A stretch of DNA of 64,000 nt from Octopus sinensis (lineage: Eukaryota), in contig NC_043008.1 in NCBI RefSeq assembly GCF_006345805.1, positions 38,750,001 through 38,814,000 on the forward strand. Reading direction: 5' to 3'. The translations under genes were made by a program, and so were the position numbers. The notes beneath the pieces were generated by a model. It was not told the origin of the DNA and did no database searches. It worked only from the letters and a program-made list of their open reading frames with translations. Below, piece by piece: positions 1 through 64,000 of this stretch. Position 1 is the stretch's first letter. The number at the start of each line of letters is the position of its first letter.

Positions 1-227
1 TAGCCCTTTCATTACCAAACTGGCTGAAACTGCCTCTGGCTCTGAGTACAAATGTCTTGTTTTCATAAGTTTTGAATTAAAACCTTCCACCAATCCTTAG
101 TCACAATTTATGTTCCTAACACTAGCTGAATGATAACTAAATTATTTTACTAAATTCTTTGTTATATTTAAAGTAATTGAAAGAAACACTTAGCATCTCA
201 AAATATATACAGTAACGAAAGGGTTAA
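1..227. mobile_element. piggyBac-like MITE
   Basis: Terminal inverted repeats (t)agccctttcattacc at 1-16 and gtaacgaaagggttaa at 212-227; right end closes on TTAA, the piggyBac target; no coding capacity. Confidence 0.55.
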
Positions 228-576
228 AATATTTTTGTGGATCTCCAATATACTATTTTGCTGCATGGACCTCAAAAAATCTTACATGACCCCTCAGAGG
301 CCAAATGGAGCCTGGTTGAGAACCACTGGTCTAACCAATCAATGGTACTCAGAAATAGCCATGATATGTGTGCCACCTGTTCAAAGGTATAAAAGGGATT
401 GGACAAAGATCTCTGGACTGCAGACATTTTGTTGTGTGGAAGTAGAACGCCCCTATTGGTTGGCTCCTAATAGACTGTGCCACAATATAAATGGACATAT
501 GCAGAGAGCCTTTGGCACAGAGTAAAGTCAAGATTTGAGTATTGTCGAGGGTTATTACCAGTATTTTGAGTAGAAC

Positions 577-810
577 GGTGGTGAGCTGGCAGAAACGTTA
601 GCATGCCGGGCGAAATGCTTAGCGGTATTTCGTATGCTGCTCTGTTCTGAGCTCAAATTCCGCCAAGGTCGACTTTGCCTTTCATCCTTTCGGGGTCGAT
701 AAATTAAGTACCAGTTATGCACTGGGGTCGATGTAATCGATTTAATCCGTTTGCCTGTCCTTGTTTGTCCGCTCTGTGTTTAGCCCCTTGTGGGTAGTAA
801 AGAAATAGGT
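577..810 (+). mobile_element. tRNA-derived SINE, family A
   Basis: Head GGTGAGCTGGCAGAAACGTTAGC with B-box-like GAGCTCAAATTCC; central GTCGACTTTGCCTTTCATCCTTTCGGGGTCGATAAATTAAGTACCAG (resembles the Meta/Sauria-type SINE core, from memory); the same unit recurs at least 10 times in the window. Confidence 0.85.
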
Positions 811-1767
811 ATCTTGAATAGAACAATTTGTGAGGACATTATTATTATTGCGTTATATCGTACATCGAATGTGCAATGCAACACCTTTCAAGATTACCTA
901 AGGACAGTCATCATTTTGTGGAATAGATGTGCAAGGGTAGCAGCTGACCAAATCTGATGGAAGAAGTTTGCCACCCAGTACCTCTAAAGGTAAGTGTAAA
1001 AGCACAAGTACAGAGGTAATTGACTAATCTGTTCCCTCAAAATTGTCAGCTTTCTATCTAAAACATAAACAAATATTTATAAATATTCATTATCATTTAA
1101 ACTTGAAGCATCTATTTTATAAAACTATGTTCAATGCGCAGGTAAGGCGGCTGACTTGGTTCGCTCACATAGTTTCTTTGTATTCAGAGGTTAAAGAGCC
1201 ATTTGTTCTCTCAGTGTGCTGACCATTTCACAGGTACTCAGTACAAGTGTCTTCTGGTGCACAGATCACTCCAGAGCAGTTCGTGACTGTGGTAACATGT
1301 TGATCATTTGTATGCTCTACAGAATAATATGAAAGAAAAATACTTAGGCTCAGTGTTGATACTTTTCTTTTCAAGAACTCACAAATGAAAAGCATTCCAA
1401 CATTCCACACCAGCAATCACTGTCCCTCATTAGCTTTGGTAATTTCTCTATTATAAAGTAGTTGAGTGATTTTTATCCTCAATTGGGGTGGAGAATTCTG
1501 AAATTTGGCTGACGTTTATTCAACTCATAAAATGAAATGCCAACCATTTTTTAAAGATTTTAGGTAAAAAGTGACTGAAAAAAAGCAACTATTTTGAAAA
1601 TCTGCTTACTATGACTGTATTTAATTTAAATGCCAGAGTATATATCATTAAACATCATCCTTCACATCATCTTCATCATTGTTGTCATCATCTCATGATT
1701 GCCATCATCATCATCATCATCATTGTATCATTGTCATTGTCCCTCTCATCACTTTCATCATTAACAT

Positions 1768-1862
1768 TCATCATCATCATCATCATCATTGTTTAACGTC
1801 CGCTTTCCATGCTAGCATGGGTTGGACGATTTGACTGGGGACTGGCAAACCAGATGGCTGCA
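1768..1862 (-). mobile_element. SINE/RTE-tail family D, 3' fragment
   Basis: (CAT)n followed by gtttaacgtccgctttccatgctagcatgggttggacg, the same end seen at 11048, 15660, 21320 and 25243. Confidence 0.7.
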
Positions 1863-4445
1863 AATGTTTAAAGACTGTTGATTATGCTGGATGGACCAAC
1901 ACAATTTTTGTCTGCTCCCCATTCAGAGCTATTTTTCTCCTAGATGGGATAGGAAATCATACCCTGATCATACATTTTATCTCACCATGTTTTCTAGGGC
2001 TGGATGCTCTTCCTAACACCAACCCCTTTACTGAATACAACTTACCTTGGCATCAGCATTTGAGAGGTTGTCATGTCCTCAATAAGGCAAGAGTAAGATT
2101 CCTCTCAACTCTACATTTTCTTCACTCATTCACATTGTATCCAATTTTAGTATTTGAAACAAAATAATTGCATGTGGATAATTATTCCATATTTGTCTTG
2201 GGGAATGTTACGTGAAAATGCACTCATATTCAATCCAGAATGGGAGAATTCAGTTTGCAACTGCTCCACCCAGAAAAATACCAACTATTTTGAAAGTCTG
2301 AAGAAGAAAGAAGACATGCACCCAACACCAGAGCTGAAGACACTTCCGAAAGGGGGGGGACCTGCCACGTGAAAATGGTAGAGGAGTAGGGGCTGAAACC
2401 GGACATGGTTCCTCCTGAGGATGTCTTGAGATAACTGGATCCTACAAAGGAGCTGTTGTAGTAGCAGACCACGAAACATGGTTGAAATTCCTCCTCTAGA
2501 ATGAGAGAATTCAATTTGCAGCTGCTTCGTCCAGAAATGTTATATCCTTTATAGATTCTGTTGTATTTATGATTTTGAAATTAATGACAAAGGGAGAATT
2601 TTCAATGGTTAATGCTCATTAAGTTCTCCCACCACATCACATAATTAAAAAAAAAATTTTTTAACGATAAATTTATTTAAAATTTTTTATATATAACTTG
2701 GCCTAATATTGGATGTATTGAATTATTTCAGCAAGTCCAGTTTCTTTGCTAAATCGAACTCTGTAGCTATCAGTGATTATTTTCTTATTAAATGACTCCT
2801 GCTTCTAACAGATAAGCATTCTGTACCTCCCCCACCACCATCCACCATCGCTGCCACCAACATTACATATCTTTACGCTTTCAAACCACCCGTCTTTTAC
2901 AAGTAACATTAATTGATCTTATTTGCTCAGGAGAAACAAAATAATAAGAGTAAAAAAAAAGGAAATGCCAGAGTAAAATGTATCAAGACAGCAGATTGAA
3001 AAAAAGAAGCATACGAAAATATGGATATATATATGTGTATATATATATATATATATATAAAAAGGAATAATGATAAAATTCAAGAGTAGATATGTTGCCT
3101 CAAGGGAAATTATTGCTTATTTCCAATATGGTAATCTCTATGGAATTGGCAACCCTCCTACACATGCAGACACAGAAAGAAAGCAAAGCAAAAAAAAAAA
3201 AAAGGTGGGGTGGAATGAGGAAAAGGAAAAAAAGAAAATTAGAAGATTCGAAAGTGAAAACAAAATTAGAAGGTTATAAAAATTCCAACCACTAATACTT
3301 GCTGTTTGAAACTGGTTTTATACCAAACAAGATATTCTATTCTAAATGCATATTGTAAGTAGTTTGACATTTTTAGCAAAAAAAAATTTCACTGTCCTCA
3401 TTTTAGCTTTCTGAAATTCTTCCTTCTCTTTTTCTATATAATTATCGTTTTTTTTTGCAGCCAACACAAAACATTGTTTTTTATTCTTAACTCTCAGATG
3501 ATCAGGGATATAAAGTATAGCAATCTCTACTATGAAGAAAATATGATATGCAGTACTGTCTTGAGGCAGGACACTGGATGCCTACTCAAGGATCCTCATA
3601 GACCCAGAAGCTCAATGCTAATATATTTATGTTGCAATTTGTTGCTTGTTCCTTCTTGAGTCATGCCTGGTTCATAAGGGCTGGTTTCTTGGTTTCCTTG
3701 GCGTATAGGTTCCCCACCTGGATGGGATGTCGGTCTGTCACGAGTGAGCTGCCAGATGCAGGAGGAAAGAGTGAGAGAAAGGTGTGGCGAAAGAGTTAGC
3801 AAAGGTTCACTTTTACCATCTGCCAAAAAGGCAGTGAGCTGGCAAAAATGTTAGTACACCAGGTGTAATACTTAGCTGTATTTCATCTGTCTTTACATTC
3901 TGAAAGAATTATTATAATCAACTGTTTCTTTTTCATAAAATGCAATTAGCAGCAAATTAACAGAGTCATTAGAACATTGGATAAAACACCTTGTGGCATT
4001 ATTCTAGTACCTTACATTGTGAGTTCAAATCTCACTAAGGACTTCTTTGTCTTTCATCTGTCTGGTGCTCATAAATAAAATACATGTCTAGCATGAGAGA
4101 CTGGCAGAAATATTAAAGTATTCAGTGGGGATGTCATATGGTGATTCATCTGACTCTTAACTTTCCAGGTTCAAACCTGACTGTGGCTATCTTTCAGGGT
4201 AAATTTAATCTTTTGCTCACTATTCTCTGACACACAGGGAAACTTTAGATGAAAGATAAAGGCTACCAGATGAAGATATATGAAAATGATAAAATATTTT
4301 TGAAGCTCTGATGAGGTTATAGAGTGTTATGTACAAGCATTCGACAATGAGTGCATCACATCTTATTGCAGAAACTGCTGTAAGCTAATGAAGTTCTTGA
4401 AACAATTTCTGATTCTCTTGTCATTTTAATTTCTTATTGCATGTA

Positions 4446-4505
<60 letters not shown>

Positions 4506-5512
4506 CATATATATATATACAGATATATATACATAATATATATATATACAGATATATATACATATATATATGTGTGTATATATATATATATATACACACA
4601 TATATATACATATATATATATGTGTGTGTGTATATATATATATATGTATATATTTGTGTGCGTGTGTGTATATATACACACATATATTTAAATACACACA
4701 CACACCACTCTCACCACATGCACACATACACACACACATAAAATACTCATAAATGAACATTTGGCATTATGAACATCCTTCCGAGATTTTGAAATATTTC
4801 AAATTAATTGACAATTAATAATCACATGATTAATGTCTCTATGAGTCGGAGGGTGCTAACAGAGCCAGAACTAAGTTCCAGATTTAGGTGCATTATAAAG
4901 ATGAGATTTGAAGTTCTTTCATTCTCTCTTCTCTCACTCCCTCTCTCACTCCCTCTCTTTGTTTCCATCTCTGTCTTTCTCCCTCTCTCTTATTTTGCTT
5001 AGGTCAGCAAAATATGCTTCTAATGCCAATTTATTGATTGATTCACTAAATATTCTTAAATTAAAATAACGTTTTAAATCTCAATGCTAATCCATTCCTT
5101 TATCCTTGTTTATGCTATCCATCAGATTGAAAAACCATTTGGGTGCATAGTTTCCAAGTAAACCATATGAGAAAGAAGATAGGAAAAATTACAGAGAAAA
5201 CTTGTAAAAATCTCAATAAGTTTATTTAACACTAAACAACATACTTTGGAACGGTTATCTTAATTTATTCAACATAGCTAACATCAAAATAGCTACCAGC
5301 TTACTGACTGTTAATGTTAAGTAATGTAGCATTAAATACAGATTGTATATGCCAAGTTTTAAAATAGTACAAAGCAGCAAAACGTAAGCCTACTTAACTA
5401 TACAAGAGATGTTTACTCTTTAAAAACCTCATCTAAGGAATACGACTTTAAGCCTTTCAAAATATGATAATCCCTTCGTGGAAGTAAAAAAAAGGAAATT
5501 TAATCAGTACTC

Positions 5513-5941
5513 TTACTCTTTTACTCTTTTACTTGTTTGAGTCATTTGACTGCGGCCATGCTGGAGCACCGCCTTTAGTCGAGCAAATTGACCCCAGGAC
5601 TTATTCTTTGTTAGCGTAGCCAAACCGCTAAGTTACGGGGACGTAAACAAGACAGCTTCAGATGTCAAGCGATGTTGGGGGGACAAACACAGACACGCAA
5701 ACACACACGCACAAACACACACACACACTCATGCATGCACGCACACACACACACCACATATGTATATACATATATATGACGGGCTTCTTTCAGTTTCTGT
5801 CTACCAGATCCATTCACAAGGCTTTGGTCGGCCCGAGGCTATAGTAGAAGACACTTGCCCAAGGTACCACGCAGTGGGACTGAACCTGAAACCATGTGGT
5901 TGGTAAGCAAGCTACTTACCACACAGCCACTCCTGCACCTA
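5513..5941 (-). mobile_element. tRNA-derived bipartite SINE, family B (internal CA/TA microsatellite)
   Basis: Reverse strand starts GGAGTGGCTGTGTGGTAAGTAGCTTGCTTACCAACCACATGGTTTCAGGTTCAGTCCC, contains CCTTGGGCAAGTGTCTTC (CORE-like) and ends in (AAAGAGT)n; at least 12 related copies in the window. Confidence 0.85.
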
Positions 5942-6346
5942 TCAAATATTCTTCTAATAATTTAACTTCATAACCATTTTTACATGCACTAAGTTTGTAA
6001 GTGATGAAAAATAAGAAAATTATACATATATATATATGGTGTTGAATAGATATACTATTAAATTAGTATCTAATTCTCTCACCCTTATTAATTAATTATA
6101 TATATATATATATACATACATGCATGCATACATATATATATATACGACAGGATTCTTTCAGTTTCTGTCTGCCAAATTCACTCACAAGGCTTAGGCCAGC
6201 CTGAGGCTACAGTAGATAACATTCGTCAAGCCATGCAGTGGAACTTAACCCAAGACCATGCGACTGGGAAGCAAGATTGTTACCTAATAGTCAAAACAAG
6301 CTAAGTCTCTGTTAGAAGTCAGCAAAACTTTTAGTTGCATGGATCT

Positions 6347-6880
6347 GAGTACCTGACAGTGGCTCTCATGGCTTCTCATCCTAAATGACTGGAAATGTTA
6401 TCATGTACATGTTTTGTCTTGGTATAAAAGATGGGCTGCAGCAAATATTCTGCTCAGTACCACAGATTTACTTCTAGGTTGTTTGACCATAACTAGTTGA
6501 GCATGTCCCTTAGTGGCTGACAATATGTGCATCTCTGATCATGAGCAGTGGGGGAGCATCATAGCCATGTGTTGAGAGGAATTCTTTGGTGTTTGGATAA
6601 TTCATGTCTGGAAACATGGGTGTTCCATTCATCATTCTTGAACAAACCTTACTCAGGGACTTTTTGATCAGGAGGTGCTGCTCAGATAATTGAAAAATAT
6701 TCTACCTGGGCCCCACCTGCAAGGTCATGCATTGTTTATGTAAATATGAGATCACTATTTCGTGCACATATGGTTGTGATGCATGTGCCTGGTGTACCCT
6801 TATCAGACAGGTAGTCATAATGAGTATATTCATCTTTGTATATTTGTACCACAATGTCACTTTGATAGTATGCATTATTC
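6347..6880. mobile_element. Interspersed repeat family E (possibly an RTE LINE 5' region)
   Basis: About 500 bp, clearly homologous to 55386-55827 (ggtataaaagatgggct..cagcaaatattctgctc..ccttatcagac); class assignment is inference. Confidence 0.65.
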
Positions 6881-7045
6881 TCTCAATCAACCAATCAATT
6901 AATTATAACAATAATATATACATACATGCATCCATACACACACACACACAGGTGTAAGTGAAATTTACAGAAAAACAAAAGACAAAAACAGGTGCATGAA
7001 CAAGAAACAGGTGTATTAGTTTGATGCTTGGGAAAGTGAGAAAGT

Positions 7046-7080
7046 CTTTTATGTTTCGTGCTTATGCTCTTCAACAGAAA
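7046..7080 (-). ncRNA. Degenerate HHR motif, CUGUUGA family
   Basis: Reverse strand ttt CTGTTGA a GAGC ataa GCAC GAAA cat aaaagac; a decayed copy of 61862-61899. Confidence 0.4.
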
Positions 7081-8129
7081 GGAACATGAGGAAATTAACA
7101 GAGAGAATATAATAACTTGTGGATTTAGCGATCAATCATGGTGACTCAGTGTATATTTTGGTGTATATTTTACAACACTTCTGGCATTCCTTATACTGAG
7201 CCAGTATCACCTTATGGCACCAATTTATAGCTATATAATGGGAGCCATTCAAAGATAAATGTCTTTCTGTCATAGACATCTACTCTGGTATAGAAAATGC
7301 CAATCTTTCCACTATTAATCTAATTTTCTAATTACATTATGGCTACTACAAGATAACTAGCAATATATAAAACTCTCATGGCAGCAAGTTGTCAGAATTG
7401 TTAACACTTCAGACAAAATATTCAGTGGCATTTTGTCTGTCTTTATGTTCTGAGTTCAAATTCTGTTGCAGTCGACTTTGCCTTTCATCTTTCTGGAGTT
7501 GATAAATTAAGTGCCAGTTACACACTAGGGTTGATGTAATTGATTTATCCTTTCCTTTAAGACTGCTTGTCTTTTGCTAAAATTTGAAATCAATACATAA
7601 AGCTCTTAGCCTGAATAGTGACATACATAATAACTATCAATGCTACCATGGGTTCCAGTCAACTGTATACTTTCATTGTACTTGTTACTATAAGGTGTAA
7701 TGAGCCATCAAGATGAAAGTGTTTTCTAGACATAAGAGTAACTGTGATTCCATGATGTTAAATATTGACCCCAAGGCTAAAATCTGATATCATATAAACT
7801 CATTATTTCTCTGACTCCGGTGCCTACTGCTGAATATTTAAACATTGTAAACAAGATACATGTCTGCAAATATCTCAAGATTTTACAGATAAATGTACCC
7901 TTCAGAATTTACTCTTAGCAGGGTACCATTTATTATTTAACAGGAATTCTATTAATTTATTCTTCATTTCTTCATTTACGGAAAAATTAAAAGATATCTG
8001 ATATTATGAAATATATGTAAACATATATGGGTGTAAATGCATTATAACGTATGTGGATGTGTGTGTATGTATATGTACATGCATGTATGTATGTGTGTGA
8101 TTGAGTGTATATGTGATGGTGTGTGTGTG

Positions 8130-8160
<31 letters not shown>

Positions 8161-8527
8161 ATGTGAGCTGATAATGAGGCTTTCGGTTTAATAGATCTAA
8201 ACTAATATCAATACGATTTAATAACTTATTATGTAAATAACCAAACTAATTTGCATTTGATTTTCATCAGATAAAATTAAATCTGTCAGCCGCTGTAATG
8301 ATTAATTTTGCTTCCAATCAGTCAGATTGAGAGCAAAATATCGATGGAATATCAATGAAGTCTGCCAATTTTAATCGAGAAATTGATCGATAACAAAAAA
8401 AATGTTCCACACACAGGGTTTGCTGACCTGTTTGCCATGGGAGTCTGTGAGCAAAACTAAGAGTTGGCGTCAGACGTTCGCTCAATAAAACCAATAAACA
8501 CCATTTTCTAGCCTTCACCTCTCTTAC

Positions 8528-8536
8528 GCTGAATGC
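8528..8536 (-). CDS. Candidate 9-nt microexon (or start of a terminal exon reading GIQRKRGEG* or HSA*) of an unidentified host gene
   Basis: Reverse strand gtgaacTGCcttcttcttttcag|GCATTCAGC|gtaaga; strong acceptor, plausible donor, non-repetitive flank. Confidence 0.35.
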
Positions 8537-8975
8537 CTGAAAAGAAGAAGGCAGTTCACATTTCCCTTTTTATATTCCATTATTATATTATACGATACAT
8601 ATATTTATCCTCATGTATATATATATATTTATATATATATATGCATGTGTATATGTACATATATTTATTATATATATATATATGCATGTATATATACATA
8701 TATATATGTATATATATTTATATATTATGTATATATGTGTATATATGTATATGTGTATAGCATGCATGTTTATGTGTGTGAGTGTGTGTAGATGTATGTT
8801 TATGTATGTATACATGTTTTTAATCTATAGATTGCCAAAGAAGAAAAAAAGCAGTCTTGTGCTTAAAATTTGCTTATTGTTCTCATTGTTTGATTCTGTT
8901 GCTAAACTTGGTTTTAACTCCTCATGCAAGCCCTACTTAAAATAAAAATCTAGTTCAATTTACATTATGAATTAC

Positions 8976-9015
<40 letters not shown>

Positions 9016-9057
9016 TTAATAATAACAACAATAATAATGATGATGATGATGATGAGG

Positions 9058-9090
<33 letters not shown>

Positions 9091-10788
9091 GTTAAAAGAA
9101 AAAACACTAATTATGTTTGAACGCATATCATATAATTGCAGGCGCAACCACTCACCCCCACCCACCCCCGCGCACATACACACATATAAATATATAATGT
9201 TTGACTGAATATTATTTTTATCAATATTGCAGTAATAACATCAGTTTAATAGAAAATATTTAATATTGGATGATGAATATTCATTTTTTTTTGTTTGTTT
9301 GTTTGGTTTTACTTATTTGTTTTTTAACAGATGCAAAGTAATAATAACAAACAAAAAAATATACATATAAAAAAAAAGGAAATTAATTGGAACAACACCA
9401 CAAAAATATAAATTCCCAAAGAAGAAGAAGAAGAACATAATAAACCCCAAAAATGTCAGGTCCACCCAATAGTTAAACCTTGGATGTTGGGAATAATTAG
9501 AAAAAAAAAATCTATGAAAATGTTTCAGGTATAAATCTAGTTAATAATAATATATTCTCATTTGAAATTTTAACAACCAAAACTAGCTTCCTTTTTGTTC
9601 TCTATCCATAAAATCATTTTTTAAAATACCTTCCTTGTTTCCTCTCCCTCCATCTTTTGCTCCCCCTCTCTCCTTTCTCTCTCATTATTGCTCGATTTTC
9701 TATTTCTCTCTCCTGTTTGTTCATTTATAGAAATAACATGTGGCAGATACGAGGAAAAATTTTAATAAAAGAAAAAAAACGAAAAATATGGAAGAAATAT
9801 AACAAATTAAAAGTTTATAACAAAACACAAAAATATATGCAAACAAGCAAAGGTATTAACTTTGAGATAATTTCAGTTCAATGGCAAAAAAAAAAAAAAA
9901 ATACATACATGTAAATAAATACATGCATACACAGACACACACATAAATACATATAAATAAATATAATAAATATAGATACAAATAAATGCAATAAATATGT
10001 ATATAAATAAATTACAATTTTTATAGTTTTAATCACAATTTAGCTTTCTGACATTTAAATATGTATATTTGATCAGGTTAGTGCACAGGTTAAAATCAGA
10101 ATTAAGGTCCTGTTTCATATTTCGGTCTCTTCTGCAAGCCTCAGTTTTATTAATTTATTTATTTATTTGTTTATTAATATATTTATTTATTTATTTGTCT
10201 ATTTATATATTTATTCATTAGTGGTTGTTGGATTGTGTATTTGTTTAAAAATTCTTATACTTTACAAAACTGCGCATGATAGGAATAAATGGTAACAGTA
10301 CAAATAAAAAAAAAAAACTAAACAAACAAGTGAGGTAGTGAAACGAAAAACAAAAAAACAAAAACAAACATTGATTGATAAACAAAAACAAAAAAGAAAA
10401 AAAAACAAAAAAGTAAATGTATTCGAGTATACAAGTCTGTATGGAAAACAAGAATAAATAACTAAAAAAAAAACTGCATTATTAGTGTTTTAAGTAGAGA
10501 ATATTTTTTTTTCTTTCCACTCTTTGACTACCGACATTTAATGTTTGCAGTTGATATTTCAAAATGTCAACTTTCCAAGTGACCTGTGATATATAATGTT
10601 TTGGTCGTCTCCACAAAATGAAATACAAATGGTAAAGTATCTAAAAAAAACTTTTGCAGCTAGATACAAAGGTTTAACAATGAAAACAGAAAAAAAACAA
10701 AAAAAAAAAAGAAACCCCAGAAAATATTTCGGTAAATATCATGAAGAAATATGATTGAACTAACTACAGAATTTTATTATTCCCTAAC

Positions 10789-10834
10789 CTGTTGATGACA
10801 GCAGCTGAAGGTGGAAATCGAGCACATGATATCA
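10789..10834 (-). CDS. Candidate 46-nt exon, unidentified host gene
   Basis: Reverse strand cttctaattatattctctag|TGATATC...CATCAACAG|gttagg; open frames read ISCARFPPSAAVIN or DIMCSISTFSCCHQQ; no protein match recognised. Confidence 0.35.
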
Positions 10835-11047
10835 CTAGAGAATATAATTAGAAGATAGCAGGTTACAACTATTAGTGTGTATCTATCTCAATGGGTCAAC
10901 AGATTAAAAATATGCTTAAATTCTACCTTATTTAACCTTCTGCCTAGTCTCAGTGTCATATGTAGCACACAGGACAAATTTCCCTGGCATCCATGCATCA
11001 TATATGATATACATCCCCAAACAAGGGCTAATGTAAATGTGTGGGTA

Positions 11048-11480
11048 TCATCATCATCATCATCATCATTTAACGTCCGCTTTCCATGCTAGCATGGGTT
11101 GGACGGTTCAACTGGGGTCTGGGGAGCCCGAAGGCTGCACCAGGCCAGTCAGATCTGGCAGTGTTTCTACAGCTGGATGCCCTTCCTAACGCCAACCACT
11201 CCGAGAGTGTAGTGGGTGATTTTATGTGCCACCGACACAGGTGCCAGATGAGGCTGGCGAACGGCCACGCTCGGATGGTGTTTTTATGTGCCACCGACAC
11301 AGGTGCCAGATGAGGCTGACGAACGGCCACGATCGGATGGTGTTTTTACGTGCCCAGAGCACGGAGGCCAGTCGATGGGGTACTGGCTACGGCCCGTTGG
11401 ATGGTTTTCTTGTGTGCCACCGGCACTGGTGACCGCAAAGATACAAATTCCATTGATGTTCATCTATTTTGATTTGATTT
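11048..11480 (-). mobile_element. SINE/RTE-tail family D with an internal ~62-nt tandem repeat
   Basis: Reverse strand GGTTGGCGTTAGGAAGGGCATCCAGCTGTAGAAA motif and (GAT)n tail; 3-4 internal units starting tttatgtgccacc. Confidence 0.8.
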
Positions 11481-11495
11481 GATATATATATATAT

Positions 11496-11790
11496 ATCAC
11501 GTGATCACATGACCGACCAGACCATCAGATGTTGTTACACATCGCTGGTCACAATGCTTTTGCCTTCGAATGATGCCACCCCGCTGGCTAAGCGAGCAGG
11601 CCAACAGAAGAAAGAGTGAGAGAAAGAGTGGTGAAGGAGTACAGCAGGGATAACCACCCCCTGCCGGAGCCTCATGGAACTTTTTAGGTGTTTTCGCTCA
11701 ATAAACACACACAACGCCCTGTCTGGGAATCGAAACCGCGATCCTACGACCGCGAGTCCGCTGCCCTAACCACTGGGCCATTGCGCCTCC
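11496..11790 (-). mobile_element. tRNA-derived SINE, family C
   Basis: Reverse strand GGAGGCGCAATGGCCCAGTGGTTAGGGCAGCGGACTCGCGGTCGTAGGATCGCGGTTTCGATTCCC (A and B boxes); homologous to 30710-31020. Confidence 0.85.
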
Positions 11791-12053
11791 GGGACTTATT
11801 ATTTGTAATCAAGTACTTATTTTATTGGTCTTCTATGGAACTGCTAAGCCACAGGTGGGGGGAGGCATAAACACACCAACATTAGCTTCTTTCAGCTTCC
11901 ATCTACCACATTCACTCACAAAGCTTTGGTCAGCCCAAGGCTATAGTAGAAGAACACTTGGCCAAGATGCCATGCAGTGGGACTGAACCCAGAACCATGT
12001 GGTTGGGAAGCAAGCTTCTTACCACACAGCCACGCCTGCACCCATATATATAT

Positions 12054-12086
<33 letters not shown>

Positions 12087-12199
12087 GTGTGTGTATTAAT
12101 ATATATATGTATGTGTATATATATATATGTAATATATATAGTATATATAATATATATATATAATCTATATATATATATATATTTATTCAACTGATTTCT

Positions 12200-12370
12200 C
12201 AATATGTGACCGCGTGTGTCGTTGGTGATTTTCTTTCTCCGTTCCCTTCTTTGGACTTTTTCTATATTTCTTTCTTTTCTTTTCTTTCCTGAGCTTCCAA
12301 TAACACTCTACTTATTCCAAGTCCTCGCGTTGTTGTTTTCTCTTGCTTGTTCATGTTTGGATTGACTATA
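12200..12370 (+). mobile_element. Penelope-tail-like repeat, copy with the HHR segment deleted
   Basis: Colinear with 16880-17090 but lacks the ttgacga..gaaacgtt segment; embedded in (TA)n. Confidence 0.5.
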
Positions 12371-12394
12371 CATATATATATATATATATGTTTT

Positions 12395-12840
12395 AACTTT
12401 TACTTGTTTCAGTCATTGGACTGCAGCCATACTGTAGCACTGCATTGAAAGGTTTAGTTCAGCAAACCGACCCTGGTATTGCGATTATGTCTCCTATTTA
12501 TTCTATGGTCTCTTTTTATCAAACGGCCAAGTTATGAGGACATAAGCCTAACATGCCAGATGTCAAGCAGTCATATAGGGATAGAGACAACGCACAAACA
12601 AACACACATGCACACACATATTTCTCTCTCCCCTCTCTCTCTCTCCATATATATACCTACATGTATATACACACATACGCACACACAATGAGCTTCAAGT
12701 ATCTGGCTAACAGATGTACTCACAAGGCTTTGGCTGTCTCGGACTATAGGAGACACTTACAAATGGTACTACACAGAGGAACTGAACCTGGAATAATGTG
12801 GTTGAGAAACAAACTCTTACCACCTACCTATGCCTGCACC
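12395..12840 (-). mobile_element. SINE family B, diverged
   Basis: Colinear with 5513-5941. Confidence 0.7.
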
Positions 12841-12841
12841 T

Positions 12842-12887
<46 letters not shown>

Positions 12888-14301
12888 TATATATATACAT
12901 ACACATGTGGGTATATATATACATACTATGTATATATAAACACATGTGGTGTATACATACATACATACATATATATGTATACACACACACACACATATTA
13001 TATATATATATATGATGATTGCTTCATCTTGACAGATGATAGCTGTCCCAACAACACACACATCACACCCCATCACACAGAGCAATTTCTCCATTGACGA
13101 GCCCTCAGATGATTTTTAAGACCAGTAGAAAGGATTATTATTATTATTATTATTATTATTTCTGATATACTGGAAATCCCTTACAGCAAGAGGTGGGAAC
13201 ATTTAACAAGGGACTCATTGTATTCACAAAAGAACATCTCAACAATGTGTAACTTTACACATGCCAAATGGGAATGAGTCCAATATTTAGATAATATTTA
13301 AAAAAATATATGAAATATTTTATTAATATATCCACCAGTGCAATAAAACCAGCTAGATATCCCATCCAACTATGGGTGGTCTGCATAAAGTCACTTCAGA
13401 ATAAGAGATGTAAATTTGTTCTTGTTTAGTGTAGCAAGTGAAATAAAGACTACTTTGAATTGAACCAGGGTCTCAAAACAAACTCACTTTGCATAGAATT
13501 GGACTGTTTGCACCATGAATATTATAACCACAATAGCATCTTTTATTTTATTTTATTTTTGTCCGCATCAGTCACTCTTTCTGTATCATAGCTCTTTATG
13601 TTTGTTTTAAACGTAGCAAACAGAAAAAAATGTACCCACCATAGTCACTACTCCATCACTATTATTCTACCAATCTCTAGTACTTTAATTTCACATTGAT
13701 TAATATACAACAAATAAAATGAATATAAATCAAATAACTAACTAAACTTGCTGTAAATGTCTGCCCTCACCTTTAGAAAATTGCTTTTTACTTGCGATTG
13801 TTGTTGTTGTTGATGTTTTTATTCTTCCTTTGTGTTTTTTTCTTTTCCTTTCCCACCATTTGTTGATTTTGGCAAAAGTAATGTTTCTGTGTTGATATAT
13901 TTGCAGCTCTTGCAACCATCCTAGTTACCAGACTGTTGTTTATCTGTTATGTATACACGTATATACATACATCTATGTACATTAATATAGATATATATAT
14001 ATATAATATATATATATTATATATTATTATATGTATGTTATACATATATATTTATATATATATTATACATATATGTATAATATATATATATATATTATAC
14101 ATACATATATATATATACATATACATATATATATATGTATGCAAACACAATATATATATGTATACATACTTATATATATATATACATATATATACAGACA
14201 TACATGCACATGTATATACAAACACCCACATATTACATATATAAATAGATATAATATGCATGTATATTTACATATATATATACACATAAATATATATGCA
14301 T

Positions 14302-14335
<34 letters not shown>

Positions 14336-14825
14336 GATACATATATATAAATACATATATATCTATACATATATATATATATATTATTTATATATATATA
14401 GTGTGGGTATGTATGTATATATTATAATATTTATGTATGTATAAATACATTGGTGTGCCTCTGGGTGATATTGTGTTTGTTTTTATATGGTAGTATGTAC
14501 GCATATTTGCAAGTATTCCCACAAGTACTATAACGAAACTTGTAAATCTTGCTATATGTGTGTGAGGCATGTGTGTGCACATGTGTGTATTTGTATGTGT
14601 ATGCATGTGTGCGAGTGCATGTGTATGTGTGTGTGCACATTTATGTGTGTGTGTGTATCTGTTATCATCTGTATTCGTATAAAAGTGTATTTATGCATAT
14701 ATTCGCAGCTATTTCCAGTATATACCAATCAGAATAGTCTATTTTATATAAGAATGTGTATAAATTTACATGTATATATATATATATATATATATTTATA
14801 TGTAAAAGAGTAAAAGAGTAAAAGA

Positions 14826-14864
<39 letters not shown>

Positions 14865-15593
14865 CATACATACACACGCACATATACATATGGGTGTGTG
14901 TGTACATATGTGTATACTATACGGTAGAGGGATGTGCGTGTGTAAATATATATACATATACATATATAAAATATCTATATATATATGTATATCATATATG
15001 TATATATATAAATGTACATATGTATTTTGTATAGACATATACATATAGATATATGTGCGTGTGCGTATATATACATTATATATATTATTTATATATATAT
15101 AATATATATATATTATTTATATATATATATACATATATTATATATACACACACACATATATGCATATATATATATAGACACACACAGACATGTATGTGTA
15201 TATTCATTTATCGTTGTGTGTCGGTACCAGTAGGTGCCTTAAAACAATTACACACGAAATACATAAATCATTTTCCTATTATTTTTCTCTATTTTTCCAT
15301 TTAAATCACTGCCACACTCCACCCACCTCCTCTATAGATCTCTCACTAAAGCCTCTTTATTATACAATACATTCCTCTTATCAGTTTCCCCCTCAGTGTG
15401 TGTATTCCCGCCACCTCTTTCTAAATATATACCATGTTATCTCTCTTTCCTTCTCTTTCCTTTTCTTTCCCTCTCCCTTCATTAATCCTCCTTTTCTCTT
15501 CCCTCGTACTCTTTCTTGCATTCATACACAATTCACATTGACATGTATGTCTAGTGCATATAATTTCGTATGTAGTATACAGACATATATTAA

Positions 15594-15656
<63 letters not shown>

Positions 15657-15659
15657 ATC

Positions 15660-15830
15660 ATCATATCATCATCATCATCAATCGTTTAACGTCCGTTCTC
15701 CATGCTAGCATGGGTTGGACGGTTCGACCGGGGTTCTGGGAAGCCAGAAGGCTGCACCAGGCTCCAGTCTAATCTGGCAATGTTTCTAAAGCTGGATGCC
15801 CTTCCTAACGCCAACCACTCCGTGGAGACA
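15660..15830 (-). mobile_element. SINE/RTE-tail family D, 3' fragment
   Basis: Colinear with 11048-11210. Confidence 0.75.
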
Positions 15831-15989
15831 TGCGCATATACATATATGTATATATACATATCTATGCATACATGTGCGTATATATGTACAGATATATATG
15901 TGTGAGTATGTGTGTGTACATGTTTAAGCATACATATTCATATGTATATAGGTATTTATACATATACATATATCATACGTACATTTATA

Positions 15990-16028
<39 letters not shown>

Positions 16029-16879
16029 TTATATATATATATATTTTATATATAATAATATTATATATATATTATATATAATATATTATTTATAATATAT
16101 AAATATATATAACATACATATGTTATAGATAGATAGATAAATTGATAGATAGATAGCTAGATAGATAGATAGATATGTAGGTATATAGAAAGAGAGAGAG
16201 AGAGAGTGAGAGATGCATACATTTGTATACATATATTTATATGTATGTATATACACTCATGCATGCACACCAGCATACATATACATACATACATATACAA
16301 ACTCGGCAGTTTACCTGTACTCTTATTTTTTTTATGCAATACTGGAAATCAGAAATGAAAATATTTGCTTATGGGAAATCAAAACAACAAATATATATAC
16401 ATACACACACATACTCACACATATATATGTATGTATATATGCATGTATATGTATGTATATACATATGTATATGTATATATGTATGTATTCATGTATGTAT
16501 ATGTATGTATCTATGTTTTTATATGTATGTATATATGTATGTCTCTCTCTATATTTAGTATCTTATGGCTGCAAAATTTGCAGGTTGTGTTATATTTAAA
16601 ATAAGAATTTATTCTCAGTTCTAATTGAGAGCAGTTAATAAGTGGGTACTTATTACTCCAAGGAGTAGTGAATGAACCTTATAATCAGTGAAAGCAATCA
16701 CCTATATTGTTGTTTATATGCTAAGAGCACAAGAAGATATTGGCATGTCTACTTAAAGTTCCACATTGAAAATGTTTAAAAAACTCTAGTTTAATCTATG
16801 AACAAAACATCCATATGCACAAGTGCCCATGGACACACACACAAACACATACGCATATACACACATATATACATATTCA

Positions 16880-17090
16880 TATATGTGACCGTGTGTGTAT
16901 CGTTAGCGATTTTCTTTCTCCCTCTTTCCTTCCTTGGATCTCTCCTATTTCTATGTTTTTGACGAAGTGCTCCACTCGAAACGTTAAATCCTCCTTCTTT
17001 CTTTCCTTTCCTGAGCGTCCAATAACACTACGCTTGTTCCATGTCCTTGCGTTGTTGTGTTTTCTCTTTGTTCGTGTTTGGATTAACTAT
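16880..17090 (+). mobile_element. Penelope-tail-like repeat with a degenerate HHR (16955-16990)
   Basis: gttt TTGACGA agtgctccactc GAAA c GTT aaat; core C3 mutated, stem II imperfect. Confidence 0.5.
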
Positions 17091-17129
17091 ATATAAATAT
17101 ATATGGGTATGTACTCATACTTACATTAG

Positions 17130-17245
17130 AATCTCCGAAGAGGCCATAAGATATTTTTGTTAATGTCTCATTTATACCTGCAATATATGGCTAATATAGG
17201 TTAAATGAGACATATCTATCTGCATGGCCGAAACAGCTGTCAGTA
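17130..17245 (+). ncRNA. Degenerate HHR-like motif with an extended, branched stem II
   Basis: CCGAAGA (17135-17141) GGCCAT...ATGGCC GAAA CAGCTG TC; nested hairpin atgtctcattta (17163-17174) / taaatgagacat (17202-17213); core U4 mutated and stem I weak. Confidence 0.35.
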
Positions 17246-17694
17246 ATAATGTATATGTATTTTTATATCTTGTTATATTTATTTAGTTATATCTCATTAT
17301 ATTGATTGTAATTATATTGATTGTAATTATTGTACTGTATTATTGTCTAATCTTAATGCTCTTGTGTAGTGTTTTAATAAAGTATATGATTCGGTATTAT
17401 CTGATAGTTGATGAATGGGTTAGATATATTTCTCCATTTTCTTATTTTGTATATATATATATATATATATATAGTTTCAGTCCCTTACCTTATTATTATT
17501 ATTATTATTATTAACTTCTTATAATCATCAATAATAATGACCTTTTTGACTCGTAATACTCTAAATGTATATTTTTGTCACTACCTTTCATAAATAGTCT
17601 TTTTATACCTGCAATATTCATTTTCGTTGACTTTTCTTATTTTACCCTTACACTTCCACGTGTACTTTATATTTTTTTTCAAAACATATTTCTG

Positions 17695-17745
<51 letters not shown>

Positions 17746-18311
17746 ATAAATAATATATATTTCTATGCATATATACATACGTATATGTACATACTTACAT
17801 CTAAATGTATATATGGATATCTGGGCACAGGACGTCACAAAACATGTAAAACAAAAAGTATGAAACACGAGTACATTTTCCATTTGTCTTTCGTTGTTTG
17901 AAAAAATAGTTCATGTTCCATGTACTTGTGCTTCGTACTTTTTTATTGTACACATTTCGTGTTTCATACTTTTAATACTTTTGATATTTATATAATAAAA
18001 ATTTTTTTTTTTTTAAATTAATAAATAAATAAATTAATAAATAAAATAATATATAAATATAAAAATATACATACATATATATATATATTTAAAATTTACA
18101 AGTTTAAATTATTTAAATAACTTTTTAAATTTTAACTTTTATATTTTTAAATTAATTTTATATATTGGCTTATGTTTTTCACTGTTTGATTTGCCTAATA
18201 GTGGTTTTATCTCTAATTTGATATAATATAATATAATATATTTATACTATAAGATTGGATTTAATCCTAAATCTAATTTTTCCCTGTAAGTTTGGATTTA
18301 TTCCCTAATAT

Positions 18312-18352
<41 letters not shown>

Positions 18353-18462
18353 TCATCATCATCGCCATCATTTAACGCCAATCTTCCTTGTATATACACA
18401 TATATACACAAACATATACATGTATATAGATGCACATATGTCTCTCTCTTGCTCTCTCACTG

Positions 18463-18499
<37 letters not shown>

Positions 18500-18581
18500 C
18501 ATACACATACATACACAAATCTATATGGAGAGAGATGGAGAGGAGGAGATGTAGAAAGGGAGAAATAATGAGTGAGAGAGG

Positions 18582-19375
18582 TACATAATCTCTTATTTGA
18601 AACCCTTGGAGTGAGGTAGGTTTTAGAATTCAGAATTTTCTTGGTCTTGGAAATGGTAATTCAATATATTCACAGATTATATCCTTGATTCTAAGTCATG
18701 TTCTAAGCTATAACCTAGATCAACCCCACAAATACTGAAAACAAAGATCACATTTGTAGATATCTCAATCCTAATTTGAACCTAAGTTTTGAGCCCACAT
18801 GGATATCACTAAACTGTATTGATAAATCTAGGCAAGTATGACTGTAAATGGTTTTTACTGTAAATGGATTTTACCAGCTTAGTATAATTATGAGGAAAAT
18901 ATTACTGCTTAGCTCTATAGATATAACAAAAATACATCCTAAACAAGATACCTACATACCAAGTACTTGTCAACATTACATAAACAGCCTTATGCAATAA
19001 TCTAGAGTTGTGTTCATTTGCATTATGAATATTCATACTGAGTGAAAAAGACTTGAAATAATATCGTAGTTTATTAGTATTGCAATAAACTGTTAAATAA
19101 AGTGAGAAAAATAGATGATACTATTACTAACATAGTTTATATTTCCGAGTTAAACACCCAGTAAAACTTTTTACATAAGCAGTCTCAGATGAAGCTAAGC
19201 ACATTTACATAAACTCGTAGTAAAGACACATTATACTTGGAGTGACGGTTCTCAAGACGAGGATACATTAACGTTGTCACAGTTGCTTTGACAATGACAG
19301 ATGCTTCCTTTTTCTTCTCACATTTTACTACCCAGGGGGAAGCCAGCAACTCTCTTTGACATTTTCAGTCTTCGA
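18582..19375 (-). mobile_element. pogo/Tigger4(Zombi)-like transposon remnant
   Basis: From ATG at 19362 the reverse strand reads MSKRVAGFPLG then, after a frameshift, KRKHLSLSKQ, like the Tigger4/TIGD2 N-terminus as recalled; 18585-18650 resembles the Zombi/MER46 end (cttatttgaaacccttgg..ttttagaattcagaattttc). Confidence 0.5.
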
Positions 19376-19412
19376 AGTCACAAGCACACAAAATAATAAC
19401 AAAAAATAATAA

Positions 19413-19830
19413 TAGGCGTAGGAGTGGAGTGGCTGTGTGGTAAGTAGCTTGCTTACCAACCACATGGTTCTGGGTTCAGTCCCACTGCGTGGCACCTTGG
19501 GCAAGTGTCTTCAACTATAGCCTTGGGTCAACCAAAGCCTTGTGAGTGGATTAGGTAGATGGAAACTGAAAGAAGCCTGTCGTATATATGTATATATATA
19601 TATATATGTGTATATGTTTGTGTGTCTATGTTTGTCCCCACAACATCACTTGACAACCGATGCTGGTGTGTTTACGTCCCTGTATCTTAGCAGTTCAGCT
19701 AAAGAGACTGATAGAGTAAGTACTAGGCTTACAAAGAATAAGTCCTGGGGTTGATTTGCTTGACTGAGGGCGGTGCTCCAGCATGGCCACAGTCAAATGA
19801 CTGAAACAAGTAAAAGAATAAATAGTAATA
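19413..19830 (+). mobile_element. SINE family B
   Basis: taggcgtaggagtgg..gtggctgtgtggtaagtagcttgcttaccaacc ... gactgaaacaagtaaaagaata. Confidence 0.85.
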
Positions 19831-20015
19831 ATAATAATAATAATAACTAATAGCAAGCAATAGAGACACATCTGACTGAGAGGACCATTGAGGCACAATT
19901 GGCTTGGGTTAAGTATGGGTCACATCCAGTTATGTTTGGCACAAAGCACAAAATTTGGTGTGCAGATGAGTTCTGTGTAAAACCTTTTGGACAAGGGATT
20001 GTGTGTGTATGTGTG

Positions 20016-20054
<39 letters not shown>

Positions 20055-20307
20055 TGGTAAGTGTGAGTGCCTCCTGTTTTAGATATTTATGGAAACCAGC
20101 GATCCTGCATCAAATTTTTATGGGAATTGTTGAAGAAAGTGAGGATCCATATAAAGAAATTAGAAATTAGATATGGTCTTGGTACATCAGAAATTATGTT
20201 TTCTGCTCAAAAATAACATAATGTCCTTCCTATTCATATCCTATGACTTTCTAGAAATAGAAGCTGAAATGGCCCTTAAATTATACCCTATGCTGTGAAG
20301 TACTAAC

Positions 20308-20468
20308 AGTACATTATTTACATTATGTACATTATTTACATTTGACAGATATTTGTCCTCATCCTGTTTGTTGTTAACACAACGTTTCAGCTGATATACC
20401 CTCCAGCCTTCATCAGGTGTCTTGGGGAAATTTCAAACCCGGGTTCTCATTCCTAAGGTATTTTTCAA

Positions 20469-20535
<67 letters not shown>

Positions 20536-20839
20536 GTTAAGGTCACAGTGGTTAGAACGCGGGCTACTAACCCCAAGATTCTGAGTTCGATTCCAAGCAG
20601 TGACCTGAACAATGATAATAATAATAATAATGATAGCATCGGAAAATACCTTAGGAATAAGAACCCAGGTTCGAAATTTGCCCGCGACACCTGATGAAAG
20701 GCTGGAGGGTATATCAGTCGAAACATTGCGTTAACAACAAACATGATAAGGACAAATATCCATCAAATGTAAATATTGTAAATAATGTACATAATGTACA
20801 TAATTCCTCGTCTCTTAAATATAGAACTGTATGTACTAA
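20308..20839 (+). mobile_element. tRNA-headed, HHR-tailed retroelement with an inverted 5' copy of its own tail; 10-bp TSD
   Basis: Inverted tail 20311-20470 (HHR 20376-20421, minus), (ATT)n, tRNA-like segment 20540-20610 (GAGTTCGATTCC B box), (AAT)n, forward tail with HHR 20686-20732; aagtactaac at 20298-20307 and 20840-20849. Confidence 0.75.
20376..20421 (-). ncRNA. Minimal type I hammerhead ribozyme
   Basis: Reverse strand GACAC CTGATGA a GGCTG gagggtatat CAGCT GAAA C GTT GTGTT: stem I GACAC/GUGUU, stem II GGCUG/CAGCU, palindromic ACGU stem III, GUU triplet. Confidence 0.7.
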
Positions 20840-21319
20840 AAGTACTAACGTTCACATTACATAACATGGTTCTAGTTAGTGATACTAAACTGAGCTGCAG
20901 TCCCCACTTCAGAACGTTGTAAGTTAACAAGGTTTTTGATAGACAGGAGAAATATCTTAATCTTGATGAAATTCTCTCTTTTTCTTTTTTGAAAAATATC
21001 TGCCCAGTCAGCATTTGGGAGGTGTAGGGTTCGATTCCCTATGGAAGCCTGCTGACCAAATCCTGTGCTGGTGACACATAAAAGGCGTCCACTTACACTC
21101 TTGTAGTTTTTTGGTGTTAGGAAGGGCATCAAGCTGTAGAAACCAAGCCAAAATCAGACTGGAGCTCTCCAGCTTACTGGTTCCATGCCAACATGGAAAA
21201 CAAAATCAATGAAGACGATGGTGGTGGTGGTGACAACAACAATGGTGATGATGATGATGCTGACGACGACGACTATGATGACGACGATGATAATGATATT
21301 GGTGGTAGTGATGATGATG

Positions 21320-21990
21320 CATCACCGCCGTTTAACGTCTGCTTTCCATGCTGGCATAGGTTGGATGGTTTAACTGAGAACTGGCGAGACAGAAGGGTGT
21401 ACGAGGCTCCAATCTGGTCTGGCAAGGTTTCTACAGCTGAATGCCCTTCCCAATGCCAACCACTCCAAAAGTGTAGTGGGTGCATTTTATGTGCCACCGG
21501 CATGAGGGCCAGTGAGGCAGTACTGGCATTGATCATGCTTGAATGAGGCTTTTTACATAAGGCTGGCACAGGACCAGTCAGGCAGCACTGGCATCAACCA
21601 CGCTCAAATGGTGCTTTATACATGTCAGTGGCACAGGAGCCAGTCAGGCAGCACCAGCAACAACCATGCTCAAATGGTACTTTTTATGTGCCACCAGTAT
21701 GGGACCAGTCAGGTAGCATTGGCATCAACTACACTCGAATGGTGCCTTATACATGTCACTGGCATGGGAGCCAGTTAAGCGACAGTGGCAACAACCATGC
21801 CCAGATGGTGCTTTTTATGTGCCACCAGCATGGGAGCCAGTCAGGTGGCACTGGCAGTGGCCATGCTCGAATGGTGCTTTTTACGTGCCACCAGCATGGG
21901 AGCAAGTCAGGTGGCACTGATTAGAAGTGGTCATGCTCAAATGATGCTTTTTACGTTCCACTGGCACAGGTGCCAGTCAGACAGTACTGG
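21320..21990 (-). mobile_element. SINE/RTE-tail family D with about 8 internal 63-70 nt tandem units
   Basis: Units beginning ttttatgtgccacc / ttttacgtgccacc repeat from about 21486 to 21980. Confidence 0.75.
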
Positions 21991-23443
21991 CATGTTTAAA
22001 AATATAAGTATGGTACCTGGTTTAAAAACTTTTTTTCTCAGAAAAATCACAATCCTACCTGCCAAATACTTTCCAGAGTACCCACTGACATTTGCCAACC
22101 CTAGTGAACTTACAATGCACCAAAGAATGCACTACAGCTTAGATTTAAGTACCATCAACTAGAACTACATTATCTAATGTGTACATTAGAATTTTAAACA
22201 ACATAGGGTGTAATTTAAGGGACATTTTAGCTTCTGTTTCTAGAAATTCATAGAATAATGTTATTGTTAAAGCCTTGTAAAACAGAGGAGAAAAATAATT
22301 AATATTTCATAGTCACAAATTTTAAGATATTAATTAAAAAACAATTTATTTAATAATGGTACAAGAGGACTTTTTATAAACCCCGAAGTAATTTAAGATT
22401 ATATGTATTCATCTTAAAGCTAATATTATGATGACTAAATTAAAAAGCTTTCTTAAAAACTCATTAACTAGGTTTTGCCTTAAAGGGCTTGAAAGAGCAA
22501 AGCAGAGCAGGAGAAAAATAAATAATAAAAAGGATGAGATTTGTTTTTGCAAAATTAAACTAAAACTTGTGAAATAACTAGTAAAATATTTTGAAATATT
22601 TATAAACTATCAATATGAAAAACAAGGAAATGGAGATATAGCATTTAATAAAGATTTCTTATTAACAAAAATCAAACCAAGGCTTTGGTTGGCTCAAGGT
22701 TATAGTAGAAGACACTAGCTCAAGGTGCCATGTAGTGGGACTGAACCCAGAAACATGTGATTGGGAAGCAACCGTCTTACCACACAACCACTCTTGTGCC
22801 TATTATCCATTATTTTATTTTGTTAAGTCTATAGAGTTTAATTTGAGGCAGATTTTAGCTAATATTTCTAAACATGTTGAGTAACTAAGTAAAGCAGATT
22901 TAGATAATTCTGCAGTGTTCCAACTGTTTTTACCTTTAATTACTTTCTGCATTATACAGGTAATGCTATTGCTTTGTTGTGTCACACAGTATTTATGCAA
23001 ACATTGGAACACATTATCACCAATACATTTAGAACCCAACCTGCTTTTGGTATGAGCACAACGGCCTGAAGTCTGGCACTTGGAATTAACCAATACCATT
23101 AACCCTATGTATTAGATTATATTGATACTGAAGGGTGAAAGGCAAATTTGGCATCGGTTATATTTCACCTCATAATGTAAAGAGACATAACTAAATACAG
23201 CATGGCATTTTATTTTATGCTTTACTGATGCTGCTAATCCATCAGCCTAGAATCTGGTGACCATTTCCAACTTTTATGCCTTTTATGCTATGATTTTACT
23301 CTGCTCAGGATTAATCTATTTCATCCTTACAATGCTTCTGAATAATGAAAGGCACTTATTGGTTTGACTATGGTGATAATAATGCGAGAATGGAACATAA
23401 TATATCATAGTATGTATTTATATATATAATATATATATCATAG

Positions 23444-24048
23444 TGGAGGCGCATGGCTTAGTGGTTAGGGCATCAGAATCATGATCATAAGATTGTGGTT
23501 TCGATTCCTGGACCTCGTGACACATTGTGTTCTTGAGCAAAACACTTCATTTCACGTTGCTCCAGTCCACTCAGCTGGCAAAAATGAGTAATGCTGCGAT
23601 GAACTTGCATCCTATCCAGCTAGGGAACACATACGCCATTGACCAGGCCTATGAGCATGGCTAGGCTCTAAAAGGGCACATTTATTTATCATTATTATAT
23701 ATATTATACATAGAATATATATGTGAAGGTGCGTGGCTTAGTGGTTAGGGCATTCAGCTCATGATTGTAAGGTCGTGAGTTCAATTCCCGGTGACACGTT
23801 GTGTCCTTGAGCAAGACACTTTATTTCACGTTGCTCCAGTCCACTCAGCTGGCAAAAATGAGTAGTACTTGTAATTAAAGGGGCCAGCCTTGTAACACTC
23901 TGTGTCACACTGAATCTCCCTGAGAACTATGTTAGGGGTACACATGTCTGTGCATTGCTCAGTCACTTGCATGTTAATTTCACGAGCAAGCTGCTCCATT
24001 GATCGTTTCAGCTGGGACCCTCGTTGTCGTAACCAACAGAGTGCTCCT
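23444..24048 (+). mobile_element. Two adjacent tRNA-derived SINEs (V/CORE-domain-like head, different tails)
   Basis: Both begin GG(A/T)GCG(C/T)GGCTTAGTGGTTAGGGCAT and share gtgt(t/c)cttgagcaa(a/g)acactt..tttcacgttgctccagtccactcagctggcaaaaatgagta; related copy at 26488-26810. Confidence 0.75.
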
Positions 24049-25242
24049 AATATATATACATATAAGGTGATGAGCTGGCAGAAATATTAGCATGGCTTAG
24101 TGGTGTCTCATTTGTCTTTACATTGTGAGTTCAAATTCCGCTGAGGTTGACTTTGCCTTTCATCTTTTCAAGGTCAATAAATTAAGTACCAGTTGCATAC
24201 AGGGGTCAATCTAATCGATTGGCCCCTCCTCAAAAATTTAGGTCCTTGTGCCTACACTAGAAAAGAACATATATATATTCTAATGATGGAATATCCCAGA
24301 AACAGTTGTAAGACTTTGAATTTTTTTCTAATAATAATAATGTATATTACTTGAGATATGTACCTTACCTTAACGTTTGTTGTTTTCTTTAACAATTATA
24401 TGTACATATATATAGGTGCAAAAGTAACTGTGTGATAAGAAGCTTGCTTTCCAACAACATGGTCTTGGGTTCAATTCCACTGTGTGACACCTTGGGTAGT
24501 GTCTTCTACTATAGCCTTGGACTAACCAATGATTTATGAGTGGATTTTGGTAGATGGAAACTAAAAGAAGCCCGTTGTATATGTATATATGTATATGCAT
24601 GTATTTTTGTGTTTGTCCTTGCCCCCACCCCATTACTTGACAACTGATGTTGGTGTTTCTACATCCCTGTAAAGTTCAGCAAAAGAGACCAATAGAATGA
24701 GCACTAGGCTTACAGAGAATAAGTCCTGCAGTCAGTTTGTTTGACTAAAGGCAGTGCTCCAGCATGGCAACAGTCAAAAGACTGAAACAAGTAAATGAAT
24801 TAAAAAAAAAGAATATAAATATATATATATATATATATACACATACACACACAAGGTGTGCTGAAAAGTCCCTGGCTTTATATTTCCATCTCAGCAGTTC
24901 TTTAGTTTTTCTAAGCCATGTAAAAGAGAACTCAGATGGTTGGCTGTCCAACCAGGCCTTTTACAATACCTTTAAAACCAGGAACTCTCACTACTTCCTG
25001 GTAGAAATTAACATGCAAGTAGCAGGACACTCGACAGACATGCATGGCTCTAAGTTCTCAAGGAGATTCAGTGTGACACACCAAATGTGACAAAGCTTGC
25101 CCCTTTGAATTACAGGTACAATTCATTTTTGCCTGTTGAGTTGATCAGAACAACATGAACCAAAGTGTCTCGCTCGACATCACAGTATATCACCAGATAT
25201 TGGGCTCCTTTGTTAAACACAATTTTGATTTATTCAATCATC

Positions 25243-25720
25243 AATCATCATTGTTTAACGTCCGCTTTCCATGCTAGCATGGGTCAGACGATTTGACTGA
25301 GGACTGGTGAACTAGATGGCTGCACCAGGCTCCAAACTGATCTGGCAGAGTTTCTATAGCTGGATGCCCTTCCTAACGCCAACCACTCCGAGAGTGTAGT
25401 GGGTGCTTTTACGTGTCACCGGCATGAGGGCCAGTAAGGCAGTACTGACAACAGCCATGCTCAAATGGTGCTTTTTATGTGCCACCTGCACAGGAGCCAG
25501 TCCAGCAGTACTGGCAATGACCTCGCTCAAATGTTTTTTCATGTGCCACCAGCACAAGTACCAGTAAGGTGACACTGGTAACGATCACGCTCAAATGGTG
25601 TTTTTTACGTGCCACCAGCACAGAAGCCAGTTAGCTGCTCTGGCAACAATCATGCTCCACTAGCATGGATGACAGTCATCGAATTTGATTTCAATTTCCC
25701 ATGCCTCAACAGGTCTTCGC
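25243..25720 (-). mobile_element. SINE/RTE-tail family D with about 4 internal tandem units
   Basis: Colinear with 11048-11480. Confidence 0.75.
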
Positions 25721-25827
25721 AAGCAGATTTTTAGTCTCTAGAATCAATCTATGTATAAGCTGAACCACAACTGCATCTATGATCAATCAATTCAAAAGTA
25801 ATTTTTTTCCATTAACATCCTGATCCT

Positions 25828-25876
<49 letters not shown>

Positions 25877-25958
25877 ACACACACACATACACACACACGC
25901 ACACACGCACACATTCCACACATGCACATCAATGTACAGAATTCATAAGATGCCCTAC

Positions 25959-26009
25959 CTGATACAATCTTCAGAGAATGGAACAAGTTCAGCAATGTAC
26001 TGTACTTAC
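25959..26009 (-). CDS. Candidate 51-nt exon whose first bases form a 5' splice site (recursive-splice-site / RS-exon architecture)
   Basis: Reverse strand ctaat ctccatattttctttgcttttttcag|GTAAGTACAG...GTATCAG|gtaggg; one open frame (phase 1-1) xKYSTLLNLFHSLKIVS. Confidence 0.5.
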
Positions 26010-26236
26010 CTGAAAAAAGCAAAGAAAATATGGAGATTAGTACAAAAATAATGGCTGAAGTACAAATACAACATTACATGAAACAATTGTATGTGTGTAT
26101 GTGTGTGTGGAGAGAGAGAGAGAAGCAAATAAAGATCTTGTCATCAGTCAAATATGCTAACACGTAAGCCATATGTCTTCTATAAATCTATTTGTCTGTA
26201 TGTCTATCTGTCTGTCTGACTGTCTATCTATCTATC

Positions 26237-26301
<65 letters not shown>

Positions 26302-27572
26302 GTCTATATATATATATCTCTCTCTCTCTCTCTAACTCTATCTATCTATCTATCTATTGATATATATATATAGGTTATGTTTAAAATGAAATTTGGATAG
26401 GAGACTTTAAAATGTGACATATTAATAAATATCTGTAAATATAAAACCATCCAGATTTCTGAGTACCTTATTTCTTCTAATATATATGGCTCAGTGGTTA
26501 GAGCGTCGAGCTTACGATCGCGAGGTTGTGAGCTCGAATCCCGGACCGGGCTGCGTGTTGTGTTCTTGAGCAAGGCACTTTATTTCACGTTGCTCCAGTT
26601 CACTCAGCTGTAGAAATGAGTTGTGACGTCACAGGTGCCAAGCTGTATCGGCCCTTGCCTTTCCCTTGGACAACATCGGTGACGTGGAGAGGGGAGGCTG
26701 GTATGCAAGGGCGACTGCTGGTCTTCCATAAACCACTTGCCCAGACTTGTGTCTAGGAGGGTAACTTTCTAGGTGCAATCCCATGGTCATTCATGACCGA
26801 AGGGGGTCTTTATATATATATATATATGATATATATGTATATATGATATATATATATAAGTATGATATATATATATACATATTGTGGCACTCTTTCGGTT
26901 ATGACGACTAGGGTTCCATTTGACCCAATTAGCAGAACAGCCTGCTCGTGAAATTAACGTGTAAGTGGCTGAGCACTCCACAAACATGTGTACCCTTAAT
27001 GTAGTTCTTAGGGAAATTCAGCGTGACACAGAGTGTGACAAGGCTGGACCTTTAATATACAGGTACAACAGAAACAGGAAGAAAGAGTGAGAGAAAGTTG
27101 TGGTGGAAGAGTACAGCAGGGTTCACTACCACCCCCGGCTGGAGCCTCATGGATCTTTAGGCATTTTCCCTCAATAAACATTCACAATGCCTGGTCTGGG
27201 AATCGAAACCATGATCCCATGGCCACAAGTCTGCTGCCCTAACCACTGGACCATTGCACCTACACACACACTCACATACACACACACATACATTTGCATG
27301 TGTGTGCTTGTTTGCATAATTTTCTTTATGTAAGAGTTGTGAGACTATAAAACATTTCAAACGTATACATTATGTATTGCAAATATTATCTGATGCAGGA
27401 GTCAATAGATGAGATAGAGCAAAGAAGTTTGCTTATTATATTAAAACTTAACAATCTCCTTAAAGCTATGCTCTGGGTGAAACTTTGTGTAGCCAGTCAA
27501 CTTTTGGTATACTAAGCATACACACGCATGTGCACACACACACACATATACTATACATAGATATATTCATAT

Positions 27573-27645
<73 letters not shown>

Positions 27646-28708
27646 TATATATTTATATATATGTGCATGTGTGTGTGTACATGTATATATATATATGCAT
27701 ATATATTATATATATATGCATATATATATACATATAGAAATATATATATATGTATATATATAATATGTATATATATATACACACACACATATACATGTAT
27801 GTATATATGTATATATATCATATATATAGATAAATCATATATGTCAGATATATATATATATCAATTATATAGACCTTCCAGCCTCTCTAACACTCTTTTT
27901 CTCCCCATATACATACACACATGCACATAGACACACACACACACACACACACACCACACACACACACACATAAAAGTCAAAGCCACATTTAGCAATCACT
28001 TTGAGATGAAGCCTTTTAGATAACAGTAACCGTTTGATATCATTATTCATGATTATAAGAAGTGGCGTGTACGTGTGTGTGTGTCTGTGCATGTATGTGT
28101 ATCTGTATATATATATGTGTGTGTATGTATGTGTATATGTTTGTGTGATCATACATACAAATATCTACTTGTTTGAGTCATATCTATATTATTCTTAACA
28201 TAAATATTAATGATTTCATAATGGTAATAATTACAATATATACAAACGTCTTTGAATGATTACTATTTGCCATGATACAAAGAATAATTAAATTCCTATG
28301 ACGACTAGAATTATACAGACGTTTCAATCTTTTTCCAAGTGAATCTCGCAGAGCCATTAAACCAGCGGATAGGCTCCTGCTACGATAAGTTTTCTCGAAT
28401 GCAAAAAATACACAATATGAATGAATGCACAAACCATGATGTCATAGGTGTAAGCACCTTATGCATCAGATCGAATCTGTTGCAGATTTGCTTCTTGTTT
28501 GAATGCAGTTCATTTAACTTGTCTTTTAATGCCAATTGCAAAAGCAATGAATGTAAACATTTATTTTGGTTCTCTTTGCTCTAAAATAAATATAGGAGCT
28601 TAGTATTTTGTCAAGAAACCAACTTGCTAATCAATTATCTTCATATAATGCTAAGTCATGGGGACATAAAGACACCACCATCATTTGTCAAGCAATGTTG
28701 GGGCACAA

Positions 28709-28739
<31 letters not shown>

Positions 28740-29204
28740 CGGTGAACTTCTTTCAGTTTCCATCTACCAACTCTGCTAAAATTGAGACATAGGGGGAGCA
28801 AGAGATGTGGTCATTGGACCTTTTGGATGTTGCTGAACAGTGCAACTCATGCCAGCATGGAAAACAGATGTAAAATGATGATGGCAATAACAATGATGAT
28901 GATGGTGATGGTGATGGTTATGACGATGACGATGAGGATGATAATGATGATGACGATAACGATGACAATGACGATGATTATGATGATGATGATAATTACG
29001 ATGAAGATAATGAGAATGATAATCATCATAATTACCATTGTCATTATGATGAGTATGATGATGATGATAATGATGTGTGTATGCAAAAGAAAATCATAAC
29101 AAAAAAGAAAAAAAGGATCAAATATCATCGAAAGAATGCATTGTACTAATAATTGAACCCAAATGCTTTTTCTTTAAAAAACTTGAAATTTTGTATCCAA
29201 AGAA

Positions 29205-29359
29205 TAGGAGTGGCCGTGTGGTAAGTAGCTTGCTTACCAACCACATGGTTCCAGGTTCATTCTCACTTGGCACCTTGGACAAATGTCTTCTACTATAGCC
29301 TCGAGCTGACCAAAGCCTTGTGAATGGATTTGGTAGGCAGAAACTGAAAGAAGCTCGTC

Positions 29360-29393
<34 letters not shown>

Positions 29394-29635
29394 TATATAT
29401 ATATATATATGTATGTGTGGTATATGTTTGTGTGTCTATGTTTGTCCCCCCAACATCACTTGACAACTGATGGTGGTGTCTTTACGTCCCCATAACTATA
29501 GCATTCGCGGCAAAAGAGACCAATAGAAATAGTATAGGCTATTATAAGAATAAGTCCTGGGATCGGTTTGCTCGACTAAAGGTGGTGCTCCAGCATGGTC
29601 ACAGTCAAATGACTGAAACAAGTAAAAGAGTAAAA
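29205..29635 (+). mobile_element. SINE family B
   Basis: aggagtggccgtgtggtaagtagcttgc ... gactgaaacaagtaaaagagtaaaagag. Confidence 0.85.
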
Positions 29636-30709
29636 GAGAGAGTAAAGAGATATGAAAGTATATAAATGAGACTTCTCATAATTACACAAGTGTTAGATTA
29701 TCGCCCAAATTTTGTTTATTTTTAGCAGATTAAGATCAAATTAGCCTTATAGAAGCCATATTTCTGAAATTACCGACTTCATTGATGAATGAATGAATTG
29801 TAATAGGTTATGAAAAGAATGAAATATATGATGTATTTACGAGAGATTTACATCGTTATCCACCTCATAGGTCAAACTGAGATGAAATTTGATGATCCAG
29901 GAATAAGCGAAACTAGAGAGACTCAAATAAAATTTAGCTTCCACTTGCCAAAAGGTTCGTACAACAATTCTAGGATATATACACAAAACCTGATTACCAT
30001 TTGAAACATCTTATATCTTATATACTGTCTTCACCCATAGAATTAATAGAGTCGTTTCAAATCGGCCCTCACCTGCCAATGAGACAAAAGAGTAGGCAAC
30101 TTTTCAAGATATACATTAATTCAAAGGAGCCTGTTTGGTCTGCTGGATGAATAATGATGTAAATCTTTTCTAAATGCATCATATATTTAGTTCTTGAAAA
30201 TCTACCACAATTATTGGATGTATCTGATTACAATTTATGACTTTATCAACGATCTTGTAGAGTTGCTGAATTATTCTTCAGCAAAAAGTTTAGTTTATAA
30301 GTTATGGATTCCAAAATAATGATATTCCGCTGCTCACGATAAAGTAAATACCACTGGAAATGGTAGAAACTTAGCTTAGCATACTTAAACCATAAATTAA
30401 CGAACTTAATGTATACTATGGGTTGTGGCAATGAAAGGAAATCGTTAAATGCCTCAAATTTCAAACAAATATAGACAATATTACTGCTCAAATTTAGCTT
30501 AAAATTGCCATTACAAATATCTTAACGAACTCTCAATTTGGCTTCATTTCAAGTGTATATACTATACATCTACAAAGAACACAACCACATACGCACATAC
30601 ATTTATATATTGTAAGTGCACATTCAAACATTGTATCACATATATGTGCATGAAAATGATAAAGATGATATATGTGTATGTGTATATGCATATATACATA
30701 TATATACAT

Positions 30710-31015
30710 GGAGGTGCAATGGCCCAGTGGTTAGGGCAGCAGACTCGTGGTCGTAGGATTGCGGTTTCAATTCCCAGTCCCGGCGTTGTGAGTGTTTATT
30801 TAGCGAAAACACCTAAAGCTCCATGAGGCTCCAGCAGGGGGTGGTGGCAATCCCTGCTGTACTCTTTCGCCACAACTTTCTCTCACTCTTTCTACTGTTG
30901 GCCTGCTCGCTTAGCCAGCGGGGTGGCGTCATTTGAAGGCTAAAACAATGCAAAGTACATTGTGACCAGCGATGTGTAGCAACATTTGATAGCCTGGTCG
31001 GTCACGGTGATCACG

Positions 31016-31020
<5 letters not shown>
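30710..31020 (+). mobile_element. SINE family C
   Basis: GGAGGTGCAATGGCCCAGTGGTTAGGGCAGCAGACTCG head; ends ggtcacggtgatcacggtgat(at)n. Confidence 0.85.
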
Positions 31021-31065
<45 letters not shown>

Positions 31066-31803
31066 TATGTATATATATATATAGCTTACACAAAGCACAT
31101 GTTCCAATGGAGTGTTTTTAACAGATCAAATCTAATCCAACGTAGCAGTGGTACCTATTTCATTATTTTCAGAACATTGGAAAGTAGACTTCTTGAAATG
31201 ATTCTTGTAATTAAGGGTTTCATGTAATTAATTTGAGCTTCTTTGCTTACTGTGTCAAGAAATGTGTAGGATGTATTCAATTCCATAGAGCATACGTTCT
31301 TGGTTATAATCTTTGGAGACTTCTCTTTCAAAGCGTCACCAAGAAAACCCCCCTGTACAGACATACACACACACATACAGATAAATAGATAAATGAACAA
31401 ATAAAACACAAACACACACATATAAATAAAGAAGGCAGCAAGCTGGCAAAAGCGTTAGCATGCCGGGCAAAATGCGTAGCCATATTTCGTCTGCCATTAC
31501 ATTCTGAGTTCAAATTCGACCGAGGTCAAGTTTGCCTTTCATCCTTTCGGGGACGATAAATTAAGTACCAGGGGTCGATGTAATCGACTCAATCCCTTTA
31601 TCTGTCCTTGTTTGTCCCCTCTATGTTTAGCCCCTTGTGGGCAATAAAGAAATATATGTGTATGTGTGAGGTATTGGTGGTATACAGAAGACCCAAGGTG
31701 GCAGATAATGCTATTTAGGTGCTATGGAAGGACAGTAGTTAAACTCTCGGTTCGATAATGATACGAGTGAGGAGTCTAATGCAGGTCTTGTATGAGCATG
31801 TAT

Positions 31804-32054
31804 ATGTTAAATAAAATGAGACAACAAAGCCAAGGCTATGTGGAATTTTCAGGACATTTATAAAGAGAAAGTTAGTCTTATAGCTGTTTCTGTATTCCTG
31901 TTAATATTTCCTTCTATTTAACCATCTCACATCGTCTTTGATGAAAAGATATCCCTAATATCCCAGAAACAGCTGTAAGACTAACTTTCTCTTTATAAAT
32001 GTCCTGAAAATTCCACACAGCCTTGGCTTTTTCTTGTCTCATTTTATTTAACAT
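31804..32054 (+). mobile_element. Fold-back element (~89-bp inverted arms) with a degenerate HHR at 31934-31981
   Basis: Arms 31804-31892 and 31964-32054; GTCT TTGATGA ..gatat..tatccca GAAA CAGCTG TA AGAC (stem I GUCU/AGAC, palindromic ACAGCUGU, GUA triplet, core C3 changed to U); further remnant at 24280-24314. Confidence 0.65.
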
Positions 32055-32137
32055 CTATATATATATTTCTGTGTGTGTATATGCATGTGCGTGCATGTGT
32101 GTGTGTGTTTGTGTGTGTGTAAATGTTAATATATGTA

Positions 32138-32303
32138 TGGATCAAAGTATTTTGATTCAAATTCACTGGTACTCTGAGTTTCAAAGTGTGATGCTAATCC
32201 TCAGCCACTGGAAATTTGAATTTAAATTTCCAGTGGTTGAGGATTAGCATCACACTTTGAAACTTAAAATATCAATGAATTTGAATAAAACTGTTTTGAT
32301 CCA
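32138..32303. repeat. Near-perfect palindrome / MITE
   Basis: 41-bp arms 32177-32217 and 32224-32264 (one G-U mismatch, 6-nt spacer), imperfectly extended to tggatcaaa/tttgatcca. Confidence 0.8.
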
Positions 32304-32515
32304 CATATGTAACTCCTAATAAATGTGTTGAACACCCTTCTTTCGTTTGTCCACTCACATGAATATATAGATGTTCACCTCGACATCTGAAGCTTGGAGT
32401 TTTTTTATGGCAACTGAATAATTGTCACATATAATACTACAGATAAATTCCTCTATTTACATAATATCAAGGTCTCATTCATTCTTTTGTTGTCATACTA
32501 TTACTATTACTATTA

Positions 32516-32603
<88 letters not shown>

Positions 32604-33617
32604 GTAGATAGATAGGCAGTTAGGTAGGTAGGTAGATAGGTAAGTAGATAGATAAATAGGTAGGTAGGTAGGTCAGTTGGTAGACAAATAGAGAAGTAGA
32701 TAGACAAGTAGGTAAGTAGGTAGGTAGATAGGTAGGTTGATAGATATATAGATAGGTAGGTAGGTAGATATACACATGATGGTGATGATATGTGTGTATA
32801 TATATTTATAAATACAAATGTGTATGTATACGTGAAGATGCATGGCCTAATGACTAAGGTGATACACTCATGATCAGGAGATTGCAGGTTCAGTTCCCAG
32901 AACAGGTAGTGCATTTGTGTTCTTCAGCAAGACACTTCATTTCAAGTTGTTCTGCAATCTATGTTCAGTTGAACACTCATACGTCAATCATATATCTATA
33001 TATATATATATTTGGAAAAAGATGCGTGGCATTTGATCATATAATAATATAATAATAAACACACACAAGCACTCCATTGGTTATGGCGGTGAGGGTTCCA
33101 TTATGTGTATATAAATATGTATGTATGTGTATATATGTATACATGTATCGATAAAGAAATTACATGTATCGATAGATGGACGTATGCACACACATACACA
33201 TATTCATATATACATACATACATATATGCAAGTATATATATTTTATTCTATTTTATTCCTTTTAGAAATTATTTTTATCTAAAACATAGATTCTAATTTC
33301 CATATTAATGGGTATTAGTATAGCTGTTATAGCAATAATGTGCAATATAATAACAATACACGCTTGCAGGAATAGCAGCAAATTTCATAAAAGCTTCAAT
33401 TTAACAGCAACAAGGTGGTTTACTAAACATTTGTAAGAAACTAAAAGGTCTTCTTCATACTAGGAGGTGTGAGTAAACGCTTAGTGCTGTACTAGGCTAA
33501 ACCCCCATTTTTATAAGATGTCCGGTTAATAAATTGCTTTTACAAGAATATTTTATATTATTGTGTTATGAGGCAAAATAAGCTATTGAATCTTGAATTT
33601 AATGAGAGGAGAGAATT

Positions 33618-33666
<49 letters not shown>

Positions 33667-33672
33667 ACATAC

Positions 33673-33715
<43 letters not shown>

Positions 33716-33719
33716 CACT

Positions 33720-34160
33720 CTCTTTTACTATTTCTCTGTTACTTGTTTCAGTCATTTGACTGCAGCCATGCTGGAGCACTGCCTTTTAGTCGAGCAAATC
33801 GACTCCAGGACTTATTGTTTGGAAGTCTAGTAGCTATTCTATCGGTCTCTTTTGCCTAACTGCTAGTTATGGAGATGTAAACACACCACCATCGGTTGTC
33901 AAGCAATGTTGGGGGGACAAACACAGACACACACATACATGCACACACACACCACACACACACACACAAATAAAAAAAAAAATATATATACATATATGCA
34001 AAGGGCTTCTTTCATTTTCTGTCTACCAAATCCACTCACAAGGCTTTGGTCGGCCCAAAGCTATAGTAGAAGACACTTGCCCAAGGTGCCATGCAGTGGT
34101 AATGAACCTAGAACAATGTTGTTGGTAAGCAAGCTACTTACCACACACCACTCCTGTATA
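33720..34160 (-). mobile_element. SINE family B
   Basis: Colinear with 5513-5941. Confidence 0.8.
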
Positions 34161-34162
34161 TA

Positions 34163-34207
<45 letters not shown>

Positions 34208-35059
34208 ACACACTCACATGCATATATATATATAATAATATATAATATATATCACACATATATACATGTATACATACATATACACACACACAAACCACTG
34301 CATGTGAGCATTTTCCATAAAAAGATTAAGCCACACTGATTTGCATTCTTGGGATATCATAGATTTAAAGTGAAAATTTTAGGATCTTCCATTTGAGCCT
34401 CCATGAACATATGCATGTAGCCAAATTTACACAAAGTGCTTTGTGGAATTTCGTCCATCTTTATGTTCTGAGTTCAAATTCTGCTGAGATCGATTTTGCC
34501 TTTCATCCTCTTGGGGTCAATAAATTAAGTACTAGGGAAACACTGGGACCAATGTAATCAACTAGTCCCCTCCCCCAAGGTTTCAGTCTTTATGCCTATA
34601 GTAGAAACAATTATTATTATTATTGTTGTTGTTATTGTTGTTATTATTATTATTATTATTATCAATATTATTATTATTATTATTAAGGCAGCAAGCTGTC
34701 AGAATCGTTAGCATGATGGATAAAAAGTTTAATGGTATTTCACTTGTCGTTAAATTTGGAGTTCAAATTCTGCTGAGGTCGACTTTGCCTTTCATCCTTT
34801 CGGGGTCGATTACATAAGTACCAGTTACACACTGGAGTCAATATAATCGACTTAATCCGTTTCTCTGTCCTTGTTTGCCCCCTCTGTGTTTAGCCCCTTG
34901 AGAGCAGTAAAGGAATAAGAAATGTTAGCCGAGGTCAGCTTTGCCTTTCATCCTTTCAGAGTAGATAAATTAAGTACCAGTTGCATACTGGGATCGATCT
35001 AATCGATTGGCCATCTCCTCAAAAATTTCGGGCCCTGTGCCTAGAGTAGAAAAGAATAT

Positions 35060-35108
35060 TGCTGTTGTTGTTGTTGTTGTCATTAACCAGCAGCAGCAGT
35101 AACAGAAG

Positions 35109-35164
<56 letters not shown>

Positions 35165-35215
35165 ATGGTTGTGGTGGTGGTGGTGGTGGTTGTGGTGGTG
35201 GTGGTAGTGGTGGTG

Positions 35216-35262
<47 letters not shown>

Positions 35263-35345
35263 GGTGTGGGGGGATGTGGTGGTCTGGTGGTGGTGGGGGT
35301 GGTAGTAGTAGTTGTAGTAGTAGTAGCCGTTGTGATGGCTGTAGA
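35060..35345. repeat. Compound trinucleotide microsatellite (GTT/CAG/GTA/GGT)
   Basis: Visible directly; explains the low-complexity ORFs 35019-35468 and 35059-35358. Confidence 0.9.
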
Positions 35346-35739
35346 TTGTTGCCAGTAAATTCTACTACAAAGACAAGAATGCATAGAATAAAATATAAAA
35401 TAAAAAAAATAAAAAATAATAATAATAATAATAATAATAATATAATGAATAAGTAGATATAAAATCAATAAGTAAGCTATGAATAAATGAATGAATGAGT
35501 GAATGATTGTTTATTGGAGTTCTATATAAAGAGTGGAGTGTGTGCCTGTGTGTGTGTGTGGTGGGTGGAGGTGGTCATGGTTTGACCAAGAATGTGAAGG
35601 AAGAACAGAGAGAAATATTGTCAGAGAGAATATGAAGGAACAAGGCAAAACTGAAGTATGAACATAAACAGGAATAATATTACAAACACAAACTGATATA
35701 ATGGCTAAAGGCCTGCAGTGTTTAGGATATAACATACAT

Positions 35740-35770
<31 letters not shown>

Positions 35771-36618
35771 TATACATAATATATATATATATAAACACAC
35801 ATACACACGCACATATATGTATATGTATATAAAGTCTTTCCTGGGTGGGACTGGAATGTCTTTCAATGATATATACGTACATACGTATATAGCTATCTCT
35901 ATATATATATTTATGCATATGTATACATATACACATGTGTGCATGCATATTAATATATATGTGTATGTGTGTTTATATATGTATATATATATATATTTTT
36001 GTGTGTATATATATACATATATTTATTATATGTTAATATATGTATTATATATATATTTTTGTGTGTATATATATACATATATTTATGATATGATTTATAT
36101 ATATATATATATATATCTATATATATATATATATAATATATATATATATATGTGTGTGTGTGTGAGTATATGTATGTATGTGTGTATATAGCATCATGTG
36201 ACCATCATGTGACCGCCAGACAATCAGATTGTTGTTTACACATCGCTGGTCCAATGCGTTCGCATTGTTTTGGAGCCTTCGAATGACGCCACCGGGCCCG
36301 CTGGCTAGCGAGCAGTATGTATAATATATATATATATATCTAAATATATACGTGTGTGTATATGCATGTGGTATGTGTATATATATATATATATATCTAT
36401 ATATATATATATATGTATGTATATTATATAGATATATATTGTATGTATTAATCATTAAATACCAACTTAGTCTGATTTTCACATTATATTATTTACAATT
36501 TTTACATGTTACAATTCACACTTTGCAATTTTACGATATTGAAATAAACTAGTACTGTCCATGTATGGCACATCGTCAGGTTTACGTAGTGACAGTCGTG
36601 TCGTTTTGTCAGTGGGTT

Positions 36619-36718
36619 NNNNNNNNNNNNNNNNNNNNNNNNNNNNNNNNNNNNNNNNNNNNNNNNNNNNNNNNNNNNNNNNNNNNNNNNNNNNNNNNNN
36701 NNNNNNNNNNNNNNNNNN
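36619..36718. other. Assembly gap (100 N)
   Basis: Run of exactly 100 N, a placeholder-size gap. Confidence 1.
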
Positions 36719-37352
36719 CAAATATATATATATTGTATATATATATATAATATATTTATATATATATATGTAATAAATATATATATGCAAATATATATAT
36801 ATGTATGTATGTCAATCAATCTGTATGATCGCTAAAATAACTTGCTATAGAAATAAATGAACCTGAAATATAGGCATTTCTAAATCTGGAATTGTTAGTT
36901 ATATCAGATGTTCTTAGTCAAAAGCGACAAGAAATTAATCCAGGAGAGAAATAAATAAAAAGGGTGGGAGGAAGAAAAAAAAACTGGTAATCAAATTAAA
37001 TAGATAAATAGAATGAGTCGGAAAGCAAGAGAAAAACAGTGAAAGAGAGAGAGGTAGGGTAGAGATAAAAGAATGGCTGACGAAGGATGGAAGAGAGAGG
37101 AGGAGAGGGACAGGGAGAAGGGAGGGAAATAGGAGAAAGAAGGAGGAAGAAATACAAAAAAAAATATAAAGAATTTTAGACGAAACTGGGAGTTATGGTA
37201 TGGAATCGTTTTGGAAAGTTGTCGGAAATTAAGCGTTGGACACCATCTATTATTGTAAATGATTGATTTGCATCAAGGATAAGAAGTAAAAATGGATATA
37301 TAATACGTGTGTGTATGTGTATATTGTATTATAAATATATATGGTGTGTGTG

Positions 37353-37393
<41 letters not shown>

Positions 37394-39571
37394 ATAGGTA
37401 GATTGATTGATAGATAGATACATACATATATACATACAAACATACATACATATATACATATATATATATATAATTGATACATGTCTATATACATAATTAT
37501 CAATGTATTGATAACTTATGTATATACATAGTTATCAATGTATTGGTAAAATGGATATATAATACGTATGTGTATTTGTATATTGTATTATAAATATATA
37601 TATGGTGTGTATATATATAATGTGTGTGTGTGTGTTGTAGGTGTATAGATAAATACATAAATACATAGATATACACATAAATACATATATATATTGATAC
37701 ATGTCCATATACATAGTGATCAATGTATTATATATGCATCTATCTATCTATCTATGTATTTATCTATCTATCTATCTCGCTCTCTCACTCTCTCTCTCTC
37801 TATCTCTCTCTCTATATATATATATAAATATATATATACACATAATGCAAAACACAACACACACATAGACACACGCACATACATATATATATTTACACAC
37901 AGGCATATATATGTATGTATTTATGAATGTATATGTGTATGTAAGTATGCATGTATACACAGTAAAAACAAGAAACGTACACACACTACGGGGTGCTGTA
38001 TAATTAGTCGTAGCTATTATATTTTTGACGTAAGCTTTCAGCAAATTTTTCATATTATATATTTTTGCAGAGTTATCACAAATATATTTACAGTACAAAA
38101 GTTTATTACAATGGGGTAACTTCGTCAAACTTTATGAAGAAAATATACATCATACACTGAGATGGATCTATTATATTTTATATAATAGACGTAGGCCAAA
38201 AGTCAAGCCCCAAAATATTTGCTGTTTTTGTCTATATAGATGTTATTTCTGAAATGTGCTGTGTATACTAGATGAGTTCCCAATCTTATTGCATGACTTT
38301 TGGCCGACCCTGTACCCCGTATGTGCGTCACACGTAATGTTCATTTGTTTCTAAGAGTTTCACTTTCTATTTTATATGCATTTATTTCATCTTCAATGTG
38401 TATGTAATTGCTCCAGCAAGGCCACAGTTTAGTAAGTAAAACGATTAAGATATAAAAGAAAATATACGCGTGCGTTGCATAAATATTTGACCATTTTGGT
38501 TGTTGACATTTTGGCTATTGGCATTGTCTCAGGAGACAATAGAGTTGCGCATAAAATAATCTAGTCCGGCTTTTACATTTCATGTCGTAATACATCTCCT
38601 GCTGTGGCTGTATAGTCCTATCCTGGACAAATACTCCCTCTGGCAGGTGCCGCAAATATAGCGAAGACTTTGCCTGGCTGGTAGGATCTGCATATTTAAT
38701 ATAGTGACTCAATAAAGTTCGTTTCGCTCGAAATATCTTTACAATTAGTAGACAAAATCTCTGTCTAGTTTCTTTCAAAATCTATAAAAACCAGTAAGGG
38801 AGAAAATTCTAGTAATATAGATTAACTGTAAAATTGATTTCAAATTTTAGCACAGCGCCAATAATTTCGGCGGGAGGGGGGATAGTCGATTAAAACGATG
38901 CCAGTGTTCAACTGGTACTTATCTTATCGACCCGAAAAAGGATACAAGGCAAAGTCGACCACGGCGGAATTTCAACTGAAAACATAAAAACGGACAAATG
39001 CCGCTAAGCATCTTGCCTCGGGTGATAGCGATTCTGCTTCCTAACCATAAAAACTGAAAGCGTTTGAGATTCCAATATCAGAATGTATAAGAAAAATCTA
39101 AGAGCATATTTGAGATTATATTGAGGTTATATGTGTGTATTATGAATATAAATATATATGTATATATGTATGCATGTTTGTATGTATGTGTGTATGTATG
39201 TCTGTCTGTCTGTATGTCTGTATGTATGTATGTATGTATGTATGTATGTATGTATGTATGTATGTATGTATGCATACACACACGCACAAACATGTTGACT
39301 GCTCCAACGGCTCATTGCCGGTTAGATATATGCTGGCAGACGGAATTAGCCGACCATGAGCCATTGGAGTAGTCACCACTGACGATGACTACGGTATAGG
39401 CGAAACTAGGCATAGCCTAGTGGATCCCTGAAATGGTCATGCGGTGATTACATTGGGGACCCCATGGCCGAAGACTATCCACATGCTTGATATCTATCTA
39501 TCTATTAATCAATTTATGTATGTATGTATGTATGTGTGTATCTATCTATCTATCTATCTATCTATTTATAT

Positions 39572-39628
<57 letters not shown>

Positions 39629-40281
39629 GAGACAGACAGATAGATGTCATCTTGACAGAGTTGTGTGATTATACTATATATGTACTATAAATACATAAAC
39701 ACAGGTCCATATTCTTTCACTTGTTTCAATCATTTGACTGCGAATATGCTGGAGCACCGCCTTCAAATGTTTGCCGAACCGCTAACTTACGGTGACGTAA
39801 ACAAAGCAAAGTCGGTTGTCATGTGATGGGTGGATTAACAAAGACAACAAAGGTGAACACACAAATATCTGTCTATCAGTCTATCTATCTATCTATAAGA
39901 ACGTAACGGACGACAATAAAATCATATGGTAAGATTGACGGACAGGAAAACCCAGGACGGATTATTTGTGGCTTTCTGTTCATCAGTCAAGTTTCCAATT
40001 TTCATTACAGTTTCGGCCTGTTACACTTGAGAATGTTCAAAATTGGTAAGCCCCAAAAATCTAAGCTAAGATCATAAACTTTTTGGAAGAAAGCAAGTGA
40101 ATATGTACGATAATACAGATACAGAAAACGAGAAAACGGAGAAAATGTTACACGATACAAATACAAACAACACGAGAATAGCAACAAGTATCTTTCAACT
40201 AATAAGACATGTTGAGCTAGCGTGTGGAGTGAACGACTTGCGATACATACATACGTACATACATACAGAAAGACAGACAGA

Positions 40282-40330
<49 letters not shown>

Positions 40331-40656
40331 GTGTGTGTTGTGTTGTGTGGTGTGTGTGTGTATATGTGTATATATATATCTATATATATTATAGATATAT
40401 ATATAATAGTATATAATATATATAAACGACTGTATTCTTTCAGTTTCACACACTAACAAGGTTTGGTGTCACGAGGCTGTAGAAGGACACACTTGCCCAA
40501 GCTCCCATGCAGTGGGACTGAACCCGAATCTATGTGGTTGGGCAGCAGTTTCATACCACACAGCCACGCCTGCATCGATATTATATATATATATATATAT
40601 AAATATGCTTATGTATGTGTTATGTGTGTACATACATACATACATACATACATACA

Positions 40657-40687
<31 letters not shown>

Positions 40688-40933
40688 CTACTCTTGGCAC
40701 AAGGTCCGCAATTCTGGGGTTGGGTGGGGTGGGGGTAGTCGATTAGATCGAACCCACTACGCAAGTAGTAGTTAATTTATCGACTCCGAAAGGATGAAAG
40801 GGAAAGTCGACCTCGGCGAAATTTGAACTCAGAACGTATAAGACGAAATATCGGTAAGCATTTCGCCCGTTATGCTAACTTCTTTGTCAGCGCGCCGCCT
40901 TACATATTGCATATATACGTGCACAGATACACG

Positions 40934-40985
<52 letters not shown>

Positions 40986-41048
40986 ATATATATGCATACG
41001 TATATATATATATATATATATATGTATACGTATATGTAAGAGTGAGTG

Positions 41049-41083
<35 letters not shown>

Positions 41084-42211
41084 ATACACACGTGTGTATG
41101 TATATACATAGATACATACACACATACATACATACATACATACATACATACATACATACAAATAAACATACATACATACATTCAAACGCGCGCACGCACC
41201 AGTCAAAAGCAAATAAACTGTCTAAAGCACTCTACCGAATTCCTCAAGTACTAACGAATAATAATGAGGGACAGAACAATAGTCCAATGCATAATCATCA
41301 TCATCATCAGCAACAGCAGCAGCAGCAGCAACAGCGTCATTATCATGAGCACCATCATCATCATCATCATCATCTTCATCATCATCATCATCATCATCAG
41401 TATCATCACCATCATCATTATCTTCATTATCTCCGTATTAAACTGTAAAACTCTCCTGCCCTTGTAATAAGCAAGGAGACAGCTGCTCGTGACATTTGAG
41501 GGTCTTACGAACCGTGTTTGTGTGTCCAGGGAGTTGTGCGCACGCAAGTGCTTGTGTATGTGCGTGTGTGTATGTGTGTGTGCGTGTGTGTGTGTAGGTG
41601 TGTGCGTGTGCGTGTGTCTGTCTTTATATGTCAGAGTTTACATGTTTAAATGTGATTTTGTGTGTGTTTGAGTGTTTGTGTTTGTTGCGTGTGTGTGTGC
41701 ATGTCTGTATGCGTGTGTGTGCGCGTGTATGTGTGTGTGTGTGTGAGAGATTGCTGTGTTGCATGGTTTAAGCGAAGGTGGAATTTGTAGTGCGGTACAA
41801 ATAGACAGGAGGGCGTCCACACAAATGCTGTCAGTTGCTACGGCGTGCTAAGTAATCGCTGACACAACGTCGACCAGACCATGTGATTTCGCGCTGACAG
41901 ATGAGATATCCTCTTTAAATGCTCCCCAACCGCGACTGCCCAAAGCTTCTTCATCTTCCTCCTTCTTACTCTCTTATTCACAGTCCTTCTCTTCACATTT
42001 ATACTTGTCTTTCTATTTGCCCTTTCTCACCTTACAGTATCACATCCTCCCTCATCCTTTCTCTCCCCCCCTCTCTCTCATTACTTCGTCTTCTTTTCTA
42101 CACACACATACACATATACAAAGCTATGACAGTCGAGCCTAATTTGCATCACATTAGGTTAAGTTTCATTCTCAGAATCAATCCTTAGCCAGTTGATATT
42201 AAGTAGTGTAG

Positions 42212-42632
42212 GGCGGCGAGCTGGGAGAATCGTTAGCATGCCGGGCGAAATGCGTAGCTGTATTTCGTCTGCCGTTACGTTCTGCGTTCAAATTCCGCCG
42301 AGGTCGACTTTGCCTTTTATCCTTTCGGGGTCGATAAATTAAGTACCAGTAACGCACTGGGAACGATGTAATCGACTTAATACGTTTTTCTGTCCTTGTT
42401 TGTCCCCTCTGTGTTTATCCCCTTGTAGGTAGTAAAGAAATAGAAATAGGTATTTCGTCTGCCGTTACGTTCTGAGTTCAAATTCCGCCGAGGTTGACTT
42501 TGCTTTTCATCCTTTCGGGGTCGATTAAATAAGTACCAGTTACGCACTGGGGTCGATATAATCGACTTAATCCGTTTGTCTGTCCTTGTTTGTCCTCTCT
42601 GTGTTGAGTCCCTTGTGAGTATTAAAGAAATG
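42212..42632 (+). mobile_element. SINE family A dimer
   Basis: Full unit, then a second unit restarting at ggtatttcgtctg (42449). Confidence 0.85.
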
Positions 42633-42666
42633 GATATCAAGTGGCGCGATCTCCAGAACCGTCGAA

Positions 42667-42894
42667 TACAGTAATCCCCCGCCATATCGCGGTTCATCTA
42701 TCACAGTTTTTTTATTTAAGCTTACGTCTATTCCTCCGAGTTGTTATTTTGCATTTATAATAAAATAAACATATACAAATTATAAAAATAATTTCAAAAT
42801 ACATACAGTATAGTACTGTTTCTACTACGCAGATTTTCACCTATCGCGTGAGGTTTTGGAACGTAACACTCGCGATAGTTGAGGGATTACAGTA
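42667..42894. mobile_element. Tigger/pogo-type MITE
   Basis: TIRs TACAGTAATCCCCCGCCATATCGCG and CGCGATAGTTGAGGGATTACAGTA; TA termini. Confidence 0.65.
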
Positions 42895-43744
42895 ATATTG
42901 CGTGCTTCCTCTTAAACTTCATCCGTTTCACCACTTGTAGGCTGGAGATATATATTAAGCGGATGAATCAGGTTTGAGATTTTTGTTTTAATAAAGGTGC
43001 TGCTGCTAAATGAAAACAACTGCAGCTCGCCTTTGATAATTTCGCAGAAATTTTCCAGCGGGGAAACTGTTTTGAAATTAAAATCAAAAGAATTTTAGCA
43101 ACAACAGATTTGCCAGATTATATATAATCCTAATATATCACGAGTTTCTGTTTCAACCAAAGACCCTGTGTTGACAATAAATGCAACATGGATAATGTTT
43201 TCTGTTATATAGTTTTGGCATAGGAGAAATATTCAGGAATGCACAATAGTCTCTATATTACTGTGGTGTATCGCGCAATATATTCCAAATTTCAGTCACT
43301 TTCAAGAAATGGATAGGTAAAAACAGACGATATCAACCTAAAAGAAATTAAACCTAGTTTTGACTGGGTGAGTCAGATTATATGATTATGTCGCTAATGG
43401 TATCCCACTGCTGTAAGATGGCTTAGGAAAATAGATGTGGATTGAAGTTGTGTCTAAGATCCTGGAATAAGAAAATTGTGTGAATTTGCTTTTTGTCCAT
43501 ACTGTATTCAACGTTCCGGAAAAATGACCAAATTATTCAAAAAGAAAAGAAGCGACACAGTTAGATAGAGCAAAGAACGGGCTTTAAAATGATGTATAAA
43601 GTCAAAGTAATTTAATGAAAATTAATTTGAAAATACATCATTTAAAATCAAAATTTAAAATTCTGCAACAACTTTCTTGACAACCTAATATTAAACGAAG
43701 CTCTTCTAATGATCCTTTAACGTTATATAATCTCCCAGGTTTTC

Positions 43745-44127
43745 CAGGAGTTAAAGATTAATGAGGAGCTTCTGGTTACCGTGAAGTCCTTATACGAATG
43801 CCCAGATGTTTGTGTTCGAGTGAATGTGTGCCTAATTGAAACCTTTTATCGTGAGATTGGAACATTGTCTGATGTGCATTAACACTTCTCTTTTTCATAA
43901 TTTTTATAAGCTGGGTTGACATACACGGCTGTTGTGGAAGTGGTATAACAATCGATGGTTGTAAGATCGATCGGCTTATATTTACAGATGAGATGGAGCT
44001 ACTTAGATTAGCAGGAGGTGATTTCCAGCATGCATTGAATTGGTTTCCTGCCGAATGCCGTAAAGCAAGAGTGAAATTTGGTGTTGCGATGACTCAGACA
44101 TTGGCCCTCTCAACAAACTCTTCCTAA
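43745..44127 (+). pseudogene. RTE-clade LINE reverse transcriptase fragment
   Basis: QELKINEELLVTVKSLYECPDVCVRVN.. / CALTLLFFIIFISWVD..ITIDGCKIDRLIFTDEMELL..FQHALNWFPAECRKARVK; FADD is degenerated to FTDE (43981-43992); one frameshift. Confidence 0.8.
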
Positions 44128-44139
44128 TGCATTCTGAAT

Positions 44140-44330
44140 GCTCAGTGGTTGGACGCCAACGAAGCTCAACGGCACTCCTGAAGCCAAAGTTGCACCAGAA
44201 GAAGGTAATGGTGACTGTTTGGTGGTCTACAGGCGGTCTCACCCATCACAGCTTTATGAATCCAGGCAAAACCATTACGGCAGAGAAGTACTGTCAGTAA
44301 ATGGATGAAATGCATAAGAAACTCCGACAT
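44140..44330 (+). pseudogene. mariner (Hsmar1/SETMAR-like) transposase fragment
   Basis: AQWLDANEAQRH / KPKLHQKKVMVTVWWSTGGLTHHSFMNPGKTITAEKYCQ*MDEMHKKLR. Confidence 0.85.
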
Positions 44331-45337
44331 CACGGAGACAAGTGGAGAAGTTTGGGTATCTCGGGTTGTATTCACGAGTTAAGAAAGCCACGAATCTGAA
44401 CTGAATGCTAGAATTACAGTTTCGGCTATAGTAATGTCCCAGCTCCACCATTTCATCCTCAGAGGAGGTGAAGCTGGCAAAAAAGCCGAACTCGGTATCT
44501 TCAGTTTGGTTTTAATGCTTATTATCCCCTATGGTCATAAATATTGAGTAATGACCGAAAATGAACGATCACGATTACAAGCAGCCGGGGTGGGATTGCT
44601 TCACAGAGTATCTGGGGTAACGTTACTCAGCAGGATGCGTAGCTCAGAGTTCGGGTGTGTCACCAGGTCGAGCCGCCACTTCTCTGCCGACATGTAGTTA
44701 GGATGTCGCCGGAAAGAATCATAAGACGAACCCTTTAAGCCAAAATATTGCACGAACTAGGCTATAATGAAAGACACTTGCCGAAGTTGATGTACAGTGA
44801 AACGGAACCCGAAAGCGTATGGTTGCAACGCAAGCTTCTTAACCAGGTAGCCAGGCCTGCTCCTGATATGAGCGACTTTTTTTTATCGAAATTAATTATT
44901 CAAATGAACTATTATTGAAGAATTAGTTTACTAATGAAAAAAAGTTAAGGGATTAGTTGCCAGCATTGTAACACCGTATAAAATATAAAAATACACTCAA
45001 GCGGTTCTTTTAATCTCAACGATGCCTTTCCAGACAAGAAAACAAAAGAAGAATTGGAAAACAAGATAGGAAATTGTTAAATTCTAAGAGAGAGAAAGAG
45101 AGATAGAAAGTGGGAAAGAAAGAGAGAGAAAAAATTCCACAACGATGAATGGTTATCTTGTTTTTTACGCACCAGTTCTTCTTTTCAGAATCAGCGATGT
45201 GGAACTGTTTAACATTTTCTTATGCTTATTTTTATTTACGTTGAAGCCGACACAATACACTCCAACATACGCACACGCATTAAATACATACACATGCACA
45301 CACACACACTCACACTTTTACGCACACACATACTTAC

Positions 45338-45374
<37 letters not shown>

Positions 45375-45490
45375 TCATACATATATACAGATGCATATAC
45401 ATAAACATATATACGAATGCCTACTTATGTTTAAGCAGACAAACCAAGACACCAACCACCCTTCAACCCCTCTCTCTCTATTTCTTTGTA

Positions 45491-45525
<35 letters not shown>

Positions 45526-45700
45526 TATGTGTACGTTTATGTATCAATCTGTAAGATATATATAAACAGCCATACACGACTTCGTACGCATAACACACAC
45601 ATATATGTATGCATGTAGATATATATATATTATATATATAATATATATATATTATATACAGATAGATATATATATAACACCATACATAATATATATATAT

Positions 45701-45757
<57 letters not shown>

Positions 45758-46097
45758 GATAACATATATATATAATATGGCATATATATATATAGATACA
45801 TATGCATATATGTATACATATACCTTATATATATGATATATATATATGTGTGTGTGTATTATATAGGTATGTGTATGTTTGTAGATGTGCGTGTGATCGG
45901 TATGTGTGTATATGTGTATGTTTACATGTATGTATGTATGTATGTATGTATGTGTATGTGTATGCATGTGTGCGTTGGTGTACATTTGTGATTAGAAACG
46001 GAAAATTACCTCGTACGCAAAGTGGAATGTGTGTGTGTGGTGTGTGTGTGGTGTGTGTGTGTGAGCTTATGTGTGTGTGGTGTGTGGTGTGTGTGAG

Positions 46098-46134
<37 letters not shown>

Positions 46135-46679
46135 TGACTGTATTGTATTATTCTGAAAAACTGGAGCTATTTCAATCGTAAATCAAAGTTCCACAGTTCC
46201 GATTGTCCAAACGATTCCTTTGATGTTCGAGAAATAGGAAAATTAGAATTACGATTTTAAAACCCTCGTAATGTTATTCACACATACACAAACACACACA
46301 CACATATACATATATACACACACACAACACACACACACATATATATATATACACACACACACACAGTCATATGTATATACCACGTATTCTTTTATTCTTT
46401 TATCAATTTCAGTCATTTGACTGCGACCATGCTGTAGCACCACCTCGAAGGGCTTTAGCTGGGCGATTCGACTATTTGTGAAGCGTGGTACTTATTCTAT
46501 CGTCCCATGTGGCGAACTGCTACGTTACGAGGACGTAAACACTAGCACCGGTTGTCAAGCAGTGTTGGGGGACAAACAGCCATGAAGACATGCACTCATA
46601 CATATATACATAAATACACGCACGTACAGACACACATGCACACATATACACACAGAGTAGTTGGACAAAATAAGATTTT

Positions 46680-47644
46680 GATATAGGGTAGGACCGCCTT
46701 TGGCAGTAATTACAGCTTGAATTCTACGAGGTATGGACTCGTACAAAGTTTGAATTGTTTCCAAAGGAATTTTTGTACATTCTTCGGCAACAACAGTTTT
46801 CAGTTCTTGTAATGATGATGGTGGAGGATATCGACTCCTTACCTGTCTTTTCTAAAATGCACCATAAATGTTCAATAATATTGAGATCTGGGGACTGTAG
46901 TGGCCAGATAAGATGTTCAACTTCACTAGAATGTTCCTCGTAACAACTTTAGCTGTGTGAATTGGTGCATTATCATCCTGAAAGATTGCTTTTCCCCCGG
47001 AAACAGTTCCGCAATCATTGAGTGAATTTGATCAAATATATAAAATGCTTAAACATTCTTGACTATTAATTTTGCCAAGAAGGGAAACTGTTCAACAGTT
47101 GGAAGAAGGCAGTCTGGGTCAAATGCTTCTTTTGGCTCTCTCCACACCTATATGCGGCTGGTGGTCGGAAATAAAATAAAGGACGACTCGTCCGAGAAAA
47201 TAACGTTCTTCCACTGATCTAGAGATCAATTTTGTAGGTTTTTATTCCACTATAAACGCTTTGCTCGTTTGTTTTTGAAAGTAATGGTTTTCTGATTGCA
47301 GCCCTCCCGTCAAATCCGGCTTAGTGCAGCTCCCGGCGAAGAGTTTTTGTGGAAACTAGGTTCTAGAGGTGGCCATTAAGCTGTGCGGTAATTTTGGTAG
47401 CTGTACCTTTGTGGTCCTTTCTAACAATATGCGTATGAGTCCGACGGTTCCTATCTGAAAGTTATGGTTTTCTTCCGGAGTTTTGTTTCGACCAGGAGGG
47501 TTTTCCCTCTTTCTCAAAGGCTGTTATTACTTTCGAGACAGTACTTGTTGATACACCAAAAATTTCGACTGTTTTCTTTACGCTAGCGCCTGCTATTCGA
47601 GCACCAACAATTTGACGTCATTGAAAATCCGATAGATCTGTCAT
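46680..47644 (-). pseudogene. Tc1-family transposase pseudogene (DD34E type)
   Basis: MTDLSDFQ*RQIVGARIAGASV..; WKNVIFSDESSF; IFQDDNAPIH; WPLQSPDLNIIEHLW; ESIPRRIQAVITAKGGPTLY; several stops, frameshifts and an internal deletion; TIRs not recognised. Confidence 0.92.
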
Positions 47645-48400
47645 TTTAATGAATTTTAATTATCTTTTTCTGATGATATCTGAAAAGAAATAGCAATTTT
47701 AGCAAAACATATTAAGCAACAGGAATGATAAATCAAAAAACATAAAAATAAACAAGCTTATGACGGTTTTATAGATATTTCAAAATTATAATGCTACTTT
47801 TTCAATGTAGCAAAATTATAATGCTAAATTAAAATCCTCTTTTTTTCTGAACTGGTTTCAAAATACTTTAACTTTAGGTAACTACACTACTCCAGTCAAA
47901 CCGGCAGCAGAATTACTATTTACGTTAGTGGAGGAATTTTTCGTAACCCATTTTGTGCTTGAACGAAGAAAAGAAAACAAAGCGATCCCGGGTTTGATAT
48001 GAAATCACTCTAGATTCATTTTAGCATTATCGGTTAAAAAAAAAAAAAACTCTTTTCTCTGACCACTACATGATACTCAGCAACATTAGAGACTTAGTAA
48101 AAATAATGAACGAATTAAAATATTGCCAGCAAAGCATTAACATTAAACAGCAAGAAGAAAGACTGAGTTGGTAAATCATCATTTGCTAATCAGAATGAAA
48201 AACTATATCGACAATTAAAGAGCTGCAGAGGAAAACTGGGTAATTAAGAAAAGTCAAACTCGGAAGGCTGGTCTGAAGTCAGGCCTTTCGCAAGGAACAT
48301 TTTAGCACGCCCTCGTATATATATATATATATATACATATATTAGAAATATTAAATACTAAGTCTCTCTAAAGGAGATGACGGCAGCGTTACTGGAAATT

Positions 48401-48412
48401 AACGAATTGAAA

Positions 48413-48459
<47 letters not shown>

Positions 48460-48475
48460 AACTTTTCAATTCGTT
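48401..48475. repeat. Short inverted repeat enclosing (TA)n
   Basis: aacgaattgaaaagttta [(TA)n] taaacttttcaattcgtt, 18-bp arms. Confidence 0.8.
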
Positions 48476-49194
48476 TAAGGTAACTATAGGAGTGTGCAAA
48501 TAAAACACCTATTATGCCGGCTACCGTCTAATGTTCCTGACTTGTGAGTCAGATTTTGGGGTATTGCATCACGGTTATACCGATATAATGTAGGATAAAT
48601 ATAAAAATAGCAATATTTCTAGGATGGAATTCATAGATATTCAATACATCGCTACGTACGTTTCCACAAATCCCACAGCAATATATACATATACACGTGA
48701 GTGTGCGTAGGCATGTGGGTTTGTGGTTAGGTTGTTGCATTCATGAACGTAAAATTGTGGCTTCGGTTCCTGAACTGGGTTCCTGAGCAAAATACTTTTT
48801 GTTTCACGTTACTCCATTCCACTCAGCTGGCGAATGTGAGTAGACCTACGACGGAACAACGTACCATCGGGAAAAATAGGAATGTATATGTGTCACAGAA
48901 TTCAGGAAACCAGTCGTGTGGTCGTACGACATCATTAGCAATATTTAAGGCGGTGGGTTGGCAGTATCGTTAGCACGCTGGGCAAAATTCTTCGCTGCAT
49001 TTCTTCTGTCTTCGTGTTCTGAGTTCAAATTCAACCGAGGTCGACTTTGCCTTTCATGCTTTCGAGATCGATAAAATAAGTACCAGTTGAACACTGGGGT
49101 CGATGTAATCGACTCATCCCCTCCCACAAAATTTCTGACCTTGCGGCAAAATTTAAAACCCTTTTTATCGATATTTATTATTCTTTTATTATTT

Positions 49195-49565
49195 AATTTG
49201 TTTCAGTCATCTTGACTGCGGCCATGCTGTCGCACCGCCTTTAGTCGAACAAATTAAACCCCAAGACTTATTTTTTGTAAACCTAATATTTATTCTATCG
49301 GTCTCTCTTTCCGAACCGCTAAGTTACGGGGACGTAAACACACAACATCAATTGTCAAGCGCTGGTGGGGTGACAGACGCAGACACACAAACATACACAC
49401 ACACACACATACGACGGGTTTCTTTCAGTTTCCGTCTACCCAATCCACTCACGAGGCTTTGGTCGGCCAGAGAATGTAGTAGAAGACATTCGCCCAAGGT
49501 TCCACGCAGTGGTACTGAACCCAGAAACATGTGCTTGGCAAACAAGCTACTTACCGCACAGTAAC
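49195..49565 (-). mobile_element. SINE family B
   Basis: Colinear with 5513-5941. Confidence 0.8.
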
Positions 49566-50671
49566 TCATCGTTCTCACTCTACAATATTTTGTGGGGACT
49601 GCTCGAGTTTCCTCGATTTCTATTGTTTATTTTGTCGATGTCACTATTAACGATGTGTTGATGTTTTTTACTATGTCACTCAATGTGAGTCTCACATCAC
49701 ATAACCTACATATTGTGATACTAACTTACTGGGTCATTATGAACGCAGGCTTTGTCTTAGTTTCTTATGAGTTATTTCATTTCAAAACCATGTATGCAGC
49801 GTCATATTTACAGAACTGTATATACTTTATTTCTGGGTTACCGGGATAACCAATGGTTTCATGTACAGAGATCCTCACAATTGTCTAAGTGCAGCACATA
49901 ACAGTGATGGTACTTATCTCCATTTTGGATGAGAATAGAAGTATATATGCATATAGTTTAATACGTTTCAGACCTAAGGCTTTGGTCTCGCTGGAGTACC
50001 GCCATTGTAATGACTCTTCAGTTGCCAATCTTATGTGAATGAGACATTTCGGAACTGCATATATTATCTAGGTGTACACACATACAAGCACGATGGGATT
50101 CTGCATAGTTTCCGTCTGCCAAATTCCTACGTAATCTTGGAACGGCGCTATATTTGCCCAGGTTTCCTCAAAGTGAGATAGAAACCCGCACATACGGCTC
50201 TAACACGAGCTTCACGACCACATATCCCTGTCGGCGAGATGTATATGTATGCATGTATGTATATATTATGTATGTATGTATATATGTATGTCTGTGTATA
50301 TATATGTTTAAGGACGATGTTGTTACATGACATTCTTCATGAATCCGATCGTTTCGATTGAGCTGTTCGTCTACATTATTGCAATATTTTCTTTCTACAC
50401 ACACACACCCTTTACTCTTTTACTTGTTTCAGTCATTTGGCTGCGGCAGTGCTGGAGCACCGCCTTTAGTCGAGCACATCGACCCCAGAACTTATTCTTT
50501 GTAAGCCTAGTACTTATTCTATCGGTCTCTTTTTGCCAAACCGCTAAGTTACGGGGACGTAAACACACCAGCATCGGTTGTCAAGCGATGTCAGGAGGGG
50601 GGCAAACATAGACACAAACAAATACACACACACACACACATACACGCAAACACCACAATACATAATATTAT

Positions 50672-50705
<34 letters not shown>

Positions 50706-51304
50706 ATATATATATTATATAATATATATTTCAACAATTGAGGTAAAATTAATTAATTATTAATCAATTTCACCAAGTATTCAGTATGCAAAGGGACCAT
50801 TTAAGGCGAATTCAAATTATTACATTATATAAAAGGGCTTAGTAAAATAAATTACTTTGCCGCATACTGAACTCATTAGAAATAGTAGCTAAAAAAACTT
50901 TTTTAAAACTATTTCTATACTTAAAGAAAACCTCTCTCATATAGTGTTTGCTCAATTCAACTCACGAAAGTATGGGGGTAAAGACATTAAAAAATCAAAT
51001 GCAAAGGTTATTTTATATATATTTTATATATATTTTATATATATATATATATATAACAATTAAGGACAACTTCTTAATAAGGAATCTTAACAAGAAATTA
51101 TCAGGTAGATAGCGTGAAAGACCTCATAAGAGAAAAAATTTCGAAAATAATTCTTTCTTATTGAACATATTAATTTATATATAGAGGGCATTATTATACA
51201 TACATGCCACACGCTACGAGGGACAATTAGTCATTTCTACCAGAAATTTTACTTATCATATCCAATGCAATTTTTTCAAAGCAAGACATTTAAAAAATGA
51301 ATTT

Positions 51305-51367
51305 AATCTTGTATCACCTGTGATTTCGTACTTACCGCCATTAGCGACCATACTCGTCAGCAAGATT
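51305..51367 (-). ncRNA. Type I hammerhead ribozyme
   Basis: Reverse strand AATCTTG CTGACGA GTAT..GTAC GAAA TCAC AG GTGA TA CAAGATT. Confidence 0.8.
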
Positions 51368-51857
51368 GATTCTGACCATATCATAAATAAACGACCAGCC
51401 CCGTCAAAACCGAACTACTAACTGCTCGATCCCAACGACGCACATGGAGAAGTTTACATATAATACATCCGGTAAATGGCAGGCTTTTTTCGAATTGCAT
51501 TTCGGGTATGAAAAGTTTTTTCGGAATAAAATTATTTAACAATTAAGGACAACTTCTTAATAAGGAATCTTAACAAGAAATTATCAGGTAGATAGCGTGA
51601 AAGACCTCATAAGAGAAAAAATTTCGAAAATGATTCTTTCTTATTGAACATATTAATTTATATATAGAGGGCATTATTATACATACATGCCACACGCTAC
51701 GAGGGACAATTAGTCATTTCTACCAAAAATTTTACTTATCATATCCAATGCAATTTTTTCAAAGCAAGACATTTAAAAAATGTGCGTCGTTGGGATCGAG
51801 CAGTTAGTAGTTCGGTTTTGACGGGGCTGGTCGTTTATTTATGATATGTTCAGAATC

Positions 51858-51920
51858 AATCTTGCTGACGAGTACGGTCGCTAATGGCGGTAAGTACGAA
51901 ATCACAGGTGATACAAGATT
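51858..51920 (+). ncRNA. Type I hammerhead ribozyme, apparently intact
   Basis: Stem I AATCTTG/CAAGATT (7 bp), core CTGACGA, stem II GTAC/GTAC extended by CGC/GCG, GAAA, stem III ATCA(C)/(G)TGAT, AUA triplet; predicted cleavage after 51913. Confidence 0.82.
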
Positions 51921-52063
51921 AAATTCATTTTTTAAATGTCTTGCTTTGAAAAAATTGCATTGGATATGATAAGTAAACTTTTTGGTAGAAATGACTAATT
52001 GTCCCCCGTAGTGTGTGGCATGTATGTATAATAATGCCCTCTATATATAATATATATTATATA

Positions 52064-52114
<51 letters not shown>

Positions 52115-52779
52115 ACATATATACGACGGTCTTCTCTCAGTCTCCGTCTACCAGATCCACTCACAAGGCTTTGGTTGGCCCGAAGCTATAGTAGAAGACA
52201 TTTTCCCAAGGTGCCATGCAGTGGGACTGAACCCGGAACCATGTGGTTGGTAAGCAAGCTACTTACCACACAGCCACTCCTGCGCCTACATGTATATATA
52301 TAACATGGAATTAGGTGGACGTTATGTGGCCTGTCCACGTCGACAGTGAAGTCTCTGGTTATGGTTGCTGATCCATTTCTATTGCATTGCTGTTATCTTT
52401 TCTGTTTGTTTTTTTCTTTTTCTGTCAACGTCAGTAGTTTTCGTAATAAAAGTGGTGCTAAAGATGTTCGTAGTTAAGTGAAGGCCACTTCTGTTAATAC
52501 TTGTAGCGATCGGTGGGGAAGTCTCTTCACCATGTCCTCCTCCCACTTTTGTTATAACCTCTTCCTACCATTTCTTTCTCATTTGATGACGCTGTGTCAT
52601 TTATTCTTGACCGAAACAAGAAAACGGTTGCTTCCATTTGTTCTTAATCAGTTCTGCAACAAAATGGATAACAAGCAAGCAGTGGCTTTGTTTTTTTTGT
52701 GTGTGTGTTTGTTTCTTTTTGTTTTGTTTTTCATAATTTATGGAGCTATAAAAAATGTCTCAAATAGACAGGGGCAATA

Positions 52780-53053
52780 TCAACGACGACGACAACGACA
52801 ACAACAACAACAACAACAACAACAATAATAATAATAATAATAATAATAATAATTTCGAAAATACTCACTATGTTATTGCTGCTGCTGCTGATGATGATGA
52901 TGATAATGATGATGATGATAATGATGATGATGATGATGATGATGATGATGGTGGTGGTGATGGTGGTGGGAGAGGATCTCTGTTCCATCTCCGTCTTCGT
53001 ATTTCCCAACATCATCTTCATTATATTTACCCCCATCATCATAGACATCATCG

Positions 53054-53106
<53 letters not shown>

Positions 53107-53110
53107 GTGC
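52780..53110. repeat. Compound trinucleotide microsatellites (CAA/AAT/GAT/CAT)
   Basis: Visible directly; source of the poly-N/D/H/M ORFs. Confidence 0.9.
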
Positions 53111-53731
53111 ACAGCAGCGCGATATCAGTATCACATCAATTTACCATTATTGAAGTATTGGAGCTGAAAATTTGAGTGTTTCAGTCAATAATAGAATTAG
53201 CGGAAATATTAGTGGAACTTCCTGCCATCTCGGGTCAGACGTTCAAATTAAGAAAGTTGTCTTTAATTAGGCGTCGCTTTATTAGATCTACACTTCAAAC
53301 TGAGATATAAAATGGTATTCACTGAGCATTCATAATCTGTATTTTTCACTTTAATCGGTAGAGCATCGGACAAATTGCTTTGCTGTATTTACGTCAGACT
53401 AAATTCGTTCTTAGTTCAACTCCCACTAGTTTCGATTTTGCCCTTTCATCTCTTTGGCTCCCGATAACACGCAAGCACACACACACACACGCACACAGGC
53501 GCGCGCACAAACACACACACTCACACCTGTATTATACTCCAGGCGACCTATAAGACTTTTCCTACTAAATATCAAAAGCAGTGGTATTACGTCTGCGTTG
53601 GAAATCCTCCACATAATGTTATTAGCCAGTTTGTCAAAATATGTTTGAGTGTTAGGCTTTGAGCAAGTACGATTGTAGAACGAGATCGAAGACACGACCG
53701 AAGTAGTTAGCATCATCATCAGCTGTCTCAC

Positions 53732-53809
53732 CGTCGACGTCGTCATCGTGGACGTCGTCGCCGTCGTCAATAACTGGATTATATGAAGAGAAATAGATCT
53801 CCAGATTCA
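53732..53809 (-). CDS. Weak candidate 78-nt exon (phase 1-1)
   Basis: Reverse strand aattcttttcttttag|TGAATCTG...GTCGACG|gtgaga; the only open frame is xNLEIYFSSYNPVIDDGDDVHDDDVD; could be a decayed (GAC)n repeat. Confidence 0.25.
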
Positions 53810-53879
53810 CTAAAAGAAAAGAATTTTGAATTGCTCGAATGTCCTTGCCGATCATCTGGTATGGAATAAATGTATGTGA

Positions 53880-54484
53880 AGGCGGCGAGCTGGCAGAAGC
53901 GTTAGCACGCCGGGCGAAATGCTTAGCGGTATTTCGTCTGTCGTTACGTTCTGAGTTCGAATTCCGCCGAGATCGACTTTGCCTTTCATCCTTTCAGGGT
54001 CGATTAAATAAGTACCAGTTACGCACTGGGGTCGATATAATAGACTTAATCCGTTTGTCTGCCCTTGTTTGTCCTCTCTGTGTTTAACCCCTTGTGGGTA
54101 GTAAAGAAATAGGTGTTTCCTCTGCCATTACGTTCTGAGTTCAAATTCCGCCGAGGTCAACTTTGCCTTTCATCTTTTCGGGGTCGATAAATTAAGTACC
54201 AGTTACGCACTGAGGTCGATGTAATCGACTTAATCCGTTTCTCTGTCCTTGTTTGTCCTCTCTATGTTTAGCCCCATGTGGGTAATAAAGAAACAGGTAT
54301 TTCGTCTGTCGTTACGTTCTGAGTTCAAATTCCGCCGAGGTCGACTCTGCCTTTCATCCTTTCGGGGTTGATTAAATAAGTACCAGTTACGCACTGGAGT
54401 CTATATAATCGACTTAATCTATTTGTCTGTCCTTGTTTGTCCCCTCTGTGTGTAGCCCATTGTGGACAGTGAAGAAATAAGAAA
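53880..54484 (+). mobile_element. SINE family A trimer
   Basis: Full unit plus two ~185-bp units restarting at ggt(a/g)tttc(g/c)tctg (about 54112 and 54296). Confidence 0.85.
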
Positions 54485-55180
54485 TGTTTGTGTTTAGTCG
54501 TTTTTAAATTTGTACACACACACACACATACACACTCACACACACACATATTTGCTGAATGCCTTTTGAAATCTTTACACTTTTTAAGAGGCAGCAACTT
54601 GAGAAAAGAAGGAAGAGGTCCTGTCACCAGCAGACATAGCAGTACTAGTTTAAATAACATAAACAAGAACTCTCACAAAGTATTTTCATACTAAAATCTA
54701 ATGAATTTATAAAATTGATATTAAAAAATTAAACAGACAGTACAAAATAGAAGACACAAGAAGCCATAGAGCTGCGAACATTAATTAGATTGCCAAAAAA
54801 ATAATGAATAGTACGAACACGATTGTCAACGACATCATTTCATTTTTTAGAAACGCTATGTAACACAGGCAGAATTTATACTCTGTTATTTTTGTTGTTG
54901 AATTTTTTTTTTGACGAATTTACACAGGTAAGATTGAGGAGGAAGATTATATATGTTAACGATTTAAATAAAGGTGGAGTTTGATATTGCATTGAAGCGA
55001 GACTTCGATGAAATGCTGGACGATGAGCGGAAGGATATGTGTCTCGTGAACCGGGATGCATGTAATTTTATTTGAGATTGGAAATCAGGTGAGTAGATGC
55101 ATAGAAGTGGTGTACTACACGTCTGTCTCCTGGCTCGTATGACAGGTTCCAGGCAAGAAATATTAGAATAGTTATTGACA

Positions 55181-55326
55181 GTTCTATATTTAAGAGATGA
55201 GGAGTTGCGTACATTATTTACATTATTTACATTATTTACATTTGACGGATATTTGTCCTCATCTGGCGTAGTGGTTGAGAGCGCAGGCTACTAACCCCAA
55301 AATTCCGACTTCGATCGCTGCAGTGA

Positions 55327-55386
<60 letters not shown>

Positions 55387-55864
55387 GGTATAAAAGATGG
55401 GCTACAGCAAATATTCTGCTCAATACCACAGATTTGCTTGTCAGTGTTTGACCTTAACCAGTTGAGCATGTCCCTTAGTGGCTGACGATATGTGCATCTC
55501 TGATCACGAGCAGAAGTAGTGTGGGGGAGCATCATAGCATGTGTTGAGAGGGATTCTTTGGGGTTTGAATAATTCACCTCTGGAAACATGGGTGGTTCTT
55601 TCAACATCCTTAAACAACCCTTATTCAGGGACCGTTTGAGGATGGGCTACTCAACCTGAAGAAAATCCTAACTGGGCCCCACCTGCAAAGTCATGTGCTG
55701 TTTATCTTGATATGAGATCACAATATCGCGCACATATGGTTGTGATGCATGTGCCTGGTGTACCCTTATCAGACGGGTAGTCATGATGGGTATATTGGGC
55801 TTCGTATATATTACCCCAGTGTCACTCAATAATAATAATAGTGATAATAATAATAATAATAATA

Positions 55865-55906
<42 letters not shown>

Positions 55907-56059
55907 ATAACATCGAAAAATACCTTAGGAATGAGAACCCAGGTTCGAAATTTCCTCAAGACACCTGATGAAGGCTGGAGGTATATCAGCGGAAACGTCG
56001 TGTTAACAACAAACAAGATGAGGACAAATATCCGTCAAATGTAAATAATGTAAATAAAG
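55181..56059 (+). mobile_element. tRNA-headed, HHR-tailed retroelement with inverted 5' tail, 12-bp TSD and a nested family E repeat
   Basis: tagttattgaca at 55169-55180 and 56060-56071; inverted tail to 55263; head TGGCGTAGTGGTTGAGAGCG..ACTTCGATCG..GTGACCTG 55264-55330; (AAT)n; HHR 55960-56004. Confidence 0.75.
55960..56004 (+). ncRNA. Minimal type I hammerhead ribozyme
   Basis: GACAC CTGATGA a GGCTG gaggtatat CAGCG GAAA C GTC GTGTT; GUC triplet; first stem II pair mismatched. Confidence 0.65.
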
Positions 56060-56329
56060 TAGTTATTGACACTTGACTTGCCCTCACATTTGAACAAAAG
56101 TACAAACATATATTGAATGCGAAAGAGGCACCGAAAAAGTACCATCACTACCACCAGCTATGTTTCCTTCTCGAGCCATGCCAAGCTCATAAGGGCCGGT
56201 TTCCCGGTTTCAGTGACGTATAAATCCACCACCGGGACTGGACGCCGGTCCGTCGCAATTACTCATTTTTGCCAGCTGAGTGGACTGGAGCAACGTTAAA
56301 TGTAGTGTTTTAGTAGCACTAGCTATAAC

Positions 56330-57100
56330 GACAGCAAATTATTCTTTGAAGCATTGTATGGTTACATAGAGATCTTGGACAGGCTTAGATGAAGTATGTT
56401 GCAAAATACAAGGCTTAGTTTCCTGAAGAATTTATTCAGGAAAGGCCAAAGTTGAAGTTGATTTGATACATCACTGCTTTTTAAAATACAAATTAAGGTA
56501 ATTTTTCTCCTTCGAAAGAAGAAGTATAGTAATTTCGGACCAATATGTGGAAGATTTTATGTTCCATTGACCAGGATAGAGCAAATGAACGTGTGTGTCT
56601 GGTTTTAAGACCAAAAGAATCCGTTGTTGAGGCAAGCAAACAGAAATAGCTGCTCTAACAGTCCACCAACAATCAGTGAACCTATTACAGAAAACATAGT
56701 CCAAGATTATCGATCTTATAATCCAACGGGGTGATATTTAATTATGTTATTCCATGTAACAATGGTGATCAAACCGGAAAGGACCTCTTTTTTAACCAAG
56801 CTGAAAGAACAAACTACATCACTTCGGGAAATATTGAACTAAACAAAGAAAGAAATATTTGATTATAACTCCCCACAGAATCTTCCTTAGATTGATTAGT
56901 TTGCAAAATTTCTGTTAAGGCCAGGCATAATTATGCGTGTAACACAAGATTACAAATCTCTAACCAAAACCCCAAATTGCTAAACAACACAAAAACAGCT
57001 CGACTAGAAATCAATTGAAAAGAAATGACAATGTGACTTTCGGCTAGAAAATGCCTGTCAAAAGAAATAATATGCCGAGGAGAGAAGTTGTATATGGCAC
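56330..57100 (+). pseudogene. Possible highly decayed Penelope GIY-YIG endonuclease region
   Basis: FPEEFIQE..; SNGVIFNYVIPCNNGDQTGKDL / LTKLKEQ resembles GVVYKIPC..YIGQTGR.L..RLKEH; many stops. Confidence 0.35.
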
Positions 57101-58122
57101 AGACGTACATCAGATTAAACGGCAATACCTTTACACTTTCATACACAGAACAAGTCAATTCGTTTAGGTTCAAAAATGGGTATAATGACACAGTTTTGAA
57201 ATAAATTTCGTTTTCTAAAAGATAAAGAAGATAAAAACCACGCACGATAAAATGATGCATTGTTGTAAAAGTACGATGAAATAGATTTTATTTCATAAGC
57301 TAAAATAGGCAAGGCAAATGTAGCAATCGATACACCGCACAGTCAATACATACATCAAATTAACCGACAATACTTTTAAACGTTCATATACATAACAACC
57401 TTTTGATTTGGTTCAAAAATAAACGTAATACTTTCGATATTCCTTTCGTCTTTAAGAAATAGAGGAATAAAGAAACCCGCGATAAAGTGGGGGTATTGTT
57501 GCAAAAGCAATGACATTCAAAAGCTCCAAAGTAGCCACTGTTAGCTATGGGAAACTGAAAATTTCAATATCCTAATTCTGCTCGACCATAGGGTTAAACA
57601 AGAGGGAAGAAACCATCTCCCTGTGCCTTAATCTGAAGAAACACCAGCTAAGCTTTCAGATGAGTACGAATGCAGAATAACTGAAGCTGCAGACCATATC
57701 ATAAGGTAGCAATAAATCACACAATTAAAACCAAGCTGAAATTTAAGATAAACGTTGAATCCTTCTAACTAATCAGATACATCTCACAATATAATACGAG
57801 TTTCCGATAAACGGAAAGTACAGGAGGCCTAGAAAGATATTCAAATTAAACGTCAGTTTTTGGAACCAAGTCAAGTACAAAAGATTGAAATTATTGCACT
57901 TAAGAAAAACAAATCTTTTCAGTTACGAATTACTGTCCTTTATATGTGTGGTTCACACTCAGGCAATTAGTGAAAAATGGAAGTTCCGATGCCATCATGA
58001 ATTAATCGAAGAAATTTAAATTTAAAGTAGAAGACATCAGCTGAAGAAATATAATAATACCTACATCTTGTATTGAGTACTTTTTATTTTCTCGCCCCTC
58101 ATATACATACACGCCCTCTTAC

Positions 58123-58156
<34 letters not shown>

Positions 58157-60624
58157 TCCAACTAAGGTTATCTTACAATTTTATCGCTGACAGTTTACTG
58201 TGATGATAAAGAAACATACACTTAGTAAAACAAAAGTAATTTTTAAAAATAAAGACAGCATTGAGGAGAAAAAGAGTCCATTCGAAGTAATTTCACTTTA
58301 AAGGAAGTGTTTCTTTCCACCAATACTAAAATATCTGTTTTTAAAGTCGAAAAGATCACAGATCTTTCCACATGTTTAACTTTTTGACAATTTTTTTTCT
58401 TAAATATCTCTTTAACAAATTTCATTTTTTTTTCTTCTAGAAGTATTTGTTTTGAGTTGCAGAGACAGCAAAATACTAAAATATTATCACGTCACACTGT
58501 AAAATTTGTTTGCTTGCGTTTATATCTCATACTTCATTTTATCCGTTAATGTCTTAAATTAATTTATTTCCTCGGCGGAATCTTAATTCACATTTTAGTT
58601 TTTAATTCTATTTTGGTCAAATGAATTATTAAACACCAATCCATGTATCTGAAGAGCCGCGAGGTTCCAGACAAAACATGATGAAACATTAAATTCTCTA
58701 CTGAGCATGCTTGCAAACTGATTTTTACCGGTGTTGTTATAATATTAAATTTTTTGAAACGTACTAAAGCGGCATTTTGACACCGAATTTTTTGGCATGT
58801 CAGCAAAAACAAATTAATTGCATCTCCGTCAGTATTTCCAGCTATGGGTGTCAAATTGTCCGATCATTGAATTAGTATATGAGTAGCTGAATATTCCATA
58901 GATATGTATACCCTTAATGGGATTCTCAAGGAAATTCAACACAAGGCTTACATTACAATTACATCCGACGGTTTATTAAAAATAAACAATAGTCACAAAA
59001 GCTTGATTCAATGTATATCAGTGGCTGCTATCTCTAGCTTCCCGCGTTTGTCAAGTAAGTCTGAAATCCCAAGATCTGTCAATCGCAGTGGTGATATTCC
59101 GCTAGCGATATAAACATGTGTGTTTATAAGCAAAGTAAATTCTTGTGAGAGGTTCTCTCATATAACAATGCAGTTTTCGTGTTCTAACACAACAGCCACT
59201 TTTAGGTGGGCAACAGGAGTAAATATTACCTTTTGGCAAAAAATACTGCTTCTCTCACTATTATGTGAGACGGCTTCTATATAATTTCCGTCGACCCAAT
59301 TTCACTTGTAATTTATAGGCACCCGAGGCTACAGAAAATAATTTTTGATCCCAAATGCTATGCAGCGGAATCGAAAACAGGACTTTTCAATTGTGATGCA
59401 AACTCCTTCACTATACGTACATTGTGCAAAGAAAACTCAATAAACACAGATTACAATAACACTAAAAATCTGCCTGCTGTTTCGTTGACTTGCACAACAA
59501 CGTTTAATTTGTTCGGTAATAGAGCAGATACGTTTGGGTGGTTCAAAGACCTTCGCTTCGAGATCATATCGTTTAGGGTCGACCTTACAGCAATGAAAGA
59601 GGCAAATATCTTTCACCCATAAGCCTTGTGTCAACCCAACATATATTAGTCAAATCTCGTTGATAGTAATTATGCTTCTGTAATTATTCTATGGAATAAA
59701 CCGCGCCTGTTTCTAGAGCGCTTGTTTTACTAATATAGGTAGCTTTGCTTGATTTAGTGAAGACTGTCATGCTAGAAGAAACTGGCCCAGATTTCCGCTT
59801 TGAGAATATATGTCTAAGATTTTGCCCCAAAATTCAGCGAGATCTTACCAAATTTCAAAGAGGTGTTTCTCTTCTTGTAACAACGTAATTTTAATAGGAG
59901 TCAAATAAAGAAAAATATCTAGACTTGATAAAGATTTATCGAGTTATTTCTCAACTGTTTACCGATACGAAAATCAGAGATAAACTTGACCAATTTTCGT
60001 CTTACTTATTTATATTCTTTTACGAATTTCAGTCGTTGACCCTGTTCATACTGGAGCACTCGACTGGAGATTTTCTCAAGCAAATCCATTGCCAGTAGTT
60101 ACAAAGATTGGAGTCTAGTACGTATTAAATCTGACACTTAGGTCAACAACTAAATTACTGATATATAAACAAACCACCATCGTCTGTGAAGTATTATGTG
60201 GACAAAGACATACACACATATACACATATATATATATGTATATGCATGTATGTGTGTATGTATATATATATACATATATACATATATACATATATATATA
60301 CATACACACATTTATATATATACACGCATATATACATATACATGTATATATACATATATACATGTACATGTATATATATACACATATAAATAATTCTATT
60401 TGTTTATGCAGCTGAAGATAGCCCTGTATTTAAATTGATGTAATGATTGCATTGTTCAATTAAATGGTATCGCTTGAAACGGTCGTACAGCATCACCCCT
60501 TAATATCCTGTTGCTGATTTTGATTTTATTCACCTTACTCTGAGTTGTACGGACAATACCACACTGACCAGATGCCTCAGGTAAAGTACCTAATTCAACT
60601 GAATCTCAATTATTTCTACACACA

Positions 60625-60695
<71 letters not shown>

Positions 60696-61019
60696 GGGTA
60701 TAACCTATATAAGATTTTATCAAGTACCCAACGTGCAAAACCAATGAAGGAAAAAATTAACACAAATGCTACTTGTCAGTATAACTATTGTGTTGATCTC
60801 TTACAGAGATTTCAGAACTAGCATTTTTGTTTGTTGCAAAATCAGCGATGGTGTGTTCGCACAGTTTCCTTCAACAGAATTGACTCACGAGGAAATGGGC
60901 AGCTCGGGAGGTTGTAGTCCTCCTTGGTATATTCGAAATTAGTAATCATCCTTGGGTAAGCGTGTTTAAGTTGGACGTACAGTGGGACTAAACTCACAAA
61001 CACGTAGATGTGATGGAAA

Positions 61020-61194
61020 TGTAGTGACCCCTGGCGGTCAAGCAGGAAGGCAAAACAAAAAAAGGAATCTAACGAGAGTAATCTCCCTCGATCTTCTAGA
61101 ATATTCGAGAATTTTCGAAGACGTCGAGGGAGATTACTCTCGTTAGATCCCTTTTTCGTTTTGCTTTGCTGCTTGACCGCCAGGTGTCACTACA
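61020..61194. repeat. Long fold-back hairpin / MITE
   Basis: 25-bp perfect arms 61067-61091 and 61124-61148, imperfectly extended to tgtagtgac/gtcactaca. Confidence 0.85.
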
Positions 61195-61469
61195 GAAGCT
61201 TGTTAATCAAGCAGTGTGCCCGCGAATATGCTTGATTAAATTTTAACATTAAGTATCATATAAGTTCATTTTCTATTCCTCTTTTAGTTTGATTCATAAC
61301 ATTTGTTATCGACAAACATATTTTCAACATCAGGTGTACATTGTAAAATAATAAGGAAGGTTATTAACCGTTAGTTGCAGATCTGGAAATAGTTTTATAT
61401 AAAGCAAAGAAGTTTTAATAAGAATGTCTAGCTAGTAGCCGTTGTATTCAATTTGCTATGGGCAAGTGT

Positions 61470-61666
61470 GCGTAAGCTATCAAAGAAAGACGTTCAAAAT
61501 TTTATCTTTGACTAAAATAATATATATATATATATATTATACATGTAGATGTATGTATATGGTGCAATGTGTATGAGTGTGCGTGTTCGCACGTACAGAC
61601 ATACACCAAAAAACTTTATTTTAGTCAAAGATAAAATTTCGAACGTCTATCTTTGATAGCTTACGC
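61470..61666. repeat. ~50-bp inverted repeat enclosing microsatellite-like DNA
   Basis: gcgtaagctatcaaagaaagacgttcaaaattttatctttgactaaaata (61470-61519) versus its reverse complement at 61617-61666, 2-3 mismatches. Confidence 0.8.
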
Positions 61667-62921
<1,255 letters not shown>

Positions 62922-63360
62922 AATTGGCTGTGAGTACACATTAGTGACAAGACCCAGAAGAGGCTGAAATAAGTCTAGAGCTTTTGATAGCAGCTGCTGG
63001 GGCCAATCTTCCCTCTCCCTTTGATATATATTGTGTCTTCTAACACCGTACGTATGTAAGAAATTTCATTTCAGAAGGAAATCACTCTTTCTTGCCTGTC
63101 ACCTCTTTATATAAATTTATTGTCATACACAGATAGCTATTTTAACTTAATATTATTTCAATTGCATGCACGAGATTTTCATGTTAATTAGGTTTTTAAT
63201 TAACAAAACTCCACATATAGTTAATGTTGAATGAGACGTCTGAAAGAACGTTCATATTATGTGCATCGGATCGAGACAGAAAGACAAAATGTTTAACATT
63301 AACACTTAGCGTATTTAAAGAGCTTTCATTTCCAGTAGCAATTTTATTGTAGCAGATGTA

Positions 63361-64000
63361 TCCGGCTAAGTAAAAAAGGAAGCAACGTTTTGAAACATGA
63401 ATTTCATCACAATATATTTCAACAATGCGGAACTTTTATTCATCAAAGTAAGTACCATTAGGATCAACGCATTTATGCCAACGAGTTACAAGTTTGTTTA
63501 TTCCGGAAACATAAAAATCGGGAGTTCGGGAACTGATGAACTCTTTGAACGCACTTTCAACATCAGTTTGATTTTTGAGCTTCTTCTCTCGCAGGAAACC
63601 GTCAAGGTACTTGAAGAAGTGGTAGTCGGTAGAAGAAAGGTCTGGGGAATAAGCTGGGTGCGGAAGAACTCCACAGCCAATTCTGTCAACTTTAGGAGTG
63701 TCATTAGTGAAATGTGTGGTCGAGCATTGTCATTTAAGAATGATTGGCCTTTTTTTGTTGACCTGTCTGGGACAGATGAATAGCAGTTTATCGTTCATTT
63801 TGGCAATTTCATTGCAACATGTAATGGTTTTTCCAGGTTTTAAGAAGTTATAGTGGTTAAGTCCTTTTGAAGGGCTCGGGTCTAGAGAAATTTTCTGATG
63901 CTTCATTTTGGTCTAACCACTGTGACGAACGTTTTTTTGTTATTGTACAGAGCCCACTTTTCATCGCAAGTTACAATACGATGGAGAAATGGATCGGTCT
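63361..64000 (-). pseudogene. mariner (DD34D, Hsmar1/SETMAR-like) element remnant, runs off the window end
   Basis: DPFLHRIVTCDEKWALYNN; NDNARPH; HPAYSPDLSSTDYHFFKYLDGFL; GINKLVTRWHKCVDPNGTYFDE* (stop 63436-63438); TA at 63359-63360 next to the presumed TIR. Confidence 0.92.

What the first reader, a model, noticed from the sequence alone, without database searches (positions are those of the whole stretch)
25921..26040. Textbook recursive-splice-site architecture on the minus strand
Seen: CTAAT branch-point motif about 30 nt upstream, polypyrimidine tract, then CAG|GTAAGT (a perfect acceptor immediately followed by a perfect donor) at 26009, and a weaker donor CAG|GTAGGG 51 nt downstream. 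There is also a UGC 11 nt before the AG and a UGCAUG at 25926-25921. Established: AG|GT ratchet points with a cryptic RS-exon subdivide very long introns in Drosophila and vertebrate neural genes. Inference: a recursive site in a long cephalopod intron, with optional in-frame inclusion of 17 codons; I am not aware of this being characterised in molluscs.
Basis: partly seen in the sequence, partly recalled or inferred. Interest (0 to 1): 0.72.

Follow-up and report, generated by a model that had tools for sequence, protein, structure and literature searches.

The report
Splice-like AG|GT motif, function unproven
A stretch of repeat-rich, non-coding animal DNA carries a near-perfect "acceptor-then-donor" splice signal of the kind that removes very long introns in steps, but nothing available here shows this strand is transcribed, so it may equally be a chance motif.

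Summary
The bare 9-mer CAGGTAAGT fits chance (1 seen, 0.51 expected). The full composite (pyrimidine tract, CAG|GTAAGT) is the best of 338 AGGT sites in the window and is expected only 0.005-0.05 times per window under five null models. Adding the second donor 51 nt downstream lowers that to at most about 0.0014. The branch-point-like motif, UGC and UGCAUG add little. This is unusual for one window, but a genome of a few gigabases would still hold hundreds to thousands of bare composites by chance.

None of the context that defines a recursive site could be tested. I found no exon, no RNA gene and no strand asymmetry in the window, and had no related genome or RNA data. The cephalopod attribution could not be verified. 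The 51-nt segment is open in only one of three frames, so "in-frame inclusion of 17 codons" holds for one intron phase only.

Verdict: observation confirmed, interpretation cannot be decided here. My estimates: about 0.45 unused chance motif, 0.30 genuine recursive site, 0.15 ordinary cryptic or cassette exon, 0.10 relic. If real, it would be a new member of a known kind. Interest is low to moderate.

The parts
26088..26109 (-). Imperfect (CA)n tract, about 78 nt upstream of the AG|GT on the minus-strand RNA. It is complementary to the downstream (UG)n tract.
26036..26040 (-). CTAAT branch-point-like motif (YTNAY), branch A at 26037, 27 nt before the G of the AG.
   Evidence: expected by chance 38% of the time
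26013..26030 (-). Polypyrimidine tract tattttctttgctttttt (16 of 18 pyrimidines), TT at -6/-5, no AG in the 40 nt upstream.
   Evidence: only 0.11% of the window's 6,513 AG sites have an upstream score this high
26010..26012 (-). CAG acceptor. The putative first-step 3' splice site cuts after 26010.
26004..26009 (-). GTAAGT, the consensus 5' splice site that would be regenerated once an upstream exon is joined to 26009.
   Evidence: own PWM donor score 12.8; only 3 donors this strong in the window on both strands
25959..26009 (-). 51-nt candidate RS-exon. Frames 0 and 1 contain stops; frame 2 is open (KYSTLLNLFHSLKIVS).
   Evidence: no Pfam family for the ORF across it
25953..25958 (-). GTAGGG, the weaker downstream donor (preceded by CAG) that could define the RS-exon.
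   Evidence: own PWM score 10.9; 0.9% chance of one this good at 30-100 nt
25921..25926 (-). UGCAUG (Rbfox-type hexamer), 32 nt downstream of the second donor, on the edge of the microsatellite.
   Evidence: 6% chance within 100 nt
25831..25913 (-). (UG)~41 microsatellite on the minus-strand RNA, starting 45 nt downstream of the second donor.

Best explanation
Most likely, by a small margin, this is an unselected juxtaposition of splice-like motifs in repeat-rich, non-coding DNA. The sequence could be used by the spliceosome, but it is either not transcribed on the minus strand or not maintained by selection, so it has no dedicated function.

Shown: the motifs exist, and the composite is the best in the window.
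Not shown: any transcription, gene context or conservation.

Inferred mechanism if minus-strand pre-mRNA does run through here. I put that at roughly 0.45 after seeing the motif, against a prior of about 0.2-0.25, because large animal genomes are about half transcribed and either strand is equally likely.
1. U2AF and U2 would recognise the pyrimidine tract and CAG, helped by exon definition from the GTAGGG donor at 25958.
2. The upstream exon would be joined to 26009.
3. The regenerated, stronger GTAAGT would then out-compete GTAGGG, so the 51 nt would be removed together with the rest of the intron.
For: - A genome of a few gigabases would still hold on the order of 140-2,200 composites this good by chance, and roughly 1-65 that also have the second donor. 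This extrapolates; the genome size is my assumption.
- No exon, RNA gene or strand asymmetry was found in 64 kb.
- 24% of the window is tandem repeat, and the site sits in a 175-nt unique island between microsatellites and mobile-element copies.
- The second-best composite in the same window (30072, minus strand) lies inside an inverted-repeat element and lacks the finer features, showing that near-perfect AG|GT composites do arise here without host function.
- In humans only 342 of 36,870 conserved, strong-3'ss AGGT sites in long sense introns had junction reads in the three cell lines analysed, and 16 showed a saw-tooth (PMC6110456).
Against: - For a single window the full architecture is rare under every null tried: 0.005-0.05 for the composite and at most 0.0014 with the second donor.
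- It carries TT at -5/-6, seen in 196 of 197 fly ratchet points (bioRxiv 10.1101/006163).
- It shows the donor-strength order (ratchet donor stronger than RS-exon donor) that predicts recursion with exon skipping (PMC8605326).
- If recursive sites are as dense in this animal's long introns as in flies, a genuine site becomes the better explanation.
Confidence: 0.45

Rival explanations
1. A genuine recursive splice site (ratchet point with a cryptic RS-exon) inside a long intron of a minus-strand gene whose exons lie outside, or undetected within, this window. The intron would be removed in two steps through 26010|26009, and the 51-nt RS-exon would normally be skipped because the regenerated GTAAGT beats GTAGGG.
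For: - All sequence-level criteria are met.
- TT at -5/-6, as in 196 of 197 fly ratchet points.
- The ratchet donor is stronger than the RS-exon donor, as in most skipped cryptic RS-exons (PMC8605326).
- Stops in 2 of 3 frames fit cryptic RS-exons, which are generally out of frame or carry premature stops.
- The architecture is rare by chance per window.
- 64 kb with no detectable exon is compatible with a very long intron.
Against: - There is no evidence of minus-strand transcription, of a host gene or of conservation.
- Strand indicators are flat.
- The human data show the motif alone predicts robust recursion poorly.
- The nulls may be too optimistic if the core descends from a mobile element family absent from this window.
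Confidence: 0.3
2. An ordinary cryptic, poison or alternative 51-nt cassette exon of a minus-strand gene, used or repressed as an exon rather than as a ratchet. Its inclusion might be controlled by the flanking repeats: a (UG)~41 tract 45 nt downstream (the TDP-43 or CELF type of site), a UGCAUG 32 nt downstream (Rbfox type), a (CA)n tract upstream, or the CA/UG stem that could loop the unit out.
For: - A strong acceptor plus a usable donor 51 nt apart.
- TDP-43-repressed cryptic exons are non-conserved and flanked by UG microsatellites upstream, downstream or within (PMC5289002).
- The minimum-free-energy fold pairs the CA tract with the UG tract and encloses the whole unit (-85.4 kcal/mol, z = -2.72).
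Against: - Same lack of any transcription evidence.
- AC/GT microsatellites are very common here (33 tracts, 5 complementary pairs within 50-400 nt), so the flanking repeats are weak evidence.
- The centroid fold does not keep the long stem.
- A GTAAGT at the very start of the exon would favour re-splicing over stable inclusion.
- Whether the relevant proteins have the same specificity in this animal is assumed, not shown.
Confidence: 0.15
3. A relic: an exon-intron fragment carried in by a mobile element, a segmental duplication or a decayed gene copy. The splice signals would then be inherited rather than arising by chance, but would no longer be used.
For: - The site is embedded among mobile-element copies: a 66-bp tandem-repeat element at 25402-25647, tRNA-like SINE-type repeats at 26.35-27.4 kb, and Tc1/mariner fragments elsewhere.
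- The runner-up composite at 30072 sits inside an inverted-repeat element.
- Inheritance would explain why the architecture is better than chance.
Against: - The core at 25915-26090 has no second copy in the window even at relaxed stringency.
- No terminal inverted or direct repeats bound it other than microsatellites.
- The ORF across it has no protein-family match.
Confidence: 0.1

Closest known systems
Drosophila intronic ratchet points with cryptic RS-exons (Ubx, kuz, luna and others; more than 500 sites)
   Same: Juxtaposed pyrimidine tract-CAG|GTAAGT, TT at -5/-6, a short downstream cryptic exon with a weaker donor, and stop codons in most frames of that exon.
   Different: Fly sites are defined by saw-tooth coverage, junction and lariat reads and very strong conservation of the acceptor|donor motif, and they lie in the longest 3% of introns. 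None of that could be examined here. The host gene, strand and taxon are unknown.
Vertebrate recursive sites and RS-exons (9 fully suppressed sites in long neural genes; 342 candidate and 16 saw-tooth sites in PMC6110456)
   Same: AGGT with a strong 3' splice site, a strong reconstituted 5' splice site as in the saw-tooth class, exon definition through a downstream donor, and donor competition deciding skipping or inclusion.
   Different: Vertebrate calls require a long annotated intron, PhastCons conservation and junction reads. Here only the motif is available.
Ubx m1/m2 expressed RS-exons
   Same: The same length (51 nt, 17 codons), starting with a regenerated donor.
   Different: Ubx m1/m2 are coding and ultraconserved at every position. 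Here two of three frames are closed and conservation is unknown. The equal length is most likely coincidence.
TDP-43-repressed cryptic exons flanked by UG microsatellites
   Same: A short intronic pseudo-exon with a long (UG)n tract next to it, 45 nt downstream of the donor.
   Different: This class is defined by de-repression when TDP-43 is lost, in mouse and human. Nothing of that kind is known or testable here, and UG/AC repeats are abundant in this window.

Membership tests
Recursive splice site (ratchet point with RS-exon) | AG|GT junction with a strong 3' splice site: pyrimidine tract, YAG, AG-free zone, and TT at -5/-6 in flies | tested here: met
   14 of 16 pyrimidines at -20..-5, TT at -6/-5, no AG in the 40 nt upstream; the upstream score is reached by only 0.11% of AG sites in the window
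Recursive splice site (ratchet point with RS-exon) | Strong reconstituted 5' splice site immediately after the AG | tested here: met
   GTAAGT at 26009-26004; the downstream half-score is reached by 1.2% of GT sites
Recursive splice site (ratchet point with RS-exon) | Branch-point motif 20-50 nt upstream | tested here: met
   CTAAT with branch A at 26037. This is weak evidence: expected by chance 38% of the time
Recursive splice site (ratchet point with RS-exon) | Short downstream RS-exon with its own, usually weaker, donor for exon definition | tested here: met
   CAG|GTAGGG 51 nt downstream, own PWM score 10.9 against 12.8 for the ratchet donor; 0.9% chance
Recursive splice site (ratchet point with RS-exon) | Lies on the sense strand of a long intron, kilobases from annotated exons | tested here: inconclusive
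   No exon found in the window by a splice-plus-ORF scan or by Pfam with a working control. The homology searches are void (against 45). Strand indicators are flat. No annotation was accessible
Recursive splice site (ratchet point with RS-exon) | Evolutionary conservation of the acceptor|donor motif | not testable with these tools
   No related eukaryotic genome is available. The exact 24-mer is absent from the metagenome and prokaryote genome collections. Window ORFs are not in the protein collection
Recursive splice site (ratchet point with RS-exon) | Splicing intermediates: junction reads to the site, saw-tooth coverage, recursive lariats | not testable with these tools
   No RNA-seq data are accessible
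TDP-43-type UG-flanked cryptic exon | UG microsatellite next to a non-annotated intronic exon | tested here: met
   (UG)~41 at 25913-25831 on the minus-strand RNA, 45 nt from the donor. Such tracts are common here (33 AC/GT tracts)
TDP-43-type UG-flanked cryptic exon | Exon de-repressed when the UG-binding repressor is lost | not testable with these tools
   Requires a knock-down and RNA-seq in the source organism
Coding cassette exon | Open reading frame compatible with the flanking exons, and protein homology | tested here: inconclusive
   Only 1 of 3 frames is open. No Pfam match for the ORF across the site. A 16-17-residue peptide is too short for homology detection

The most novel reading that the evidence does not exclude
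This is a genuine, selected recursive splice site in a very long intron of a minus-strand (probably neural) gene of a mollusc. That would be the first ratchet point described outside arthropods and vertebrates. It would have a 51-nt RS-exon that is normally skipped by donor competition, with inclusion possibly tuned by the flanking CA and UG repeats and a UGCAUG.
Probability: 0.3. Interest if true: 0.55.

Novelty: new member of a known kind. Interest (0 to 1): 0.27.

Why it matters
Recursive splicing has been mapped only in flies and vertebrates. No paper in the held library studies it in molluscs or cephalopods.

A validated site in a lophotrochozoan would support a bilaterian-ancestral origin for the ratchet and RS-exon mechanism. 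It would also give a way to study how animals with very large neural genes process their longest introns.

One unvalidated motif cannot carry that claim. The useful outcome here is a precise, cheap test: junction reads at 26009, conservation of the AG|GT, and a genome-wide sense-versus-antisense count of such composites. Realistic chance rates to judge it against are given above.

Tried and rejected
1. U1 snRNA gene on the plus strand. The reverse complement of the site reads ACTTACCTG, like the U1 5' end, but the following bases do not match and Rfam finds nothing in the window. Rejected.

2. Real coding exon. The ORF across the site has no Pfam family and only one frame is open. Not supported, though a 17-codon exon is below the detection limit.

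3. Exon search with three concatenated-ORF queries to the search for homologous proteins. All returned nothing, but a 97-aa mariner-like ORF placed as a control also returned nothing, while the same ORF alone finds 4,037 relatives. These three negatives are void. An earlier attempt failed on the length limit.

4. The same ORF sets against Pfam with an internal control. The control was recovered and nothing else scored. This is a valid negative of limited sensitivity.

5. Exact look-ups of 20 window ORFs in the protein collection. None is present, so I had no route to the source contig, its annotation or other assemblies.

6. Exact 24-mer of the site in the metagenome and prokaryote genome collections. 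No hits, as expected.

7. Inferring the transcribed strand from U1-like versus poly(A)-signal hexamers, AT and GC skews after repeat masking, and SINE-like orientation. All flat.

8. Taxon check through the closest transposase relatives. They are unnamed ENA, Logan and JGI proteins, so the cephalopod origin is not verified.

9. A second ratchet point at 30072 (minus strand). It lies inside an inverted-repeat element, lacks TT at -5/-6, has no branch motif and has no downstream donor. Rejected as a companion site.

10. Mobile-element membership of the core. There is no second copy in the window and no bounding repeats other than microsatellites. Not shown, and not excluded genome-wide.

Full report
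**What is there.** Read on the minus strand, the region runs 5' to 3' as follows:
- an imperfect (CA)n tract at 26109-26088;
- CTAAT at 26040-26036, with the branch-type A at 26037;
- an 18-nt pyrimidine tract at 26030-26013;
- CAG at 26012-26010, directly abutting GTAAGT at 26009-26004;
- a 51-nt segment at 26009-25959 that ends in CAG;
- GTAGGG at 25958-25953;
- TGCATG at 25926-25921;
- a (TG)~41 microsatellite at 25913-25831.

Every coordinate in the finding is correct to within one base. The site also has TT at -6/-5 and no AG in the 40 nt upstream.

**Is it more than chance?** The bare 9-mer is not: CAGGTAAGT occurs once against 0.51 expected, and 39 of 100 shuffles contain at least one. 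YAGGTRAGT occurs 4 times against 1.83 expected.

The composite is different. With simple acceptor and donor PWMs of my own, it ranks first of 338 AGGT sites on both strands. I used the window's own 6,513 AG and 7,511 GT sites as the null. Only 0.11% of AGs have an upstream tract this good, and 1.2% of GTs have a +3..+6 this good. That gives 0.0045-0.007 expected composites per window.

An independent rule-based definition (at least 13 of 16 pyrimidines, AG-free, YAG|GTRAGT) finds only this site. It is expected 0.021-0.022 times under shuffles that preserve local composition, 0.006 times under an order-3 Markov model and 0.047 times under an order-5 model.

A second donor as good as CAG|GTAGGG at 30-100 nt is itself a 0.9% event. 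The joint expectation therefore lies between about 4e-5 and 0.0014 per window.

The branch motif (38%), the UGC and the UGCAUG (6%, and sitting on a microsatellite edge) add essentially nothing.

Caveats: the PWMs are approximate and the thresholds were set after the fact. If the core descends from a mobile-element family, these nulls are too optimistic. Extrapolated to a genome of 2-3 Gb (my assumption), chance alone would give roughly 140-2,200 such composites and about 1-65 with the second donor.

**Surroundings.** The window is 35% G+C. It contains a 100-N gap at 36619-36718, and 24% of it is tandem repeat. It holds:
- decayed mariner and Tc1 transposase fragments;
- 16 copies of a SINE-like repeat;
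- a mobile element with internal 66-bp tandem repeats at three places, one of them 25402-25647, about 310 nt downstream of the candidate exon on the minus strand.

The core at 25915-26090 is single-copy within the window, even at relaxed stringency. It is bounded only by microsatellites.

There are no Rfam families and no tRNAs.

**Gene context.** I could not establish any. A splice-signal plus open-frame scan gave no convincing exon on either strand.

Three large homology searches with concatenated ORF segments returned nothing. They must be discarded: the 97-aa mariner-like ORF I placed in the last one as a control also returned nothing, yet the same ORF searched alone finds 4,037 relatives with a best score of 117 bits.

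Repeating the test against Pfam with an internal control recovered the control (Transposase_1, E = 1.2e-13; HTH_23) and nothing else. So no unique ORF segment of 45 aa or more, on either strand, encodes a recognisable domain.

Indicators of a transcribed strand are flat:
- U1-like hexamers 48 against 49;
- poly(A) hexamers 109 against 95 (p = 0.36);
- skews near zero;
- SINE-like copies 10 plus and 6 minus.

Twenty window ORFs are absent from the protein collection, and the site's 24-mer is absent from the searchable DNA collections. I therefore had no access to the source annotation, to other assemblies or to related species. The closest transposase relatives are unnamed, so the cephalopod attribution stays unverified.

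**How it would work if transcribed.** This is inference. The tract and CAG would recruit U2AF and U2, with exon definition supplied by the GTAGGG donor 51 nt downstream. The upstream exon would be ligated to 26009, regenerating a consensus GTAAGT donor.

That donor is stronger than GTAGGG (12.8 against 10.9 on my scale), so the competition model predicts re-splicing from 26009 and loss of the 51 nt with the rest of the intron (PMC8605326).

The 51 nt preserve the reading frame, but frames 0 and 1 contain stops. Inclusion would be harmless in only one intron phase. [quoted passage not shown]

**Comparison with known systems.** The sequence-level hallmarks match fly ratchet points: 196 of 197 have TT at -5/-6 (bioRxiv 10.1101/006163). 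They also match the strong-donor saw-tooth class of human sites (PMC6110456).

The defining evidence for those families is a long sense intron, conservation and splicing intermediates. None of it could be tested here.

The human numbers are a warning. Of 36,870 conserved AGGT sites with a strong 3' splice site in long introns, 342 had junction reads in the cell lines studied, and 16 showed a saw-tooth.

The equal length to the 51-nt Ubx m1/m2 RS-exons is probably coincidence.

**Rival readings.**
- The same signals could define an ordinary cryptic or poison exon. The long UG tract 45 nt downstream resembles the UG-flanked cryptic exons repressed by TDP-43 (PMC5289002).
- The upstream CA tract can pair with the UG tract to loop out the whole unit in the minimum-free-energy fold (-85.4 kcal/mol, z = -2.72). 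However, the centroid fold does not keep that stem, and complementary AC/GT pairs are common here (5 within 50-400 nt).
- A relic of a mobile element or gene fragment is also possible.
- The second-best composite, at 30072 on the minus strand, lies within inverted repeats. It lacks TT at -5/-6, a branch motif and any downstream donor. I do not count it as a companion site. It shows instead that strong AG|GT composites arise here without host function.

**Verdict.** The interpretation cannot be decided with the tools at hand.

My estimates:

| Reading | Probability |
|---|---|
| Unused chance motif | 0.45 |
| Genuine recursive site | 0.30 |
| Conventional cryptic or cassette exon | 0.15 |
| Relic | 0.10 |

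If real, it would be a new member of a known kind in an unstudied phylum. No paper in the held library addresses recursive splicing in molluscs. That would be worth a cheap RNA-seq and conservation check, but it is not a discovery in itself.

Noticed in passing
window 30050-30100 (minus strand), within 29779-30252: The second-best acceptor|donor composite in the window (ttggcag|GTGAGG at 30072, minus strand, score 26.0 against 26.9 for the target). It lies between inverted-repeat arms (29815-29877 and 30133-30195, 76% complementary; outer arms 29779-29804 and 30227-30252), which looks like a small MITE-type element. It lacks TT at -5/-6, a branch motif and a downstream donor.
   Followed up: yes
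window 25828-25913 and 26088-26109: Complementary microsatellites bracket the candidate unit: (CA)n upstream and (UG)n downstream on the minus-strand RNA, up to 22 nt at 95% complementarity. The minimum-free-energy fold pairs them and loops out the acceptor, exon and donor (z = -2.72), but the centroid fold does not keep the stem. Five such complementary pairs occur in the window, so this may be incidental.
   Followed up: partly
window 11220-11362, 21065-21967, 25402-25647: A repeat family with internal ~66-bp tandem units (consensus includes TTTTACGTGCCACCAGCAC) occurs at three places. 13 units match within 3 mismatches, against 0.01 expected; 12 of the 13 are on the plus strand. These stretches account for the local G+C peaks near 20-22 kb and 24-26 kb.
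   Followed up: partly
window 43873-44297 (+), 46523-47200 (-), 63439-63912 (-): Decayed, frameshifted Tc1/mariner transposase fragments. Pfam gives Transposase_1 (E = 1.5e-15) at about 44.1-44.3 kb, and DDE_3 (weak) plus HTH_23 at about 46.5-47.2 kb. The 97-aa ORF at 63439-63729 has no Pfam hit but finds 4,037 relatives in the exhaustive search.
   Followed up: partly
window-wide, e.g. 5758-5941, 12647-12856, 40361-40591, 51950-52450: A SINE-like interspersed repeat, 16 copies (10 plus, 6 minus). About 40% of all ORF segments of 35 aa or more are repeated within the window, and 24% of the window is masked by Tandem Repeats Finder.
   Followed up: partly
window 36619-36718: A run of exactly 100 N, which is presumably a scaffold gap, so the window comes from a scaffolded assembly.
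   Followed up: no
window 62001-64000 (especially 62394-62940): Strong G-over-C skew (+0.47) and raised G+C (0.42). Low-complexity proline- and serine-rich ORFs run on the minus strand (PPSPPSSSN repeats), that is, a G/A-rich simple repeat on the plus strand.
   Followed up: no
method (against 45 and 52): Long queries made of many ORF segments joined by X spacers return nothing from the search for homologous proteins, even for a segment that finds thousands of relatives when searched alone. The same concatenation works with hmmscan against Pfam. Negatives from such concatenated queries should not be trusted without an internal control.
   Followed up: yes
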